Part shown: positions 1-64,000 of the stretch, one piece after another
How positions within the stretch are numbered: position 1 is the first letter of the stretch
How the letters are laid out: each line of letters opens with the position of its first letter
NCBI GenBank assembly: GCA_041908445.1
Contig: JAYRFK010000110.1
Location: 1,567 to 65,566 of the forward strand
Reading direction: 5' to 3'
Source of the DNA: Acidimicrobiales bacterium
Lineage (GTDB): Bacteria > Actinomycetota > Acidimicrobiia > Acidimicrobiales > DATDAH01
Length of the DNA: 64,000 bases
Program-made: the position numbers and the translations under genes
Notes under the pieces: model-generated
Databases searched by the model: none
What the model was told of the DNA's origin: nothing
The model's input: the letters and a program-made list of their open reading frames with translations, nothing else

Positions 1-14
1 GGCTCGGCGTACGG

Positions 15-455
15 GTGGTGCTCGCTGCGGCGGGGGTCTTGGCGCTGGGATCGTGCGGCGGCGGGGTCGGCGCCGGTGACTTGGTGGCCCAGGCGACCGG
101 TACGTGGGAATGCTCCGTGCAGCTCGGCGAGGACACCAACGACGTGACCGTCGAGGTCGACCCCGACGGCGCCTTCACCCTCACCGCCGGCGACGACCAG
201 GTAGACGGCACCTGGCAACGAGACGGCGACGAGGTCACGATCACCACCGACCAGCCATTCTTCTTCAACGAGCTCACCTACCAGGGCGCCACCGACGAAC
301 CCGAACAGCTCACCGTCGTCGAGGACGAGGGCATCACCGGCGTCTTCGACGTCGACATCGACGGCGACCAGGTCACCTTCACCCAGACCGAGTACGCGGA
401 TGGTGAGCCGGCCAATCCCGAGTACCCCGTCGTCTACACGTGCAACAAGCAGTAG
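15..455 (+). CDS. putative secreted lipoprotein, function unknown (5' end may lie upstream of the window)
   Basis: Hydrophobic N-terminus ending in a lipobox-like LGSC (AAGVLALGSCGGG). The mature part is acidic and Asp/Thr-rich. The frame is open back to base 3, so the true start may be outside the window. Confidence 0.5.
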   Translation: MVLAAAGVLALGSCGGGVGAGDLVAQATGTWECSVQLGEDTNDVTVEVDPDGAFTLTAGDDQVDGTWQRDGDEVTITTDQPFFFNELTYQGATDEPEQLTVVEDEGITGVFDVDIDGDQVTFTQTEYADGEPANPEYPVVYTCNKQ

Positions 456-533
456 CGGGGCTCGGCACGAGGCAAAGGTCGTCCTGAGCAAAGGGGTTGT
501 CAGATCGGGCGAGTCGTGCCATCCTCGGGAGCG

Positions 534-569
534 ATGTCCCGCCCCTCGACCATTCTCGTACTCACGTAG
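534..569 (+). CDS. candidate ilvB leader peptide MSRPSTILVLT
   Basis: 11-codon ORF with four consecutive branched-chain codons (ATT CTC GTA CTC), placed between a promoter-like element and a terminator-like hairpin. Confidence 0.5.
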   Translation: MSRPSTILVLT

Positions 570-602
570 CGCACGCCCCCTCGCCCCCGCGTGCGCTCAT
601 CC

Positions 603-633
603 GGCTCCCCTGACGGGGGGCCGTTGTCGTTTT
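603..633 (+). terminator. attenuator/intrinsic terminator in the ilvB leader
   Basis: 8-bp GC stem (one G-U pair) with a TGAC loop, followed by GTTGTCGTTTT. This is a rare T-rich run in a very GC-rich genome. Confidence 0.5.
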
Positions 634-725
634 CCGGCGCCGGTGCACCACCCGCCCGACACCCCCGGCGCCGTCCTCCGCCCGTCTTTCCCGCCGCAGT
701 CCCGACCTGATAGGAACCCAACGCC

Positions 726-2480
726 ATGATTGCCGAAGGTCAACCCACCAACGGTGGCCGAGCGCTGATCCAGAGCCTCGAGATGGAGGGCGTCGAGGCC
801 ATCTTCGGCCTCCCCGGGGGCGCCATCCTCCCGGTGTACGACCCCATCATCGACTCGCCGATCCGCCACATCCTCGTGCGCCACGAGCAGGGCGCCGGCC
901 ACATGGCCGAGGGCTACGCCCACGCCACCGGCCGCCCCGGCGTGGCCATGGTGACGAGCGGCCCCGGCGCCACCAACATCGTCACCCCGTTGGCGGACGC
1001 CTACATGGACTCGGTGCCCATGGTCTGCATCACCGGCCAGGTGCCCCTCGCCGCCATCGGCAGCGACGCCTTCCAGGAGGCCGACATCACCGGCATCACC
1101 CAGTCGGTGACCAAGCACAACTTCCTCATCACGAGCGCCGCCGACATCCCCCGGACGATCCGCGAGGCGTTCCACATCGCCACCACGGGCCGCCCCGGCC
1201 CGGTGCTCGTCGACATCCCCAAGAACATCGTCGACCCCATGAACCCCGACTCGGCCATGGACTGGTACTGGCCCGACTCGGTCGACCTGCCCGGCTACAA
1301 GCCCACCACGCGGGGCCACCCGAAGATGGTGAAGCAGGCGGCGGAGCTGATCTGTGCCGCCGAGCGCCCGGTCATCTACGCCGGCGGCGGCATCCTCAAG
1401 GCCCGGGCCGCGGAGGCGCTGCTGGCGCTGGCCGAGCTCACCGACATCCCGGTGGTCACCACCCTGATGGCCCGGGGCGCGTTCCCCGACGACCACGAGC
1501 TGTGCCTCGGCATGCCGGGCATGCACGGCAACTACACCGCGGTCACCGCCATGCAGGAGTCCGACCTGCTCATCGCCCTCGGCAGCCGCTTCGACGACCG
1601 GGTCACCGGCAAGGTCCCCGACTTCGCCCCCCTGGCCAAGGTCATCCACGTCGACATCGACCCCGCCGAGCTGGGCAAGGTCCGCCGGCCCGACGTCCCG
1701 ATCGTGGGTGACTGCCGCCTCGTCATCGAGGAGCTCGTCCGCGCCGTCCAGGACCGCGGCGGCGCCGACGCCCAGCCCGATCGCACCGCCTGGCGCAGCC
1801 GCATCTCCGGCTGGCAGGAGAAGTACCCGCTCACCTACGAGCAGTCCGAGCCGGGCGAGGGCCTCAAGCCCCAGTTCGTGCTCGAGACGCTCCGCGACCA
1901 CACCCCCGACGACACCATCGTCGCCTCGGGCGTCGGCCAGCACCAGATGTGGGCCAGCCAGCACTGGAAGTTCAACCACCCGTACACGTGGGTGAACTCC
2001 GGTGGCCTCGGCACCATGGGCTTCTCGGTGCCCGCCGCCATCGGCGCCAAGGTGGGCCGCCCCGACCGCATGGTCTGGGCCGTCGACGGCGACGGCTGCT
2101 TCCAGATGACGGCGCAGGAGCTCGTCACCGCCGCGGCCGAGCGCATCCCGATCAAGGTGGCGATCCTGAACAACGCCTACCTGGGCATGGTGCGCCAGTG
2201 GCAGGAGATGTTCTACGAGGAGCGCTACTCCGAGGTCTACCTGTCGCCCGACCTGCCCGACTACAAGCTCTGGGCCGAGGCCATGGGCTGCGAGGGCATG
2301 CGGGTCGAGTCCCCCGAGGACGTCCTCCCCGCGATCGAGAAGGCCAACGAGATCGACGACCGCCCCGTGGTCATCGACTTCCGCACCGACCACCGCGAGA
2401 AGGTCTACCCGATGGTCCCCGCCGGCCAGTCGAACAGCAACATCGTGGTCGACCCCTCCCAGGGCGAGGGGGGCCACTGA
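726..2480 (+). CDS. ilvB: acetolactate synthase (AHAS) large catalytic subunit
   Basis: 584-aa ThDP-enzyme sequence (GGAILPVYD, HEQGAGHMAEGYA, GLGTMGFSVPAAIGA, ILNNAYLGMVRQWQ), followed by ilvN and ilvC. Confidence 0.95.
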   Translation: MIAEGQPTNGGRALIQSLEMEGVEAIFGLPGGAILPVYDPIIDSPIRHILVRHEQGAGHMAEGYAHATGRPGVAMVTSGPGATNIVTPLADAYMDSVPMVCITGQVPLAAIGSDAFQEADITGITQSVTKHNFLITSAADIPRTIREAFHIATTGRPGPVLVDIPKNIVDPMNPDSAMDWYWPDSVDLPGYKPTTRGHPKMVKQAAELICAAERPVIYAGGGILKARAAEALLALAELTDIPVVTTLMARGAFPDDHELCLGMPGMHGNYTAVTAMQESDLLIALGSRFDDRVTGKVPDFAPLAKVIHVDIDPAELGKVRRPDVPIVGDCRLVIEELVRAVQDRGGADAQPDRTAWRSRISGWQEKYPLTYEQSEPGEGLKPQFVLETLRDHTPDDTIVASGVGQHQMWASQHWKFNHPYTWVNSGGLGTMGFSVPAAIGAKVGRPDRMVWAVDGDGCFQMTAQELVTAAAERIPIKVAILNNAYLGMVRQWQEMFYEERYSEVYLSPDLPDYKLWAEAMGCEGMRVESPEDVLPAIEKANEIDDRPVVIDFRTDHREKVYPMVPAGQSNSNIVVDPSQGEGGH

Positions 2481-2592
2481 TGTTGGACACCGACCACCGC
2501 GAGAAGGCCACCCACCCCCGACTCATGGTCCCGGCGGGCCAGTCGAACTCGAACATCGTGGTCGACCCGTCGCAGGGCGAGGGGGGCCACTG

Positions 2593-2593
<1 letters not shown>
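2480..2593 (+). CDS. 37-codon micro-ORF duplicating the IlvB C-terminal tail (MLDTDHREKATHPRLMVPAGQSNSNIVVDPSQGEGGH)
   Basis: The ATG overlaps the ilvB stop (TGATG) and the stop overlaps the ilvN ATG (TGATG). The last 22 codons encode the same peptide as the IlvB tail, with 5 synonymous codon differences. Confidence 0.4.
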
Positions 2594-4189
<1,596 letters not shown>

Positions 4190-4206
4190 GGGGTTCGACC
4201 GAGGGA

Positions 4207-4226
4207 GAAGGCGCCGGGGCGCCTTC
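4207..4226. terminator. GC-rich hairpin between convergent ilvC and a membrane-protein gene
   Basis: GAAGGCG-CCGGGG-CGCCTTC inverted repeat, 18 nt after the ilvC stop. No clear T-tract. Confidence 0.4.
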
Positions 4227-4253
4227 GGCGCGGGAGCGGAACTGCCCCAGCGC

Positions 4254-5900
4254 TCAGCCCAGGAAGCGGTAGAGGAACACGGCCATCTGGTCGCTCGGCG
4301 CGCCGCCGTAGCCGCCGCTGGTCGTGCCGCTGTAGGTGAACTCGACCCGGTGCTCCTGGGTGAGCTCGTCCGCGGCGTCCTCGCCGAGGAGGTCGGCGAC
4401 GGCGTCGTGGATGGCGGGGTCCTCGCCGTCGACCAGCGCGCCGTGGTTCACGACGTAGGCGAGGTCGCGGTCGCGCAGGAAGTCGCCCTGGGTGCCGTCC
4501 TCGGACGCCTCGAGGTACTCGAAAGAGCCCACCACGCCGTCGAGGTTCATGACCGGTTGGTCGGCGAAGTAGCCGACGACGCCGGCGTCCCACGACCCCA
4601 GCACGGTGTCCTCGGGCAGGTTGGCGGAGATCCACGAGCCCATGTCCCGGTTGGCCTCCTGGATGGAGCGCAGGTGGGGGTCGGTGAAGGTGCGGACCTG
4701 CACGACGAGGGCGAGCATCAGCGGCAGGCCGAGGATGGCGGCGATCGGGACGACGGCCTGGTGGGCGGTCTTGCCGGGCGACTCCAACCGGGCGCCGTCG
4801 CCGAGATCGGCGGCGACGAGGGTGAGCAGGACCAGCACGTAGAGGCCGAAGGGCGCGAAGTACCAGAGCCAGAGCTGGGTGGACAGCACGAGGTAGTAGC
4901 CCGCCAGCAGGACCAGGAAGGCGGGGTACCAGGCGGTGTGGGCGGTGAACCCGGCGACCCGCCAGAACTTGGGCGGGCGCTCGGGGTCGCGGTCACGGGT
5001 CAGCCACGCCATCAGCGAGACCGCGGCGGCCCCGGCGAGGATGAGCAGCAGGCCCCGGACCGGGGTGATGGCGGCTCGCTTCACGTCCCCGCTGACCTGG
5101 GTGAGGTGGCCGAACCAGGCCAGGTTGATGGCGCTGTAGGCGAGGACGGTCAGTGCGGGGATCACCAGCACCTCGGCGAGGGGCTGGCGGGCGGCGCGGC
5201 CCGTGGACCGGGCCTCGCGCAGGGCCACGACGCCCACGCACACGAGGAGCAGGGCGGCGTCGGTGCGGGCGAGGAAGGCGAGGCCCAGCAACGCGCCGGT
5301 GACCAGGCGGGTGAGCTGGGTGCCGCCGAGCACCTTGCCGTCCTGGCGGTCGACCCGGTCGAGGAGCAGCACGGCGACGAGCACCACGGGTGCGGACTCG
5401 AGGCCGTTCACCGCCATCTTCATGACGAACGGGTTGACGCCGGCCATGGCCAGCACGGACGCGGCGACGAGGGGGACGATGCGGGGGGTGCCGCCCAGGC
5501 GGCGCCCGGCGATGCCGGCGATCACCCAGAGGGTCGTGACCCACATCGCGAGCTGCAGGACCAGCAGGGCGCGGATGGCGGCGACCCCGTCGAGCCCGAC
5601 CAGGTAGACGGGGATGGCGAGGCCCAGCCACAGCGGGTGGTAGCCGTTCGTCGAGTTGATGGTGTCGAAGGTCGACCCCGCCCCGTCGGCGAGGTTGCGG
5701 GCGATCTCGGCGTAGTAGAAGGCATCGTCGAAGGTGAGCGCGAAGGGCAGGCCCTTCCACATCACGATGAGCGGCAGCCACACGAGGCCGACGAACCAGG
5801 CGGAGCGGCGCAGGACGCGCGTCGCCTCGACCTCGTCGACGGTGCGGTCGAACACCGCCGCCGGCGTCTTGGCCCCTGTCGCCCGCTCGGTCAGCGCCAC
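4254..5900 (-). CDS. polytopic membrane protein, possible GT-C-fold glycosyltransferase
   Basis: 548 aa with many hydrophobic segments. The first loop carries FDDAFYYAEIARNL...GYHPLW, resembling GT-C/PMT_2-type enzymes. The C-terminal domain is soluble. Confidence 0.5.
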   Translation of the reverse strand: MALTERATGAKTPAAVFDRTVDEVEATRVLRRSAWFVGLVWLPLIVMWKGLPFALTFDDAFYYAEIARNLADGAGSTFDTINSTNGYHPLWLGLAIPVYLVGLDGVAAIRALLVLQLAMWVTTLWVIAGIAGRRLGGTPRIVPLVAASVLAMAGVNPFVMKMAVNGLESAPVVLVAVLLLDRVDRQDGKVLGGTQLTRLVTGALLGLAFLARTDAALLLVCVGVVALREARSTGRAARQPLAEVLVIPALTVLAYSAINLAWFGHLTQVSGDVKRAAITPVRGLLLILAGAAAVSLMAWLTRDRDPERPPKFWRVAGFTAHTAWYPAFLVLLAGYYLVLSTQLWLWYFAPFGLYVLVLLTLVAADLGDGARLESPGKTAHQAVVPIAAILGLPLMLALVVQVRTFTDPHLRSIQEANRDMGSWISANLPEDTVLGSWDAGVVGYFADQPVMNLDGVVGSFEYLEASEDGTQGDFLRDRDLAYVVNHGALVDGEDPAIHDAVADLLGEDAADELTQEHRVEFTYSGTTSGGYGGAPSDQMAVFLYRFLG

Positions 5901-5976
5901 CGGTCTCTCATCGGCATCCGCGGCGGCGTTTGGAGCGCCGCTCGCCCGTCCCGTCCGCCGGGGCGCGGCCCGGCGA

Positions 5977-7719
5977 CTACATGGTCTCGGAGAAGGAGAC
6001 CTCGCCCTCGCCGCGCAGCACGTTCTTGAGCAGTTTCCCGGAGGCGTTGCGGGGCAGCTTGTCCTCGGTGAGCTCGACGTAGGTGGGCACCTTGAAGGTG
6101 GCGAGGGCCTCGCCCACCCACTCCCGCACCTGCTGCGCGGTGAGCGAGGCGCCGGGCGCCACCTGGACGACGGCCTTGACCTCCTCGCCGAGCTCGGGGT
6201 GGGCGACGCCGATCACGGCGGCGTCGGCGATGTCGGGGTGCAGCACGAGGCGCTGCTCGATCTCGACGCAGTAGATGTTCTCGCCGCCCCGGATGATCAT
6301 GTCCTTGGCTCGGTCGGTGATGAAGAGGAAGCCGTCCTCGTCCACGTGGCCCAGGTCGCCGGTGTGCAGCCAACCGTCCCGGATGGTCTCGGCCGTAGCC
6401 TCGGGCTTGCCCCAGTAGCCCGGCATGATGATCGGTCCCTTGAGGCAGACCTCGCCGGTGTGGCCCGTGGGGACCTCGTTGCCGTCGGGGTCGACGATCT
6501 TCAGGTCCACGACCGGCACGGGGGGGCCCACGGAGGTGGGCTTCTCGAGGGCGTCGCGACCGGAGATGATCGTGGCCGCCGAGCTCGACTCGGTCAGGCC
6601 GTAGACGTTGCTCGTGCTCCGGACGTTCGGGAAGGTGTCGCGCACCATCCGCTGCAGCTCATCCGCGGAGGGCGACCCGCCGAAGGCCACGCTCGTCACC
6701 GTCGACGTGTCGTAGTCGTGGCGGGCCGGGTGCTCGCACACCCGCCACACCATGGTGGGCACCGTCGCCCAGATGGTGACGCCCTCCTGCTCGATGAGCT
6801 GCAGCGCCTTCTCGGGCTCGAACTTGCCCTCGGTCATCACGAGCCGCAGCCCGGCGAGCAGCCCCACCACGAGGGTGGAGTGGCACCCGGAGACGTGGAA
6901 CAGGGGCGAGGTGAACAGCGACACGGTCTGGCCCGTGCCCATCCCGGGGGCGCCGCCGCCCTCCTCGCCCGCCTCCTCGGCCTCCTGGGCCGACAGCATC
7001 CCGGTGAGGACGCCGTTGAACAGCGTGTTCATGAGGTTGGCGACCATGTTGCGGTGGGTGGAGATGGCCCCCTTGGGCTTCCCCGTCGTGCCGCTCGTGT
7101 AGAAGATGACGGCCGGGTCGTCCTGGTCGATGGGGATGTCGGGCAGGGTCGGCGTGGGGTCGCCGGTGAGCGCCGAGAAGTCGTGCACCCGGGGGTCGTC
7201 CTCCTCGCTGGTCTCGGCGTCGATGAGGAAGACCGCCTCGAGGTCGGGGAGGTCGCCCAGGTGCTCGGCGATGCGCTCGAAGCGCCGGCCGTCGGCCACC
7301 AGGACCTTGGCGCCCGAGTCCTGCAGGCCGTAGAGGATCTCCTCGGTCTTCCACCAGCCGTTCAGGCCGACCAGCGTCGCCCCGAGGTTCACGGTGGCCC
7401 AGAAGGTGAGGCACCACTCCGGGTTGTTGGCCGACAGCACCGCCACCCGGTCGCCGTGCCCAACGCCGAACTCGTCGTGGAGGTGGTGGGCCACCGAGTT
7501 GGAGCGCTCCACGAACTCGGCCGGCCCGAGGCGCAGGTCGCCGTAGACGAGGAACGGCTGGTCGTTGCCGCGGGCGTGGGCGGCGACGGCGATCTCTCGC
7601 AGCGAGCCCATCGAGGACTTGTAGACCTTCATCTCGACGCCGTTGACCACCTCGGTCACGACCTCGAACGGCCCCCCGGGCCCCGTCAACTGCGCTCGCA
7701 CCTCGGCCGTCGTCACCAT
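5977..7719 (-). CDS. AMP-dependent acyl-CoA synthetase/ligase (FadD-like)
   Basis: Adenylate-forming motifs YTSGTTGKPKG, GYWG and TGDLG..DEDGFLFITDRAKD. Confidence 0.85.
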   Translation of the reverse strand: MVTTAEVRAQLTGPGGPFEVVTEVVNGVEMKVYKSSMGSLREIAVAAHARGNDQPFLVYGDLRLGPAEFVERSNSVAHHLHDEFGVGHGDRVAVLSANNPEWCLTFWATVNLGATLVGLNGWWKTEEILYGLQDSGAKVLVADGRRFERIAEHLGDLPDLEAVFLIDAETSEEDDPRVHDFSALTGDPTPTLPDIPIDQDDPAVIFYTSGTTGKPKGAISTHRNMVANLMNTLFNGVLTGMLSAQEAEEAGEEGGGAPGMGTGQTVSLFTSPLFHVSGCHSTLVVGLLAGLRLVMTEGKFEPEKALQLIEQEGVTIWATVPTMVWRVCEHPARHDYDTSTVTSVAFGGSPSADELQRMVRDTFPNVRSTSNVYGLTESSSAATIISGRDALEKPTSVGPPVPVVDLKIVDPDGNEVPTGHTGEVCLKGPIIMPGYWGKPEATAETIRDGWLHTGDLGHVDEDGFLFITDRAKDMIIRGGENIYCVEIEQRLVLHPDIADAAVIGVAHPELGEEVKAVVQVAPGASLTAQQVREWVGEALATFKVPTYVELTEDKLPRNASGKLLKNVLRGEGEVSFSETM

Positions 7720-7840
7720 GCGCCCTTTCTAGCCCTCCCGCCCCGCTCCCGGGGACGAAGCCCGATCCAGGAAGTGTGGTTCGCCCGTCCTAGGCTGGCG
7801 GCTCGGCTTGGTCGATGAGCGGGCTGGAGGAACGACCGTC

Positions 7841-8563
7841 ATGGCAGTGCTCGGGGTGAGCGAAGGGATCGTCGGGGACCTCTCCGACTGGGTGACGGAC
7901 GTCATCGACGCGATCGGCTACCTCGGCGTGGCCCTGCTCGTCGCGCTCGAGAGCATGTTTCCGCCCATCCCCTCGGAGGTCGTCCTGCCGGCGGCGGGGT
8001 TCGCCGCGGGGGAGGGCGACGCCAACGTCTGGGGGATGATCGCCGCCGCGACGGTCGGCTCGGTGATCGGCGCCTGGTGGCTCTACCTCACCTCCGCCGC
8101 CATCGGGCGGACGCGGCTGCACGCGCTCGTCGTGCGCTACGGCAAGTGGGTCGGCGTGCGCCCCCACGACCTGGTCCGCGCCGAGTCGTGGTTCGACGAC
8201 CACTCGTCGACGGCGGTGCTCGTCTGCCGCTGCATCCCGCTCGTCCGCTCGCTCGTGTCGGTTCCTGCGGGGTTCCGGCGCATGCGCCCCCTGACCTTCA
8301 CGCTCTACACGGCGATCGGGAGCGCGGTCTGGAACACCGTGCTCATCGGCGCGGGCTACGAGCTCGGCGAGAACTGGGAGGCGGTGTCGGACTGGGTGGG
8401 CACGTTCCAGTACCTCGTGATCGCCGTGATCGCGCTGGCGCTGGGCTGGTGGCTGTGGACCCGGTTCCTGTCGCCGACCCACCGGGCCCGGCGCGCGGCC
8501 GAGGACCGGGCCCTCGCGGCAGCTGAGCCCGACCCCGACGCCGTCCTCGATTCCACCGACTGA
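7841..8563 (+). CDS. DedA family membrane protein
   Basis: The pattern LVALESMFPPIPSEVVLPAAGF plus hydrophobic helices is typical of DedA/SNARE-associated proteins. GGAGG lies 10 nt before ATG 7841; an alternative start is at 7808. Confidence 0.8.
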   Translation: MAVLGVSEGIVGDLSDWVTDVIDAIGYLGVALLVALESMFPPIPSEVVLPAAGFAAGEGDANVWGMIAAATVGSVIGAWWLYLTSAAIGRTRLHALVVRYGKWVGVRPHDLVRAESWFDDHSSTAVLVCRCIPLVRSLVSVPAGFRRMRPLTFTLYTAIGSAVWNTVLIGAGYELGENWEAVSDWVGTFQYLVIAVIALALGWWLWTRFLSPTHRARRAAEDRALAAAEPDPDAVLDSTD

Positions 8564-8632
8564 GGGCCGTGCCGGGTCGGCCGGTGCCGGTCAGTTCGAC
8601 GCGGTTCGGGCACGGCGGTCAGGCCAGGGCGG

Positions 8633-9769
8633 TCAGGCCAGGGCGGCCAGCACGTGGTCGATGCTCTTGGTGAGCTGGGCCACGTCCTCGGGGTCGATGG
8701 CCGGGAAGAGTGCGATCCGCAGCTGGTTGCGGCCGAGCTTGCGGTAGCTCTCGGTGTCGTGGATGCCGTTGGCCCGCAGCACGCCGGCGACCACGTTGGC
8801 GTCGACCGAGTCGTCCAGGTCGACGGTGGCCACGACGTGGCTGCGCTCGGCGGGGTCGGACACGTACGGCGTGGTGAGCTCGCCGGCCTCGGCCCAGGCG
8901 TAGACGGTCTCGGCGGACCGGTCGCAGCGGCCGGCGGCGAACTCGAGGCCGCCGTTGTGGTTGATCCACTCGACCTGCTGGACGGCGAGGAACACCGTGG
9001 CCAGCGCCGGCGTGTTGTAGGTCTGGTCCTTGCGGCTGTTGTCCAGAGCGGTCTTGAGGTCGAGCGAGGCGGGGATCCAGCGGCCCGAGGCGGCGATGCG
9101 CTCGATGCGCTCGACCGCCGCGGGCGACACGGCGGCGAGCCAGAGGCCCCCGTCGGAGCCGAGGCACTTCTGGGGGGCGAAGTAGTAGACGTCGGTCTCG
9201 GCCGCGTCGAAGCGCAGGCCGCCGGCGGCCGAGGTGGCGTCCACGGCGACGAGGCCGTCGGCCGCCGTGGTGCCCTCGGGGCGTCGTGGCGTGTGCATGA
9301 CGCCGGTCGACGTCTCGTTGTGGGTGAGGGCGTAGACGTCGACGTCGGGGTTGGCATGGGCCTCGGGGTGGGTGCCGGTGGGCGACTCGATCACCTCGGG
9401 GTCACCGAGGTGGGGGGCGGCGGCGCACACGGTGGCGAACTTCGACGAGAACTCGCCGAACGACAGGTGCTGGCTGCGGTGCTCGACGAGGCCGAAGCTG
9501 AGAGCGTCCCAGAACGCCGTGGTGCCGCCGTTGCCGAGCATGACCTCGTAGCCGTCGGGCAGGCGGAGGAGCTCGGCGATGCCGTTGCGCAGGTTGGCGA
9601 CCACGGTCCGCACCCCGTCCTGGCGGTGGCTGGTGCCGAGGTAGGTCGGGGCGGCGGCGGCCAACGCCTCCACCGCCTCCTGGCGCACCTTGGAGGGGCC
9701 ACAGCAGAAGCGGCCGTCCGCGGGCAGGAGCTCGGCGGGGATGGTGATTTCTGGCAGCGCGGGACTCAT
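8633..9769 (-). CDS. serC: phosphoserine aminotransferase (actinobacterial type)
   Basis: Sequence [10 protein letters not shown]...[11 protein letters not shown]...[16 protein letters not shown] resembles mycobacterial-type SerC. Confidence 0.88.
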
Positions 9770-9867
9770 CGCGTGCCACTATCGCGGCAGGGCCGCAGCC
9801 GAGCGAATCGGTATCGGCGCGCCGCCCGCCCGCCGCCCGTGACCACCCCACCCCCGAAGGACCCCGC

Positions 9868-11076
9868 ATGACCTCCAGTGCCCGCGACGTCCGCCTCAGC
9901 ACCCGGGTCGGCGCCATCGCCGAGTCCGCCACGCTGGCGGTCGACGCCAAGGCCAAGGCCCTCAAGGCCGCCGGCGAGCCAGTGATCGGCTTCGGCGCCG
10001 GCGAGCCCGACTTCCCGACCCCCGCCCACATCGTCGAGGCCGCGGTCGAGGCCTGCCGCGACCCGAAGAACCACCGCTACACGCCCGCCGCCGGCCTCCC
10101 CGAGCTGCGCGAGGCGGTCGCAGCCAAGACCGAGCGCGACTCGAAGTACACGGTGGCGCCCGGCCAGGTGGTGATCACCAACGGGGGCAAGCAGGCGCTC
10201 TACGAGGCGTGCGAGGCCCTGCTCAACCCGGGCGACGAGGTGCTGTTGCCGGCGCCGTACTGGACGACCTATCCCGAGCCCATCGCCCTCTGCGGCGCGA
10301 GCTCCGTGATCATCCCCACCGACGTGCGCTCCGAGTTCAAGGTGTCGATCGATCAGCTCGACGCCGCCTTCACCGACCGCACCAAGGCCCTCATCTTCGT
10401 GTCGCCCTCGAACCCGAGCGGCGCCGTCTACTCGCCCGCCGAGGTCGAGGCCATCGGCCGCTGGGCCCTCGACAGGGGGATCTGGGTCATCTGCGACGAG
10501 ATCTACGAGCACCTCACCTTCGGCGACCACGTCTTCTCGTCGATGCCGGCGCTCGTGCCCGAGCTGGCCGACCGCTGCGTCGTGCTCAACGGCGTGGCCA
10601 AGAGCTACGCCATGACCGGGTGGCGGGTCGGGTGGCTCATCGGCCCCCCCGACATGGTCAAGCTGGCGGTGAACCTCCAGTCCCACCTCACGTCCAACGT
10701 GGCCAACGTCAGCCAGCGGGCCGCACTCGCCGCCGTCTCCGGCGACCTGTCGGCGGTGGCGGAGATGCGCGAGGCCTTCGCCCGCCGCGGGGCCACGATC
10801 CACCGGTTGCTCAACGCCATCGACGGGGTGTCGTGCATGGAGCCCCAGGGCGCGTTCTACGCCTACCCGTCCTTCGAGGGCGTGCTCGGCCGCGAGATCC
10901 GGGGCCAGCGCCCCCAGACCACCCTCGAGCTGGCCGCGCTCATCCTCGACGAGGCCAAGGTCGCCATCGTCCCCGGCGAGGCCTTCGGCACGCCCGGCTA
11001 CTGCCGGCTGTCGTTCGCCCTCGGCGACGACGACCTCGGCGAGGGCGTCGGCCGCATCGCCGACCTCCTCGCATGA
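9868..11076 (+). CDS. class I PLP-dependent aminotransferase (aspartate aminotransferase-like)
   Basis: [15 protein letters not shown] and the [13 protein letters not shown] lysine motif. Confidence 0.88.
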
Positions 11077-11088
11077 GCCCCAACCCCC

Positions 11089-11214
11089 CGTTCTGGGTAC
11101 ACGGTTGGGGTGCGGGTGACGCAGGCGTGTACCCAGAACGATCGGGTCTGCCGTTCTGGGTACACGGTTGGGGTGCGGGTGACGCAGGCGTGTACCCAGA
11201 ACGATCGGGGTTGC
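11089..11214. repeat. 2 x 63-bp tandem repeat; each unit is a 15-bp perfect-stem hairpin with a 22-nt loop
   Basis: CGTTCTGGGTACACG (11089-11103 and 11152-11166) pairs with CGTGTACCCAGAACG (11126-11140 and 11189-11203). The two units are near-identical by eye. Confidence 0.85.
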
Positions 11215-11226
11215 GGGGTTTCGTCG

Positions 11227-13143
11227 ATGGGTGAGCGGGTGGAGGCGCCGTTCGGGGCGTGGGCGTCGCCGATCACCGCCGAGACGGTGATCTCGGCGGC
11301 GGTCGGGCTGTCCGAGGTGCGGGCCGACGGGGACCACGTCTGGTGGTCCGAGAGCCGCCCCCAGGAGGCGGGTCGGGTCCAGCTCGTCCGCGACGGTCGG
11401 GACGCGCTGCCGGAGGGCTTCGCCGCCCGCACCCGGGTGCACGAGTACGGCGGCGGCGCTTGGACGGTCCGGGACGGCGCCTGCTTCTTCGCGAACTGGG
11501 CGGATCAGCGCCTGTACCGCCTCGACGGGCCGGGGGCGGCGCCGGTGGCCCTCACGCCCGAGCCCGCGGTCCCCATGGGCGACCGCTACGCCGACGTCGA
11601 CGTGACGCCGGACGGTGCCTGGCTGGTGTGCGTCCGTGAGCACCACCCCGCCGACGGCGCCGAGGCGGTCAACGAGCTCGTCCGCATCCCCACCGACGGG
11701 TCGGGCGCGCCCGAGGTGCTGCTGACCGGGCCGGACTTCGTGGCCGCCCCCCGGCTGTCCGCCGACGGCGCGCACCTGGCGTGGATCCAGTGGGACCACC
11801 CCGACATGCCGTGGGACGAGACCGGCCTGTGGGTCGCGTCGCTCGGCCCCGAGGGCCTGGCCGAGCCCGAGTTGGTCGCCGGCGGGCTCGGCTCGTCCGA
11901 GTCGGTCGTGCAGCCCGTCTGGTCGCCCGGCGGCGCACTGCACTTCGTCTCGGATCGCACCGGCTGGTGGAACGTCTACCGGCAGGGCTCGGACGAGCCG
12001 GTGATCGCCGTCGAGGGCGAGATCGGGACGCCGCCGTGGGTCTTCGGCATGTCCCGCTACGCCCTCCTCGACGGCGGAGAGATCGTCGCCGCCTGTCGCC
12101 GCGAGGGACGCGACGAGCTGTTCGGGTACGACGTGCCCTTCACGAGCATCGACAGCGTCGTGTCCGACGGGCGCCGCGTGCTGTTCGTGGGCGCCTCGCC
12201 CACCACCGAGTCGGCCATCGTCCGCTTCGACCCGGCGACGGGTGAGCACGAGCTGCTCCGGGCGCCCCGTGACCTCGGCCTCGACCCGGCCCGGCTGTCC
12301 GTGCCGGAGGCCATCGAGTTCCCGACCGAACCCGGGCCCGACGGCCAGGCCCGCACCGCCCACGCCCTCTACTACCCGCCCACCAACCCCGAGGCGGTGG
12401 CGCCGGCGCGGGAGCGGCCGCCGCTGCTCGTGCTCAGCCACGGCGGCCCCACCGCCGCGGCCCGCCCGATGCTCAGCCTGGCCACCCAGTTCTGGACGAG
12501 CCGGGGCTTCGCCGTGGTCGACGTCGACTACGGGGGCAGCACCGGCTACGGACGCGAGTACCGCGACCGCCTGCGTGAGGCCTGGGGCATCGTCGACGTG
12601 CAGGACTGCGTCGCCGCCGCCCGCTTCCTGGCCGACCGGGGCGACGTCGATCCCGACCGCCTCTGCATCCGCGGCGGCAGCGCCGGCGGGTACACGACCC
12701 TCCAGGCCCTCACCACCACCGACGTGTTCGCGGCCGGCGCCAGCCACTACGGCGTGGCCGACCTCAGCGCCCTGGCCCGGGACACCCACAAGTTCGAGTC
12801 CCGCTACCTCGACGGGCTCGTGGGGCCGTGGCCCGAGGCCGAGGCCGTCTACCGCGAGCGCTCACCGATCGAGCACACCGACCGCCTGTCGAGCCCGATG
12901 ATCATCCTGCAGGGCAGCGAGGACGAGGTCGTGCCCCCGAACCAGGCCGAGCTGATGGTCGCGGCCCTCGACGCCAAGGGCCTGCCCTACGCCTACGTGC
13001 TCTTCGAAGGCGAGCAGCACGGCTTCCGCAAGGCCGAGAACATCATCCGGGCCCTCGAGGCCGAGCTGTCGTTCTACGCCCAGGTGTTCGGCTTCACGCC
13101 GGCGGGCGCCATCGAACCGGTCGAGGTCCACCACCTGCCGTAG
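11227..13143 (+). CDS. S9 family serine peptidase (prolyl oligopeptidase / acylaminoacyl-peptidase-like)
   Basis: N-terminal beta-propeller-like region. The C-terminal hydrolase carries GGSAGGYT (GxSxGG) and an ILQGSEDEVVP Asp region. Start set after the repeat element. Confidence 0.85.
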   Translation: MGERVEAPFGAWASPITAETVISAAVGLSEVRADGDHVWWSESRPQEAGRVQLVRDGRDALPEGFAARTRVHEYGGGAWTVRDGACFFANWADQRLYRLDGPGAAPVALTPEPAVPMGDRYADVDVTPDGAWLVCVREHHPADGAEAVNELVRIPTDGSGAPEVLLTGPDFVAAPRLSADGAHLAWIQWDHPDMPWDETGLWVASLGPEGLAEPELVAGGLGSSESVVQPVWSPGGALHFVSDRTGWWNVYRQGSDEPVIAVEGEIGTPPWVFGMSRYALLDGGEIVAACRREGRDELFGYDVPFTSIDSVVSDGRRVLFVGASPTTESAIVRFDPATGEHELLRAPRDLGLDPARLSVPEAIEFPTEPGPDGQARTAHALYYPPTNPEAVAPARERPPLLVLSHGGPTAAARPMLSLATQFWTSRGFAVVDVDYGGSTGYGREYRDRLREAWGIVDVQDCVAAARFLADRGDVDPDRLCIRGGSAGGYTTLQALTTTDVFAAGASHYGVADLSALARDTHKFESRYLDGLVGPWPEAEAVYRERSPIEHTDRLSSPMIILQGSEDEVVPPNQAELMVAALDAKGLPYAYVLFEGEQHGFRKAENIIRALEAELSFYAQVFGFTPAGAIEPVEVHHLP

Positions 13144-13187
13144 CGCCACGGCGGGCGCGCCGGGCCGGCCGGCGCCGTCCTCCGAGA

Positions 13188-14174
13188 TCAGCCGAGCTCG
13201 TGGCCGAGGCGCTTCAGCACCGCGGTGGCGGCGGCGTCGCCGGACAGCCAGGCGCCCTCGACGCGGGGCCCGCCGAAGGCGTCGCCGGCGAGGACGACGG
13301 GGCCGGGCTCGTCGGCGACGGTGCAGCTGCGGTTCGTCCACACCGACTGCGGGGTGGCGAACTCCCAGCGGGTCACGTGGGCCTCGAGCACCTTGCGCCC
13401 GCCGATGAACTCCTCGGCCTGGTCGAGCAGGGTGGCGATGACCTTGGTGTCGGACTCGTTCCAGAGGGTGGTGGAGAGGGCGGCGCTGGCGTGCAGGGTC
13501 AGCGCCGGCACCTCCGACAGCCCCTTGGACTCGTTGTCGGCGACGAACGAGAAGGGGCCCACGTCGCGCTGCACGGCGCCGGGCCCGGCCAGTTCGGACG
13601 GGCCGTCGAGCACGGCGACGACCGCGAGGGTCGGGTCGTACTGGATGTGGGGGAGGCCCTCCTGCTCGTCGTGGCCGAGGGCCACGCCGCCGGCCTCGAG
13701 GATGCGCAGGCTCTGCGGCACCGGCGCGGTGAGCACGACGGCTGCGGCCTCGATGGTGTCGTCCCGGCCGTCGACGACGACCTGCCACCGCTCGGCGCCG
13801 GCGATCACGGCCCGCACCGTGGTGTCGAGGCACACGTCGAGGTCGTGGGCGAGGGTGCGGGCCAGCTCGGCCATGCCCCCGCGGGTGACCCAGCGGGGGT
13901 AGCCGTCGTTCGTACCGAACCCCCGGCACCACTCGTAGACGAGGCCCTGGGCGAGCAGGGTGTCGACCCAGTCGCCGAAGTGGCGGTTGCGGGTGGTGAA
14001 GAACTGAGCGCCGTGGTCGACGAGGGCGGGGCCGACGAGGCGGGTGCCGAGGCGCCCTCCCACCCACCGGTCCCGCTCGAGCACGAGGGCGGTGAGCCCG
14101 GCGTCGGTGACGCGGCGGGCCGCGGTGAGGCCGCTCAGGCCGGCGCCGGCGACGAGCACGTCCACCGAGGTCAT
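13188..14174 (-). CDS. FAD/NAD(P)-binding oxidoreductase (amine-oxidase/renalase-like)
   Basis: N-terminal dinucleotide fold MTSVDVLVAGAGLSGLTAARR. Start chosen at the internal ATG preceding the GxGxxG motif. Confidence 0.7.
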   Translation of the reverse strand: MTSVDVLVAGAGLSGLTAARRVTDAGLTALVLERDRWVGGRLGTRLVGPALVDHGAQFFTTRNRHFGDWVDTLLAQGLVYEWCRGFGTNDGYPRWVTRGGMAELARTLAHDLDVCLDTTVRAVIAGAERWQVVVDGRDDTIEAAAVVLTAPVPQSLRILEAGGVALGHDEQEGLPHIQYDPTLAVVAVLDGPSELAGPGAVQRDVGPFSFVADNESKGLSEVPALTLHASAALSTTLWNESDTKVIATLLDQAEEFIGGRKVLEAHVTRWEFATPQSVWTNRSCTVADEPGPVVLAGDAFGGPRVEGAWLSGDAAATAVLKRLGHELG

Positions 14175-14326
14175 CGCGTCGGCCTCCCTGCGACGACGGG
14201 CCCGCCGGCGGCCCGACCGACGATCTGGTGGCGCGCTACCCCCCGGTGCACGGGCGCCACGGTAGTGCCGCGCCGGTCGCGATACGGGTTGGCGGGCCCC
14301 GCCGGGCAACGGTCAGGATTGGCGCC

Positions 14327-15901
14327 ATGGCCCGTGTCCTTGTCACCGAGAAGATCGCCGACGCGGGGCTCGACCGCCTGCGGGCACAGGGCCACGAGGT
14401 GGACGTGGTGCTCGCCCCGTCCCCCGAGGAGCTGCTCGAGGTCGTCAAGGGCGCCGACGCGCTCATCATCCGCTCGGCCACGACCGTCACCGCCGAGGTG
14501 CTCGAGGCGGGCACCGACCTCAAGGTCGTGGGCCGCGCCGGCGTGGGCCTCGACAACGTCGACGTGGAGACCGCCACCGAGCGGGGCGTCATGGTCGTCA
14601 ACGCCCCGCAGTCGAACGTGCTCTCGGCCGCCGAGCACACGGTCGCCCTGCTGCTGGCCCTGGCCCGCAACATCCCCCAGGCCCACGCCGCGCTGGTCCA
14701 GGGCCGCTGGGAGCGCAGCAAGTGGGAGGGCATCGAGCTGAGCGACAAGGTGCTCGGCGTGATCGGCCTCGGCCGCATCGGCAAGCTCGTGGCCCAGCGG
14801 GCGTCGGCGTTCGGCATGCGCCTGGTGGCCTACGACCCCTTCCTCGCCCCCGAGCGGGCCCGCCAGATCAACGTCGAGCTCATGGAGCTCGACGAGCTCA
14901 TCGCCGTAGCGGACTTCATCACGCTGCACGTGGCCAAGACGCCCGAGACCATCGGGCTCGTCGGCAAGGAGCTGTTGGCCAAGGCCAAGCCGGGCCTGCG
15001 GGTCATCAACGTGGCCCGCGGCGGGATCGTGGACGAGGCGGCGCTGGCCGACGCAATCCGCAGCGGTCATATCGGCGGCGCCGCGATCGACGTGTTCGCG
15101 GTCGAGCCCACCACCGAGTCGCCGCTGTTCGAGCTGGACGAGGTCGTGGTCACGCCGCACCTCGGCGCCAGCACCCGGGAGGCGCAGGACAAGGCGGGCG
15201 ACACCATCGCCGAGCAGGTGGCGCTGGCCCTGGCCGGCGAGTTCGTGCCCTTCGCGGTGAACGTGAGCGCCGGCGAGGCCTCGGAGACGGTGCGCCCGTT
15301 CCTCGGCCTGGCCGAGCGCCTGGGCGAGCTCTTCGCCGGCCTGTGCGAGGGCGTCACGCCGGTGCTCGAGGTCGAGTACCAGGGCAAGCTCGCCGAATCG
15401 GACACGCGCATCCTCACCCTGTCGGCGCTGAAGGGCCTGTTCGGAGGGAGCAGCGACGAGCCGGTGTCGTACGTCAACGCGCCGCGCATCGCCGAGGAGC
15501 GCGGCGTGGAGGTCCGGGAGACCTCGCTGTCGGCGGCGCAGGACTTCGTGAACCTCATCACCCTGCGGGGCGGCGGCCACGCCATCGCCGGCACCCTCGG
15601 CGGGGTCGACGGCCAGCCCCGCATCGTGAACGTCGACGACCACACCGTCGAGATCCCGCCCGCCGACCACATGCTCGTGGTGCGCAACGACGACCGTCCC
15701 GGGATGATCGGCCTGGTGGGCCAGACCCTCGGCGAGGCCGGCGTGAACATCGCCGACATGCACCTCGGCCGCTCGGCCGACGGCTCCGCGGCGCTCATGG
15801 TGCTGGCGACCGGCGCCGCCGTGCCGCAGGCGGTGGTCGAGTCGCTGCGGGCGGCGCCGGGCATCGACTCGGTGCACGCCGTGAACCGCCCCGGCACCTG
15901 A
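14327..15901 (+). CDS. serA: D-3-phosphoglycerate dehydrogenase (long form with ASB/ACT domains)
   Basis: MARVLVTEKIADAGLDRL..., GRAGVGLDNVD, GLGRIGKLVAQR, and a C-terminal ACT-like region. Confidence 0.92.
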   Translation: MARVLVTEKIADAGLDRLRAQGHEVDVVLAPSPEELLEVVKGADALIIRSATTVTAEVLEAGTDLKVVGRAGVGLDNVDVETATERGVMVVNAPQSNVLSAAEHTVALLLALARNIPQAHAALVQGRWERSKWEGIELSDKVLGVIGLGRIGKLVAQRASAFGMRLVAYDPFLAPERARQINVELMELDELIAVADFITLHVAKTPETIGLVGKELLAKAKPGLRVINVARGGIVDEAALADAIRSGHIGGAAIDVFAVEPTTESPLFELDEVVVTPHLGASTREAQDKAGDTIAEQVALALAGEFVPFAVNVSAGEASETVRPFLGLAERLGELFAGLCEGVTPVLEVEYQGKLAESDTRILTLSALKGLFGGSSDEPVSYVNAPRIAEERGVEVRETSLSAAQDFVNLITLRGGGHAIAGTLGGVDGQPRIVNVDDHTVEIPPADHMLVVRNDDRPGMIGLVGQTLGEAGVNIADMHLGRSADGSAALMVLATGAAVPQAVVESLRAAPGIDSVHAVNRPGT

Positions 15902-15926
15902 AGCCGGGCGCGCCGCGCTCGGGGCC

Positions 15927-16220
15927 TCAGAGGTCGAGCCGGACCGCCACCGCGTCGCCGTCGTCGACCCCCTCGGCCCGGCGCACCGCCTTCTTCACCG
16001 GCAGCACGAAGGAGCGGTGCTCCTTCGACGGGAAGATCGAGGTCTGCCACTGCGACCCGCCCAGGGTCACCGTGACGCGGATGGACCCGAACCCCGGCAG
16101 GTCGGGGCCGCCGTACCGGTCGTCGATGTCGTCGGCGACGTCCTCGGGCAGGGTCACGAAGTACCAGGACGCCTTCTCGCCGGACCAGCGCCACAGCTCC
16201 GCGGTGAACTCGACGTGCAC
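15927..16220 (-). CDS. DUF1905 domain protein
   Basis: 97 aa; the pattern WYFVTLPEDVADDI...IRVTVTLGGSQWQTSIFP is typical of DUF1905. Confidence 0.65.
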   Translation of the reverse strand: MHVEFTAELWRWSGEKASWYFVTLPEDVADDIDDRYGGPDLPGFGSIRVTVTLGGSQWQTSIFPSKEHRSFVLPVKKAVRRAEGVDDGDAVAVRLDL

Positions 16221-16285
16221 GCCCGAGTCGTACCACCCCGCCGTGACCCGAGGCGTGACCGTCGCGTTGTTGGTAGGACTGGGGC

Positions 16286-16684
16286 GTGCCCTTCCCTGCT
16301 GACGTCGTGGCCGACGCGCTGGCGCACGTGCGGGCGGCGTGCCGAACCCTCCCCGAGGTGGAGGAGCGCCTGAGCCACGGGGCGCCCACGTTCTTCGTGC
16401 GCGGCAAGAAGAGCTTCGTGATGTTCCACGACGACCACCACGGCGACGGCCGCCTCGCCCTCTGGGTGGCGGCTGCGCCCGGCGTGCAGGCCGAGATGGT
16501 CGACGAGGAGCCCGACCGCTTCTTCGTCCCGCCCTATGTCGGCCACCGGGGCTGGTTGGGCGTCCGCCTCGACCGCGACCCCGACTGGGACGAGGTCGCC
16601 GGCGTGTGCGCCGACGCCTTCCGCCACGTGGCCCCCAAGACCCTCGCCGCCCGCCTCGACGCCGACGCCCAGGAGGACGCCTGA
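16286..16684 (+). CDS. MmcQ/YjbR family protein
   Basis: 132 aa with the HGAPTFFVRGKKSFVMF...GWLGVRLD pattern of YjbR-like proteins. Confidence 0.6.
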   Translation: MPFPADVVADALAHVRAACRTLPEVEERLSHGAPTFFVRGKKSFVMFHDDHHGDGRLALWVAAAPGVQAEMVDEEPDRFFVPPYVGHRGWLGVRLDRDPDWDEVAGVCADAFRHVAPKTLAARLDADAQEDA

Positions 16685-16694
16685 GCGGCCCCCA

Positions 16695-16829
16695 TCAGGC
16701 GAGCCCGAGGCGCTCCACGGGCTGGCCCGTGAGCTCGCCGATGAGCTCGACGTCCTGGTCGAGGTGCAGGACCGTGAGGCCGGCGAGCTCCGCGGTCGCG
16801 GCGACGACCCGCTGCGGCCGACCGGTCAG
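16695..16829 (-). pseudogene. possible C-terminal remnant of a PIN-domain (VapC-like) toxin gene
   Basis: About 45 codons ending [36 protein letters not shown] resemble VapC C-termini. Upstream, the frame runs through the neighbouring DinB-like CDS in another frame. Confidence 0.2.
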
Positions 16830-17398
16830 GCGTGGCGCCCCATGAACCCCAGGAGCCGGGTCTGCTCGTCGGCGTCCGGGGCGACCTCGACCCTCGGCCC
16901 GTAGTGGCCGCTCGAGCGCATGGCGGCGTCGACCTCGGGCGGCAGCGCCTCGAACCCGCTCACCATGCGGTGCACCTCGTCGGGATCCAGGCGCTCGTCG
17001 AGGCCGGTGGCCCGGGCGAGGTCCCAGGTGCGCACGAGGACGTCGGGTGTGCAGGTCATGTCCACCGCGGCCGTGAAGGACAGGTGGCCGGGCGGCCCGC
17101 AGTCCGCGACCTGCTCGGCGACGGCCGGGTCGTCGAGGCCACCCTGGATGGCGTCGCGGACGAGCGCCCAGGCGCCGGCGGGGTCCTCCTCGACGGCGGG
17201 GAGCGGACCGGGGTCGAGGCCGAAGGCGCCGAGGAGGAAGCCCGGCGGGGCCAGCCACTCGACCAGGTGGGCCACGACGTCGCGGGCGAACCAGCCCTCG
17301 CACGGCGCCGGGCGCTCCCACGCATCCTCGGGTACCGCCTCGACCCGGGCGGTGAAGCCCGCCGCCACCCGTCGGAACCGTTCGGCGCTCTCGCTCAT
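16826..17398 (-). CDS. DinB/MDMPI_N-type metal-binding protein (TIGR03086-like)
   Basis: [46 protein letters not shown] is typical of mycothiol-maleylpyruvate-isomerase N-terminal domain proteins. An alternative start is at 17431. Confidence 0.7.
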
Positions 17399-17457
17399 GG
17401 AGGGTGGACGGCTCTCGGGCGCCGGGGTCATCGCCCGCCGCCCGTCGCCGTGCCTTC

Positions 17458-17934
17458 CTACTCGCCGGCGGGCGGTTCGGCGGCCTTCTTGGTCGCCTTC
17501 TTGGCGGCGCCGGGCTTGTCGGCCGCCTTCTTCGCCGGCGCCGCCTTCTTGGCGGGGGCCTTCTTCGCCGCGGCCTTCTTGGCCGGCGCCTTCTTCGCGG
17601 GGGCCTTCTTGGCGGCCGCCTTCTCGACCGACGCCTCGGCGTCCGCGGCCGCCTCGGCGGCAACGGCCTCGGCGTCCGCCTTCGCCGGTGCGGCCTGCTC
17701 GGTGGCGGCGATCTCGGCGGCCGCAGCTGCGTCCGTCGCCGCCTCCTTCGCCGCGGCGACGGCGTCGCCGGCGGGGGCCACCGGGGTGGACTCGGTGAGC
17801 GGCTGCCAGTCGTTGTAGGCGTTGCGGTCGACGACGGGAGCGGGGTGGCTGCGGCTCTGCAGCACCTTGACGACGACGCCGAGCACCGCCCCGACGATCG
17901 CCAGCTTCACGAGGACGCGCAGGAATCGGGCCAC
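17458..17934 (-). CDS. membrane-anchored protein with a Lys/Ala-rich (PAKKA-repeat) histone-H1/HupB-tail-like C-terminus
   Basis: N-terminal hydrophobic helix [18 protein letters not shown], then an Ala/Glu-rich linker, then [46 protein letters not shown]. Confidence 0.65.
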
Positions 17935-17995
17935 GGCGGAAAACTACCCGCCGGGTGCCCGGGGGTTGACGGATCGCCGGTATCGTGCGACCGTC

Positions 17996-18046
17996 ATGCG
18001 AGCTATGGAGCCCCGCCACCTGACCTCCGACCTCCTGCTTATGTAG
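17996..18046 (+). CDS. candidate leuA leader peptide [16 protein letters not shown] (or [13 protein letters not shown] from ATG 18005)
   Basis: Three consecutive Leu codons CTC CTG CTT (18032-18040) lie just before the stop. The ORF sits between promoter-like and terminator-like elements, 140 nt upstream of leuA. Confidence 0.45.
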
Positions 18047-18075
18047 GGCGAGCGCCCCCATACCGGTGCTCGCCG

Positions 18076-18114
18076 AACCTCCTGTGCCTCCGGGCCAGGA
18101 GGTTTTCTGCTTTT
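18076..18114 (+). terminator. attenuator/intrinsic terminator in the leuA leader
   Basis: 9-bp stem AACCTCCTG/CAGGAGGTT with an 11-nt loop, followed by TTCTGCTTTT; 72 nt before the leuA ATG. Confidence 0.55.
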
Positions 18115-18186
18115 CCGGCCCGCGTTCCCGGGCCCCCGTCCGTCTGATCCCGATGCACACCCCCAACCCCGAAAGGCAACCCAGCC

Positions 18187-19743
18187 ATGGCTGACCAGGT
18201 GATCATCTTCGACACCACGCTGCGCGACGGAGAGCAGTCGCCCGGCATCTCGCTCGACACGGGCGAGAAGCTCGAGATCGCCGAGCAGCTCGCGCGCCTC
18301 GGGGTCGACTACATCGAGGCCGGCTTCCCGGTCGCCAGCCAGGGCGACTTCGAGGCGGTCGAGGCCATCGCCAAGGCGGTGCGGGGCCCGGTCATCACCG
18401 GCCTGTCCCGCACGGCCCGGGCCGACATCGACCGCTGCTGGGAGGCGGTGCAGCACGCGGAGCGCAGCCGCATCCACGTGTTCATCGCGACCAGCGAGAC
18501 CCACATGAAGCACAAGCTCAAGATGACCCCCGAACAGGTGAAGGCCGAGGCCGCCGCCGCGGTGGCCCACGCCCGCCAGTACACCGACGACGTGGAGTTC
18601 TCGCCCGAGGACGCCTCCCGGTCGGACTTCGACTTCATGTGTGAGGTGCTGCGGGCGGCCGTCGACAGCGGTGCCACCACGCTGAACATCCCCGACACGG
18701 TCGGCTACGGCATCCCCGAGGAGTACGCCGCCCGCCTGGCCAACATCCGCGACGTCGTGCCCGGCGACTACGTCATCTCGACCCACTGCCACAACGACCT
18801 CGGCCTCGCGGTGGCCAACTCGCTGGCCGCGGTCAAGGCCGGCGCCCGCCAGGTGGAGGTCGCGGTCAACGGCATCGGCGAGCGGGCCGGCAACGCCGCG
18901 CTCGAGGAGGTCGTCATGGCCCTCCGCACCCGGTCCGACTTCTTCACCGTCGACGGCCAGGTGCTCGACACCAACGTGAAGGCCGAGGAGCTGGCCAAGA
19001 CCAGCCGGCTGGTGAGCCGCCTCACCGGCTACCCGGTCCAGTACAACAAGGCCGTGGTGGGCCGCAACGCCTTCGCCCACGAGGCGGGCATCCACCAGCA
19101 CGGCATGCTCGAGGACGCCAGCACCTACGAGATCATGGACCCGGCCTCGGTGGGCCAGGGCGAGACGCAGATCGTGCTGGGCAAGCACTCGGGGCGCCAC
19201 GCCTTCGCCGACACCCTGGAGAAGATGGGCATCACCATCCAGGGTGATGCCCTCAACGCCGCTTTCGCCCGGTTCAAGGAGCTGGCCGACCGCAAGATCC
19301 AGCTCACCGACGCCGACCTCGAGGCCATCGTGGCCGAGGAGCTCGGTGGCGCGGTGGGCCGGGCCTACGACCTGAGCTCGATCGAGTTCCGGGGCAGCAA
19401 CATCGGCCCCGCCAGCTCGACGGTTGTGCTGACCCGTGACGGGGAGAAGGTCGAGGCCACCGCCGAGGGCGACGGCATGATCGACGCCGCCTGCCAGGCC
19501 ATCAAGGCCGCCACCGGCGTGAACGGCGTGCTCACCGACTTCAACGTGTCGTCGGTGACCGGCGGCGTCGACGCCCTCGGCGACGTGATCATCCAGCTCG
19601 AGGCCGACGGGGTGACCGTGTCGGGCCGGGGCGTGTCCACCGACGTGGTGGAGGCCTCCGCCCGGGCCTTCCTCAACGGCGTGAACAAGGTGGTGCGGAT
19701 CCGCGAGCGCGGCGAGACGCGCGAGCGGGTCGTCGGCCCCTGA
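18187..19743 (+). CDS. leuA: 2-isopropylmalate synthase (bacterial short LeuA type)
   Basis: VIIFDTTLRDGEQSPGISL...IEAGFPVASQGDFEAV, HCHNDLGLAVANSLAAV, and a C-terminal LeuA dimerisation/regulatory domain. Confidence 0.92.
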   Translation: MADQVIIFDTTLRDGEQSPGISLDTGEKLEIAEQLARLGVDYIEAGFPVASQGDFEAVEAIAKAVRGPVITGLSRTARADIDRCWEAVQHAERSRIHVFIATSETHMKHKLKMTPEQVKAEAAAAVAHARQYTDDVEFSPEDASRSDFDFMCEVLRAAVDSGATTLNIPDTVGYGIPEEYAARLANIRDVVPGDYVISTHCHNDLGLAVANSLAAVKAGARQVEVAVNGIGERAGNAALEEVVMALRTRSDFFTVDGQVLDTNVKAEELAKTSRLVSRLTGYPVQYNKAVVGRNAFAHEAGIHQHGMLEDASTYEIMDPASVGQGETQIVLGKHSGRHAFADTLEKMGITIQGDALNAAFARFKELADRKIQLTDADLEAIVAEELGGAVGRAYDLSSIEFRGSNIGPASSTVVLTRDGEKVEATAEGDGMIDAACQAIKAATGVNGVLTDFNVSSVTGGVDALGDVIIQLEADGVTVSGRGVSTDVVEASARAFLNGVNKVVRIRERGETRERVVGP

Positions 19744-19781
19744 ACGCCCCTCATCCACACCTGATCGACCCAGTCCGGCTT

Positions 19782-19825
19782 CTGGCTCCCGATTCGACCG
19801 TCCTGGCGGTCGAATCGGGAGCCAG
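19782..19825. repeat. 19-bp perfect-stem hairpin after leuA (family B palindromic element, probable terminator)
   Basis: CTGGCTCCCGATTCGACCG-TCCTGG-CGGTCGAATCGGGAGCCAG. It shares the core GGCTCCCGATT..CG and the loop TCCTGG with the hairpin at 30560-30603. Confidence 0.75.
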
Positions 19826-19856
19826 TTCGGCTCGGTCCGGTCGGTAGCCTCGGCCC

Positions 19857-20549
19857 GTGTCGAGGGGACCGCTGGAGGGACTGGAGGCCATCGGTCGCCA
19901 GGACGTCACGGTTGCGTCCGGGCTGGCCCACCTCGAGATCTTCACGCTGCGAGGGCTGCTGACGATCCTCTGGCACGGCGACCGTGACGCCGAGTCGGTG
20001 GTCGTGCTCGGCGGCGGGGCCATGGGCGGCCTGCTCGGCCCGGCCGACGGGCTCTACCCGTACCTCGGCACGGAGCTCGCCACACCCGGCAGCGGGATCG
20101 GCGTGCTGCGGATCGGCTGGCGCAAGCCCAACGACCTCGACCGCTGCACCCACGACCTGCTGGCCGCGATCGACCTGGCCTCGCGGTCGGGCGCCCGGCG
20201 CGCGGTCACCGGTGGGCACAGCTTCGGCGGCGCCGTGGCGGTGCGGGCCGGCGTCGCCCTCGGCGAGCTCTGCGCCGGCGTGGTCACGTTCGCCACCCAG
20301 TCCGCCGGCTGCGAGGTGGTGCCGTCGCTGCAGGCGCCGCTGCTCGCCTTCCACGGCGACCGCGACGAGCTGCTGCCGCTCGCCGCGTCCGAGCTCGTGG
20401 CCGAGCACGCCGGCGGGGGCGGGGAGCTACGGGTGTGCGCCGGCGCCGGCCACCTCATGGCCGAGGCCGACGCCCGGCTCCGCGACGAGGTCCCCGCCTG
20501 GATCCGCGCCCGCCTCGCCGACGCCGTGTCGGGCGCCGACGAGGTCTAG
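19857..20549 (+). CDS. alpha/beta hydrolase (dienelactone-hydrolase-like)
   Basis: Nucleophile elbow GGHSFGG and a late HLMAE histidine region. The GTG start is uncertain. Confidence 0.6.
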   Translation: MSRGPLEGLEAIGRQDVTVASGLAHLEIFTLRGLLTILWHGDRDAESVVVLGGGAMGGLLGPADGLYPYLGTELATPGSGIGVLRIGWRKPNDLDRCTHDLLAAIDLASRSGARRAVTGGHSFGGAVAVRAGVALGELCAGVVTFATQSAGCEVVPSLQAPLLAFHGDRDELLPLAASELVAEHAGGGGELRVCAGAGHLMAEADARLRDEVPAWIRARLADAVSGADEV

Positions 20550-22045
20550 CGACCGGAGCGAACGGGGCGGCGATCGGGCGCCGGCGTGGGAGACGCCGCG
20601 CTGGCGGCGAGGCGGCGGCAGAGGGGTCGGAAGATCAGGGTGTGGAAGGGCAGGACGCCGTACCAGTAGAGGCGGCCCCACAGCCCCCGGGGGTGGAACA
20701 GCGCCCGCTGGTGCAGGATCGAGCCGCCCTCGCCGTCGTCCTCGACCCGCCACTCGAGCCACGCCTCGCCGGGGAGGCGCATCTCGGCCCGCAGGCGGAG
20801 CAGGCCCGGCGGCTCGTAGGCCTCCACCCGCCAGAAGTCGAGGGCGTCGCCCACCCGCAGGTCGTCGGGGTGGCGCCGGCCGCGGCGCAGCCCGATGCCG
20901 CCGACGGCGCGGTCCATCCAGCCCCGGATCGACCACAGCCAGTTGGCCACGTACCAGCCCCGCCGCCCGCCGATGCCGCTCACCGTGCGGAACACGGCGT
21001 CGGGAGGCGCCGGCGACCACGCCTGCTGGACGTCGGCGAACATGGTGCCGCCGGCCCAGTTGGGGTCGGAGGGGAGGGGGTCGGCCGGGGAGTGCCCCGG
21101 CAGGTCGGCGCCGGACCAACGGGTGTCGACCTCGAGGTGCTCGACGCGCTGGAGGGCCAGCGCCACCGCCTCCCGGAAGGACAAGCAGTCGTGGGGCAGC
21201 ACCTCCTCGATCGAGTGGTCGTGCACCACCACCTCGGCGCTCAGGCTCTCGACGAGGGGCTTGGCCAGGCCCGCGGGCAGCGGGGTGACCAGGCCGATCC
21301 AGTGCGACGACAGGCGCGGCGTCAGCACCGGCACCTGCACCACGAGGCGCCGGCGCAACCCGGCGATCTCGGCGTACACCCGCATCATGTCGAGGTAGGT
21401 GAGGACGTCGGGGCCGCCCACCTCGAGCACCCGGCCGGCGGCGGCGGGCTCGTCGATGGCGGCGACGAGGTAGTGGAGCATGTCCCGGATGGCGACCGGC
21501 TGGCAGCGGGTCCGCACCCACTTCGGCGTGACCATCGCCGGCAGCACCTCGACCAGGTTCCGCAGCATCTCGAACGAGGCGCTGCCCGACCCGATGATCA
21601 CCGCGGCCCGGAGCTCGGTGACCGGGACGGGCCCGTCGGCCAGCACCCGGCCCACCTCGTGGCGGCTGTCGAGATGCGACGACAGGCCGGGTTCGTCGTC
21701 GCCGAGGCCGCCGAGGTAGACGATGCGACCTACGCCGGCGTCGGCGGCGGCGTCCCGGAACATCTCGGCCGCGAGCCGGTCCTGCGCGGCGAAGTCGGCG
21801 GCAGCGCCCATCGAGTGCACGAGGTAGTAGGCGGCGTCGATGCCCTCGAGGGCGGCTCGGACCGCGGCGGCGTCGGTCACGTCGCCGGCGACGACCTCCA
21901 CGCGGTCGCGCCACGGCAGGTCGTCGAGCTTCGACGGCGTGCGGGCGAGGCAGCGCACGGTGTGGCCGGCGGCCAGTAGCGCGGGCACCAGGCGGCCCCC
22001 GATGTAGCCCGTCGCCCCCGTGACGAGGACCCGCTGCGCAGCCAT
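20546..22045 (-). CDS. NAD(P)-binding SDR/NmrA-like protein with C-terminal DUF2867-like domain
   Basis: RVLVTGATGYIGGRLVPALLAAGH Rossmann motif. GGAGG precedes ATG 22045. Confidence 0.75.
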   Translation of the reverse strand: MAAQRVLVTGATGYIGGRLVPALLAAGHTVRCLARTPSKLDDLPWRDRVEVVAGDVTDAAAVRAALEGIDAAYYLVHSMGAAADFAAQDRLAAEMFRDAAADAGVGRIVYLGGLGDDEPGLSSHLDSRHEVGRVLADGPVPVTELRAAVIIGSGSASFEMLRNLVEVLPAMVTPKWVRTRCQPVAIRDMLHYLVAAIDEPAAAGRVLEVGGPDVLTYLDMMRVYAEIAGLRRRLVVQVPVLTPRLSSHWIGLVTPLPAGLAKPLVESLSAEVVVHDHSIEEVLPHDCLSFREAVALALQRVEHLEVDTRWSGADLPGHSPADPLPSDPNWAGGTMFADVQQAWSPAPPDAVFRTVSGIGGRRGWYVANWLWSIRGWMDRAVGGIGLRRGRRHPDDLRVGDALDFWRVEAYEPPGLLRLRAEMRLPGEAWLEWRVEDDGEGGSILHQRALFHPRGLWGRLYWYGVLPFHTLIFRPLCRRLAASAASPTPAPDRRPVRSGR

Positions 22046-22201
22046 GCCTCCACCCTGCCCGCTCGGCGCCCGATCCACCCGGTCGGACGCCGGATTTCAC
22101 CCCGGCCGCCCTCTGCTCCTGGGTACTCCCCTGTCTCACCAGTGGGATGGGGAGCACCCGGAACGAGCGGTCGGGGAGGGGTGGGGTGGGGTGGACCGCT
22201 G

Positions 22202-24265
22202 CTACGAGAGGGCGAGGGTCGCCTGCGGGGCGAGGGTGGCGAGGTCGCTGGCCACGAGGCTGCTCTCCGAGAGCGTGTACAGGGTGTCGCCGACCACGAC
22301 CGCCCGGGCGAGGGCCGAGCCGTCGTCGTGGGTGACCCGGCCGACCTCGTCGATGCCGTCGGTGGCCACGTGAAACCCCACCGCCCCGTTGAACGACTCG
22401 GTCGGCCCCGGGCACGGGACCGGCTCGCCGGCGGGGCCGCTGCAGAACGCCTCGCCCCCGTAGGACTGGACGGGCAGCACCGCCAGGCCGGTCTCGGGCC
22501 AGTAGAGGAAGGCGTGGTGGTCGTACTCGGCGGCCGAGGAGGCGCCCGGGATGCTCACCTGCTGGAGGCGCTGGGGTGCCGCCGGGTCGGACACGTCGAA
22601 CAGGGACAGCTGGGTCCCGGTCGTCTGGCCGGTGGCGGTGGCGTCCTGGCCGATGCCGAGGAGCAGGTCGTCGCCGATCGGGTGGAGGTAGGCCGAGTAG
22701 CCGAGCAGCTCGAGCTCGCCGACCACGGCGGGCGCCGCCGGATCGCTGAGGTCGATGGTGTAGAGCGGGTCGGTCTGGCGGAAGGTGACGACGTAGCCGA
22801 CGTCGCCCGCGAACCGGACCGAGTAGATCTGCTCGCCCTCGCCGAGGCCGCCGACCTGGCCGAGCTCGGCGAGCTGGTCGCCGTCGGCCTGCAGGGTCGT
22901 GACGTAGCTCTCGCTCTCGTCGTCGTCGGTCGTGGCGACCCGCAGCACGGCGTCATCACCGCCGCCGTCGGTGGCGGGCGTCTCGGACATCGAGAACTGG
23001 TCGAGCAGTCGGCCCCGCACGAGGCCGGAGGTCTGGTAGGCGGCGGGGCCGTCGCCGGCGATGCCGAACCGGTGGATGGCGGTGTCCGGGCCACCCGGGG
23101 GCGCCGGGAAGTCGTTGGTCGGGTCGGTGGTGGTGTCGTCGACCTCGGGGTACTGCGTGGTCGCGACGTAGAGGTGCTCGGCGTTGGCGTAGACCTGCTC
23201 GCCGTCGGCCAGGACGCCCACGGCGTCGCCGGTGCCCAGGTCACCGGTCAGGTCGAAGGTCAGGACCGACAGCGTGCCGAAGCCCGCGAACTCGGCCGGC
23301 TCGTTCATGGCGTCGCAGGCCACGAGGGTGCCTTCGTCGACCACCGCCTCGTCGCTGCCGACCGGGTCGGCCACGTGCCGGTAACCCGGGAGCCAGTCCT
23401 CCAGGTCGGACTCCTCGATGACCCGCCGGTTGGTCTCTTCGGCGAGCTGCTCGGCCTCCTCGGTCGGCGTGCTCGGATAGACGAAGCCGAGCTGGTCGGG
23501 CTGGGAGCTGAGGACCACGCGGGCGGTGTCGCCGACGAGGCGGGCGTCGAGGATGGTGCCGTCGACCTCGAGGGTGTTCGTGACGGTCATGCGGTCGGGG
23601 CCGGCGAGGTCGACCTGCACGAGCGAGGTGGTGGTCTGCTCGGGGGCGAAGCCCGAGTCGACGGCCACGTCGCCCTCCATGGCGATGGGCGGGCCGTAGC
23701 CGTTGACCAGCACCAGGGCGGTGTCGCCGACGACGAGCAGCTGCTGGCCGTAGGCGTCGCCCGGCAGCTCGACCGAGCCGGCGTCGACGGGGGTGTCGCC
23801 CGTGAGGTCGATCCAGTGGAGCTCGCCGCCGGCCACGGCGAGGATGCGCTCGCCGTCGGCCTTCACCACGTCGGGCTCGTCGACCCCGGCTTCCTGCACG
23901 TTGGTGCCGGACACGTCGGCGGTGGTCGTGGGGGTCGTCTGGGGGCCGGCGGCGGCGTCGTCACCGGCGGCCGCACCGGACGTCGCCTCGGCGGTCGACG
24001 GCACCGCGAGGCCGTCCTCGGCGAGGTAGTACGGCGCGCCGCCGTCGAGCCCGTAGGGGCCCACCCGGGCGAGGGCCTCCTCCTGCAGGTCGGCGAGGAG
24101 CTGGTCGCAGTCGTCGACCGGCTGCAGCGCGGCGATGAGCTGGATGTCGCCGTCGATCCCGGTGGCCCGTTCGGCGGGCTGGACGCCGTCACCGGAGCTG
24201 CAGGCGGCGGCCAGCAGGAGGGTGGCGGTGGCGGCGGTGAGCAGTGGCGTGAGGTGGCGGCGCAT
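22202..24265 (-). CDS. secreted lipoprotein with beta-propeller domain (PF09826-like)
   Basis: Signal peptide plus lipobox LLLAAACSSG. The segment FRQTDPLYTIDLSDPAAPAVVGELELLGYSAYLHP is characteristic of the Beta_propel family. Confidence 0.7.
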   Translation of the reverse strand: MRRHLTPLLTAATATLLLAAACSSGDGVQPAERATGIDGDIQLIAALQPVDDCDQLLADLQEEALARVGPYGLDGGAPYYLAEDGLAVPSTAEATSGAAAGDDAAAGPQTTPTTTADVSGTNVQEAGVDEPDVVKADGERILAVAGGELHWIDLTGDTPVDAGSVELPGDAYGQQLLVVGDTALVLVNGYGPPIAMEGDVAVDSGFAPEQTTTSLVQVDLAGPDRMTVTNTLEVDGTILDARLVGDTARVVLSSQPDQLGFVYPSTPTEEAEQLAEETNRRVIEESDLEDWLPGYRHVADPVGSDEAVVDEGTLVACDAMNEPAEFAGFGTLSVLTFDLTGDLGTGDAVGVLADGEQVYANAEHLYVATTQYPEVDDTTTDPTNDFPAPPGGPDTAIHRFGIAGDGPAAYQTSGLVRGRLLDQFSMSETPATDGGGDDAVLRVATTDDDESESYVTTLQADGDQLAELGQVGGLGEGEQIYSVRFAGDVGYVVTFRQTDPLYTIDLSDPAAPAVVGELELLGYSAYLHPIGDDLLLGIGQDATATGQTTGTQLSLFDVSDPAAPQRLQQVSIPGASSAAEYDHHAFLYWPETGLAVLPVQSYGGEAFCSGPAGEPVPCPGPTESFNGAVGFHVATDGIDEVGRVTHDDGSALARAVVVGDTLYTLSESSLVASDLATLAPQATLALS

Positions 24266-24460
24266 CGGGGTGTCTCCGTGTCGTCGGTCACACCTACGAC
24301 GTGACGCCGTGACCGCCTGGTTCCCCCAGGCAGGAATTTCTTCGTCGCGCGGGACGTGCTGCCCAGGACCGGATGCGCCGGGGTGGGTGACGCGGCGGAG
24401 CGGAGCGCAGCCGCGAGGAAGGCGAATCGGATGGCGAAGCCGGCCCGACGGAGGAGGGCC

Positions 24461-25804
24461 CTAGCTGAGCGCGTCCAGGACCTCGCGGGCGGCCCGCTCC
24501 CCGGACTCGACCGCGCCGTCGAGGTACCCGGACCACTGGGTAGCGGTCTCGGTGCCGGCCCAGTGGATCGGGCCGATGGGCAGGCGCAGCGCCTTGCCGA
24601 ACTGGGTCCAGACGCCCGGCGGGCAGTGGGCGCCGTAGCAGCCCCGGGTCCACTCCTCGGCGGCCCAGTCCCGCTCGACGTACCCGGTCGGGTGGGCGGC
24701 CTCGGGGCCGAAGTAGCGCACCGCGCAGTCGACGAAGGCGGCCCGGCGGGCGGTGGGCGAGCGCCGCCCCCACTCGACGCCGTGGCGGCCCTCGAAGAAC
24801 CCCAGGAGGATGCCCTTGTCCGAGTGGGGCTGGGAGTTGTCGAACGTGACCGCCACCGGCCCCTCGTCGGACGCGGCCTGGCCGTTGAGGCCGGCGTCGC
24901 GCCAGAAGGGCCGCTCGTAGCTGAGCATGGCCTTGATCACGTAGCCGTGGGGGAGGCGCTGGGTGAGCAGGTCGCGCTCCGCGGGCAGTGCCGGTGCGTA
25001 GGCGATGCGACCCGCCAGCGTCGGCGGGATGGCGACGACGGCGCGGTGGGCCCGGTAGGCGCCGCCGTCGGTGTGGACCGTCACCCCGTCGCTCCCGTGG
25101 TCGAGGCGCCGCACCGGCTCGGACAGGCGCACGGCGTCGCCCAGCCCCTTGGCCAGCTCTTCGCTGACGAGGACCGTGCCGCCGACGACCCGGTCCTGCT
25201 GGGCGCCGCCGGTGGTGCCGATGAGGCGCTCGAGGCCCTGGCCGGACTCCAGGTAGAAGAGCGTGTGGAGCATCGAGAGGTTCTCGGGCTCGGTGGCGAA
25301 GACGGCCCGGCAGACGATCTCGTAGAAGGCCCGGGCGTCGTGGGTCTTGACCGTGCGGCGGATCCAGCTCGCGAAGGTCTGCTCGTCGAGGCGGTCGGCG
25401 TTGGGGGCGTTCCACGGGGCGTCGAGGGGGATGGCGTCACGCCACTTGTCGACCTGGCGCTGGGCTCGCAGCAACTCGGCGAGGGCGAGCGGGTTGAGCG
25501 GCGGGTTCTCGGAGGCGGAGACCTTGCGGGTGCCGCCCAGCTCGAACACGCCGGCGCCGTCGTCGTAGGTGGGGTGGGTGACGAGACCGAGCTCGGCGAT
25601 CAGGGCGTTGATGCGGTCCTGGCCGGGGCCGACCCACTGGCCGCCCACCTCGACGGTGACCCCGTCGACCTGGTCGTTCAGCGTCCGCCCGCCGACGCGG
25701 TCCCGGGCCTCGACCACGACCACCGAGCGGCCGGCGGCCTGGACCCGGCGCGCTGCGACGAGCCCGGCGACCCCCGCCCCCACGACGACCACGTCGGCGT
25801 CCAC
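24461..25804 (-). CDS. flavin-containing amine oxidase family protein
   Basis: MDADVVVVGAGVAGLVAARR FAD fold, EARDRVGGR, and C-terminal WAGTETA...GYLDGAVESG. Confidence 0.85.
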   Translation of the reverse strand: MDADVVVVGAGVAGLVAARRVQAAGRSVVVVEARDRVGGRTLNDQVDGVTVEVGGQWVGPGQDRINALIAELGLVTHPTYDDGAGVFELGGTRKVSASENPPLNPLALAELLRAQRQVDKWRDAIPLDAPWNAPNADRLDEQTFASWIRRTVKTHDARAFYEIVCRAVFATEPENLSMLHTLFYLESGQGLERLIGTTGGAQQDRVVGGTVLVSEELAKGLGDAVRLSEPVRRLDHGSDGVTVHTDGGAYRAHRAVVAIPPTLAGRIAYAPALPAERDLLTQRLPHGYVIKAMLSYERPFWRDAGLNGQAASDEGPVAVTFDNSQPHSDKGILLGFFEGRHGVEWGRRSPTARRAAFVDCAVRYFGPEAAHPTGYVERDWAAEEWTRGCYGAHCPPGVWTQFGKALRLPIGPIHWAGTETATQWSGYLDGAVESGERAAREVLDALS

Positions 25805-25858
25805 GCCCCCAGACTACGGGCCGACCCCGTGCACCTCCGGTTCTGCGGCCCGCCCCTG

Positions 25859-25903
25859 GGATTTCTTGGTGAGAAACCCCCGTATCGGGGGTTTCTCACC
25901 AAG
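25859..25903. repeat. family A palindromic element (copy 1, inverted relative to copies 2 and 3); probable leuCD terminator
   Basis: GGATTTCTTGGTGAGAAACCCCCG-TAT-CGGGGGTTTCTCACCAAG. Near-identical elements lie at 56619-56664 and 59611-59657. Confidence 0.85.
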
Positions 25904-26004
25904 ATCTGCAGCGGGTCGGGCGGGGCGACGTGGCGCAGCGGAGCGGAGCCGCGGGGAGTGCGAGCCGGATCGCCGAAGGCGCCCCGACGGAGGAGGGGCC
26001 AGTG

Positions 26005-26604
26005 TTACGCCTTGGGGAGGTAGCTCGGGCGGCGGGCCTCGTAGTCGTCGATGGCCGTCGCCGAGCGCAGGGTGATGCCGATGTCGTCGAGGCCCTGCAG
26101 GAAGCGCTCGCGGGTGGCGTCGTCGAGCGGGAACGACGCCTCGATGCCGAGTGCGGGCGCCGACACGGTTCGGCGGTCGACGTCGACGGTGATCTCCAGC
26201 GTCGGGTCGGCCTGCACGCCCTCGAGGAGCTGGCGACCGACCGCCTCGTCCACCTGCACCGGCACGAGGCCGTTCTTGGTGCAGTTGTTGCGGAAGATGT
26301 CGGCGAACCGGGGCGAGATCACGGCCTGGAAGCCGTAGTCCATGATCGCCCAGACCGCGTGCTCCCGGGACGAGCCGGTGCCGAAGTTGGGGCCGGCCAC
26401 GAGGATCGAGGCGCCGGCGTACTGCGGCTGGTTCATCACGAAGTCGCGGTCGTCGCGCCACTCCGAGAACAGGCCGGCGCCGAAGCCGGTGCGCTCGACC
26501 CGCTTGAGCCAGTCGCTGGGGATGATCTGGTCGGTGTCCACGTCGGACCGGTCCAGGGGGACGGCGGTACCGCTGACCACGGTGACGGATTCCATATCAG
26601 GCAC
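26005..26604 (-). CDS. leuD: 3-isopropylmalate dehydratase small subunit
   Basis: The sequence ([37 protein letters not shown]) is typical of LeuD. Its start overlaps the leuC stop. Confidence 0.93.
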
Positions 26605-28030
26605 GCTCCTTCGGGCTGCCGCCCGGCAGGTCGTCGGGGGTGGCGAAGGTGCCGGCGATCGCGGTGGCGGCCGCCACCGCGGGGGACACGAGGTGGGTGC
26701 GACCGCCCCGGCCCTGCCGGCCCTCGAAGTTGCGGTTGCTGGTCGACGCCGCTCGCTCGCCGGGGGCGAGCTTGTCGGGGTTCATGGCCAGGCACATGGA
26801 GCAGCCGGGCTCGCGCCAGTCGAAGCCGGCCTCGATGAAGACCTTGTCGAGGCCCTCGGCCACCGCCTGGTCCTTGACCATGAACGAGCCGGGGACGACG
26901 AGCGTGCGCACGCCGGCCTTGACCTTGCGGCCCTCGACCACGGCGGCGGCGGCCCGCAGGTCCTCGATGCGGGAGTTGGTGCAGGAGCCGATGAAGACGG
27001 TGTCGACGGGCACCTCCTTCATCGGGGTGCCGGCGGTGAGGCCCATGTACTCGAGGGCCCGGGCCGCGGACTCGCGCTGGCTGGCCTCGGCGAACTGGTC
27101 GGGATCGGGGACGAGGCCGTCGATCGGCGTCACCTGCGCGGGGTTCGTGCCCCACGAGACGTGCGGCGAGATCGCGGCGGCGTCGAGGTCGACCTCCTTG
27201 TCGAAGGCGGCGCCGTCGTCGGTGGTCAGCGTGCGCCAGTCGGCCAGCGCCGCCTCCCAGTCGGCCCCCTTGGGGGCGAAGCGGCGGCCCTCGAGGTAGG
27301 CGAAGGTGGTGTCGTCGGGGGCGATGAGGCCGGCCTTGGCCCCCGCCTCGATCGACATGTTGCACACGGTCATGCGCCCCTCCATGGAGAGGCCGCGGAT
27401 GGCCGAGCCGCGGTACTCGATGACCGAGCCGATGCCGCCGCCGGTGCCGATGCGGCCGATGATGGCGAGGATCACGTCCTTGGCGGTGACGCCGGCGGGC
27501 AGCTCGCCCTCGACGTTGACGGCCATGGTGCCGGGCCGCTGCTGGGGCAGGGTCTGGGTGGCGAGGACGTGCTCGACCTCGCTGGTGCCGATGCCGAAGG
27601 CGAGGGCGCCGAAGGCCCCGTGGGTCGACGTGTGGCTGTCGCCGCAGACGATGGTCATGCCCGGCTGGGTGAGGCCCTGCTCGGGGCCGATCACGTGGAC
27701 GATGCCCTGGCCCGGGTCGCCCATCGGGTACTCGGTGATGCCGAACTCGGCGCAGTTGGCCCGCAGCACCTCGACCTGCTTGCGCGAGATCGGGTCGGCG
27801 ATGGGCTGGTCGATGTCGGCGGTGGGGACGTTGTGGTCCTCGGTGGCGATCGTCAGGTCGGGGCGGCGGACGGTGCGCCCGGCCATCCGGAGGCCGTCGA
27901 AGGCCTGCGGTGAGGTGACCTCGTGCACGAGGTGGAGGTCGATGTAGAGCAGGTCGGGCTCGCCCTCCCCCGAGTGGACCACGTGGCGGTCCCACACCTT
28001 CTCGCTCAGCGTCTTGGCGTCACCGGCCAT
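26597..28030 (-). CDS. leuC: 3-isopropylmalate dehydratase large subunit
   Basis: [40 protein letters not shown] and [11 protein letters not shown] aconitase-family motifs. Start chosen at MAGDAKTL. Confidence 0.93.
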
Positions 28031-28071
28031 GCTTCGGCTCCTCGTCCCGCGGATCGGATCGTGTCGCTTGT

Positions 28072-28088
28072 GTCTCAAATAGTGAGAC
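28072..28088. promoter_or_regulatory. candidate operator in the leuC / IclR-regulator divergent intergenic region
   Basis: GTCTCA-AATAG-TGAGAC inverted repeat in the only AT-rich patch of the 72-bp intergenic region. Confidence 0.3.
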
Positions 28089-28102
28089 GGTAATCTTGCT
28101 TT

Positions 28103-28765
28103 GTGGGATCGAGTGTAAGCGGTGTGGGGACGTTCGACAAGGCCGTCGCCGTGCTCGACGCCCTGGCGGACGAGCCGCTGGCCCTCGCCGGCCTCGTCGA
28201 CGCCACAGGGCTCCCGCGGGCGACGGCCCACCGCCTCGCCACCGCGCTCGAGGCCCACGGCCTGGTGCGGCGCACCGAGGACGGCCGCTTCGCCCTCGGC
28301 CTGCGTCTCGTGGCGCTGGGGCGGGCCGCCGCCGACCAGCTACCGCTGGCCGACGTGGCCAGACCGGCGCTGGCCGAGCTCCGCGACGCCACCGAGGAGT
28401 CGGTGCAGCTCTACGTGCGCGACGGCGACCGCCGGGTCTGCGTCGCCGCCCTCGAGTCGCCCCACGGCCTGCGCACCATCGTGGCCATGGGCGCCGCCCT
28501 GCCCCTCGACCGCGGCTCGGCCGGCCGGGTCCTGCGCGGCGAGGATGGGGAGGGAGCCGACCATGGCTGGGTGGCGAGCGTCGCCGAGCGCGAGGCCGGC
28601 GTCGCCTCCGTGAGCGCGCCGGTCCGGGCGGCCGACGGCGCCGTCGTGGCCGCGGTCTCGGTGTCCGGGCCCATCGAGCGCACCGGCACCGACCCCGGCG
28701 CCCGCTACGGCGCCGCCGTCGTCCGCGCCGCGTCGGCGATCGAGGCCGCCGCCGGCCTCCGCTGA
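28103..28765 (+). CDS. IclR family transcriptional regulator (LtbR/NdgR-like, divergent from leuCD)
   Basis: N-terminal w[48 protein letters not shown] and a C-terminal IclR effector domain. The position next to leuCD matches LtbR/NdgR. Confidence 0.85.
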
Positions 28766-28775
28766 GCAATCCACC

Positions 28776-28925
28776 CGTTCCTCCAGCAAGAACGCGCGGT
28801 CGTGCCTTCCGTTTCTGCTGGAGGAATGGACGCTGAGGCGGGCGGGCGCCGCGCGGTCGCGTCCACCGTCCTCGTTCCTCCAGCAGATCCGCGCGGTCGT
28901 GCCTTCCGTTTCTGCTGGAGGAACG
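28776..28925. repeat. two copies (97-bp period) of an approx. 50-bp hairpin element (family D)
   Basis: CGTTCCTCCAGCA(A/G)(GAA/ATC)CGCGCGGTCGTGCCTTCCGTTTCTGCTGGAGGAA at 28776-28826 and 28873-28925. Arms TTCCTCCAGCA/TGCTGGAGGAA enclose a conserved loop. Confidence 0.8.
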
Positions 28926-28962
28926 GGCGGGGTGGGGGAGGTGGCGCCGCTACGGTGCGGGC

Positions 28963-30531
28963 GTGACCCCGGGGACGGCGGCCCAGACGCTCGCCGCCAT
29001 CGACATCGGCACCAACTCGGTCCACCTCGTCGTGGCGCGGGCCTACGGCAGCGGGCACTTCGAGGTGATCGGCCGGGAGAAGGAGGCCGTCCGCCTGGGC
29101 TCCGGGCAGGGCGAGATGAAGCGCCTCTCGCCGGCCGCCATCGACCGGGCGATCGCCGCCCTGCGGCGGTGCCGCCAGGTCGCCGACGTCGCTGACGCGC
29201 CGATCCGGGCCGTGGCCACCAGCGCCGTGCGCGAGGCGCAGAACAGCGCCACCTTCCTGCGCCGGGCGTGGGAGGAGGCGGGCATCGACGTCGAGGTGAT
29301 CTCCGGGTTCGAGGAGGCCCGCCTGATCCACCTCGGCGTCCTGCAGGCCGTGCCCATCTACGACAAGCGGTCGTTGCTGGTCGACATCGGCGGCGGCAGC
29401 ACCGAACTGCTCGTCGGGGAGCAGGGCGAGGCCGTGGCGGCTCGCAGCCTCAAGCTCGGCGCCATCCGCCTCACCCACCGGTTCTTCGACGCCCACCGGC
29501 TCAAGCCCGGCTCGGTCGACAAGGCTCGCCGCTACATCCGCTCGAACCTGGTCGGCTTCGCCCGGGAGGTCGAGCGCCTCGGCTTCGAGGTGGCGGTCGG
29601 CAGCTCGGGCACCATCGAGGCGATCGCGGCGATGGCCAACGCCCGCCGGGGCGACGAGCCGCTGCAGACGTACAACAACTTCGCCGTCTCGGCCCGCGAG
29701 CTCGATGCCGTCGTCGGTGCCCTCGTGGCCGCGCCCACGGTCGCCGAGCGGCGCAAGGTGCCAGGTCTCGACGCCTCCCGGGCCGACATCATCCTCGGCG
29801 GTGCCCTGATCCTCGAGCAGGTCGTCGCGGGGTTCGGGATCGACGAGCTCCTGGTGTCCGACTACGCCTTGCGCGAGGGCGTGCTGCTCGACACCCTGCA
29901 GCGCCTCCGGGGCCGCTCGCTGCACCACCTGAGCGATCTGCGCCGCCGCAGCGTCGACCACCTGGCTGCGCTGATGGACGACGACCCCGACCACTCGGCC
30001 CGGGCCGCCGCGCTCGCGCTCGCGCTCTTCGACGAGACCCGCGACCGCCACGGCCTGCCCGAGGACACCCGGGAGTACCTCGAGGCGGCGGCGCTGCTCT
30101 GCAACGTGGGGCTGTTCCTCTCCCACGCCCAGCACCACAAGCACTCGTACTACGTGATCCGCAACTCCGAGCACCTCACCGGGTTCACGGACCGCGAGAT
30201 CGAGATCATCGCCCAGGTCGCCCGCTACCACCGCAAGAGCGAGCCCAAGCCGAAGCACGCCGAGTTCGCCCGCCTCAAGCCGGCGGACCAGGACGTCGTC
30301 CGGGCCCTCGCCGGGATCCTGCGGGTCGCGATCGCCCTCGACCGCACCCGCGCCGGCGCGGTCGAGGCCGTGCACCGGGTGCGCGGGCCCGCCGCCGGGG
30401 ACGCCGTCGAGCTGGCCGTCACCGCGGCCGACGGTGCCGACGTCTCCCTCGAGCTCTACACCGCCGGCGAGGTCAAGGGCCTGCTCGAGCAGGTGTTCGA
30501 GCGCGACGTCCGCCTCTCCGTCGCTGCCTGA
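28963..30531 (+). CDS. ppx: Ppx/GppA family exopolyphosphatase with C-terminal HD domain
   Basis: AAIDIGTNSVHLVV, VATSAVREAQN and DIGGGSTEL ASKHA motifs, plus HD-domain HHKHSYYVIRN. Confidence 0.88.
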   Translation: MTPGTAAQTLAAIDIGTNSVHLVVARAYGSGHFEVIGREKEAVRLGSGQGEMKRLSPAAIDRAIAALRRCRQVADVADAPIRAVATSAVREAQNSATFLRRAWEEAGIDVEVISGFEEARLIHLGVLQAVPIYDKRSLLVDIGGGSTELLVGEQGEAVAARSLKLGAIRLTHRFFDAHRLKPGSVDKARRYIRSNLVGFAREVERLGFEVAVGSSGTIEAIAAMANARRGDEPLQTYNNFAVSARELDAVVGALVAAPTVAERRKVPGLDASRADIILGGALILEQVVAGFGIDELLVSDYALREGVLLDTLQRLRGRSLHHLSDLRRRSVDHLAALMDDDPDHSARAAALALALFDETRDRHGLPEDTREYLEAAALLCNVGLFLSHAQHHKHSYYVIRNSEHLTGFTDREIEIIAQVARYHRKSEPKPKHAEFARLKPADQDVVRALAGILRVAIALDRTRAGAVEAVHRVRGPAAGDAVELAVTAADGADVSLELYTAGEVKGLLEQVFERDVRLSVAA

Positions 30532-30559
30532 CCGGTCGCGGCGCCGCCCGCACGACGAA

Positions 30560-30603
30560 CTGGCTCCCGATTTCGGTGTCCTGGCACCGAAATCGGGAGC
30601 CGG
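30560..30603. repeat. family B palindromic element (copy 2) between convergent ppx and a hydrolase gene
   Basis: CTGGCTCCCGATTTCGGTG-TCCTGG-CACCGAAATCGGGAGCCGG. Same loop and core as 19782-19825. Confidence 0.75.
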
Positions 30604-30625
30604 AACGCAGGTGGGCCTGGGTTGG

Positions 30626-31294
30626 TCAGCGGCGGGGAAGGCGGGACGCCACGTCGGCGCAGGCGCCGAGCAGCGCCGGCACGAAGCGCTCGGGGTGCTG
30701 GGCGCAGCAGACGTGGTCGCCCCGCACGGGGTGGACCGTGGCGCCGGGGATCGCCGCCGCGAGCTTGCGCTGGCGGTGGGGCGGCACGACCTGGTCGAGC
30801 TCGGTGACCACGACCGCGGTGGGCACGTCGATCTCGTGGATCCACTCGTGCGAGCTGTACCGGCCGATGGCGGCGCCCGCCTCGATGATGGTGGCGGGGT
30901 CGCCGCGGTGGTACTCCCGCAGCGCCCACTCGCCGTAGGTGCCCTCGCCGGTGCGGCCGGCCAGCACCCGCAGGGCCGCCCGTCGCCGCCACGAGTCGGG
31001 CGTGCCCCGGGCGAGCACCGACAGGCCGCCGAGGGCCCGGAAGGTGAGCTTCTCGGCGGGCTTGCCCCGGAAGTTGCGGGCGGTGGCGCAGAAGACGAGC
31101 CCCTCGACGAGGGTAGGGTGGCGGTGCCAGAGCAGCTGTGCGATCGGGCCCCCCATCGAGTAGCCGACCGCGACGACCCGGTCGACGCCCAGCGCGGCGC
31201 ACGCCGCCGCGGCGTCGTCGGCGCAGTCGGCCAGGCGGAAGCGGTCCTCGGAGCGGATCCCCCGGCCGTGGCCCCGGTGGTCGATGGCGACCAC
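30626..31294 (-). CDS. alpha/beta hydrolase (minimal call from the first canonical start; the conserved N-terminus lies upstream without a canonical start)
   Basis: GYSMGG nucleophile elbow and a late GDHVCC histidine region. The in-frame upstream sequence encodes ...GTTFVRTIDGPPGAPTLLLLHGW... but has no ATG/GTG/TTG. Confidence 0.6.
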   Translation of the reverse strand: MVAIDHRGHGRGIRSEDRFRLADCADDAAAACAALGVDRVVAVGYSMGGPIAQLLWHRHPTLVEGLVFCATARNFRGKPAEKLTFRALGGLSVLARGTPDSWRRRAALRVLAGRTGEGTYGEWALREYHRGDPATIIEAGAAIGRYSSHEWIHEIDVPTAVVVTELDQVVPPHRQRKLAAAIPGATVHPVRGDHVCCAQHPERFVPALLGACADVASRLPRR

Positions 31295-31560
31295 CGAGTA
31301 GCGCTCGCCCAGCGGGGCGTACTCGGGGAACCAGTTCAGGTCGGCGCTGGCGGTCCACCCGTGCAGCAGCAGGAGGGTGGGCGCGCCGGGCGGGCCGTCG
31401 ATGGTGCGGACGAAGGTCGTGCCCCGCCCGGGCAGGTCGAGGGCGCGGCCGGCCGGCAGCGGTGGGGTGAGCGGCGCCGGCCCGGCGGCCGTCGAGGGGT
31501 CGGCCGCCGCCGTCGGGCTCCCGGGGCGGTCGGTGGAGGTGCCGGGCGTGGCCCCGCCCC

Positions 31561-32031
31561 TCAGCGCTCGATCTCGACGATGGTGACGGTGAGGGTGCCG
31601 CCGGGCGCCTCGTAGCTGACCTCGTCGCCCACCTTCGAGCCCATGAGGGCCTCACCCAGCGGGGACATGGGCGAGATCACGTCGACGTCGTCGCGCTTCT
31701 CCTCGATGGAGCCGATGAGGTAGCGCTCGGGGTCCTCGTCGTCCTCGTAGACGATCGACACGATCGAGCCGCCGGTCACCAGGTCGGAGACCTCGCTCTC
31801 GTCGACGATCTGGGCGACCTCCATGAGGGCCTCGAGGTGGCGGATGCGGGCCTCGGTCTTGCCCTGCTCCTCCTTGGCGGCGTGGTAGTCGCCGTTCTCC
31901 TTGAGGTCACCCATCTCGCGGGCCACTTCGATCTTGCGGGCGATGTCGATGCGCCACTCGGTGGTGAGGTACTTGTGCTCCTCGGCGAGGCGGTCGAACG
32001 CCTGCTGGCTGAGGTAGTGCGTCTGCGCCAT
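31561..32031 (-). CDS. greA: transcription elongation factor GreA
   Basis: LSQQAFDRLAEEHKYL...REMGDLKENGDYHAAKEEQG is typical of GreA; 156 aa. Confidence 0.93.
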   Translation of the reverse strand: MAQTHYLSQQAFDRLAEEHKYLTTEWRIDIARKIEVAREMGDLKENGDYHAAKEEQGKTEARIRHLEALMEVAQIVDESEVSDLVTGGSIVSIVYEDDEDPERYLIGSIEEKRDDVDVISPMSPLGEALMGSKVGDEVSYEAPGGTLTVTIVEIER

Positions 32032-32148
32032 CGTGAAAGGGTAGCGAGGGCCGCCAGACGGGCAAACGGCCCGATCCGGCCCGGTGCCCCCCAGGTGGGT
32101 CCCCGCCCGGGTTGACGTTTCGTGACCGAGGCCCGACACTGGTGGGCG

Positions 32149-32187
32149 ATGCCCGGTCACCCGACCTCCGCCATCATCATTCGCTAG
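32149..32187 (+). CDS. candidate leader peptide MPGHPTSAIIIR
   Basis: 12-codon ORF with three consecutive Ile codons ATC ATC ATT (32173-32181). It has the same architecture as the ilvB leader. Confidence 0.5.
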   Translation: MPGHPTSAIIIR

Positions 32188-32218
32188 CGCACGCCGGCCC
32201 TCCGGCGTGCGCCCCCGA

Positions 32219-32252
32219 CCGTCCACCCAGGTGGGCGGTTTCTTCGTTTTCG
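32219..32252 (+). terminator. attenuator/intrinsic terminator in the leuB leader
   Basis: 8-bp stem CCGTCCAC/GTGGGCGG (one G-U pair) followed by a 14-nt T-rich tract; 77 nt before the leuB ATG. Confidence 0.55.
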
Positions 32253-32328
32253 CACGTCGCACCCCACGACCCACCGCACGAACCCGCCGACCGGCACGGC
32301 CGGCCCTCACGCAACGGGAGCACCCTGC

Positions 32329-33315
32329 ATGACCACCACCCACCGCATCGGCGTCGTCGGCGGCGACGGCATCGGCCCCGAGGTCACGGCCGAGGCCCTC
32401 AAGGTCGTCGCGGCCACCGGCGTGGCGCTCGAGACCGTCGACTACGACCTCGGCGGCGCCCGCTACCTGCGCGACGGCGTGGTCCTGCCCGACGAGGTCG
32501 TCGACGAGTGGCGGGGCCTCGACGCCCTGCTCGTCGGCGCGGTGGGCACCCCCGAGGTGCCGCCCGGCGTGATCGAGCGCGGCCTGCTGCTCAAGATGCG
32601 CTTCGACCTCGACCTCTACGTCAACCTGCGGCCGTTCCTGCTCCCGGAGAAGGGCGTCGACTTCCTCGTCGTCCGCGAGAACACCGAGGGGAGCTACGCC
32701 GGCGAGGGCGGGTCCCTCCGCAAGGGCACGCCCCACGAGGTGGCCACCCAGGGCTCGGTCAACACCCGCATGGGCGTCGAGCGCTGCGTGCGCTTCGCCT
32801 TCGACCTGGCCAACGGCCGGCCGGCCCAGCACCTCACCCTCGTCCACAAGACGAACGTGCTCACCTTCGCCGGCGACCTGTGGCAGCGCACGTTCGACGA
32901 GGTGGCCCCCGAGTTCCCCGACGTGGCCACGGCCTACAACCACGTCGACGCCGCCTGCATCTACTTCGTCGAGGACCCGCAGCGCTACGACGTCATCGTC
33001 ACCGACAACCTCTTCGGCGACATCCTCACCGATCTCGGCGGCGCCATCTCGGGCGGCATCGGCTTCGCCGCCTCCGCCAACCTCAACCCCGACCGCACCG
33101 GCCCTTCGATGTTCGAGCCGGTGCACGGGTCGGCGCCCGACATCGCCGGGAAGGGGACCGCCAACCCCACCGCCGCAGTCCTCTCGGCTGCGATGATGCT
33201 GGAGTTCCTGGGCGAGGCGGACGCCGCCGCCCGTGTCCGCAAGGCGTGCGCCGACCCGTCGGCGCTGACCGGTTCGACCAGTGCGATCGGTGACGCGATC
33301 GCAGAAAGGGTGTAG
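32329..33315 (+). CDS. leuB: 3-isopropylmalate dehydrogenase (short actinobacterial type)
   Basis: [38 protein letters not shown] and [15 protein letters not shown] isocitrate/isopropylmalate dehydrogenase motifs. Confidence 0.88.
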
Positions 33316-33321
33316 GGGAAG

Positions 33322-34242
33322 ATGCCGATCGACAAGGTCGAGAAGATCTGGATGGACGGGGAGCTCGTCGACTGGGACGACGCCAACGTGCACATCCTCA
33401 CGCACACGCTGCACTACGGCTGCGGCGTGTTCGAGGGCATCCGGGCCTACAACACGAGCCGCGGCGCGGCCGTGTTCCGCCTGCGGGACCACATCGAGCG
33501 CCTGTTCAACAGCGCCAAGATCTTCATGATCGACATCCCGTACACCGTGGACGAGCTCTGCGACGCCACCCGGGAGCTCGTGCGGGTCAACGCCCTCGAG
33601 TCCTGCTACATCCGCCCCATCGCCTACCTCGGCTACGGCGAGATGGGCCTCAACCCGCTGCCGTGCCCGGTGAACGTGTCGATCGCGGCGTGGCCGTGGG
33701 GCACCTACCTCGGCGACGAGGGCCTCAAGAACGGGGTGCGCATGAAGGTGAGCTCGTGGAAGCGCCACGACCCCAACAGCCTCCCGCCGGCGGCCAAGGG
33801 CACGGGCATGTACATCAACTCGTCGATGGCCAAGGTGGAGGCCCTCAAGGCGGGCTACGACGAGGCCATCCTGCTCTCGCCGAACGGCCACGTGAGCGAG
33901 TGCACCGGCGAGAACATCTTCATGGTCCGCGACGGCGCCATCATCACCCCGCCGGTGTCGGCCGGCGCCCTCGAGGGCATCACCCAGGACTCGGTGCGCA
34001 CCATCGCCGCCGACCTCGGCATCGACTACCACGTGCAGCACCTGCTGCGCAGCGACCTGTACACGGCCCACGAGGCCTTCCTCTCGGGCACCGCCGCCGA
34101 GGTGGTCCCGATCCGCTCGGTGGACGACCGCGACCTGGGCGAGCCCGGCCCCGTCACCAAGGCGATCCAGGAGCACTACTTCGCCGCCGTGCGCGGTGAG
34201 AACGACCGGTACAAGGACTGGCTCGACCATGTCAACGAATAG
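33322..34242 (+). CDS. ilvE: branched-chain amino acid aminotransferase (class IV)
   Basis: IWMDGELVDWDDANVHILTHTLHYGCGVFEGIRAY, AAKGTGMYINS and EGITQDSV motifs. Confidence 0.92.
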   Translation: MPIDKVEKIWMDGELVDWDDANVHILTHTLHYGCGVFEGIRAYNTSRGAAVFRLRDHIERLFNSAKIFMIDIPYTVDELCDATRELVRVNALESCYIRPIAYLGYGEMGLNPLPCPVNVSIAAWPWGTYLGDEGLKNGVRMKVSSWKRHDPNSLPPAAKGTGMYINSSMAKVEALKAGYDEAILLSPNGHVSECTGENIFMVRDGAIITPPVSAGALEGITQDSVRTIAADLGIDYHVQHLLRSDLYTAHEAFLSGTAAEVVPIRSVDDRDLGEPGPVTKAIQEHYFAAVRGENDRYKDWLDHVNE

Positions 34243-35848
34243 CCCCACCGGGGGCCTGCCCGCGCACGTCGACATCTACGACACGACCCTCCGGGACGGG
34301 AGCCAGCTCGAGGGCATCTCGCTGACCGTCGACGACAAGCTGCGCATCGCCGAGCAGCTCGACTACCTCGGCGTCCACTTCATCGAGGGGGGCTGGCCGG
34401 GCGCGAACCCCAAGGACGACGAGTTCTTCCAGCGGGCGCCGACCGAGCTCGACCTCGAGTTCTCCACCCTCGTGGCCTTCGGCTCCACCCGCCGGGTGAA
34501 GGGCAAGGTCGACGACGACCCCACGCTGGCCAACCTCGTGAAGGCCAACACCTCGGCGGTCTGCATCGTCGGCAAGTGCTGGGACTACCACGTCACCGAG
34601 GCGCTGCGGACGTCCCTCGACGAGGGCGTGGCCATGGTGGCCGACTCCGTCGAGTTCCTCGTGAACGCCGGCCTGCGGGTGTTCTTCGACGCCGAGCACT
34701 TCTTCGACGGCTACAAGCGCAACCCCGAGTTCAGCCTCCGCGTCGTCGAGGCCGCGGCCATGGCCGGCGCCGAGAGCGTGGTGCTCTGCGACACCAACGG
34801 CGGGTCGCTGCCGTTCGAGGTCGAGGTGATCGTGGCCGACGTCGTCCGCCACCTCGACACCCCGGTGGGCGTGCACCTGCACGACGACACCGGGTGCGGC
34901 GTGGCCAACGCCCTCGCCGGCGTGCGGGGCGGCGCCACCCAGGTGCAGGGGACGATCAACGGCTACGGCGAGCGCACCGGCAACTGCAACCTGTCGACGA
35001 TCATCCCCAACCTCAGCCTGAAGATGGGCGTGGACACCATCCCCGCCGATCGTCTCGAGCGGCTCACCACCGTCTCGCACCACGTGGCCGAGCTGGTCAA
35101 CATCTCGCCCGACCCCCAGCAGCCCTACGTGGGCTCGTCGGCGTTCGCCCACAAGGCGGGCCTGCACGTGAGCGCCATCGCCCGGCGCTCCGACGCCTAC
35201 GAGCACATCCAGCCCGACGCGGTCGGCAACGGCACCCGCTTCGTGGTGTCGGAGATGGCCGGCAAGTCCACCCTCGACCTCAAGGCCAAGGAGATCGGCC
35301 TCGAGATGGACGGCAAGGAGCTGTCCGAGGTCGTCGAGCGGCTCAAGACCCTCGAGCACGAGGGCTTCCACTTCGAGGCCGCGGACGGCTCGCTCGAGCT
35401 GCTCATGCGGGATGCGACCGGCTGGGAGCAGCCCTTCTTCGAGCTCGAGTCCTTCCGGGTCACCGTCGAGCACCGGGCGCCGTCGTCGGGCAGCACGGGC
35501 CAGGCCGGCGCCGAGGTGGTCACCGAGGCGACGGTCAAGGTGAAGTTCGACGGCCAGCGCGTCATCGAGACCGCCGAGGGCAACGGCCCCGTCAACGCCC
35601 TCGACCAGGCCCTGCGCAAGGCCATCGGCCAGGCCTTCCCGGCCCTCGGCTCCGTGCACCTCACCGACTTCAAGGTGCGGGTGCTCGACACGGGCAAGGG
35701 CACCGGGGCGGTCACCCGGGTGCTCATCGACTCGACCGACGGCGACCGCACCTGGTCGACCATCGGTGTCTCCGAGAACGTCATCGAGGCGTCCTGGCAG
35801 GCGCTGGCCGACTCGGTCATCTTCGGCCTGCTCAAGGCCCCGGCCTAG
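34229..35848 (+). CDS. cimA: citramalate synthase (LeuA-family, TIGR00977-like)
   Basis: IYDTTLRDGSQLEGISLTVDDKLRIAEQLDYLGVHFIEGGWPGANPKDDEFF and HLHDDTGCGVANALAGVRGGATQVQGTINGYGERTGNCNL resemble the CimA branch rather than LeuA. The start overlaps the ilvE end. Confidence 0.78.
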   Translation: MSTNSPTGGLPAHVDIYDTTLRDGSQLEGISLTVDDKLRIAEQLDYLGVHFIEGGWPGANPKDDEFFQRAPTELDLEFSTLVAFGSTRRVKGKVDDDPTLANLVKANTSAVCIVGKCWDYHVTEALRTSLDEGVAMVADSVEFLVNAGLRVFFDAEHFFDGYKRNPEFSLRVVEAAAMAGAESVVLCDTNGGSLPFEVEVIVADVVRHLDTPVGVHLHDDTGCGVANALAGVRGGATQVQGTINGYGERTGNCNLSTIIPNLSLKMGVDTIPADRLERLTTVSHHVAELVNISPDPQQPYVGSSAFAHKAGLHVSAIARRSDAYEHIQPDAVGNGTRFVVSEMAGKSTLDLKAKEIGLEMDGKELSEVVERLKTLEHEGFHFEAADGSLELLMRDATGWEQPFFELESFRVTVEHRAPSSGSTGQAGAEVVTEATVKVKFDGQRVIETAEGNGPVNALDQALRKAIGQAFPALGSVHLTDFKVRVLDTGKGTGAVTRVLIDSTDGDRTWSTIGVSENVIEASWQALADSVIFGLLKAPA

Positions 35849-35859
35849 GATCGCCCCCG

Positions 35860-36375
35860 ATGTCCGCGCCCCAGTACGTCCCCAAGAGCGCCCGCCCGGG
35901 GAACCGGGTGTACGAGTCGCCGCCGTGGCAGCACGACCCCTGGGTCGCCCACCCGGCCGGCAACCTCGACGAGGGCCAGCCACGGGGCCACTTCTACGGC
36001 AACCAGGGCCCGGACCAGGGCTACGTGCTGCTGCTGGCGGAGCGCTTCGAGCCCCACCTGACCGGCGGTGAGGTGCTCGACGACGTGAAGGCCGGCGTCG
36101 TCGGCGTCGCCCTCAAGCGCGGCTCGCTGTTCGGCCGGGCGCCGGTCGCGCACGACCTGACCATCGCCTACACCATCTTCGGCTTCCTCGACGAGTCGCC
36201 CGACCCGGCGCTCGTCGACCTGCGCAAGGAGCTGTTCGGCTCGGCCGCCGTGCACTATGCGGAGCGCCGCACCATCGTCGACCTCGTCCCCGAGGCGACC
36301 CTGCGCATGACCCCGACGCAGGTCGCCGAGGCCTACGCGGCCGACTGGCGGCGCCTGCTCGGCCTCACGGGCTGA
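35860..36375 (+). CDS. hypothetical protein
   Basis: 171-aa ORF immediately after cimA with normal composition (not Arg/Pro-rich). I recognise no motif. Confidence 0.5.
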   Translation: MSAPQYVPKSARPGNRVYESPPWQHDPWVAHPAGNLDEGQPRGHFYGNQGPDQGYVLLLAERFEPHLTGGEVLDDVKAGVVGVALKRGSLFGRAPVAHDLTIAYTIFGFLDESPDPALVDLRKELFGSAAVHYAERRTIVDLVPEATLRMTPTQVAEAYAADWRRLLGLTG

Positions 36376-36430
36376 CCCGGCCCGTCCGGCTCCTCCGACC
36401 GACTCCGCAGCGCCGGCCGCGGCGCGTGGA

Positions 36431-37413
36431 ATGCTGGGGGCGATGTTCGTCGACGCCGCCCTCTACCGCAACGGCGTGCGCGATCCCGAGCCGTTCGACG
36501 TCAGTCGGAGGTTCCACACGCCGCCGGACCCGAAGACGTTCCTCTGGGTGGGGCTCTACGAGCCGACCGAGCAGGAGTTCTCGGCGGTCCGCCAGGAGTT
36601 CAACCTCCACCCGCTCGCCGTCGAGGACGCGATCAAGGCCCACCAGCGGCCCAAGCTCGAGTTCTTCGAGGACAGCGCCTTCATGGTGCTGCGCACCGCC
36701 CGCTACCTCGAGGACACCGAGACGGTCGAGTTCGGTGAGCTCCAGGTCTTCTTCGGCCGGGGCTTCATCGTCACGGTCCGCCACGGTGCCGCTGCGCCGC
36801 TGAACGCCGTCCGCCTCGAGCTCGAGACCGACCCCGAGCGCCTGTCGTGCGGACCCGCCGCCGTGCTGCACGCCATCGTCGACCACGTGGTCGACGGCTA
36901 CCAGCCGGTGCTGCTGGGCATCGAGGACGACATCGGCGAGGTGGAGGAGGAGGTCTTCTCCCCGAGCAACCACAACCCGGTCGAGCGGATCTACTACCTC
37001 AAGCGCGAGGTGCTCGGGATGATCAAGGCCACGAGCTCGCTGCAGCAGCCGCTCGAGCGCCTGTCCGCGCTGCACGACATCGAGTACCTGCACGACGACA
37101 TCGCCCACTACTTCCGCGACGTGCTCGACCACCTGCTGCGGGTCGAGGAGCAGGTGGGTGCCTTCAACGAGATGCTCACCAGCATCCTCGAGGCCAACCT
37201 GACGCGGGTCAGCATCCGCCAGAACGAGGACATGAAGAAGATGGCGGCGTGGGCCGCCATCGGCATCGTGCCCACGGCCCTGGCGGGCGTGTACGGCATG
37301 AACTTCCGCCACATGCCCGAGCTGCAGTGGCGCTTCGGCTACCCGATGGCGATCCTCACGATCGTTGTGGTCTGCTTGCTCCTCTACCGGAACTTCAAGC
37401 GAGTGGGGTGGTT

Positions 37414-37417
<4 letters not shown>
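36431..37417 (+). CDS. corA: CorA family magnesium/cobalt transporter
   Basis: Cytoplasmic CorA domain plus two C-terminal TM helices with the YGMNF signature (GVYGMNFRHMPEL). Confidence 0.9.
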
Positions 37418-38166
<749 letters not shown>

Positions 38167-38229
38167 GCGCGCTCGACCGGCGCCGCCGGCGTCGGTCCAC
38201 CGTCACAGGGGGCCGGTAGCCTCGGAGAA

Positions 38230-39576
38230 GTGACCCCCCGAGTGCCCCGTGTCCGCTTCGCGCCCGCGCCCACCGGCTCGCTGCACGTCGGCAGCGCCCG
38301 TTCGGCGCTGTTCAACTGGCTCTACGCCCGGGCGGTCGGCGGCACCATGGTCCTGCGCATCGAGGACACCGACACCGAGCGCAACAAGCCCGAGCTCATC
38401 GAGGGCATCCTGCGCTCGCTCGAGTGGCTGGGCATCGACTGGGACGAGGGGCCGATCCACCAGTCCGACCGCTTCGAGCTGTACCGGGAGGCCGCCGGCC
38501 GTCTCCTCGCCGAGGGTCGGGCCTACCTCGTCGACGCCGACGACCAGCAGGTCGAGGGCGACCAGCTCACCGCCGGCCTGGCCGTGCGGTTCCGGGTGCC
38601 CGACGAGGGCGCCATCGAGTTCGACGACGTCATCCGGGGCCACGTCCGCTTCGAGAACGAGAACGTCGAGGACCCGGTCATTTGGCGCTCGAACGGCACC
38701 CCCACGTTCCTCATCGCCAACGCGGTGGACGATGTCGACCTCGACATCACCCACGTGATCCGCGGCGAGGACCTGCTGTCGTCCACCCCGAAGGTCATCC
38801 ACCTGCGGGTCGCGCTCGGCCACACCGAGCTGCCCGTCTACGCGCACCTGCCCCTGCTGGTGAACGCGCAGCGCCAGAAGCTCTCGAAGCGCCGTGACGA
38901 CGTCGCCCTCTGGGACTACCGCGACAAGGGCTACCTGCCCGAGGCCATGGCCAACTACCTGGCCCTGCTGGGCTGGGGCCCGCCCGACGGGGTCGAGGTG
39001 CGGCCGATGGGCGAGATCATCGAGCGCTTCCGCCTCGAGGACATCACGAAGTCCGCGGCGTTCTTCGACCTGAAGAAGCTCGACCACGTGAACGGGGAGT
39101 GGATGCGGGGCCTGGCCGTGGAGGACTTCATCGGCCGCTGCGGGCCCACCCTCGCCGAGGGCCCCTGGAAGGCCGAAGACTTCGACCCGGCGGCCTTCGC
39201 CGAGCTCGCCCCGCTCGTGCAGGAGCGGGTCACCACCCTCGGCGACGTCCCCGACTACGTCGACTGGCTGTTCCTCGCCGAGGCCCCGATCGACGAGGCG
39301 TCGTGGGAGAAGGCCATGGTCAAGGGCCCCGACGCCGCCGGGATGCTCGACGACGCCATCGCCGCCTTCGCCGACGTCGAGTGGACCGCCGAGGCGCTCC
39401 ACGCGTGCCTGCTGGGGCTCGGCGAGGCCCGGGGCCTCAAGCTGGGCAAGGCCCAGGCGCCCGTGCGGGTCTCGGTCACCGGCCGCACCGTGGGCCCGCC
39501 CCTGTTCGAGTCGCTCGTGGTGTTCGGCCGTGAGCGCACGCTCGAACGCCTGAGGGCGGCCCGCGCCCGGCTGTGA
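38230..39576 (+). CDS. gltX: glutamyl-tRNA synthetase
   Basis: RFAPAPTGSLHVGSARSALFNW (HIGH-type) and KLSKRR (KMSKS-type). Followed by tRNA-Gln and tRNA-Glu, as in other actinobacteria. Confidence 0.92.
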   Translation: MTPRVPRVRFAPAPTGSLHVGSARSALFNWLYARAVGGTMVLRIEDTDTERNKPELIEGILRSLEWLGIDWDEGPIHQSDRFELYREAAGRLLAEGRAYLVDADDQQVEGDQLTAGLAVRFRVPDEGAIEFDDVIRGHVRFENENVEDPVIWRSNGTPTFLIANAVDDVDLDITHVIRGEDLLSSTPKVIHLRVALGHTELPVYAHLPLLVNAQRQKLSKRRDDVALWDYRDKGYLPEAMANYLALLGWGPPDGVEVRPMGEIIERFRLEDITKSAAFFDLKKLDHVNGEWMRGLAVEDFIGRCGPTLAEGPWKAEDFDPAAFAELAPLVQERVTTLGDVPDYVDWLFLAEAPIDEASWEKAMVKGPDAAGMLDDAIAAFADVEWTAEALHACLLGLGEARGLKLGKAQAPVRVSVTGRTVGPPLFESLVVFGRERTLERLRAARARL

Positions 39577-40250
39577 GCCGGCGTTCCCAGCACCGAGCAC
39601 CGCGGTGGCTGCGGGTCACCGTCCGGGTGGTGGCGGCCGTCGCCGCCCTGCTCGCCCTCTACCTCGTCGTCACCTTCGCCCAGGTCTGGTGGACGTCGCG
39701 CCAGGACGACGCCGTGGACGCCCAGGCCATCGTGGTGCTGGGCGCGGCGCAGTACGACGGCACCCCGTCGCCCGTCTTCCGGGCCCGGCTCGACCACGCC
39801 CTCGAGCTGTACGAGCAGGGTCTCGCCCCGACCATCGTGGTGACGGGTGGCAACCAGCCCGGCGACCGCTTCACCGAGGCGAGCGCCGGTGCGAACTACC
39901 TCCTGGCCCACGGCGTGCCCGAGCAGGACATCCGGCGGGAGGTCGACGCCCACAACTCGTGGGAGTCGCTGGCGGCGGTCGCCCGCATCCTCGACGACGA
40001 GGGGGTGGACGAGGTCATCCTCGTCTCCGACCCCTACCACTCCTTCCGGGTCGGCCAGATCGCCCGTGAGCTGGGCATGACCCCGCACCTCTCTCCCACC
40101 CGGACCAGCCCCGCCAGCAGCTTCAGCGAGCTCCGGTCGATGGTGCGCGAGACGATGGCGGTGTCCATCGGGCGCTTCGTCGGCTACCGCCGCCTCGTCC
40201 GCATCGACGACGAGGTGGGCCGCATCCGGGAGGGTGTGGGCCGCAACTGA
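39573..40250 (+). CDS. DUF218 (YdcF/ElyC-like) domain protein
   Basis: N-terminal TM helix, then AIVVLGAAQYDGTPSPVFRARLDHALELYEQGLAPTIVVTGG, typical of DUF218. The GTG overlaps the gltX stop. Confidence 0.75.
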   Translation: MSRRSQHRAPRWLRVTVRVVAAVAALLALYLVVTFAQVWWTSRQDDAVDAQAIVVLGAAQYDGTPSPVFRARLDHALELYEQGLAPTIVVTGGNQPGDRFTEASAGANYLLAHGVPEQDIRREVDAHNSWESLAAVARILDDEGVDEVILVSDPYHSFRVGQIARELGMTPHLSPTRTSPASSFSELRSMVRETMAVSIGRFVGYRRLVRIDDEVGRIREGVGRN

Positions 40251-40319
40251 CCCGCCGGGTGGGTCCGGGTTCCGGTTTCGGAATCCGGCGCAGGAGCCGC
40301 TAACCTCGGGGGTTCCCGT

Positions 40320-40391
40320 TCGGGGGTGGTGTAATCGGCAACACAACTGGTTCTGGTCCAGTTATTGGGGGTTCGAGTCCTCCCCCCCGAG
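40320..40391 (+). tRNA. tRNA-Gln (anticodon CTG)
   Basis: Hand-folded cloverleaf: acceptor TCGGGGG/CCCCCGA (U1-A72), D stem GTGT/ACAC, anticodon arm ACTGG-TTCTGGT-CCAGT, T arm GGGGG-TTCGAGT-CCTCC. CCA is not encoded. Confidence 0.9.
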
Positions 40392-40406
40392 CTTGACAAC
40401 TGATCT

Positions 40407-40479
40407 GGCCCCATCGTCTAGAGGCCTAGGACACCACCCTCTCAAGGTGGCGACACGGGTTCGAATCCCGTTGGGGCTG
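40407..40479 (+). tRNA. tRNA-Glu (anticodon CTC)
   Basis: Hand-folded: acceptor GGCCCCA/TGGGGCT, D arm GTCT-AGAGGCCTAGG-AC, anticodon arm CCACC-CTCTCAA-GGTGG, T arm ACGGG-TTCGAAT-CCCGT. It aligns with the canonical bacterial tRNA-Glu layout. Confidence 0.9.
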
Positions 40480-40485
40480 CAACAT

Positions 40486-40517
40486 GAACGGACCTGCGCT
40501 TCGGTGCGGGTCCGTTC
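40486..40517 (+). terminator. 14-bp hairpin with UUCG tetraloop directly after tRNA-Glu
   Basis: GAACGGACCTGCGC-TTCG-GTGCGGGTCCGTTC. Confidence 0.6.
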
Positions 40518-40548
40518 CGCGTCCCGCCGGAGCAGCGGCTTCGCCGCT

Positions 40549-40604
40549 GGACACCACGCCCGTCTGATGGTGGCGACACGGGTTCGAATCCCGTTGGGGC
40601 TGCA
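40549..40604 (+). repeat. tRNA-Glu-like partial copy 2 (3' part of tRNA-Glu with an 11-nt replacement of the anticodon loop)
   Basis: GGACACCAC-GCCCGTCTGAT-GGTGGCGACACGGGTTCGAATCCCGTTGGGGCTGCA. The 37 nt from GGTGG through the acceptor 3' strand to GCAA match the tRNA-Glu gene exactly. The upstream sequence does not form a good 5' acceptor strand. Confidence 0.8.
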
Positions 40605-40607
40605 ACT

Positions 40608-40637
40608 ACGAAGACCCTGCTTCGGCAGGGTCTTCGT
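40608..40637 (+). terminator. 13-bp perfect hairpin with UUCG tetraloop after tRNA-like copy 2
   Basis: ACGAAGACCCTGC-TTCG-GCAGGGTCTTCGT. Confidence 0.6.
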
Positions 40638-40674
40638 CGCGTCTGGGCCCGAGCCGTCGCCTGGCGGCGCCGGG

Positions 40675-40730
40675 GGACACCACGCTCGTCTGATGGTGGC
40701 GACACGGGTTCGAATCCCGTTGGGGCTGCA
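40675..40730 (+). repeat. tRNA-Glu-like partial copy 3
   Basis: GGACACCAC-GCTCGTCTGAT-GGTGGCGACACGGGTTCGAATCCCGTTGGGGCTGCA differs from copy 2 by one C/T. Upstream GGCCCGA could pair 6/7 with the 3' acceptor strand. Confidence 0.8.
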
Positions 40731-40733
40731 AGT

Positions 40734-40763
40734 GCGCTGACTTGCGGAAACGCAGGTCAGCGT
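40734..40763 (+). terminator. 13-bp hairpin with GAAA tetraloop after tRNA-like copy 3
   Basis: GCGCTGACTTGCG-GAAA-CGCAGGTCAGCGT. Confidence 0.6.
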
Positions 40764-40941
40764 CGCGTCCAGGGTCGGGTGGCGCACGTGTCGCTGGACC
40801 TGTCCGACGACGCCCGCCTCCGCGGACGGTCGACTGGCCGTAGCCCGGCCAGAACGCCAGGCGAGGACCAAGGGCGGCACGGCAGTGTCCCGCTCGAAGT
40901 CCCGCCGTGGAACCGCTCGCTCGATGCTGCCTCCCGCCGGA

Positions 40942-41112
40942 TCAGCCCTCGGGCCGGATGAACTCGTAGCGCCACCGCTCCGGTGGGCCGTCATCGACGA
41001 GGACGTACACGCCCCCGCGCTCCTCGATCTCGAGGGGTGGTGGATACCGGACGAGTCGACTTGTCGACGGTCCGCCATCGCAGGCAATCAGCATCCGGTC
41101 GCCGTCCTGCAC
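40942..41112 (-). CDS. small hypothetical protein (weak call)
   Basis: The ORF tail ...DGDRMLIACDGGPSTSRLVRYPPPLEIEERGGVYVLVDDGPPERWRYEFIRPEG has non-artefactual composition. The start is uncertain (GTG 41112 or ATG 41094). Confidence 0.2.
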   Translation of the reverse strand: MQDGDRMLIACDGGPSTSRLVRYPPPLEIEERGGVYVLVDDGPPERWRYEFIRPEG

Positions 41113-41164
41113 GGCATCATCATCGCTCGCGTCGACCCGGAACGCCGGCTCGGCAGCGGGTGCT

Positions 41165-41812
41165 TCAGGCCAGGAGCAGCTCGGCAAGTCCGACGGGGTT
41201 GGCGAGCGCCGGAAGATGACCCGCGGCGACGTGCTCCGGCTCCACGCCGAGGCGGTCACGGATGAGTCGGTCCATGAAGGCGACTGGGAAGAAGCGGTCG
41301 TTCGTCGCCGCGATCCCTCGCGTCGGGATCGCCGGCAGGGCCGGGAGCGGGAACGGGTCTGTCATGACGCGGTCAGCCTGCTCGGGCTCGCCTCGATCCA
41401 GCGCCTCCTGAAGCACGCTCGGCGGGAGGTCGTGGAGGAAATGCTCCATGGCGTCCATCTCTTGGCCGCCCCATACGTCGTGGAAGCCGCTGGTGGCCCA
41501 CCAATCGCCGGCCGTCTCGCCTGGCTTCGGGATCATGGCGGCGACGAAGACGAGCATGGCCGCGCCGAGACGCTCGGCGACGACGGGAGCGGTGAACCCT
41601 CCGAGCGACTGCCCGACGACCACCGCGTCACCCTCGGGCGGGCCGACGGCGTCGAGCGCGGCGGCAACGTAGGCGTCGAGTCCGGCGTCGGGGTCGCCCG
41701 CGGGCAGACCGACAGGGACGGCGCGGTGCCCGGCTGCCTCGAGCAGCGGACCGACGAGGTGCCAGTACCAGGCGTCCCCGCCCGCACCCGGTAGGAGTAC
41801 GTAGGTGGCCAT
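41165..41812 (-). CDS. alpha/beta hydrolase (methylesterase/SABP2-like fold)
   Basis: MATYVLLPGAGGDAWYWHLV..., nucleophile elbow GQSLGG, and late AGHLPALANP. Confidence 0.7.
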   Translation of the reverse strand: MATYVLLPGAGGDAWYWHLVGPLLEAAGHRAVPVGLPAGDPDAGLDAYVAAALDAVGPPEGDAVVVGQSLGGFTAPVVAERLGAAMLVFVAAMIPKPGETAGDWWATSGFHDVWGGQEMDAMEHFLHDLPPSVLQEALDRGEPEQADRVMTDPFPLPALPAIPTRGIAATNDRFFPVAFMDRLIRDRLGVEPEHVAAGHLPALANPVGLAELLLA

Positions 41813-42071
41813 GCAGGTCGGACGGTAGGCGCTGCCTCGATTCATCGGTCCCGGTCGAACCGCTGGCCTCCGAAGGCGGGACGAGTCGTCGCTTGACCTG
41901 TCACCTGCCGCTGGATCCAAGAGGGGCGCTCTGACTGTGCCGCGGCTCGCCGGTGTGGTCGGAATCTCCGCGGATCTGCCGAACAGCGCTCCCGGTCATC
42001 GCCTCTTGCGAGATTGCGCTGGGACCGCTTTCCTGGGGGCGGGAAGGCATCGAGCGAGCGCGAGGTGACGT

Positions 42072-42245
42072 GTGGTCGATACGCAGAGAAGCTCAGATCG
42101 GCTGGCAATATTCATCTCGGTCGGTTCCGGACTTGGCGCAACGGTCGGTGTTCTTGTCGGCGACGGACCCGGCATCGCAATTGGGGCTGGAATCGGTGCA
42201 TTCCTGGGCGTTGCCGCGGATGCCATGACGAAGCGCCGCACGTAA
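42072..42245 (+). CDS. candidate 57-aa glycine-zipper small membrane protein (not in the supplied ORF track)
   Basis: Hand translation from GTG 42072 gives VVDTQRSSDRLAIFISVGSGLGATVGVLVGDGPGIAIGAGIGAFLGVAADAMTKRRT*. GAGG lies 6 nt upstream. The ORF sits in the lowest-GC patch of the window. Confidence 0.3.
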   Translation: MVDTQRSSDRLAIFISVGSGLGATVGVLVGDGPGIAIGAGIGAFLGVAADAMTKRRT

Positions 42246-42339
42246 CGTGCATCCTCTTGACGTTCTGCCGCGCAGAGAGTGCCGCTTGCGGGCGTTCTCG
42301 CAACGACGCTGGTCTGGCGGTTGCTGTCGGCCGCGTCGG

Positions 42340-42355
42340 CGTTCAGGTGAACGCC
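42340..42355. repeat. 16-mer CGTTCAGGTGAACGCC (copy 1), flanking the HNH pseudogene
   Basis: Exact copies occur at 43083-43098 (direct) and 43055-43070 (inverted). Confidence 0.8.
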
Positions 42356-42365
42356 AGCGGCGACG

Positions 42366-42969
42366 TCAGCTCAGGGGGTTGCCGCTGTTGAGGACGGCGA
42401 TGGTGAAGGAGAGGTCGTCGGGGCGGAGGGGGTGCCGTCCCTGTCGCAGAGGATGATGTCGGGGCCGATGTGGAGTTGGCGGAGCTGGTTGGTGGTGGGG
42501 AGGTCGGGCCCGGTGGGTGGGTTGGGGGTGGTGTCGGTGAGGGGTGCTCTGCCGGGGCGGTGGATGATGACCTCGCCAAGAGGAGCTCGACGCGGTAGCC
42601 GGCTTCGTGGACGAGGCGGTGGTGGAACGGGCAGAGGGTGAGGAGGCTGTCGAGGTGGTTGGGGCCGTTGTGGGCGCGGTGGACGCTGTGGTGGGCGTGG
42701 ACCTTGCCGGTGCTGCCGCAGCCGGGGATGCGGCAGCAGCTGTGGTCTCGGGCGGCGAGGTCGCGGCGGAGCCGGGGTGGGAGGGACGAGGCGGCGTTGG
42801 TGGTGGCGGGGGAGAGGTTGGCGGAGCCGTCGAGGTGGCAGGCGCCCTCCGCGTCGTGGTCGAGGGTGTCGGCGTCGACGTGCACGACCACGGTCGCAGG
42901 AGTGGGAGTGGTGCCGGCGCAGATGGCGACGAGGGCGTCGGCCTGGCGGGCGGCGGTGGTGACAGGCAT
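42366..42969 (-). pseudogene. truncated and frameshifted DUF222/HNH endonuclease (REP13E12-type) pseudogene
   Basis: The HNH core RDHSCCRIPGCGSTGKVHAHHSVHRAHNGPNHLDSLLTLCPFHHRLVHEAGY is intact. The expected C-terminal part is split over two other frames (…IIHRPGRAPL…, …DLSFTIAVL…) and most of the N-terminal DUF222 region is absent. Confidence 0.7.
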
Positions 42970-43054
42970 GGACGGACCTCCCGGGAGGGTCGAACGGACG
43001 TTCCCGTTCTCCCCACCCCCACCGACAAGAATCCCGACGTCGATGGATGCCTCC

Positions 43055-43098
43055 GGCGTTCACCTGAACGCACCCGCAGCGACGTTCAGGTGAACGCC
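43055..43098. repeat. perfect 16-bp-stem hairpin formed by two copies of the 16-mer
   Basis: GGCGTTCACCTGAACG-CACCCGCAGCGA-CGTTCAGGTGAACGCC. Confidence 0.8.
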
Positions 43099-43129
43099 GC
43101 GCCCCGAGCGGGTCTCTGAGCGGCCCCTG

Positions 43130-43330
43130 GGGTGGGAGAGGGAGCACGGCCAGCGCCGCGCCGACGTAGAGCAGACCGGCGAGCAGGAGCGTCGGGACGT
43201 CGGCGGCGAGGACGGACGCGGCGGGCGTGGAGGCGCCGAACAACACCGCAGCAGCTGCGCAACGCAGGGCACCGGTCCGATGCACGGCCCACTCTGGCAC
43301 GGGCGCGCCGGCCACCTCGCCACCGCCCAC
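43130..43330 (-). pseudogene. N-terminal remnant of a DMT/EamA-family transporter gene
   Basis: ALRCAAAAVLFGASTPAASVLAADVPTLLLAGLLYVGAALAVLPL is typical of an EamA first repeat. The frame then degenerates at the hairpin/HNH junction. Confidence 0.35.
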
Positions 43331-43438
43331 CCGAGACCGCCGCTCGACCCCGGCGCCGCCGACACCCCCACGTTGGGTGCATGGACATCAGTGCCAGGGG
43401 GTAGCAACAGGCCCGTGTTCGGATCGCTGTACTGCGGC

Positions 43439-43642
43439 ATGGTCGGCTGCCGGTGGGAGAACCGCCGGGGCTACGACTGGTGCCCGCGCTGCCAGGCGGT
43501 GTCGTGGCACGTCGTCCACGGGCCCCGGCGGCGCCGGACCCTGCAGACGTCGGTCCTGGCCGTCGCCGCGCTCCCGGCGGCGCTGCTGAGCTGGGCGGGT
43601 GCCCACGAGGGCTCCGACCTCTTCGCCGACGAGATCGCCTGA
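43439..43642 (+). CDS. small hypothetical protein with CxxC...CxxC-like cysteines and one hydrophobic segment (weak call)
   Basis: MVGCRWENRRGYDWCPRCQAVSWHVV...TSVLAVAALPAALLSWAG. No motif beyond the cysteine pairs. Confidence 0.25.
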   Translation: MVGCRWENRRGYDWCPRCQAVSWHVVHGPRRRRTLQTSVLAVAALPAALLSWAGAHEGSDLFADEIA

Positions 43643-43705
43643 CCGGACGTCCCCGGGGCGGGCCGGGCCGGCAGGCGGGGGGACGTGCCGGGCTCGTCAC
43701 CCGGC

Positions 43706-44098
43706 CTACGTGCCGGAGGCCGTCACGACGAGCACACCGAGGGCGAAGCCGCCGACGGTGCCGAGGACCGCGACGACCATCGCCACGGCGCCGCGGGGCT
43801 CCTTCTTGGACAAGGCGATGCCGGCCAGCACCAGCGCCGCAGGGCCGAGCACGATGGGCAGGACCAGCAGGGCGATGCAACCCAGGGCGATGGCCCACGT
43901 CGAGAAGCGGTTGGCCGGCGCCGGCGGCGGCCCTGCCGGGGGCGGACCCCACGCGGGTGGCGCCAGGGGCCCGCTGGCGTGCGGCGGCGGGACGTGGGAG
44001 AACGGCGCCGGCGGGGCGTCGGGGGCCACGGCGGCGCCGCAGGTCGAGCAGTAGCTGCGTCCCTCCTGCACCTCGTGCCCGCAGTTCCCGCAGGTCAT
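43706..44098 (-). CDS. zinc-ribbon plus DUF4190-like membrane protein
   Basis: MTCGNCGHEVQEGRSYCSTCGA zinc ribbon, a Pro-rich linker and two C-terminal TM helices. Confidence 0.6.
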   Translation of the reverse strand: MTCGNCGHEVQEGRSYCSTCGAAVAPDAPPAPFSHVPPPHASGPLAPPAWGPPPAGPPPAPANRFSTWAIALGCIALLVLPIVLGPAALVLAGIALSKKEPRGAVAMVVAVLGTVGGFALGVLVVTASGT

Positions 44099-44232
44099 CG
44101 TTCGCCTCCCGACCGGCCCTGCGCCGGATCGTACCGGCCCCACCGGGGGGCGCCGCCGGTTGCGTCCGCACCCCCCGGGGTCACCTACGCTCGCCTTCCG
44201 CTCCCGAACCCCCGCCGCAGGAGGCCCTCCCC

Positions 44233-44622
44233 ATGACCCAGTCCGGACCCGACGACGCCGTGCGCGACCTCGTGCACCGGGGCACCGTGACGGTGCCGCC
44301 GGCAGCGACGCTGCGTGACGCCGCGGTGGTGATGGAGCGGGAGGAGGTGGGCGCCGTGGTGGTCGTGGCCGAGGGCCGGGCCGCCGGCGTGCTGTCCGAG
44401 CGCGACATCGTCCGCGCCGTCGCCAACGGGGAGGACGTGGACGACGTCCGCGCCGAGGACGTCATGGCGGTGGACGTGGTCACCATCGGCCTCGACGCCA
44501 CCGTCACCGAGGCGGCCGACGTCATGGAGGCGGGCAACATCCGCCACCTGCCCGTCACCGACGACGACAAGGTCGTCGGCATGGTGTCGATCCGCGACAT
44601 CCTCGCCGCACACCGCGCCTGA
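44233..44622 (+). CDS. CBS domain pair protein
   Basis: 129 aa with two CBS repeats (…GAVVVVAEGRAAGVLSERDIVRAV… and …IRHLPVTDDDKVVGMVSIRDILA…). Confidence 0.8.
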   Translation: MTQSGPDDAVRDLVHRGTVTVPPAATLRDAAVVMEREEVGAVVVVAEGRAAGVLSERDIVRAVANGEDVDDVRAEDVMAVDVVTIGLDATVTEAADVMEAGNIRHLPVTDDDKVVGMVSIRDILAAHRA

Positions 44623-44653
44623 GGCGCGAGCCGCCGCTCGGGCGAGCCGAGGG

Positions 44654-45940
44654 TCAGGTCCCGGGCTGCTCCACCCGGGACACCCCGGTGAAGGTCAGGA
44701 CGTAGAGCTCACCGTCGGGGCCCTGTCCGAACGAGACCAGGGTGTTGTCGGTGACGGCATCGCCGAGGTCGCCGATCACCGAGGACCCGTCCGGGCTCAT
44801 GCTCGACAGCGTGCCCGTGCAGAAGTCGCCGAACACGTACTGGCCGACGAGGCCCGGGATGGCGCTGCCCCGGTACACGTACCCGCCGATGATCGAGCAG
44901 CCTGTGATGCCGCTCGGCGACGGCGGGCTGTTGTCGTGGGGGTAGGCGAAGGTCGGTGCGGTGTGGTTGCCGGGCACGTGTGTGTTCCCGTTGAAGGTGT
45001 CGGGTCCCTCCATCAGGCTCCAGCCCAGGTTCGCGCCGCGGCCTCGGGCGTTCGGCCCGCTGTTCGGGAGCACGTCGACCTCCTCCCAGACGTCCTGGCC
45101 GACATCGGCCACGATGAGGTCCCCGGTCTGGGCGTCGAACGAGAACCGCCACGGGTTGCGCACGCCGTAGAGCCAGATCTCCGGGCGGCGGGGCGCCTGG
45201 CCCACGTACGGGTTCGTGGGCGGCGACCGGTACGGGCGGGTCGCGGTCGGCGCCGGGTTGATGCGCAGGATCTTGCCGAGCAGCACCTGGCGGTTCTGGC
45301 CGTTCCCGTTGGGGTCGTTGGCGCCGCCGCCGTCGCCCACGGCGATGTAGAGCTTGCCGTCGGGGCCGAAGGCGATGTCCCCGCCGTTGTGGTTGCCGAA
45401 GGGCTGGTGGCGGATGCTCAGCACCTTGCGCCGTGACCCCGGCACGATCTGGGGCACCCCGTCGACGTCCTCGACGGTGTACTCGACGATCCGCAGGTTG
45501 CCCCGGATGTTGGTGTGGTCGAGGTACAGCCGGTCACCGGTCGGGTTGAAGGTCATCCCGAGCAGCCCCCCCTCGCCGTCGGTGCCCGTGAAGCCCGAGA
45601 TGTCGAGCAGCGGGGTCGGGTCCAGGGTGACGGTGTCGCCGCTGACCTCGAGGTGGCGGACCTGGCCGGCGCGCGTGGCGACGAAGAGGTCGTCGCTACC
45701 GGGCCACGTCGCCATGGCGATGGCGCCCGGCAGCGACACGACCGGCGCGAGGGCGATGACGGGACCGCCCTCGGGGGGAGCCTCCTGCGCGCCGCTGGGC
45801 GCCGTCCCGGTCAGGGCCAGCGTGGCCGCGGCGGTGGCCGCGACGAGCGCGGCGCCGAGGCGTCGGGACGTCGTGCGGTGCGTGCGGGCGTGCGGGTTCC
45901 GGCCGTGCGACATGGGGGCCAGCCTACGCGTGGCCCCCAC
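44654..45940 (-). CDS. secreted PQQ-dependent sugar dehydrogenase (soluble glucose/sorbosone dehydrogenase family)
   Basis: Signal peptide, then HNGGDIAFGPDGKLYIAVGDGG, GVRNPWRFSFD and CSIIGGYVYRG motifs. The start could also be Met-10 (45913). Confidence 0.85.
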   Translation of the reverse strand: MGATRRLAPMSHGRNPHARTHRTTSRRLGAALVAATAAATLALTGTAPSGAQEAPPEGGPVIALAPVVSLPGAIAMATWPGSDDLFVATRAGQVRHLEVSGDTVTLDPTPLLDISGFTGTDGEGGLLGMTFNPTGDRLYLDHTNIRGNLRIVEYTVEDVDGVPQIVPGSRRKVLSIRHQPFGNHNGGDIAFGPDGKLYIAVGDGGGANDPNGNGQNRQVLLGKILRINPAPTATRPYRSPPTNPYVGQAPRRPEIWLYGVRNPWRFSFDAQTGDLIVADVGQDVWEEVDVLPNSGPNARGRGANLGWSLMEGPDTFNGNTHVPGNHTAPTFAYPHDNSPPSPSGITGCSIIGGYVYRGSAIPGLVGQYVFGDFCTGTLSSMSPDGSSVIGDLGDAVTDNTLVSFGQGPDGELYVLTFTGVSRVEQPGT

Positions 45941-45950
45941 GTCGACCCCG

Positions 45951-47189
45951 CTAGGGAACGTTCGGATCGAGCCGGGAGACGGTGCCGTTGCCCAGGAGCG
46001 CGTACAGCTCGCCGTCGGGGCCCTGCCCGAACGACTGGAGCTGGCCCGCCGGGATGCTCACCCCGATGCTGCCGATCGACGTGGTCTCACGCGGGCCGCC
46101 GACGACGATCCCCCCGACCCGGCCGGAGCAGCGGTCGGCGTACAGGTAGGTGCCCTGCAGGGACGGGATCGCGGCGCCGCGGTAGACGTAGCCACCCATG
46201 ATGGCGCACTCGCCGCCCTGGTGGGGATAGGTGAAGGTGGGCCGGGTGTGGTTGTTGGGCTCCCTGGCGCCGTTGAACGGGGCCGTGCCCTCCATGCGGA
46301 TCCAGCCGAGGTTGGCGCCGCGACCGGCGTTGAGGCCGTCGCTGTCCGCCAGCAGCACGTTCAGCTCCTCCTGGGCGTGCTCGCCCACGTCGGGCAGGTA
46401 GAGGTCGCCGGTGGCCGAGTCGAACGAGAACCGCCACGGGTTGCGCAGGCCGTAGGCCCAGACCTCGGCGCGGCGGGGGGACTGGCCCACGAACGGGTTG
46501 CCGAGCGGGTTGCGGTACGGGCGGGTGGCGCTGGCCCGCGGGTTGATGCGCAGGATCTTGCCCAGCAGCGAGGTGCGGTCCTGGGCGGGGTTGACCACGT
46601 CCGGGACGTCGTCGTTCGGGTCGTCGATGGCGACGTTGTCCCCGTCGCCGAGGGCCAGGTAGAGGCGCCCGTCGGGACCGAAGGCCACGTCACCGCCCTT
46701 GTGGTAGGAGGGGGGCTGGCGCACCGCGAGCACGACCCGGCGGGTGCCGAGGTCGACCGTCGCACCGTCCATCGTGTACTCGACGAGGCGGTTGTCGACG
46801 TGGGCGTTCGTGTAGTGGACGTAGAGGCGCTCGCCCGTGGGGTCGAAGGCCAGCCCGAGCAGGCCGCCGCCCTCGCTCAGGCTGACGTACCCGCTGATGT
46901 CGAGCAGCGTCGTGACCGTCGCGGTGTCGCCGGTGACCGCGAGCTCCCGGACGAGGCCGCCGCGCTCGGCCACGAAGAGGTGGGTCGAACCGGTGCGGGT
47001 GGCGAGGGCGATCGGGCTCGTGAGCGTGGCGATCGGTGTCAGCGTGGCCGGCGCGACGCCCTCCGGCGCGGGCTGGGCCGCGGCCGGCCCGGTGGGGAGC
47101 ACCGCGGCGGTGCCGAGCAGCGCCACGGCCAGGCCGAGCGCCCGGAGGGTGTGGCGGGGGCGCGGGTGGGTAGAAGCACGAGCGGGCAT
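45951..47189 (-). CDS. secreted PQQ-dependent sugar dehydrogenase, tandem paralogue
   Basis: Same motif set: HKGGDVAFGPDGRLYLALGDGD, GLRNPWRFSFD, CAIMGGYVYRG. It lies 10 bp upstream of its paralogue on the same strand. Confidence 0.85.
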   Translation of the reverse strand: MPARASTHPRPRHTLRALGLAVALLGTAAVLPTGPAAAQPAPEGVAPATLTPIATLTSPIALATRTGSTHLFVAERGGLVRELAVTGDTATVTTLLDISGYVSLSEGGGLLGLAFDPTGERLYVHYTNAHVDNRLVEYTMDGATVDLGTRRVVLAVRQPPSYHKGGDVAFGPDGRLYLALGDGDNVAIDDPNDDVPDVVNPAQDRTSLLGKILRINPRASATRPYRNPLGNPFVGQSPRRAEVWAYGLRNPWRFSFDSATGDLYLPDVGEHAQEELNVLLADSDGLNAGRGANLGWIRMEGTAPFNGAREPNNHTRPTFTYPHQGGECAIMGGYVYRGAAIPSLQGTYLYADRCSGRVGGIVVGGPRETTSIGSIGVSIPAGQLQSFGQGPDGELYALLGNGTVSRLDPNVP

Positions 47190-47231
47190 CGCAGCAGGTT
47201 AGGGCGAGCGGCCGGGGTGATCCGCGCGTGC

Positions 47232-47257
47232 GACATGTGTCACTTGTGACACATGTC
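47232..47257. promoter_or_regulatory. perfect 12+12 palindrome (candidate operator) between the divergent sugar dehydrogenase and rpf genes
   Basis: GACATGTGTCAC-TT-GTGACACATGTC is AT-richer than its surroundings and lies about 100 nt upstream of the rpf start. Confidence 0.4.
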
Positions 47258-47262
47258 CGTAA

Positions 47263-47814
<552 letters not shown>

Positions 47815-47851
47815 GCGACCCGACCGCCGGCCCCGCCGGCGACCGCTGCTC

Positions 47852-47887
47852 CGACGAGGGCCCCACCTGCGGGTGGGGCCCTCGTCG
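47852..47887 (+). terminator. 16-bp perfect hairpin after rpf
   Basis: CGACGAGGGCCCCACC-TGCG-GGTGGGGCCCTCGTCG. No T-tract. Confidence 0.5.
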
Positions 47888-48005
47888 CGCCCGGGCTCGG
47901 ATCGGCCCTTGCGACGGTGCGCCTCCCGTGGCAGCGTGCGCACGCTCCCCCCTGCACCCGCCGCCCGGCGCTCCCGCGCGCCGCGCCCAGCCAGGAGCCG
48001 TGCCC

Positions 48006-48767
48006 ATGGGGCCCACCACCGACCACGACGACAAGATCCTCGGGCGCGTCCGCGCCCTGCTGGCCAAGGCCGAGTCCACGCCCTACCCGGAGGAGGCCGA
48101 GGCCCTCACCGCCAAGGCGCAGGAGCTCATGGCCCGCCACTCCATCGACGCGGCCCTGGCGGCCGCAGGCGCCGATCCGAGCCACCGCGGCACCCCCGAG
48201 CGCCGCCGCGTCGTGGTCCCCAACCCCTACGTGACGGCCAAGGTCCACCTGCTGAGCGTCGTGGCCCGCGCCAACCGCTGCGAGGCGGTCTGGATGAAGC
48301 ACGAGCAGGTGGTGTTCCTGTTCGGCTACCCCGTCGACCTCGAGGCCGTGGACCTGCTGTTCACCTCGCTGCTCCTGCAGGCCACGGCCGCCGCCCTGTC
48401 GGCGGGCTCGCAGGTCGACGCCTGGGGCCGTTCGCGCACCCGCTCGTTCCGCTCCTCGTTCCTCGTGTCGTTCGCGGCGCGGATCGGCGAGCGCCTCGAG
48501 GAGGCGACCCGGCACGCCGTCGACGAGGCGGTCGCGGCGGGCGACGGGGCGGACGGTGGTGGTGGCGGCGGCGCCCTCCTGCCGGTGCTGGCCGACCGGG
48601 CCGAGTCGGTCCGGTCCGCCCGTGACGAGGCCTTCCCCCGCGTGCGGCGGACCACCACCCGGGTCACCAACGGCGCGGGCTGGCAGGCGGGTCGCGACGC
48701 CGCCGAGCGGGCCTCGCTCACCGGCCAGACCGAGGTGGGCGGCCGGCGCCGCGCCCTCGACCCCTGA
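48006..48767 (+). CDS. DUF2786 domain protein
   Basis: The N-terminus ILGRVRALLAKAESTPYPEEAEALTAKAQELMARHSID is typical of DUF2786. Confidence 0.7.
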   Translation: MGPTTDHDDKILGRVRALLAKAESTPYPEEAEALTAKAQELMARHSIDAALAAAGADPSHRGTPERRRVVVPNPYVTAKVHLLSVVARANRCEAVWMKHEQVVFLFGYPVDLEAVDLLFTSLLLQATAAALSAGSQVDAWGRSRTRSFRSSFLVSFAARIGERLEEATRHAVDEAVAAGDGADGGGGGGALLPVLADRAESVRSARDEAFPRVRRTTTRVTNGAGWQAGRDAAERASLTGQTEVGGRRRALDP

Positions 48768-48824
48768 CCACGCCGCCGGCGGCGCCCGGCGCAGCGCAGG
48801 GTCACGGCACCGGCACGGACCGGT

Positions 48825-49646
48825 TCACCGGCCGCGCCACTCGGGATCGCGGCCCTCGGAGGCCGCCGCCCGGCCCTCAGCGGCGTCCTCGGTGGCCGCC
48901 GCCACCCGCCGCATGGTCTCACCGAAGCGCACCGCCTCGGCGAAGGGCAGGCGCTGGCCGCGCCACGCCACCTCCTTGGTGGCCCGGGCGGCGAGCGGCG
49001 CCGCCCGGCAGAGCGTCCCGGCCCACGCACGGGCCTCGGCCAGCAGCTCGTCGTGGGGGACGACCCGCCAGGCCAGGCCCATCTCGTGGGCACGGGCGGC
49101 GTCGACCGTCTCGCCGGTGAGCAGCAGCTCCATGGCGTTGGCCCACCCGATGCGCCCGGGTAGGCGCAGGGCGCCGACGATGGTGGGGACGCCGATGCGC
49201 ACCTCGGGGTAGGCGAAGGTGGCCCGGTCGGAGGCGATCACGAAGTCGCACGCGGCCACCGCCGTCAGCCCGTAGCCGATGCAGGGCCCGTTGACCGCGG
49301 CGATGGTGGGCTTCCAGATCTCCCAGCCGCTCTCGAACGAGTTGTGGGTCGGGATCTCCCAGAACGAGCCGGGGAAGGTGCCGGTCGAGCCGGCGCCGTC
49401 GCGCAGGTCGGCGCCGGCGCAGAAGGCCCGGCCGGCGCCGGTCACGATGGCCACCCACGCGTCCTCGTCCTCGTGGAAGCGCCGCCACGCCGCGTTCAGG
49501 GCGTCGCGCATCTCGCCGTTGATGGCGTTGAGGCGCTCGGGCCGGTCGTAGGTGATGGTGACCACGTGCCCGTCCTGGACGTAGCCGACCGGGCCGTGCC
49601 CGCCGGTGGTCGTGCCGTCGCCCGCCTGCGCCCCCTCATCAGCCAT
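48825..49646 (-). CDS. enoyl-CoA hydratase/isomerase (crotonase) family protein
   Basis: ITYDRPERLNAINGEM...IVTGAGRAFCAGADL...AAVNGPCIGYG. Confidence 0.85.
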   Translation of the reverse strand: MADEGAQAGDGTTTGGHGPVGYVQDGHVVTITYDRPERLNAINGEMRDALNAAWRRFHEDEDAWVAIVTGAGRAFCAGADLRDGAGSTGTFPGSFWEIPTHNSFESGWEIWKPTIAAVNGPCIGYGLTAVAACDFVIASDRATFAYPEVRIGVPTIVGALRLPGRIGWANAMELLLTGETVDAARAHEMGLAWRVVPHDELLAEARAWAGTLCRAAPLAARATKEVAWRGQRLPFAEAVRFGETMRRVAAATEDAAEGRAAASEGRDPEWRGR

Positions 49647-49713
49647 GGCGCCGACCCTACGCCGCCGCCACCGGGCCGGGACCGCCGCCCGGCGGGCGCG
49701 TACGGTGGCGCCC

Positions 49714-51078
49714 ATGAGCATCGACCGGGGGCGGCTGGCGGACCTGCGCGTGCGGGAGGAGGCCGCCTTCCGTGATGCCCACCCCCGCTCGGCCGAGTTG
49801 GCCGCGGCGGCGGGTGAGCACCTGCTCGGCGGCGTGCCCATGAACTGGATGGCCCGGTGGCCGGGGGCGTTCCCCCTCTTCGTGGCCGAGGCCGAGGGCT
49901 CCCGGTTCACCGACGTCGACGGCCACACCTACGTCGACCTCTGCCTCGGCGACACCGGCGCCATGACCGGCCACGCCCGCCCCTTCGTCACCGAGGCACT
50001 CGCCGCCCAGGCCCCCAAGGGCCTCACCACGATGCTGCCCACCGAGGACGCCATCTGGGTCGCCGGCGAGCTCACCCGACGCTTCGGCCTCCCGGTCTGG
50101 CAGCTGGCCATGACCGCCACCGACGCCAACCGCTTCGCCCTGCGGCTCGCCCGCCACCTCACCGGGCGGCCCAAGGTGGCGGTGTTCGACTGGTGCTACC
50201 ACGGCACCGTCGACGAGACCTTCGCGGTGCTCGACGACGATGGGCGGGTCGTGCCGCGGCCGGGCAGCACCGGGCCGGCGGTCGACCCCGCCGAGACCAC
50301 CGCCGTCGTGCCCTTCAACGACGTCGCCGCGCTCGAGGCGGCGCTGGCGGGCGGCGACGTGGCCTGCGTCCTGGCCGAGCCCGCCCTCACGAACATCGGC
50401 ATCGTCCTGCCCGCCCCCGGCTTCCACGACGACCTGCGCCGCCTCACCCGGGACGCGGGGACGCTCCTGATCATCGACGAGACCCACACCATCTGCGCCG
50501 GCCCCGGCGGGTACACCGCGGCCCACGGTCTCGACCCCGACCTGCTCACCATCGGCAAGCCCATCGGCGGCGGCGTGCCCGCCGCGGCGTACGGCATGAC
50601 CCGCGACCTCGCCGACCGCCTGGCCGCCTTCGTGGCCGACCCCGAGACCGACGTGAGCGGCATCGGCGGCACCCTCACCGCCAGCGCGCTGGCCACCAGC
50701 GCCATCCGGGCCACGCTGAGCCACACCCTGCGCGACGAGGACTACGCGGTCACCGTCCCCCTCGCGGCCCGCTGGGCCGACGGCGTGGCCGGCGTCATCG
50801 AGGACCACGGCCTGCCCTGGCACGTGCAGCAGCTGGGCTGTCGGGCCGAGTACTGGTTCTGCCCGCCGCCCCGCGACGGCGCGGAGGCCGCCGCCGCGGT
50901 CGACCACGAGCTCGACTCGCTCATGCACCTCTACGCGCTCAACCGGGGGATCCTGCTCACCCCGTTCCACAACATGGCGCTCATGGCGCCGACCACGACC
51001 GGGGCCGACGTCGACCGCCACACCGAGGTCTTCGCCGCCGCGGTGGCCGAGCTCGCCGGCCCGGCGGGTGGCGGGTAG
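49714..51078 (+). CDS. class III PLP-dependent aminotransferase (glutamate-1-semialdehyde aminomutase-like)
   Basis: LLIIDETHT...TIGKPIGGGVPAAAYG lysine motif with overall class III layout. Confidence 0.82.
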   Translation: MSIDRGRLADLRVREEAAFRDAHPRSAELAAAAGEHLLGGVPMNWMARWPGAFPLFVAEAEGSRFTDVDGHTYVDLCLGDTGAMTGHARPFVTEALAAQAPKGLTTMLPTEDAIWVAGELTRRFGLPVWQLAMTATDANRFALRLARHLTGRPKVAVFDWCYHGTVDETFAVLDDDGRVVPRPGSTGPAVDPAETTAVVPFNDVAALEAALAGGDVACVLAEPALTNIGIVLPAPGFHDDLRRLTRDAGTLLIIDETHTICAGPGGYTAAHGLDPDLLTIGKPIGGGVPAAAYGMTRDLADRLAAFVADPETDVSGIGGTLTASALATSAIRATLSHTLRDEDYAVTVPLAARWADGVAGVIEDHGLPWHVQQLGCRAEYWFCPPPRDGAEAAAAVDHELDSLMHLYALNRGILLTPFHNMALMAPTTTGADVDRHTEVFAAAVAELAGPAGGG

Positions 51079-51145
51079 CGCGTTGGCCCGGCTCGTCCCG
51101 CGGCGCCGCCGCGTCGCCGTCGAGGGGCGGGGCCGGCGCCTCACC

Positions 51146-52606
51146 ATGCGGGCCAACCTCCGGTTCGGCCTCGCCACGCTCCTCGGCGCCACCCTCGAGT
51201 ACATCTACCTCGTGCGGGTCAACCCGCCGGCGGCATCGGTCGAGGACGAGCTGCCGACCATCCTCGCGGTCATCGCCCTGGTGCTCGTGGTCAGCGCGGT
51301 GGACGGCATCTTCCACATGCGCCACCTGCTCCGGCCGGTCGAGGCGTGGCTGACCGAGGACCGCCCCGCCACGCCTGAAGAGCGTGAGCAGGTGCTGCGG
51401 CTGCCGTGGAACATGGTCACCCGCTCCTACCTGCACTGGGTGCTGACCGCGGTGGCGTTCGCGATCGTGATGGCGGCCCTCGGCTCGCCCCGGCTGGCCG
51501 TCGGGCGGGTGGTGCTCGCGCTGCTGGTCGGCGGCGTGATCACCTGCGCCATCGGCTACCTCCTCATCGAGCAGGAGCTTCGGCCCCTCACCGCCCGGGC
51601 CCTGAGCGACGTGCCGCCGAGCCGCACCCGCCGCCTCCCGCTCACCATCCGGCTGCTGTTCGGGTGGGCCGTGGGCTCCGCGCTGCCCGTGCTCGGCATC
51701 CTCCTCGTCCTGGTCGGCCCGCGGGACGTGTCGGGCAACCTCCGCATCTCGGTCACCTTCCTCTGCCTCGTGGTGCTCGTCGCCGGCGGCCTGTTGATGT
51801 GGGCGACGGCGGGTTCGGTCGCCGAGCCGCTCGAGGACCTGCGCGACGCGCTCGACGAGGTGGGGGAGGGCGACCTCGACGTCACCGTGGCGGTGAACGA
51901 CGGCGGCGAGATCGGCGAGCTGCAGGCCGAGTTCAACCAGATGGTGAGCGGGCTGCGCGAGCGCCAGCACCTCGAGGACCTCTTCGGCCGTCACGTCGGC
52001 GTCGAGGTGGCCCGGTACGCCCTGTCCCAGCAGGCCGGGTTGTCCGCCCAGATCAAGCACGCCAGCGTCCTGTTCGTGGACCTCATCGCCAGCACGCGGC
52101 TGGCCACCGAGCTCCCGCCGGTCGAGATGTTGGCCATGCTCAACGCGCTGTTCGACGCCACCGTGCGGGTGGTCACCGACCAGGGCGGATGGGTCAACAA
52201 GTTCGAGGGGGACGGGGCGCTGTGCATCTTCGGCGCCCCGGCCGACCAGCCCGACCACGCCGACCGGGCCCTGCGGGCGGCCCGGGTGCTGCGCGCCGAG
52301 CTCGCCGGCCTCGCCGAGGACTGGCCCCGGCTCGACGCGGGCATCGGCGTGTCCTCCGGGCGGGTGGTCGCCGGCAACGTCGGCGCGGAGGAGCGCTACG
52401 AGTACACGGTGCTGGGCGACCCGGTGAACGAGGCCGCCCGCCTCACCGACGAGTCCAAGCACACCCCGGGGCGGGTGCTCGCCGGCGGCGCCACGGTGGC
52501 GGGGGCGTCGGCGGACGAGCAGGCGCAGTGGGTCCACTGCGGCGCCCTCGTCCTGCGGGGGCGGGAGCACCCCTCCGACGCCTACGCCCCCGTCGCCGGC
52601 GGCTGA
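51146..52606 (+). CDS. membrane-bound class III adenylate/guanylate cyclase with HAMP domain
   Basis: Multiple TM helices, a HAMP-like linker (PLEDLRDALDEVGEGDLDVTV), and a cyclase domain ASVLFVDLIASTRLA...KFEGDGALCIFGAP...GNVGAEERYEYTVLGDPVNEAARL. An alternative GTG start is at 51068. Confidence 0.85.
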   Translation: MRANLRFGLATLLGATLEYIYLVRVNPPAASVEDELPTILAVIALVLVVSAVDGIFHMRHLLRPVEAWLTEDRPATPEEREQVLRLPWNMVTRSYLHWVLTAVAFAIVMAALGSPRLAVGRVVLALLVGGVITCAIGYLLIEQELRPLTARALSDVPPSRTRRLPLTIRLLFGWAVGSALPVLGILLVLVGPRDVSGNLRISVTFLCLVVLVAGGLLMWATAGSVAEPLEDLRDALDEVGEGDLDVTVAVNDGGEIGELQAEFNQMVSGLRERQHLEDLFGRHVGVEVARYALSQQAGLSAQIKHASVLFVDLIASTRLATELPPVEMLAMLNALFDATVRVVTDQGGWVNKFEGDGALCIFGAPADQPDHADRALRAARVLRAELAGLAEDWPRLDAGIGVSSGRVVAGNVGAEERYEYTVLGDPVNEAARLTDESKHTPGRVLAGGATVAGASADEQAQWVHCGALVLRGREHPSDAYAPVAGG

Positions 52607-52720
52607 TCGACGCGCCGACGGGCGGCGGTGGCTGGGGTCACACGGGGCGGGGGCATTGGGCGGGCGGTGGGCGCCGTGGCTAGCGTCGAAGGGCCGTCCA
52701 GACGCCCTCAGGAGACCGGA

Positions 52721-53929
52721 ATGCCCGAAGCAGTCATCGTCGCCGCCACCCGCAGCCCCATCGGCCGGGCCAACAAGGGGTCGCTCGTCGACATGCGCCC
52801 CGACGACCTCGCCGCCCAGGTGATCGAGGCCGCGCTGGCCCAGGTGCCCCAGCTCGACCGCAACCAGGTCGAGGACCTGATCATGGGCTGTGGCCAGCCC
52901 GCGGGTGAGGCCGGCTACAACATCGGCCGCGTGGTGGCGATCCTCGCCGGCATGCCCGACGTCCCCGGCACCACGGTCAACCGCTACTGCTCGTCGTCGC
53001 TGCAGACGACCCGCATGGCCATGCACGCCATCAAGGCGGGCGAGGGCGACGTGTTCATCTCGGCCGGCGTCGAGACCGTGAGCCGCTTCATGATCGGCAT
53101 GTCGGACGGCGCCCCGGGCAGCACCAACGGCCTGTTCAACGACGCCATGGCCCGCACCGCCGAGCGCGCGGGCGAGGGCTCGTCCTCGTGGGAGCCGCCC
53201 GCCGGCCTGCCCGACGTCTACATCGCGATGGGCCAGACCGCCGAGAACGTCGTCCAGTACAAGAACGTCTCCCGTGAGCGCATGGACGAGTTCGCCGCCA
53301 ACTCGCAGCAGCGGGCCGTGGCCGCGCAGGAGCGGGGCTTCTTCGAGCGGGAGATCACCCCGATCACCCTCCCCGACGGCACCGTGGTGTCGAAGGACGA
53401 CGGCCCCCGCGCCGGCACCACCAAGGAGAAGCTGGCCGAGCTGAAGCCGGTGTTCCGCCCCGACGGCCAGGTCACCGCCGGCAACGCGTGCCCGCTCAAC
53501 GACGGCGCCGCCGCCCTCGTGATCATGAGCGACACCAAGGCCGCCGAGCTCGGCATCACCCCGCTGGCGCGCATCGTGGCCACCGGCGTGTCGGGCCTCA
53601 ACCCCGAGATCATGGGCCTCGGCCCCATCGAGGCCGTGAAGCAGGCCCTCGGCCGCGCCAACATGACCATCGGCGACATCGACCTCGTCGAGATCAACGA
53701 GGCCTTCGCCGCCCAGGTGATCCCCTCTGCCGACGAGCTGGGCATCGACTTCGACAAGCTGAACGTGAACGGCGGCGCGATCGCCCTCGGCCACCCCTTC
53801 GGCATGACCGGCGCCCGCATCACCGCCACGCTGATCAACGGCCTCGAGGACGCCGACGGCACCTTCGGCCTCGAGACCATGTGCGTCGGCGGCGGCCAGG
53901 GCATGGCCATGATCATCGAGCGCCTGTAG
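52721..53929 (+). CDS. acetyl-CoA C-acyltransferase (thiolase)
   Basis: VNRYCSSSLQT active-site Cys, NEAFAAQV and GGAIALGHPFGMTGAR...CVGGGQGMA motifs. Confidence 0.92.
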   Translation: MPEAVIVAATRSPIGRANKGSLVDMRPDDLAAQVIEAALAQVPQLDRNQVEDLIMGCGQPAGEAGYNIGRVVAILAGMPDVPGTTVNRYCSSSLQTTRMAMHAIKAGEGDVFISAGVETVSRFMIGMSDGAPGSTNGLFNDAMARTAERAGEGSSSWEPPAGLPDVYIAMGQTAENVVQYKNVSRERMDEFAANSQQRAVAAQERGFFEREITPITLPDGTVVSKDDGPRAGTTKEKLAELKPVFRPDGQVTAGNACPLNDGAAALVIMSDTKAAELGITPLARIVATGVSGLNPEIMGLGPIEAVKQALGRANMTIGDIDLVEINEAFAAQVIPSADELGIDFDKLNVNGGAIALGHPFGMTGARITATLINGLEDADGTFGLETMCVGGGQGMAMIIERL

Positions 53930-53952
53930 CCCTCAGCGCTCCGAGCGTCACC

Positions 53953-53982
53953 CGGTGCCCGCGGCGCAGGCCGCGGGCACCG
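53953..53982. terminator. 12-bp perfect hairpin between the convergent thiolase and nfuA-like genes
   Basis: CGGTGCCCGCGG-CGCAGG-CCGCGGGCACCG. Confidence 0.45.
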
Positions 53983-54022
53983 TCGCGTCCGGGCGACGGC
54001 GCGCCGCGCCGCGGCCCGACGC

Positions 54023-54667
54023 TCAGTAGTAGGGGTTGGCGCCGCCGGCGTGGTCGGTGACGTCGACCACCTCGGTGATCTCGGGGATGGCGGCCCGCAG
54101 CGCGCCCTCGATGCCGTTGCGCAGGGTGGCGGTGGACTGGGCGCAGCCCTGGCAGCCGCCGCTGAGGCGGAGCTCGACGGTGCCGGTGGCGTCGTCGAAG
54201 CGCACGAGGTCGGCGCGGCCGCCGTGGCTCGCGATGCTCGGGTTGATCTGCACCTCGAGCACCTGGGCGATGCGCTCGGCCGGGGTGCCCGAGAGGTCGA
54301 GCCCCGGCGGCGGCGGGGGCGCCGGCGGCGTGTTGGGGTTGTCCATCATCAGGCCGGGGTTGAGCAGGTCGCGGTTGACGTCGAGGGTGGCGCCGCGGAG
54401 CTGCTCGACGCTGTCGACGGGCACCACCACCTCGAGCGACCCGACGGTGAAGCGCTCGTCGCCCGCACCGGCCTCGCCGGCGGGCTGGAAGTAGAGGTCG
54501 TAGGCGTACTCGCCCCGGTTGACGCCCATGACCTCGACCCACAGGGCCAGCTCGTCGGGGTTGTCCTCGCCGGCGAGCAGGTCGAGCACCCGCTTCTGCG
54601 CCTTCTCGCTCACGCTGAGCAGCGGGCCGGTCGTGGTCACGTCGGGCGTCAGGTCGGTCGTCGCCAT
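54023..54667 (-). CDS. NfuA-like Fe-S biogenesis protein (HesB/IscA-like N-domain plus NifU C-terminal domain)
   Basis: The N-terminal A-type-like domain LSVSEKAQKRVLDLL...LWVEV is joined by a Pro-rich linker to the Nfu domain INPSIASHGGRADLV...LSGGCQGCAQS (CxxC). Confidence 0.8.
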   Translation of the reverse strand: MATTDLTPDVTTTGPLLSVSEKAQKRVLDLLAGEDNPDELALWVEVMGVNRGEYAYDLYFQPAGEAGAGDERFTVGSLEVVVPVDSVEQLRGATLDVNRDLLNPGLMMDNPNTPPAPPPPPGLDLSGTPAERIAQVLEVQINPSIASHGGRADLVRFDDATGTVELRLSGGCQGCAQSTATLRNGIEGALRAAIPEITEVVDVTDHAGGANPYY

Positions 54668-54705
54668 GCGTGCAGGATACGGCCTCACCCCTCCTCCGGC
54701 GCGGG

Positions 54706-55479
54706 TCAGAAGGCGCCGTGGCGGCCCTCGCCGGCGGCGAAGCGGGTGGCGCCTTCGGCGGTCTCGCCCGAGCGGATGACCGCCAGGCCGAGCTCGGTCT
54801 CGAGGGCGAGGGCGTCGTCGAGACCGAGGCCCCACTGGCGGTAGCTGCTCTCACGGTCCGAGCGGAGGCAGCCCTGCGGGAAGGCGGCGAGCTGGTGGGC
54901 GAGCTCGACCGCGCCGGCGAGGGCGCCGCCCGGCTCGGTGAGGCGGTTGGCCAGGCCCATGCGCAGGGCCTCGTCGCCGGAGACGCCCCGGCCGGTGAGG
55001 ATCAGGTCGAGGGCGTGGCTGTGGCCCACGAGGCGGGGGAGGCGGATGGTGCCGCCGTCGATCAGCGGTACGCCCCAGCGCCGGCAGTACACGCCGAAGA
55101 CGGTGTCGGTCGCGGCGACCCGGAGGTCGCACCAGCAGGCCAGCTCCAGGCCGCCGGCCACCGCGTGGCCCTCCACCGCGGCGACCACCGGCTTCGACAG
55201 CAGCATCCGGGTCGGGCCCATGGGGCCGTCGCCGTCGGTCGTGACCCGGTTGCCCCGTCCGGCGGAGATGGCCTTGAGGTCGGCGCCGGCGCAGAAGGTC
55301 CCACCGGCGCCGGTGAGCACGGCGACGGACACGGCGTCGTCGTCCTCGACCCGCCGGAAGGCGTCCGCCAGGGCGGCCGCGGTGGGACCGTCGACCGCGT
55401 TGCGGACCTCGGGGCGGTCGATGGTGACGACCGCGACGGGCCCGTCGACCCGATAGCTGACGGACGAGCCGACGGTCAC
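54706..55479 (-). CDS. enoyl-CoA hydratase/isomerase (crotonase) family protein
   Basis: VTIDRPEVRNAVDG...VLTGAGGTFCAGADLKA...AAVEGHAVAGGLELA. The GTG start overlaps the upstream gene's stop (GTGA). Confidence 0.85.
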   Translation of the reverse strand: MTVGSSVSYRVDGPVAVVTIDRPEVRNAVDGPTAAALADAFRRVEDDDAVSVAVLTGAGGTFCAGADLKAISAGRGNRVTTDGDGPMGPTRMLLSKPVVAAVEGHAVAGGLELACWCDLRVAATDTVFGVYCRRWGVPLIDGGTIRLPRLVGHSHALDLILTGRGVSGDEALRMGLANRLTEPGGALAGAVELAHQLAAFPQGCLRSDRESSYRQWGLGLDDALALETELGLAVIRSGETAEGATRFAAGEGRHGAF

Positions 55480-56285
55480 GCCGGCGCCCCGGACGCGGAC
55501 CGTGGCGGCGGGCCGAGGCTGGGGCCGCCGGCGAAGCACTGGGCGATCGACAGCCACTCGGCGGTGACGGCACCCTCGGCGACGAGGGCGGTGTCCGCCC
55601 GGTGCCGCCGCTGGGTGACGACCAGGCAGAAGTCCTCGGCCGGGCCGGTCACCCGGTCGGGCGCCTCGGGGTCGCCCCAGGCCCACGTGTCGCCGCCCGG
55701 CGCCACCAGCTCGACCCGCACCTCGCCCTCGGGCGCCGGCCGGTCCTTGATCACGTAGCTGAAGGCCCGGGTGCGGACCCCGAGGTCGGCCACGTGGCGG
55801 AGGCGGTCGGTGGCCGGCCGCGTCGCACCGAGGGCGTCGACCACGTCCTGGCCGTGGGCCCACGTCTCCATCAGCCGGGCGGTGATGAACGAGCGGGCGC
55901 CCATGGACGGCCCGTACCAGGGGAGGCGCACCTTGGGGTCGAGCGGCGCGGCCGCGGCAAGCAGCTCGGCACGCTGCTCCCGCCACCACGCGAGCAGCTC
56001 GGCGGGCGGCAGGGTCCGTCCTCGCACCTCGGTGCTCTCGAGGAACGCCGTCACGTCGCCGCCGAGCGCGGCGGCCAGGTCGGCGGCGAAGCGCTCGGGT
56101 TCGGTGATGGCCTGGGTGGCGGCCTCGTCGAAGTAGGCGAGGTGGCCGATCTGGTCGCGTACCGCCCAGCGGGGCGACGCCGTCGGGGTGTCCCAGCCGG
56201 CGTCGTCCAGGTCGGCCACCACGGCGTCGAGGGCGGCGTGCTCGGCGGCGAGGTCGGCGCAGAGGTCCTGCAGGTCGTCGGCCAT
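55476..56285 (-). CDS. maleylpyruvate-isomerase-family mycothiol-dependent enzyme (TIGR03084-like)
   Basis: CADLAAEHAALDAVVADLDDAGWDTPTASPRWAVRDQIGHLAYFDEAA is typical of the MDMPI_N/DinB_2 fold, with a C-terminal extension. Confidence 0.7.
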   Translation of the reverse strand: MADDLQDLCADLAAEHAALDAVVADLDDAGWDTPTASPRWAVRDQIGHLAYFDEAATQAITEPERFAADLAAALGGDVTAFLESTEVRGRTLPPAELLAWWREQRAELLAAAAPLDPKVRLPWYGPSMGARSFITARLMETWAHGQDVVDALGATRPATDRLRHVADLGVRTRAFSYVIKDRPAPEGEVRVELVAPGGDTWAWGDPEAPDRVTGPAEDFCLVVTQRRHRADTALVAEGAVTAEWLSIAQCFAGGPSLGPPPRSASGAPA

Positions 56286-56309
56286 GCCAGCAGCATGGCA
56301 GGCTGGGAC

Positions 56310-56573
56310 ATGGCCGACGACGGGCCCCTGGCCGACGGCACCTACGACGTGATCGTGGTCGACGCCACCGAGGTCGACGACGCCCCGGTCGAAGGCGCCC
56401 CGGACGGGGCGGTGACGGTGTCGCTCGACCTCGCCGTGCTCGCCGGGCCCGCCAAGGGCGAGATCGTGTCCGTGCGGGCCACGGGCCTCGACGACGAGCC
56501 CGTGCTGCTGCTCGGCATCCCCGGCACCCTCACCGTCGAGGGCGGCGTCCCCCGGGTCCGGCTCGAGCCCTAG
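56310..56573 (+). CDS. small acidic hypothetical protein
   Basis: 87-aa ORF divergent from 55476..56285 with normal composition. No motif recognised. An alternative ATG is at 56295. Confidence 0.4.
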   Translation: MADDGPLADGTYDVIVVDATEVDDAPVEGAPDGAVTVSLDLAVLAGPAKGEIVSVRATGLDDEPVLLLGIPGTLTVEGGVPRVRLEP

Positions 56574-56618
56574 CCGCGCCACCGACGCGGTCGAACTCCC
56601 CCCAAACTCCCGGAAATC

Positions 56619-56664
56619 GTGGTGAGAAACCCCCGATACGGGGGTTTCTCACCAAGAAATCCGG
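56619..56664. repeat. family A palindromic element (copy 2), between convergent genes
   Basis: GTGGTGAGAAACCCCCG-ATA-CGGGGGTTTCTCACCAAGAAATCCGG. Confidence 0.85.
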
Positions 56665-56732
56665 GGTCCGACGAGGGGTGGGCCCGACGAGGGGTGGGTC
56701 GGACGAACGGGCGGGTCGGGACGAGGGGCGGG

Positions 56733-57383
56733 TCAGGCGGGGCGGCGGGCGATGCCGCGGACGGTCGGGCGCAGGATGGCGGGCGCCGCCGGCATGGCCG
56801 CACGCCACTCGGTCTCGACGGCGAAGCCGGCGTCGACGACGGCGCGCTCGGTCGTGCGGGTCAGGTGGCAGTTGCCCGCCACCCGCCTCCACAGCGGCTC
56901 GAGGTGCGCCTGCCAGCGCAGCGTGCGTGGCGTGTCGGTGGCGGCGATGTGCTCCAGGTAGACGAAGCGACCGCCGGGGCGCAGCACGCGCCGCACCTCG
57001 GCCAGGGCGGCCACCGGGTCGGGCACGGTGCAGAGCACGAGGGTGCCCACGACCGCGTCGACGCTGGCGTCGGCGACCCCGAGGTCGTCCGCCGAGCGGT
57101 CGAGCACCTCGATCACCGCCGGCCCGTCGGTGCGGCCGGCGGCGGCATCGGCCTTGGCCTCGACCTTGGCCTCGAGCTTGGCCCGCATGTAGGGGTCGGG
57201 CTCGGTGAGCACCAGCCGGCGCACCGTCGACGGGTACCAGGGCAGGTTGTGGCCGGTGCCGGCGCCGATCTCGAGCACCTCGCCCTCGAGGTCGGCGACG
57301 AGGTCGCGCCGCCAGTCCGCCAGGCCCGCCGCCTCGACGCCGGCGGTGAAGCGGTCGTAGCACGCGGCGATGAGGCGGGACAT
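56733..57383 (-). CDS. class I SAM-dependent methyltransferase
   Basis: VLEIGAGTGHNL (motif I), DAVVGTLVLCTVPD and LRPGGRFVYLEH. Confidence 0.85.
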   Translation of the reverse strand: MSRLIAACYDRFTAGVEAAGLADWRRDLVADLEGEVLEIGAGTGHNLPWYPSTVRRLVLTEPDPYMRAKLEAKVEAKADAAAGRTDGPAVIEVLDRSADDLGVADASVDAVVGTLVLCTVPDPVAALAEVRRVLRPGGRFVYLEHIAATDTPRTLRWQAHLEPLWRRVAGNCHLTRTTERAVVDAGFAVETEWRAAMPAAPAILRPTVRGIARRPA

Positions 57384-57443
57384 GGACGCACCGTACGCGG
57401 GAATTGCGCCGGCGCCGACGGCCCCGCGCCCCACACTGGAGGG

Positions 57444-58118
57444 ATGGGGCACCCGTACTGGCCGCTGTTCGACCTCGTCATCCGCACGCCCCGGGTCGAG
57501 CTGCGCCCGCCCACCGACGATGACGTCGTTGCCATCGTGGCCCTGTCGGACGAGGGCATCCACGATCCCGCCACCATGCCCTTCGCGGTGCCGTGGACGG
57601 ACTGGGCGCCCCCGTTCCGCCAGCGCCAGACGATGCAGTGGTGGTGGCGGCAGCGGGCCGACTGGACCCCGGAGAAGTGGATCCTCGGCCTCATGGTCAG
57701 CGAGCTCGGCCCCGACGGCGAGCGCACGCTCGTCGGCGCGCAGGACGTGCTCGCCGACGACTTCCCCCGCTCCCGAACGGTGACGACGGGCTCCTGGCTG
57801 GGGCGCGCCCACCAGGGGCGGGGCCTCGGCAAGGAGATGCGCGCGGCCGTCCTGCACCTCGCCTTCGCCGGCCTCGGCGCCGTCCGCGCCCAGACCTCGG
57901 CCTGGCAGGACAACGCCGCGTCGATCGGCGTGACCACCTCCCTCGGCTACCGGCCCAACGGCGACCACCGCCAGCTCCGACGCGACGCGTACGACCGCCA
58001 GGTGGACTTCGTGCTCGAGCGGGAGGCGTGGCAGCGCCGTCGCCGCGACGACATCGTCATCGAGGGCCTCGAGGCCTGCCTCGACCTCTTCGGGGTGGGC
58101 GACCAGCCCGCCCCGTAA
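57444..58118 (+). CDS. GNAT family N-acetyltransferase (RimJ/RimL-like)
   Basis: RTPRVELRPPTDDDV..., acetyl-CoA site HQGRGLGKEMRAAVLHLAF. GGAGGG precedes the ATG. Confidence 0.8.
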   Translation: MGHPYWPLFDLVIRTPRVELRPPTDDDVVAIVALSDEGIHDPATMPFAVPWTDWAPPFRQRQTMQWWWRQRADWTPEKWILGLMVSELGPDGERTLVGAQDVLADDFPRSRTVTTGSWLGRAHQGRGLGKEMRAAVLHLAFAGLGAVRAQTSAWQDNAASIGVTTSLGYRPNGDHRQLRRDAYDRQVDFVLEREAWQRRRRDDIVIEGLEACLDLFGVGDQPAP

Positions 58119-58176
58119 GCTCGGCGCGCCGCAGCACCACCACACCCGCACGCACGACACGCCGGGGGGCGACGCG

Positions 58177-59583
58177 ATGCAACGACTCACGGGCCTCGAC
58201 GCCGGGTTCCTCTCGATGGAGACCCCGACCAGCCCCATGCACGTGGCCAGCCTGGCCGTCTTCGACCCGTCCGAGGTCGAGGGGGGCTGGTCCATCGACC
58301 AGGTCAAGGACGTGTACGGCCAGCGCCTGCACCTGGCCGCGCCCTTCCGACGCCGCCTGGTCGAGGTGCCCTTCGGCCTGCACCACCCCCTCTGGATCGA
58401 GGACCCCGACTTCGACCTCGACTGGCACATCCGCCACATCGCGGTGCCGGCGCCCGGCGGTCCACGCGAGCTGGCTGCGCTGGCCGGCCACCTCGTGGCG
58501 CTGCCCCTCGACCGCAGCCGCCCGCTCTGGGAGATGTGGGTCATCGAGGGCCTCGAGCACGGGCACGTGGCCGTGCTCTCCAAGGTCCACCACGCGGCCA
58601 TCGACGGTGCCTCCGGCAACGAGATCATCGTCGCCACCCTCGACCTCGAGCCCGACCCGCCGCCGACGCCGCAGCCGGAGGAGCCGTGGGTGCCCGACCG
58701 GGTGCCGTCCGACCCCGAGCTGCTCACCTACGCGGCGACCTCCCTGGCCCGCCAGCCCTTCCGGGTGGCCAAGGCCAGCGCCCGCACCGCCCGGTCGACC
58801 CTCGACCGCTCCCGCCTGCAGGGGCGACCGGGGACGACCCCGCCGCCTGGCATGTTCAGCGCCCCCCGCACCTCGATCAACACCGCCATCACCGGCCACC
58901 GCAGCTACGCCATGGCCACCGTCTCGCTGCCGGAGGTGAAGGAGGTCAAGAACGCCTTCGGGGTCACCGTCAACGACGTCGTCCTCGGCCTCTGCGGCGG
59001 CGCTCTGCGCCGGTACTTCGACGGCGTCGGCGAGGAGGTCGAGGGGGCCCTCGTCGCCATGGTGCCGGTCTCGGTGCGCACCCAGGACCAGCAGGGCACC
59101 CTGGGCAACCGGGTGTCCTCGGTGCTGGCGACCCTCGCCACCGACGTCGACGACCCCGTCGAGCGCCTGCGGGCCATCCACGAGGCCATGGACACCGCCA
59201 AGGAGCGCCACGCGGTCGGTGCGGACGCCCTGCAGGACTGGGCCGAGTTCGCGGCGCCGGCGCTGCTCGGCCGCGCCGCCCGGCTGTACTCGACGATGCG
59301 GATGGCGGGCCTGCACCGCCCGGTGTTCAACGTCACCATCTCGAACGTGCCCGGGCCGCCCTTCCCGCTGTACTCGGCCGGCGCCAAGCTCGTGGCCAAC
59401 TACCCGGTCGGGCCCATCTTCGACGGCGCCGGCCTGAACATGACGGTGATGAGCTACCAGGAGAACCTCGACTTCGGCCTGCTCGCGTGCCCTGACGTGC
59501 TGCCCGACGTCTGGTCGCTCGCCGACGGCCTCACCGACGCCCTCGCCGAGCTCACCAAGGCCGCCCGCAAAGCCGCCCGCTGA
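58177..59583 (+). CDS. wax ester synthase/diacylglycerol acyltransferase (WS/DGAT)
   Basis: Catalytic HHAAIDGASG (HHxxxDG), NVPGPPFPLY and overall WS/DGAT length. Confidence 0.9.
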   Translation: MQRLTGLDAGFLSMETPTSPMHVASLAVFDPSEVEGGWSIDQVKDVYGQRLHLAAPFRRRLVEVPFGLHHPLWIEDPDFDLDWHIRHIAVPAPGGPRELAALAGHLVALPLDRSRPLWEMWVIEGLEHGHVAVLSKVHHAAIDGASGNEIIVATLDLEPDPPPTPQPEEPWVPDRVPSDPELLTYAATSLARQPFRVAKASARTARSTLDRSRLQGRPGTTPPPGMFSAPRTSINTAITGHRSYAMATVSLPEVKEVKNAFGVTVNDVVLGLCGGALRRYFDGVGEEVEGALVAMVPVSVRTQDQQGTLGNRVSSVLATLATDVDDPVERLRAIHEAMDTAKERHAVGADALQDWAEFAAPALLGRAARLYSTMRMAGLHRPVFNVTISNVPGPPFPLYSAGAKLVANYPVGPIFDGAGLNMTVMSYQENLDFGLLACPDVLPDVWSLADGLTDALAELTKAARKAAR

Positions 59584-59610
59584 CCCCTGCCCGCTCCAGC
59601 AGCAGGAATT

Positions 59611-59657
59611 CCTGGTGAGAAACCCCCGATCCGGGGGTTTCTCAACAAGAAATCCGG
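59611..59657. repeat. family A palindromic element (copy 3), between convergent genes
   Basis: CCTGGTGAGAAACCCCCG-ATC-CGGGGGTTTCTCAACAAGAAATCCGG (one stem mismatch). Confidence 0.85.
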
Positions 59658-59671
59658 CTTGGAGGGGGGTC

Positions 59672-60106
59672 TCAGGGGAGAGGCGGGGGAGCGGCGGCGA
59701 CCGCGGCGCGCAGGTGGGCGGCGACCTCGGCCATGGCCTCCGGGCCCGGGTAGGGGTGGCGGGGCCAGAAGAACCCCTTGAGGCCGTCGCCCCTGGTGCG
59801 GGGCACCACGTGCACGTGCAGGTGGGGGACGGACTGGCTGACCCGGTTGTTCATGGCCACGAAGCTGCCGCCGGCGCCGAGCGTGGCCTCCATCAGCCCC
59901 GACAGCTGGCGGGCCCGGCCGAACAGCGGCGCGAGCAGGTCGGGCGGCAGGTCGGCCAGGGTCTCGTGGTGGGCCCGGGGCACGACCAGGGTGTGGCCGG
60001 CGAAGAGCGGGCGGATGTCGAGGAACGCCACCGTCAGCTCGTCCTCGGCCACGACCTCGGCGTCGTGCTCACCGGCGACGATGGCGCAGAAGGTGCAGGC
60101 GGCCAT
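59672..60106 (-). CDS. HIT family hydrolase
   Basis: CTFCAIVAGE... and the histidine triad VPHLHVHVVPR. Confidence 0.88.
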   Translation of the reverse strand: MAACTFCAIVAGEHDAEVVAEDELTVAFLDIRPLFAGHTLVVPRAHHETLADLPPDLLAPLFGRARQLSGLMEATLGAGGSFVAMNNRVSQSVPHLHVHVVPRTRGDGLKGFFWPRHPYPGPEAMAEVAAHLRAAVAAAPPPLP

Positions 60107-60163
60107 GGTGCAGGTTGCCACGAGGCCGGCAGCCACCGGGGGAGCGCCTACGATCGGCGGGCC

Positions 60164-60958
60164 ATGGGGGAGCCGGGCCGCACCGAGGACGGGCACGAGG
60201 ACGAGCACGACGCCGATGCGGTCGGCGCCACTGCTGACGTCCTCGACGACGGCGCAAGCGACGATCTCGACGGGTCGGGCATCGGGTTCGAGGAGCCCGG
60301 GCCCACCCGCCGGCTCCCGGGCGCCGACGCACCGTACGCGCCGGCGCTCTGGCTGGTCGACCGGGTCGCCACCCGGGTCTTCAGCCAACCCACGACCCTG
60401 CGCTGGACCGCTAACCCGGGCACGGCCCTGCGGGGCGAGGTCGACGTCGTCACCGTCGGCGTACCGGCCATGCGCATGGCGGGCCTCCGCCTCGAGCGGG
60501 TGGTCGGGCGGGTCGAACGGGTGCGCATCCAGCCCGGGATCGTCCCCCGCCTCAAGGCCGGGCCCGTGTCGGTGAAGGCCACGGTGACCCAGGAGAGCGT
60601 CGACCGCTGGGTGGGCTCGGCCAACCTGCCCCTGCGCCTCGAGCTCACCGAGGACGGCATCCTCTCGAGCACCGGCATCGGCTCGCTCCGGGTCGGCCAC
60701 GTCCTGACCGAGCTCGAGGTGGGTGGGCGCTGGCTGCGCCTCCGGCCGCGCCAGGTCGCCGCCCGCGAGCTGCCGGCGCCGATCCGCCAGTTCCTCGTCG
60801 GCAACCTCCCCCTGCCGCCGTTGCCGGCCGGGGCGCGGCTCGTGCACGTGGCCCACGCCCCCGGCGAGCTCGCGGTGCGGGTGGCGCTCGAGGACATCGA
60901 CGAGGCCGTCACCCCGAGCCTGCCCGGGCGCATGCAGCGCCGCCTGGCCGGGCGCTGA
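60164..60958 (+). CDS. hypothetical protein, possibly DUF2993/LmeA-like
   Basis: Acidic N-terminus followed by repetitive beta-rich segments (…VDVVTVGVPAMRMAGLRLERVVGRVERVRI…LRLELTEDGILS…) reminiscent of LmeA-family proteins. The assignment is tentative. Confidence 0.45.
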   Translation: MGEPGRTEDGHEDEHDADAVGATADVLDDGASDDLDGSGIGFEEPGPTRRLPGADAPYAPALWLVDRVATRVFSQPTTLRWTANPGTALRGEVDVVTVGVPAMRMAGLRLERVVGRVERVRIQPGIVPRLKAGPVSVKATVTQESVDRWVGSANLPLRLELTEDGILSSTGIGSLRVGHVLTELEVGGRWLRLRPRQVAARELPAPIRQFLVGNLPLPPLPAGARLVHVAHAPGELAVRVALEDIDEAVTPSLPGRMQRRLAGR

Positions 60959-61073
60959 CCCCGGCCCTTCCCTTCCGGCGGCACGGCCCCTAGGGTCGGC
61001 GCCTCGGGGCTCGCGACCCCCTCTGCCGCTCGGGTCGCCTCTGCGCACACCTGCCTGCACCAGAGGAGCCCCG

Positions 61074-62018
61074 ATGGCCGCCGAGAGCGTCCCCACCACC
61101 CCTGCCGCGCCCACCACCCCTGCCGGCCCCACCACGCCGACCGGTCCCGCGACCGGCCGCCCGGCCGCCCCGACCCTCCGCGAGGTCGTGGACCGACTCG
61201 AGCGGGTGCTCGCCCCGCTCGGCTGGGACCAGGCGCCGAGCGCCGTCGGGATCGAGCCCGACGGCGACGTCGAACTGGCCGTCCCGCCGCTCGACTGCGC
61301 CGACCCCATCGGCGCGTTGGTCGGCATCGACGCCAAGGCCTCGTGGTCGGCCTACGGCATCGTCACCAGCGGCCGGGTCCACGACCTCGTCGAGGAGGGC
61401 GGCCGCGCCCACGGCCGGCGGCGCCCCGTCGAGCAGCGGGCCCGCATCGGCCACGTCGTCGACCGCTCGGGCGGGGCGGTGTCCTACGTGCACGTCCAAG
61501 GGCAGCGCCGCCGGTGGGACGACGGCCCTGCGGTGGGCCGGGTGGACGACGTGTGCCGGCGCGCCCTCGGGCTGGCCACCCCGCCGCCGACCGTGCCCAT
61601 CGGCGTGCTGTGGGCCACCTGGTGGCTCGAGCGCGTGCTCGGTGACGCCGTGGACGGTCGGATCGCCACGTGGGCCGACGCCGCCGCACTGCACCCGGTG
61701 ACGAGCGTGGGGGCGGTCCCGATCGTGGGAGCGCTGGGAGTCGCGCCCACGCCCGCGACGTTCGGGGCCGCCGCCCGCCGCCTCGCCGCCGAGTGGTGCT
61801 GGGAGGACCTGCGCGGGATCGTGGCCACCGGTGGTGGCGGGCCGGTCGAGCCGGTCGCCCCTGACGCGGCGGCGTGGATGGATGCCGGCATGTTCTCGCG
61901 CTGGATGCTCATGGACGAGCCGCCGCTGGCGCTGCTCCGCGAGGTCGCGGTCGAGCGGCTCCCGGCACCGGTCGCGGACGCCCTCGACGTCGCCCTCGCG
62001 GCGTGGGGACTCCCCTAG
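61074..62018 (+). CDS. hypothetical protein
   Basis: 314-aa ORF with AGAGGAG 5 nt upstream of the ATG, a Pro/Thr-rich N-terminus and an otherwise ordinary composition. Confidence 0.5.
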   Translation: MAAESVPTTPAAPTTPAGPTTPTGPATGRPAAPTLREVVDRLERVLAPLGWDQAPSAVGIEPDGDVELAVPPLDCADPIGALVGIDAKASWSAYGIVTSGRVHDLVEEGGRAHGRRRPVEQRARIGHVVDRSGGAVSYVHVQGQRRRWDDGPAVGRVDDVCRRALGLATPPPTVPIGVLWATWWLERVLGDAVDGRIATWADAAALHPVTSVGAVPIVGALGVAPTPATFGAAARRLAAEWCWEDLRGIVATGGGGPVEPVAPDAAAWMDAGMFSRWMLMDEPPLALLREVAVERLPAPVADALDVALAAWGLP

Positions 62019-62029
62019 GGTCTGTCCCC

Positions 62030-62806
62030 ATGAGCGACCCCTACGACCCGACCCGGGCGGCGCCGACGCCGCCCGGCGGCACGCCGCCCACGGGCGCGCC
62101 CGACCCCGCGGTGGGCACCGGTGGCGCGCCCACGGTGGCGGCCCCGTCGGTCTACGCCGAGCCGGCGCCCACGGCCTACGGCCCGGGTCCCGCGGGGCCG
62201 GGCGGCCCGGGCGGCCCCGGCGACCCGTGGGGCCCCGGTGGTCCCGGCGGCCCGGGGGGTGGCGACGACGGGGAGGACGACGAGCCCGACGACCGCTGGA
62301 AGATCGTGGCGCTGGTGGGCCTCGCCGTGGTCGTGCTGGCGCTCATCATCGGTGGCCTGATCGTCGGCTCGGGGGACGACGACGGGGGCGACACCACCAC
62401 CACGAGCTCGTCCAGCACGTCCACGTCGTCGACCTCCACGTCGTCCACGTCCACCACCAGCACGTCGACGACCACCACCTCGTCGACCACCACGACCACC
62501 GCGCCCACCACGACGACCGCGGCGGGCCCGCCGGGCGCGGCGTCCCCCGAGGCCGCGGCGGCGAGCCTGTTCAACGCCTGGACCGCCGGCGACGAGGCCA
62601 ACGCCGGCCAGTTCGCCGACCCCGGGGCGGTGCAGACGCTGTTCTCGCGCGACGGCGTGGGCAACGACCTCACCTTCGACGCCTGCACGGCGGCGGGCGG
62701 CGGGTTCGACTGCACCTACAGCAACGACACCGAGGTCGTGGTCTTCGAGGTCGACCCGGTGCCGTCCGGCTACCGGGTCACCGGCGTGTCCTTCCCGAAC
62801 GACTGA
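62030..62806 (+). CDS. single-pass membrane protein with Pro/Gly-rich N-terminus, Ser/Thr-rich linker and small Cys-containing C-terminal domain
   Basis: TM helix WKIVALVGLAVVVLALIIGGLIV, then a TTTTSSSSTSTSSTSTSSTSTTSTSTTTTSSTTTTT linker, then a C-terminal approx. 80-aa domain with 2 Cys. Confidence 0.55.
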   Translation: MSDPYDPTRAAPTPPGGTPPTGAPDPAVGTGGAPTVAAPSVYAEPAPTAYGPGPAGPGGPGGPGDPWGPGGPGGPGGGDDGEDDEPDDRWKIVALVGLAVVVLALIIGGLIVGSGDDDGGDTTTTSSSSTSTSSTSTSSTSTTSTSTTTTSSTTTTTAPTTTTAAGPPGAASPEAAAASLFNAWTAGDEANAGQFADPGAVQTLFSRDGVGNDLTFDACTAAGGGFDCTYSNDTEVVVFEVDPVPSGYRVTGVSFPND

Positions 62807-62906
62807 CCTCGGGCGGCCGGCCGCCGGCGGCGACCGGTCGTCGGCGCGGTCGGGCTCCGGATGCGGGACGCGCCGCCGTCGAGGGCGGTGCCCGGACCCT
62901 GGACGC

Positions 62907-62939
62907 GCGACGGCGGCGGGCGGGGCCCGCCGCCGTCGC
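62907..62939. terminator. 15-bp perfect hairpin between convergent genes
   Basis: GCGACGGCGGCGGGC-GGG-GCCCGCCGCCGTCGC. Confidence 0.4.
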
Positions 62940-62970
62940 GGTCGTCCTCGGGTCCCGGTGGGGACGCCGG

Positions 62971-64000
62971 TCAGCCGAGCGTGGTCTCGCAGCTCCCGGC
63001 CAGCTCGTCCTGCGAGCGTCCGCCGCACGTCGTGCCGAACAGCTCCAGTTTCGAGCCCACCGGCGTGATGAAGAACAGCTCGTCGCAGGCGGCGTTGTCG
63101 CCGCCACCGCAGCTGGCGATGAGGCTGTCGACCGTGGAGCCGCTGTCACTGGTGGTGCCGCACGAGCCGTTGGCGCCGTCCTGGGTGCCACCGCAGCTCG
63201 CCCCGACGTCCTGCTGGGCGGACCCCGCCTCCGACTCGAAGAAGAGGAAGTCGCACTGGAGCAGCGTGGTGGGGTCGCCGGCGGCACTGGTGCACTGCGA
63301 TTCGATGCCGTCGAGGCTGGCCTGGTCGAGCAGCGGTGGCGTGCCGGAGCCGCCGCTGTTGGGGTCGAAGGCCGGGACGGTGGTCGTGGTGTTGTCGGGC
63401 ACGGTCGTGACGCCGGGGACGGTGGTCGAGGGCGGGTTGCCGCCGCCGTCGCCCCCGCCGGCCAGGACCGCCACCAGGCCCACGATCACGAGCAGGGCGG
63501 CGGCGACGCCGCCACCGATCAGCAGCCAGGGCGGCTTCTTGCCCCCGGCCCCGGCCGGCGGGGCCGGCGGCGGGGTGGTGGTCGGGATGCCCGGCAGGGA
63601 GGTCGAGGCCATCGAGGTGGCCGGCGCCGGCGCACCCGGGGGCGGCGTCGGCGGCGGGGTGTACGCGCCGGGCGGCGGGGGCGTGGTGGGGATGCCCGGG
63701 GCCGTCGGCGGCGGCGTGGCGGGGATGCCCGCGGCGACGCCCGCGCCCACGACGGTCGAGTTGGGGTCGACCGGCGGCGGGGTGGCGGGGATGCCGGGCA
63801 GGGCGCCGGTGACGATGGTGCCGTCGGCGGCCGGCTCGCGCAGCGCCTGCATGGCCCGGGCGCCGAGCTCGCCGCAGCTGTCGTAGCGGTCGTCGGGGTC
63901 CTTGGCCATGGCCTTCGCGATCACCGCGTCGATGGCCGGCGGCAGCGTGGGCACGGCATCGGTGGCCTTGGGCGCCTCGCGGGTGAGGTGGGCGCCGATG
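62971..64000 (-). CDS. Ser/Thr protein kinase, C-terminal part (5' end outside the window)
   Basis: The end of the kinase domain (…IAKAMAKDPDDRYDSCGELG…) is followed by a Pro-rich linker, TM helix WLLIGGGVAAALLVIVGLVAVLAG, and an extracellular Cys-rich domain with two CD-LFF...CGG repeats. Confidence 0.8.
   Translation of the reverse strand, partial: IGAHLTREAPKATDAVPTLPPAIDAVIAKAMAKDPDDRYDSCGELGARAMQALREPAADGTIVTGALPGIPATPPPVDPNSTVVGAGVAAGIPATPPPTAPGIPTTPPPPGAYTPPPTPPPGAPAPATSMASTSLPGIPTTTPPPAPPAGAGGKKPPWLLIGGGVAAALLVIVGLVAVLAGGGDGGGNPPSTTVPGVTTVPDNTTTTVPAFDPNSGGSGTPPLLDQASLDGIESQCTSAAGDPTTLLQCDFLFFESEAGSAQQDVGASCGGTQDGANGSCGTTSDSGSTVDSLIASCGGGDNAACDELFFITPVGSKLELFGTTCGGRSQDELAGSCETTLG

Follow-up and report, generated by a model that had tools for sequence, protein, structure and literature searches.

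A tandem duplication of the ilvB 3' end in a Microthrixaceae clade forms a short open reading frame that may relay translational coupling to ilvN

We analysed a 64,000-nt stretch of DNA from an Acidimicrobiales bacterium (contig JAYRFK010000110.1), referred to here as the window, in which the genes for the two subunits of acetohydroxyacid synthase (AHAS), ilvB and ilvN, flank a 37-codon open reading frame (the micro-ORF). The genes and junctions are as follows.

726-2480, + strand: ilvB, AHAS catalytic subunit, 584 aa, assigned from the ORF and its translation; stop codon TGA at 2478-2480
2466-2473, + strand: Shine-Dalgarno-like GAGGGGGG, putative in function, ending 6 nt before the micro-ORF ATG
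2478-2482, + strand: junction 1, TGATG, overlap of the ilvB stop and the micro-ORF start, read from the sequence
2480-2593, + strand: micro-ORF, 37 codons, product by translation MLDTDHREKATHPRLMVPAGQSNSNIVVDPSQGEGGH, proposed relay ORF
2579-2586, + strand: duplicate Shine-Dalgarno-like GAGGGGGG, likewise putative, ending 6 nt before the ilvN ATG
2591-2595, + strand: junction 2, TGATG, overlap of the micro-ORF stop and the ilvN start, read from the sequence
2593-3132, + strand: ilvN, AHAS regulatory small subunit, 179 aa, from translation and Pfam ACT_AHAS_ss and ALS_ss_C
3161-4189, + strand: ilvC, ketol-acid reductoisomerase, operon context, from Pfam KARI_N and KARI_C and gene calls in locus L081

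The ilvB product matches Pfam TPP_enzyme_N/M/C (E 1e-41 to 1e-54), and its C-terminal region can be aligned to solved AHAS catalytic subunits through VYPM(V/I)PAG. Sequence and translations confirmed the main observation of a first-pass annotation of this DNA, namely that ilvB, the 37-codon ORF and ilvN are chained by two TGATG overlaps. That annotation had placed the end of ilvB at 2482; the repeat described below does reach there, but the last base of ilvB is 2480, and 2481-2482 are part of the next ATG alone. The micro-ORF is annotated as a gene in independent assemblies too. Its reading frame is open for hundreds of bases further upstream (ORF 1949-2593). On the opposite strand, a 199-aa ORF (2371-2970, - strand) was considered as an antisense gene and rejected: it has no Pfam match, and because its third codon positions are shared with the micro-ORF it is a typical high-G+C shadow ORF.

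The micro-ORF lies within the second unit of a tandem repeat, which was found by repeat search and alignment; Tandem Repeats Finder was silent on account of the indel and a period below its threshold. Its parts are listed here.

2379-2482, + strand: repeat unit 1, 104 nt, comprising the last 33 ilvB sense codons (FRTDHREKVYPMVPAGQSNSNIVVDPSQGEGGH), the stop and the overlapping ATG
2412-2482, + strand: core of copy 1, 71 nt, from the repeat search, exchange partner of the copy 2 core
2483-2595, + strand: repeat unit 2, 113 nt (104 plus 9 nt of in-frame insertions), with the second TGATG at its end
2508-2524, + strand: diverged stretch of copy 2 with the in-frame insertions, KATHPRL in place of KVYP
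2525-2595, + strand: core of copy 2, 71 nt, 90% identical to copy 1 and its exchange partner

The similarity of the two units is far beyond chance. The repeat opens with a 20-nt identical block (2384-2403 = 2488-2507), and its left boundary in unit 1 (2379, TTC) is inferred from the copy-2 starts of relatives (ATG TTT CGC in L095, ATG TTC GAC in L230). Alignment bore out the earlier statement that the last 22 codons of the micro-ORF give the IlvB tail with synonymous substitutions only: in the window, the 22-codon cores of copy 1 and copy 2 differ at 7 nt in 5 codons, with 0 amino-acid changes. The single 9-nt indel described at the same time stands as an in-frame length difference of 9 nt, but relatives resolve it into two insertions, of 3 and 6 nt.

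Short tandem repeats are prone to mis-assembly, and a duplication of the ilvB end by assembly or sequencing error had been raised as a concern. An identical locus is present in at least 10 independent assemblies made from different samples by different assemblers (megahit, SPAdes, Logan), which rules out an assembly duplication, and diverged lineages also carry the structure, each with its own substitutions. We regard the probability of an artefact as negligible. All members of the group are uncultured metagenome lineages.

The first-pass annotation had pointed to related genomes as the place to look for the micro-ORF, and there it was found. Homologous micro-ORFs of 37-38 codons occur in at least 5 further lineages (homologues P0001 and P0002, plus loci L154, L230, L235 and L242), and the ORF and both TGATG overlaps are intact in 8/8 duplication-bearing loci, which come from at least 5 lineages. 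The carriers belong to one Microthrixaceae (Acidimicrobiia) clade; in the ilvN tree they fall into three subclades of one clade with 100% bootstrap support. The derived in-frame insertions K-[A/V]-A-[H/Y]-P-xx are common to all copies, which indicates that the duplication arose once and is old. Protein, profile and genome pattern searches found no micro-ORF homologue outside the ilvB-ilvN locus. A copy-2-specific pattern, run against 185,579 species genomes, returned only the ilvB-ilvN loci L154 and L230 and 3 chance matches, and a profile search of 1.84 billion representative proteins gave low-complexity noise and fragments only.

The duplication is absent from L219, L221, L233, L236, L237, L241, L243, L244, L246 and L252, which are interspersed with carriers in the ilvN tree. 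In two of these, L243 and L252, IlvN is at least 98% identical, yet the duplication is absent; L243 is nested among carriers with 100% support, and L252, a single-copy megahit k141 contig, has a tail with the window's copy-2 codons. Judged from these sequences, the duplication is dispensable and has been lost repeatedly. The possibility that single-copy relatives are collapsed assemblies was considered and rejected as unlikely for k = 127-141 megahit contigs and long contigs, while the single-copy L243 is a 922-nt Logan contig in which repeat collapse is possible. Absence or random divergence in close relatives had been named beforehand as evidence against a constrained ORF. The duplication is indeed missing from some close relatives, but the carriers are not randomly diverged and their frame is intact.

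The relatives also bear on a second earlier suggestion, that a programmed -1 slip on G GGG GGC would join IlvB to the micro-ORF at the first junction and the micro-ORF to IlvN at the second. In the window, both junctions carry a heptamer that formally matches X XXY YYZ, and each downstream frame is -1 relative to its upstream frame. The heptamer is not conserved, however: it is broken in both copies of L235 (GGA GGC), in copy 1 of L230 (GAA GGG GGC), in L236 (GGA GGG) and in L237 (GGC GGG), with the Shine-Dalgarno element of the overlapping start accounting for the G run. G-only heptamers are poor shifters. No stimulatory RNA fold was detected in 2440-2640, where predicted stability is not above that of shuffled sequence (z = 0.46). 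The frameshift proposal was therefore dropped as highly improbable. Two further candidates were tried and rejected. An RNA element finds no Rfam family match at the locus and no unusual fold, and a leader peptide or attenuator does not fit an intergenic ORF with no regulatory codon run and no terminator-like fold after it.

The reading frame of the micro-ORF shows signs of selection. We counted at least 5 indel events in the micro-ORF copy, all multiples of 3, an outcome with a chance of ~0.001-0.004 were the frame unconstrained; this pattern indicates selection on the frame. No carrier has lost the start, the stop, the frame or either overlap, and together with the in-frame indels this conservation means that the micro-ORF is very probably translated.

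The two copies of the core do not evolve independently. Between paralogue cores the distance is 0 nt in L235, 0 in L093 and 1 in L154; over all carriers it spans 0-11 nt and is greatest in L095 (11 nt) and the window (7 nt), whereas orthologues are on average 7.4-8.1 nt apart. One and the same nonsynonymous change, Ala->Ser, is found in both copies of L235. Furthermore, copy 1 and copy 2 cores form no separate clades, and the closest match to a copy-2 core is often the copy-1 core of another genome. These results demonstrate that the copy-2 core evolves in concert with the genuine ilvB tail and that sequence is exchanged between them. Copy 2 has 3 nonsynonymous and 14 synonymous states and real tails have 3 and 23, so the two cannot be told apart on this count (Fisher p = 0.67), and 14/14 synonymous states of copy 2 also occur in real ilvB tails. 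The states seen in copy 2 alone change the protein: P->R in L230 and L242, M->T in L095 and, as a polymorphism, S->P in L085. In the 5' third of the micro-ORF there is no protein conservation over the long term; among the closest carriers, 5/6 changes in the 5' part fall at third codon positions (p ~0.02, a hand count on a very small sample), a third-position excess that hints at weak protein-level constraint there.

Because the copies exchange sequence, a synonymous-only pattern is no proof of selection on a free peptide. The first-pass annotation had read the locus as more like a constrained, translated peptide than a duplication scar; preservation of the ORF, the overlaps and the frame agrees with it, but the synonymous pattern on which it leaned is explained mainly by conversion. 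The 37-aa product could nevertheless be functional as a free AHAS C-terminal arm (VPAGQSNSNIVVDPSQGEGGH) acting on IlvB/IlvN assembly or activity and maintained by purifying selection on the product. In its favour, the 21-residue core is protein-identical across carriers, the window differences are only synonymous and retain a Ser codon-family difference (AGC/TCG), nonsynonymous differences are rare even in the most diverged cores, and the 5' part has the third-position excess. The duplicated part also corresponds to the AHAS C-terminal arm, which is mobile and has been linked to stabilisation of the dimer and of ThDP. Gene conversion with a partner under selection gives the same pattern, however, and conversion is directly seen. 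The copy-2-private changes are nonsynonymous, with P->R falling within the conserved PMVPAG motif; no copy 2 has an intact KVYPM, the best-conserved motif of the tail; and the variable 5' third, the repeated losses, even at IlvN identities of at least 98%, and the confinement of homologues to ilvB-ilvN all speak against a function of the product. We consider such a function unlikely. The specific form in which a bona fide small protein, made at a fixed ratio via double coupling, modulates catalytic-site closure or holoenzyme assembly in trans is more doubtful, although peptide-level selection alongside gene conversion would explain the survival of the repeat since the origin of the clade. To our knowledge, no free-standing AHAS C-terminal arm has been described.

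The explanation that we favour, with a probability of roughly 55%, is that a tolerated duplication has been kept translatable as a coupling relay from ilvB to ilvN. A 104-nt tandem duplication, placed in an ancestor of a genus-level Microthrixaceae clade, took the ilvB 3' end together with the overlap of the ilvB stop and the ilvN start. Since the duplicated unit started at a codon boundary and ended in ...CAC TGA TG, the duplicated ATG shared a frame with the duplicated tail from the beginning, giving a short ORF with its start codon on the ilvB stop and its stop codon on the ilvN start. Ribosomes that have finished ilvB would re-initiate at the micro-ORF ATG, whose upstream context is that of the ancestral ilvN start, read the 37 codons, stop at the second TGATG and begin again at ilvN. 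We thus infer a relay: the insert alone would disrupt translational coupling, and the micro-ORF carries the coupling across it. The target of selection would be the continuity of the ORF (start codon, frame and stop position) and not necessarily its product. The 3' two-thirds of the copy stay identical in protein to the IlvB tail through gene conversion or recombination, because they exchange with a real tail that is itself under purifying selection, and the same repeats permit clean deletion to one copy, which has occurred repeatedly. The in-frame insertions of the diverged stretch bound the conversion tract, and the 5' third, having escaped conversion after these insertions, would drift at the protein level.

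It has been reported that termination-reinitiation coupling is almost gone at a spacing of ~20 nt and that the last 15 nt of the upstream gene are enough for it (PMC10666635). Short ORFs that solely deliver ribosomes, and MIRU ORFs coupled at -4, have already been described (PMC12548453). Among the other actinobacterial ilvB-ilvN junctions listed, 67/77 overlap directly or abut. Unrelated inserts bridged by a short ORF that overlaps both ends were found at 5 loci (L011, L018, L021, L049 and L072), with shuffle nulls of 0.01-0.28 per locus (L011, L018, L021 and L049; L072 not simulated), and the only long ilvB-ilvN spacer without a bridge has an ilvN with its own AGGAG. The unrelated bridging ORFs support a relay function of the micro-ORF.

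An alternative account makes the micro-ORF a neutral remnant with no selected property. ilvN would then start from a Shine-Dalgarno sequence of its own, and the ORF would be intact only because it was so at birth. At ~70% G+C few stop codons occur, conversion refreshes most of the copy, the frame was already open upstream (ORF 1949-2593), loss is frequent and apparently harmless, and GAGGGGGG before ilvN could support de novo initiation. Against neutrality, the at least 5 independent in-frame indels lie in the non-converted part and all carriers retain the ATG on the ilvB stop. In other lineages, unrelated inserts at this junction are again bridged by ORFs, well above shuffle expectation, and the prevalence of direct overlap argues that coupling matters at the ilvB-ilvN junction. 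A neutral remnant appears unlikely to us.

Some points count against the relay. In the window and L095, which have the most diverged cores, the differences are still almost all synonymous, whereas a neutral copy 2 with within-genome conversion only would predict more than half of them to be nonsynonymous; patchy conversion, diverged ilvB-tail alleles brought in from outside, or real peptide-level selection would be required to account for the synonymous excess. The third-position excess of the 5' part likewise hints at weak constraint on the protein. In addition, a long-lived, cleanly deletable tandem repeat might be expected to vanish unless beneficial.

A micro-ORF that relays coupling would resemble the ribosome-delivering short ORFs and MIRU ORFs of mycobacterial operons (Supply et al. 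1997; Shell et al. 2015; PMC12548453): co-oriented genes flank a short ORF that overlaps the stop of the upstream gene with its start and the start of the downstream gene with its stop, the insertion need not interrupt coupling, and the product need not be functional. Unlike MIRU, it is no dispersed or mobile repeat but arose locally, by tandem duplication of the 3' end of the gene upstream; it is found only at ilvB-ilvN and evolves in concert with its parent gene. Both junctions have the canonical TGATG and a Shine-Dalgarno-like motif of ATGA/TGATG termination-reinitiation systems (Huber et al. 2019, 2023), and, as in those systems, the gene pair encodes two subunits of one enzyme, a class enriched for overlaps. 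In relatives the Shine-Dalgarno-like motif varies (GAAGGGGG, GAGGGAGG) but is still purine-rich. In contrast to simple coupling of this kind, two overlaps stand in series with a 37-codon relay between them, and coupling here is deduced from the arrangement.

The copies also behave like concerted short tandem paralogues, with a shared nonsynonymous change, mosaic codon patterns and within-genome similarity equal to or above that of orthologues, and the single-copy derivatives with 'copy-2' codons are like products of deletion by repeat recombination. They differ from typical tandem paralogues in that the functional tail of an essential-pathway enzyme is paired with a 37-codon ORF, and in that the conversion tract is bounded by in-frame insertions. 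As in the AHAS C-terminal arm of yeast and plant structures, the duplicated residues align after VYPM(V/I)PAG; unlike that arm, the putative peptide would be free-standing.

Taken together, these natural sequences show how a coupled two-subunit operon can absorb an insertion at its stop/start overlap, where the insert would persist while it is still a translatable bridge. They also hold a caution for genome scans: a short ORF with synonymous-only changes is not thereby a constrained peptide if the copies can exchange sequence. Should the product after all act as a free peptide, it would be the first free-standing AHAS tail peptide. The unrelated bridging ORFs at ilvB-ilvN in other Actinomycetota suggest a general rule, one that is testable across operons.

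We resolved the ilvB-ilvN junction of the window as follows, with the identities of IlvB, IlvN and the downstream IlvC confirmed by Pfam:

726-2480: ilvB, 584 aa, C-terminal end DFRTDHREKVYPMVPAGQSNSNIVVDPSQGEGGH before the stop (sequence reading and translation, Pfam)
2480-2593: micro-ORF, 37 codons, product MLDTDHREKATHPRLMVPAGQSNSNIVVDPSQGEGGH before the stop (translation)
2593-3132: ilvN, 179 aa (translation, Pfam)

Reading of 2200-2800 revealed TGATG at both the ilvB/micro-ORF and micro-ORF/ilvN junctions. The repeat formed by the genuine ilvB tail (copy 1) and the micro-ORF (copy 2) comprises 20 identical nucleotides, a diverged segment in which the copies differ in length by 9 nt, and 71 nt at 90% identity. 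Within this last 22-codon portion, the core, the window's copies differ by 7 nt across 5 codons, all seven changes being synonymous. Sequence, translation and repeat alignment thus upheld the junction anatomy and synonymous repeat described in the first-pass annotation, except for trivial coordinate details. A 199-aa minus-strand ORF (2371-2970) lies antisense to the micro-ORF and to the 5' portion of ilvN, and it shares its third codon positions with the micro-ORF; we judged it a high-G+C shadow ORF with no Pfam match. The concern that the duplicated ilvB end is an assembly artefact is negligible. Numerous independent metagenome assemblies (ENA, JGI, NCBI, Logan; megahit, SPAdes) contain contigs that encode exactly the IlvN and IlvB proteins of the window, and every such contig reaching the junction carried the same 37-codon gene in essentially identical junction DNA, which refutes it.

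The closest species representatives among the matches listed belonged to the Acidimicrobiia, family Microthrixaceae, with wastewater among the source samples, and the duplication was absent from all of the first 80 relatives examined. Searches by peptide query, by a DNA pattern of the tail (in metagenomes as well as species genomes), and by graded IlvN clusters led to one genus-level clade, whose members share the IlvB tail KVYPMVP(A/S)GQSNSNIVVDP(S/T)QGEGG(H/R). The duplication is carried by the window lineage (also L251; L-numbers denote ilvB-ilvN loci from other genomes or assemblies), L154, L230 and L242, L093 and L094, L095, and L235; single-copy members are L219, L221, L233/L234, L236, L237-L240, L241, L243, L244/L245, L246 and L252. 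The micro-ORF is present with 37 or 38 codons in all carriers, where its start always lies on the ilvB stop and its end on the ilvN start. The expectation that close relatives would keep the duplication free of frameshifts held in part: carriers have no frameshifts and all gaps in copy 2 are multiples of three, but interspersed single-copy genomes lack the duplication. An earlier proposal that a -1 slip at G GGG GGC fuses IlvB, micro-ORF and IlvN has negligible probability, since this heptamer is not kept among carriers or their single-copy relatives, the locus has no stimulatory fold and no Rfam match, and the G run is accounted for as a Shine-Dalgarno element. An RNA element at the junction was rejected, there being no Rfam match and no unusual fold.

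Derived insertions relative to ilvB are common to every copy 2, with one Ala codon added after K(V/A) and 2-3 codons added after P, and lineage-specific gaps in copy 2 are +3 at the 5' end (L093, L235) and both -3 and +3 (L095). Copy 2 begins ATG TTT CGC in L095 and ATG TTC GAC in L230, which puts the left boundary of the duplicated unit at a TTC codon (window 2379). The original unit thus measured 104 nt, TTC...CAC TGA TG, and its start on a codon boundary automatically put the duplicated ATG in frame with the duplicated tail. The duplication accordingly appears, from these alignments, to have a single old origin and to have been born in frame. In a neighbour-joining tree of ilvN the clade received 100% bootstrap, carriers fell into three subclades with single-copy genomes interspersed, and single-copy L243 joined carriers L230 and L242 at 100%. 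The tail of single-copy L252, whose contig was assembled at k = 141, has exactly the window's copy-2 codons (CCG GCG ... TCG AAC TCG ... CCG TCG) preceded by normal KVYP, and matches the expected product of deletion by recombination between the repeats. The history is either a single gain with repeated clean losses thereafter, or one including some lateral spread via homologous recombination.

Within genomes, the two cores differ by 0 nt in L235 and in L093 (contig coverage 1.8x), 1 nt in L154, 6 nt in L230, L242 and L094, 7 nt in the window and 11 nt in L095; orthologous cores differ on average by 7.4-8.1 nt. Nearest neighbours of cores cross the copy 1/copy 2 boundary between different genomes. 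In L235 the two copies share one Ala->Ser replacement as well as their AGC and GGA codons, both copies in L093 and L094 have GAT where other genomes have GAC, and the serine codon of single-copy tails is either AGC-type or TCG-type. These comparisons show that the two cores are not independent but undergo concerted evolution by gene conversion or recombination, in which the exchange partner of copy 2 is the IlvB tail, itself under purifying selection. Distinct codon states numbered 14 synonymous and 3 nonsynonymous in copy 2, and 23 and 3 in real tails (Fisher p = 0.67); all 14 synonymous states also occur in real tails, a sharing partly expected by chance because third positions are mostly C/G alternatives only. 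Because the cores exchange and share these states, the window's seven differences are two old tail haplotypes side by side and do not argue for selection on a free peptide.

Concerted evolution with the IlvB tail therefore accounts for the synonymous-only pattern, which had been taken as the mark of a constrained free peptide. Alignment of the duplicated residues with the AHAS C-terminal arm keeps a functional free tail peptide biologically conceivable; however, the states found solely in copy 2 change the amino acid (Pro->Arg within the conserved PMVPAG motif in L230 and L242, Met->Thr in L095, and a polymorphic Ser->Pro in the L085 locus), and we regard such a peptide as quite improbable and its specific version as a trans-acting arm as very improbable. 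In the most diverged genomes, nonsynonymous core differences are scarcer than expected if copy 2 were purely neutral and converted only within its own genome, so some peptide-level constraint may exist; that the micro-ORF is a neutral remnant seems unlikely.

All carriers keep the reading frame and both overlaps, ATG with ilvB stop and stop with ilvN ATG, through at least five in-frame indels in copy 2 (chance about 0.001-0.004). The 5' third of the micro-ORF has little long-term protein conservation, and no copy 2 has an intact KVYPM, the best-conserved motif of the AHAS tail. This pattern is consistent with selection for an uninterrupted translated bridge that would relay ribosomes from ilvB to ilvN. 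The micro-ORF's initiation context duplicates the one in which ilvN ancestrally restarted (99 nt upstream, with GAGGGGGG, plus TGATG), so its translation should be about as good as that of ilvN in single-copy genomes. Termination-reinitiation coupling collapses with about 20 nt between stop and start, the final 15 nt of the upstream gene are sufficient for it, and gene pairs encoding subunits of one complex are enriched in overlaps (PMC10666635); short ORFs whose sole role is ribosome delivery have been reviewed, as have MIRU ORFs coupled at -4 (PMC12548453). We favour a relay ORF combined with gene conversion, at a probability of roughly 0.55.

In 67 of 77 other actinobacterial ilvB-ilvN junctions scanned, ilvN starts on or adjoining the ilvB stop. 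Unrelated inserts at five loci (L011, 2284-2375; L018, 3860-3970; L021; L049; L072) are bridged by a 17-34-codon ORF that starts on or beside the ilvB stop and whose own stop overlaps the ilvN start as ATGA. Four more loci were flagged unbridged solely for small 25-50-nt gaps, probably start-codon ambiguities, and L003 has one long unbridged spacer, its ilvN having its own AGGAG. Under a rough null (inserts shuffled, length varied, L072 left out) the bridging probability was 0.01-0.28 per locus. Rough as this null is, the recurrence supports the relay principle. By eye, 33-nt tandem repeats also bridge ilvB and ilvN in mycobacterial L054 and L063.

Several further repeats were observed. The L018 insert holds a 13-nt inverted repeat and resembles a REP-like element. 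Two or three tandem 33-nt repeats ATGAGCGCTTGCGCGAAGAAC... in L054 (3240-3350) and L063 (3920-3990; Mycolicibacterium / Mycobacterium) translate as MSACAKN repeats within the bridging ORF, a MIRU-like logic with a shorter unit than classical MIRUs. An internal in-frame duplication in the IlvB tail of L038 (about 3834-3978, VDPSQRSPHVDPSQRSPE...) suggests that other lineages, too, are liable to slippage or duplication in this region. A GGA in place of the TGA stop of ilvB near a contig end (L247, about 50-60) and a frameshifted ilvB tail (L223, about 3150-3240, minus strand) are likely sequencing errors, not biology. Elsewhere in the window we noted:

11088-11209: perfect 63-nt tandem duplication, 1.9 copies, each unit containing a long palindrome (CCGTTCTGGGTACACG...CGTGTACCCAGAACG)
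17480-17745: dense 15/30/45-nt repeats, GCCTTCTTCGCCGG-type; on the minus strand they would give Ala/Lys-rich repeats of the kind seen in tails of actinobacterial histone-like proteins
40320-40780: tRNA-Gln(CTG) and tRNA-Glu(CTC), then two extra copies of the tRNA-Glu 3' half (GGCGACACGGGTTCGAATCCCGTTGGGGCTGCAAC), each followed by a hairpin and without an ARAGORN call; these may be tRNA copies in decay, or what integrated elements left of their att sites
62198-62521: several arrays of 9-39-nt repeats that overlap one another (CCGGGCGGC, CCACCACGTCCACGT); probably coding sequence of low complexity

The micro-ORF is not dispersed and derives from ilvB itself, and is therefore not a MIRU, although its locus would resemble bridging, ribosome-delivering short ORFs in its working. 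The gene tail and its 37-codon tandem paralogue also provide a clear case of concerted evolution.

What the first reader, a model, noticed from the sequence alone, without database searches (positions are those of the whole stretch)
40407..40768. Array of tRNA-Glu plus two tRNA-Glu 3'-part copies, each with an enlarged anticodon loop and its own tetraloop hairpin
After the intact tRNA-Glu(CTC) there are two further modules with periods of about 120 and 126 nt. Each module contains GGACACCAC, then an 11-nt GC(C/T)CGTCTGAT in place of the 8-nt CCTCTCAA, then 37 nt identical to the tRNA: the 3' anticodon stem, variable region, T-arm, 3' acceptor strand and GCAA. The two copies differ from each other by one nucleotide. 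Their 5' parts, however, have diverged almost beyond recognition. Copy 3 keeps GGCCCGA, which pairs 6/7 with the acceptor; copy 2 does not. Each of the three units is followed by a different-sequence hairpin of the same design: a 13-14-bp stem closed by a UUCG, UUCG or GAAA tetraloop, then CGCGTC. Perfect conservation of one half, decay of the other half, and structure-preserving divergence of the hairpins are not what neutral pseudogene decay gives. Three options remain. One is stacked att-site scars of integrative elements targeting the tRNA-Glu 3' end. Another is gene conversion from the live tRNA. A third is transcribed tRNA-like RNA modules, reminiscent of the tyrT-distal repeats (rtT RNA) of E. 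coli, which also reiterate a tRNA 3' end. The locus sits directly downstream of gltX.
Basis: partly seen in the sequence, partly recalled or inferred. Interest (0 to 1): 0.7.

Follow-up and report, generated by a model that had tools for sequence, protein, structure and literature searches.

The report
Tandem array of truncated tRNA-Glu copies
Behind a normal tRNA-Glu gene in an uncultured Acidimicrobiales bacterium lie two truncated copies of that gene, each with a disabled anticodon loop and its own terminator-like hairpin; related genomes carry zero to four such units, which points to a recombination-driven repeat array at a hotspot for integrating elements rather than to new tRNA genes, although one conserved part of the copies is still unexplained.

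Summary
After tRNA-Glu(CTC) (40407-40479) come two 123/126-nt units. Each holds a 57-nt block: GGACACCAC, an 11-nt loop, then 37 nt identical to the tRNA 3' part. Each is followed by a 12-14-bp hairpin and CGCGTC. ARAGORN and Rfam call neither unit a tRNA.

Relatives change the interpretation. The "decayed 5' halves" are not tRNA 5' halves. They are the native spacer that follows the tRNA terminator, and it also occurs without any module (L054). So the unit is tRNA position ~25 to the 3' end, plus hairpin, plus spacer, repeated in tandem. Copy number runs from 0 to 3-4, even within one species-level group.

In L057 a 7.2-kb integrase element sits in the live tRNA. Its true attR begins at the anticodon loop (CTCTCAA), and the module array lies beyond it. 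The modules are therefore not simple att scars. L057 modules also carry that lineage's own tRNA variants, which shows concerted evolution with the live gene.

Best reading (confidence about 0.5): a recombination-driven array of partial pseudo-tRNA copies, kept uniform by exchange with the live tRNA, at an integration hotspot. The conserved GGACACCAC plus 11-nt loop is not explained by this. A functional RNA or DNA role stays open (about 0.2).

The parts
38230..39576 (+). gltX (glutamyl-tRNA synthetase); context only
   Evidence: Pfam tRNA-synt_1c 8e-78 and Anticodon_2
39573..40250 (+). DUF218/YdcF gene between gltX and the tRNAs; used as the anchor to fetch relatives
   Evidence: Pfam DUF218 7.6e-30; homologues named YdcF family, Acidimicrobiales
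40320..40392 (+). tRNA-Gln(CTG)
   Evidence: ARAGORN; Rfam tRNA 57.2 bits
40407..40482 (+). Live tRNA-Glu(CTC). Mature end G73 at 40479, trailer CAA at 40480-40482. It is the first repeat of the array.
   Evidence: ARAGORN; Rfam tRNA 60.3 bits; identical 76/76 in all relatives that carry GGTGGCGAC
40486..40517 (+). Hairpin H1: 14-bp stem, UUCG loop, terminator-like, no U tract
   Evidence: RNAfold -27.0 kcal/mol, z -4.9; no U-tract terminator called
40518..40548 (+). CGCGTC (40518-40523) plus spacer S' of unit 2, which contains its own 7-bp UUCG hairpin CAGCGGC/GCCGCTG
   Evidence: Sequence; alignment with other units
40549..40605 (+). Module 2 core: GGACACCAC + loop GCCCGTCTGAT + 37 nt identical to the tRNA-Glu 3' part including CAA
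   Evidence: not called a tRNA
40608..40637 (+). Hairpin H2: 13-bp perfect stem, UUCG loop
   Evidence: (I3)
40638..40674 (+). CGCGTC (40638-40643) plus spacer S' of unit 3. Its stretch GAGCCGTCGCCTGGCGGCGCC is identical to the spacer in L024; the first 19 nt (GAGCCGTCGCCTGGCGGCG) are identical in L054.
40675..40731 (+). Module 3 core: GGACACCAC + loop GCTCGTCTGAT + 37 nt identical to the tRNA-Glu 3' part including CAA
   Evidence: best Rfam match is tRNA-Sec at 21.5 bits against a gathering score of 47
40735..40769 (+). Hairpin H3 (12-bp stem 40735-40746/40751-40762, GAAA loop), then CGCGTC (40764-40769); right end of the array
   Evidence: (I7). The tail beyond has no significant similarity to a module.

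Best explanation
This is a copy-number-variable tandem array of truncated tRNA-Glu gene copies, that is, pseudo-tRNA modules.

The repeat unit of about 122-126 bp has three parts:
- tRNA-Glu from about position 25 (GGAC) to 3 nt past its 3' end;
- the terminator-like hairpin plus CGCGTC;
- about 25-35 nt of native downstream spacer (S').
The live tRNA gene supplies the first copy of the repeat.

Shown:
- S' is ordinary flank DNA, not a tRNA 5' half.
- Arrays end in hairpin + S', with or without a truncated module. The window's own tail keeps only hairpin + CGCGTC.
- Units are gained and lost among close relatives. Adjacent units with identical hairpins occur in L024 and L057, as expected from recent unequal crossing-over.
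- Modules track lineage-specific changes of the resident tRNA.
- Integrating elements use the live tRNA's anticodon loop, and the array lies outside them.

Inferred:
- Recombination between the 37-40-nt repeated 3' halves (unequal crossing-over or gene conversion) adds and removes units and copies tRNA sequence into the modules.
- A crossover can make any module's 3' half part of the live tRNA, and any hairpin the tRNA's own hairpin. Both are therefore exposed to selection from time to time. This would keep the 3' halves perfect and the hairpins folded while hairpin sequence and spacer drift.
- The anticodon loop of the founder copy was enlarged from 8 to 11 nt. In L057 the loop G-CCT-G-CTC-G-A-T reads as CCTCTCAA with three inserted G and one substitution. 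The modules cannot act as tRNAs.
- On this reading the array has no function of its own beyond the hairpins.
For: - Unit anatomy and identity.
- No tRNA call for the modules.
- L054 has tRNA + hairpin + CGCGTC + S' and no module. The tails of L042, L024 and L054 match S' (z 3.5-9.2), and L057 ends in a module truncated after GGTGGAGACACGG.
- Copy number is 0 in L040, 1 in L025 and 3-4 in L024, although their DUF218 genes are 92-96% identical at 4-fold sites. L025 equals L023/L040 plus one 122-nt unit, with the old hairpin and flank displaced.
- Duplicated identical hairpins in L024 and L057.
- L057 modules share that lineage's tRNA variants, GGTGGAGAC and GCCAT.
- Mean pairwise identity is 0.95 for the 3' half, 0.64 for the spacer and 0.62 for the hairpins. 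Host 4-fold sites are 0.52-0.62 identical.
- All 14 hairpins fold at -23 to -32 kcal/mol despite different sequences.
- The same hairpin + CGCGTC design follows an unrelated gene at 53953-53989.
- This tRNA-Glu is an integration hotspot: two phage attP sites, a 7.2-kb element and integrase remnants.
Against: - GGGACACCAC (invariant) and the 11-nt loop (about 80% identical) have no donor in the live tRNA, yet they are conserved across lineages with near-saturated synonymous sites. Exchange with the tRNA cannot explain this.
- The window's three hairpins are only 49-63% identical to each other while the two modules differ by 1 nt in 57. The units are therefore old, or were acquired separately, and the homogenising force must act on a very sharply bounded block.
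- Four of the five changes seen in module 3' halves lie in the variable loop or the first T-stem pair. The T-arm never changes, which resembles RNA-level constraint.
- L025's new hairpin differs from the resident one, so that unit was not copied locally from an L040-like locus.
- Copy numbers come from short-read metagenome assemblies, and L024 contains one chimeric unit.
Confidence: 0.5

Rival explanations
1. Functional modules. The units are co-transcribed with the tRNA-Gln/tRNA-Glu operon and processed into tRNA-like RNAs: a GC hairpin, an anticodon-like arm with a conserved 11-nt loop, a T-arm and a 3' strand. Alternatively they act on DNA as conserved protein-binding sites, for example non-recombining attB look-alikes for anticodon-loop integrases. 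Selection on that role keeps the 57-nt block.
For: - GGGACACCAC and the 11-nt loop are conserved with no tRNA donor, across lineages with 0.52-0.62 identity at 4-fold sites.
- Changes in module 3' halves avoid the T-arm.
- The hairpins lack U tracts, so read-through into the modules is plausible.
- Both half-sites of the anticodon stem, the core of the phage attB, are retained.
Against: - There is no conserved acceptor stem or D-arm. RNAalifold finds only 2 pairs with double changes, none in a tRNA-like helix other than the invariant T-arm.
- Rfam scores are far below threshold.
- Modules are absent from many close relatives (L014, L019, L023, L040, L044, L059) and vary from 0 to 4 within one species-level group, so they are dispensable.
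- L042's module has a 9-nt loop and a mutated 3' half.
- There are no transcription data.
Confidence: 0.2
2. Stacked att-site scars. Each unit is what remains of a separate integration into tRNA-Glu. Each element brought its own perfect tRNA 3' half, its own terminator hairpin and CGCGTC, and pushed the earlier 3' end to the right. The element bodies were later deleted.
For: - The L057 element does supply a perfect 3' half, its own hairpin of the same family and CGCGTCTGAGGG.
- L025 differs from L023/L040 exactly as an insertion that displaces the old 3' half and old hairpin.
- The window's three hairpins all differ.
- Displaced tRNA fragments are the known signature of integration (PMC9897764; PMC4383910 abstract).
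Against: - A true attR (L057) and two phage attP sites start at the anticodon loop CTCTCAA. They lack GGACACCAC and the 11-nt loop.
- In L057 the modules lie outside the element, beyond its attR.
- Only 66-69 nt separate the copies in the window. No integrase was found among the neighbouring ORFs scanned, and tblastn with the L057 integrase finds nothing in the window.
- S' and the loop have no significant similarity to the arms of the elements seen.
- No viral contig carries the module or S'.
- S' occurs without a module as plain flank.
Confidence: 0.15
3. Miniature site-specific unit. The 122-nt unit (3' half, hairpin, CGCGTC, S', GGACACCAC, loop) is a tiny non-autonomous cassette. An integrase supplied in trans excises it and re-inserts it at the tRNA 3' half, in the manner of a minimal cis-mobilisable element. 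This would spread units between genomes.
For: - L025 carries one unit whose hairpin resembles L024's type, in an otherwise L040-like locus.
- Unit parts such as the 21-nt S' core are more alike between lineages than host synonymous sites.
- Several integrase lineages act at this tRNA.
Against: - Units are found only next to this one tRNA-Glu. No free or dispersed copies were found.
- Homologous recombination between the repeats gives the same products with no special enzyme.
- The integrases seen cross over in the anticodon loop, which the modules lack.
Confidence: 0.1

Closest known systems
tyrT-distal repeats and rtT RNA of E. coli (recalled from my own knowledge: Egan & Landy 1978; Bösl & Kersten 1991; not re-read here)
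   Same: Tandem units lie directly downstream of a live tRNA gene. Each unit repeats the 3' end of that tRNA. The origin is attributed to unequal crossing-over. The repeats sit within or behind the tRNA transcription unit.
   Different: - The tyrT units are 178 bp and repeat only about 19 nt of the tRNA. Here the units are 123-126 bp and repeat 46 nt: the anticodon stem, variable loop, T-arm and acceptor 3' strand.
- Here each unit also has an altered 11-nt loop and its own strong hairpin.
- There is no sequence relationship. No Rfam family other than sub-threshold tRNA-clan hits matched at E<=10.
- Transcription is untested here.
Displaced tRNA gene fragments (attR or attL) left by integrative elements and prophages in tRNA genes (Islander, PMC4383910; PMC9897764)
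   Same: A partial copy of the tRNA 3' part lies downstream of the intact gene. This tRNA-Glu is a proven target: the L057 element and the phage attP sites in L026 and L027.
   Different: - True fragments start at the crossover point, CTCTCAA in the anticodon loop, and are separated from the gene by an integrase-bearing element of several kb.
- The modules extend 9 nt further 5', have a non-tRNA 11-nt loop, sit 66-69 nt apart with nothing between them, and lie outside the element in L057.
Tandem tRNA gene duplicates and tRNA pseudogenes kept alike by gene conversion (general knowledge)
   Same: Concerted evolution with the functional copy. Copy number changes by unequal crossing-over.
   Different: - The duplicated segment starts inside the gene at about position 25, so no copy was ever a complete tRNA.
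- Homogenisation stops sharply at the anticodon loop.

Membership tests
Canonical bacterial tRNA gene | Cloverleaf with a 7-bp acceptor stem, a D-arm and a 7-nt anticodon loop, detected by ARAGORN or by Rfam RF00005 at or above 29 bits | tested here: not met
   Only 40320-40392 and 40407-40480 are called. The best module hits are tRNA-Sec at 21.5 bits (gathering score 47) and tmRNA at 19.8 bits (gathering score 47). The loop is 11 nt. No acceptor 5' strand is conserved.
att scar of a tRNA-targeting integrative element | The fragment begins at the integrase crossover sublocation and is otherwise identical to the tRNA | tested here: not met
   The true attR in L057 and the attP sites in L026/L027 begin at CTCTCAAGGTGG. 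The modules begin at GGACACCAC and have GCYCGTCTGAT in place of CCTCTCAA.
att scar of a tRNA-targeting integrative element | An element with an integrase, or its remnant, lies between the intact gene and the fragment | tested here: not met
   66 and 69 nt lie between the copies. They are filled by a hairpin, CGCGTC and the spacer. No integrase domain was found in the 10 neighbouring ORFs scanned, and tblastn with the L057 integrase finds nothing in the window.
tyrT-distal repeat / rtT-type locus | Tandem units downstream of a tRNA gene, each ending in a copy of the tRNA 3' end | tested here: met
   Three in-register copies at 123 and 126 nt spacing
tyrT-distal repeat / rtT-type locus | Sequence or structure homology to rtT RNA | tested here: not met
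   No such match among all Rfam families at E<=10
tyrT-distal repeat / rtT-type locus | Units are transcribed and processed into a discrete RNA | not testable with these tools
   No expression data. The hairpins lack U tracts, so read-through is possible.
Dispersed repeat (REP/BIME, MITE) | Many copies at unrelated loci | tested here: not met
   The module and S' occur only at this locus in the window. The GTDB scan gave only chance hits and the viral scans found no module or S'; the metagenome scan found only tRNA-Glu-linked arrays.
Tandem segmental duplication with concerted evolution | The unit includes native flank, the array ends in a partial unit, copy number is polymorphic, and copies track the changes of the master copy | tested here: met
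   S' is flank DNA in L054. The tails of L042, L024 and L057 are partial units. Copy number is 0, 1 and 3-4 in one species-level group. L057 modules share GGTGGAGAC and GCCAT with their tRNA.

The most novel reading that the evidence does not exclude
The 57-nt block is kept by selection for a role of its own. The conserved parts are the anticodon-like arm with its 11-nt loop GCYYGUCUGAU, the T-arm and the acceptor 3' strand. One possibility is that the modules are co-transcribed with the tRNA operon behind gltX and released as tRNA-half-like RNAs, acting as decoys or regulators for a tRNA-Glu-binding enzyme or an anticodon nuclease. Another is that they act on DNA as non-recombining look-alikes of the attB site used by the integrases that target this tRNA.
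Probability: 0.2. Interest if true: 0.7.

Novelty: new variant of a known kind. Interest (0 to 1): 0.4.

Why it matters
Partial tRNA copies are usually read as footprints of integrated elements. Here a true footprint and the module array lie side by side in one genome (L057) and can be told apart. The array shows how a live tRNA gene can act as the master copy of a small tandem repeat. It keeps truncated copies perfect over long periods while their spacers and hairpin sequences drift.

In practice, such arrays break short-read assemblies at tRNA genes. They can also be mistaken for att sites, islands or extra tRNAs.

If the conserved 11-nt loop turns out to be under selection, the locus would be a new class of tRNA-derived element linked to the gltX/tRNA-Glu operon.

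Tried and rejected
1. The module 5' part as a decayed tRNA 5' half. I first saw TCTGGGCCCGAGCCGTC as similar to TCTGGCCCCATCGTC. I rejected this because the same spacer follows the tRNA with no module in L054 and ends every array.

2. A fourth, decayed module at about 40793-40830 (repeat family D3). The alignment score is no better than for shuffled sequence, z 0.1-0.7.

3. S' and the 11-nt loop as remnants of integrase arm sites. By eye GGGACCCTTGCCCATGG looked similar. There is no significant similarity to the arms of the L057, L059 or L027 elements.

4. A donor element or phage that carries the module.
- The GTDB scan gave 2 chance hits inside genes.
- The viral scans gave one chance hit or none.
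- The metagenome scan found only chromosomal arrays.

5. A tRNA-like cloverleaf for the modules. RNAalifold gives a non-tRNA fold with a covariation term of +1.43 and only 2 doubly changed pairs. The short AGCC:GGCU acceptor-like pairing is not conserved.

6. A dispersed repeat (REP or MITE). There are no other copies.

7. U-tract terminators or sigma-70 promoters within 40100-41000. None were found.

8. The weak tmRNA and tRNA-Sec matches in Rfam. They are below threshold and driven by the T-arm.

Full report
**1. What is in the window**

The region reads as follows: gltX (38230-39576), a DUF218/YdcF gene (39573-40250), tRNA-Gln(CTG) at 40320-40392, tRNA-Glu(CTC) at 40407-40479, and then two further units.

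Each unit holds a 57-nt block made of GGACACCAC, an 11-nt loop (GCCCGTCTGAT or GCTCGTCTGAT) and 37 nt identical to the tRNA from GGTGG to GCTGCAA. The blocks lie at 40549-40605 and 40675-40731. Chance expectation for these repeats is zero. TRF reports a period of 126.

The tRNA and both modules are each followed by a strong hairpin. The stems are 14, 13 and 12 bp, the loops UUCG, UUCG and GAAA, the energies -25 to -27 kcal/mol and the z-scores -4.9 to -5.8. CGCGTC follows each hairpin.

ARAGORN and Rfam accept only the two real tRNAs. With relaxed thresholds the modules reach only 21.5 bits against tRNA-Sec and 19.8 bits against tmRNA, far below the gathering scores.

Three independent assemblies (L004, L007, L009) were compared base by base and show no difference over 900 nt. 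L005 and L006 have all repeat copies at the same positions. The array is therefore real.

**2. Whose genome**

The closest named homologues of the DUF218 protein come from Acidimicrobiales MAGs. One identical locus is in GCA_964500935.1.

**3. What relatives show**

I fetched the DNA downstream of DUF218 homologues and scanned public collections for the module.

*Modules present or absent*
- No module, only tRNA-Glu plus one hairpin: L014-L017, L019/L020/L023, L040, L044 and L059.
- One module: L025.
- Three to four modules: L024.
- One module plus a truncated one: L042 and L057.

L040, L025 and L024 have DUF218 genes that are 92-96% identical at 4-fold sites. Copy number therefore changes within a species-level group.

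L025 equals L023/L040 plus one 122-nt unit. The new hairpin sits next to the tRNA, and the old hairpin and the same flank now lie behind the module.

*The spacer is native flank*
L054 has tRNA-Glu, a hairpin, CGCGTC and the spacer CGGGGAGCCGTCGCCTGGCGGCG, but no module. The arrays of L042 and L024 end in hairpin + CGCGTC + this spacer (z 3.5-6.5). L042's tail runs on to GGGACAC. L057's tail runs on to GGTGGAGACACGG and then meets the flank.

The repeat unit is therefore tRNA from about position 25 to its end, plus hairpin, plus spacer. The live gene is the first repeat. This is the anatomy of a tandem segmental duplication whose left breakpoint lies inside the gene.

*Recent duplications*
In L024 and L057 adjacent units have identical hairpins. 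That is what recent unequal crossing-over produces.

**4. Integrating elements**

Two viral contigs carry an attP-like copy of this tRNA that starts exactly at the anticodon loop (CTCTCAAGGTGG...GGGGCTGC). An integrase gene follows it.

In L057 a 7.2-kb element with a tyrosine integrase and an inserted IS110 sits in the live tRNA. That integrase is 30-33% identical to the two phage integrases. The attR of the element begins at CTCTCAA. The module array lies to the right of that attR. The modules were therefore already part of the host locus before the element arrived, and they are not its scars.

The element supplies a perfect 3' half, its own hairpin of the same family, and CGCGTC.

Other signs of integration at this site:
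- integrase fragments behind the tRNA in L014, L054 and L059;
- GGTGCCA repeats like those next to the L026 attP, behind the tRNA in L058.

tRNA-Glu is thus an integration hotspot. This agrees with what is known about tRNA fragments at islands (PMC4383910 abstract; PMC9897764).

I found no element that carries the module or the spacer. I also found no similarity between the spacer or loop and the arms of the elements seen.

**5. Conservation**

The window, L042, L024/L025 and L057 are 0.52-0.62 identical at DUF218 4-fold sites, which is near saturation. Mean pairwise identity among seven distinct modules is as follows:

| Segment | Mean pairwise identity |
|---|---|
| 37-nt 3' half | 0.95 |
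| 11-nt loop | 0.80 |
| Spacer | 0.64 |
| Hairpins | 0.62 |

GGGACACCAC is invariant by eye. The aligner shifts L042, which lowers its computed value.

All 14 hairpins fold at -23 to -32 kcal/mol. A hairpin of the same design, also followed by CGCGTC, terminates an unrelated gene at 53953-53989. None has a U tract.

L057's tRNA differs from the window's at two places: GGTGGAGAC instead of GGTGGCGAC, and an encoded CCA. Its modules share both states. This is direct evidence that the modules evolve in concert with the resident tRNA.

**6. Mechanism I favour (confidence about 0.5)**

Recombination between the 37-40-nt repeats adds and deletes units. The gain and loss is shown; the mechanism is inferred. 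The same recombination copies tRNA sequence into the modules. The concerted evolution is shown; whether it runs by gene conversion or by unequal crossing-over is inferred.

A crossover can make any module 3' half part of the live gene, and any hairpin the tRNA's own hairpin. Selection on the tRNA and its 3' end therefore reaches all copies from time to time (inferred). This explains the perfect 3' halves and the folded but sequence-divergent hairpins without any function for the modules.

The enlarged loop looks like a mutated anticodon loop. In L057, G-CCT-G-CTC-G-A-T reads as CCTCTCAA with three inserted G and one change (my own reading of the sequence).

**7. What this does not explain**

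- GGGACACCAC and the 11-nt loop have no donor in the tRNA but are conserved across deep lineages.
- The window's hairpins are only 49-63% identical to each other, while its two modules differ by 1 nt in 57.
- Four of the five changes in module 3' halves fall in the variable loop or the first T-stem pair. The T-arm is never hit.

These points keep a functional reading open at about 0.2, either as an RNA or as a DNA site. Against it, no tRNA-like helix other than the invariant T-arm is supported, the modules are dispensable in many relatives, and L042's module is degraded.

The stacked-scar model (0.15) and a miniature mobile unit (0.1) remain possible but lack a donor element.

**8. Comparison and verdict**

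The closest analogue in architecture is the set of tyrT-distal repeats of E. coli. I cite these from memory; there is no Rfam homology. The closest in context are the displaced tRNA fragments at islands, but the defining features of those scars were tested here and are not met.

I class the finding as a new variant of a known kind, of moderate interest.

Caveat: all comparative data come from metagenome assemblies. Several of them break at this repeat (L010, L012, L034), and L024 contains one chimeric unit.

Noticed in passing
window 25870-25898, 56623-56651, 59616-59644: Three copies of a long perfect palindrome, TGAGAAACCCCCG-NNN-CGGGGGTTTCTCA, with arms up to 19 bp and 0 expected by chance. 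It looks like a REP-like dispersed hairpin family.
   Followed up: partly
window 19782-19825 and 30562-30601: Two related 17-19-bp palindromes that start GGCTCCCGATT and have the loop TCCTGG. This may be a second hairpin repeat family.
   Followed up: no
window 53953-53989: A 13-bp GC-rich hairpin after a stop codon, followed by TCGCGTCC. The design matches the tRNA-Glu hairpins. Hairpin + CGCGTC without a U tract may be the usual terminator style of this genome.
   Followed up: partly
window 42343-42969 (-): An ORF with an HNH-endonuclease-like motif (HHSVHRAHNGPNHLDSLLTLCPFHHRLVH), about 1.6 kb downstream of the array. A similar HNH gene flanks the array in L024.
   Followed up: no
L042 3790-3876; also L054, L059, L034, L024: In several relatives purT, on the opposite strand, lies between tRNA-Gln and tRNA-Glu. 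A decayed pseudo-tRNA-Gln (…AATCGGTAGCTTCTCGCTAGGATCTCGGGTCCTCGCCCGAGCT) sits just upstream of tRNA-Glu. This is a second partial tRNA duplication at the same locus.
   Followed up: partly
L057 7459-14735: A complete example of integration into tRNA-Glu. attL is the tRNA. The 7.2-kb element carries an IS110 transposase, a tyrosine integrase (9106-10254) and small ORFs. attR starts at the anticodon loop. The element brings its own hairpin + CGCGTC.
   Followed up: yes
L014 4032-4229 (-); L054 3954-4097 (-); L059 6193-6521: Fragments of tyrosine recombinase genes directly behind tRNA-Glu in three further lineages. The ...RLGHSSPQAALRYQH... C-terminus faces the tRNA. These are remnants of other integrated elements.
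   Followed up: partly
L024 unit 2 (reverse-complement orientation, about 3398-3539); contig ends of L010, L012, L034: One L024 unit has a chimeric junction, GGGTTC|CAAGGTGG, that joins a module to tRNA sequence. Three contigs stop inside or right at the tRNA-Glu 3' half. Short-read assemblies break or mis-join at this repeat, so copy numbers are approximate.
   Followed up: no
window 40251-40319 and the equivalent region in relatives: The DUF218-to-tRNA-Gln spacer keeps a conserved core, CCGGTTTCGGAATC...GAGCCGCTAACCTCGG, across diverged lineages. It is probably the promoter of the tRNA operon. It does not match the sigma-70 consensus scan.
   Followed up: no
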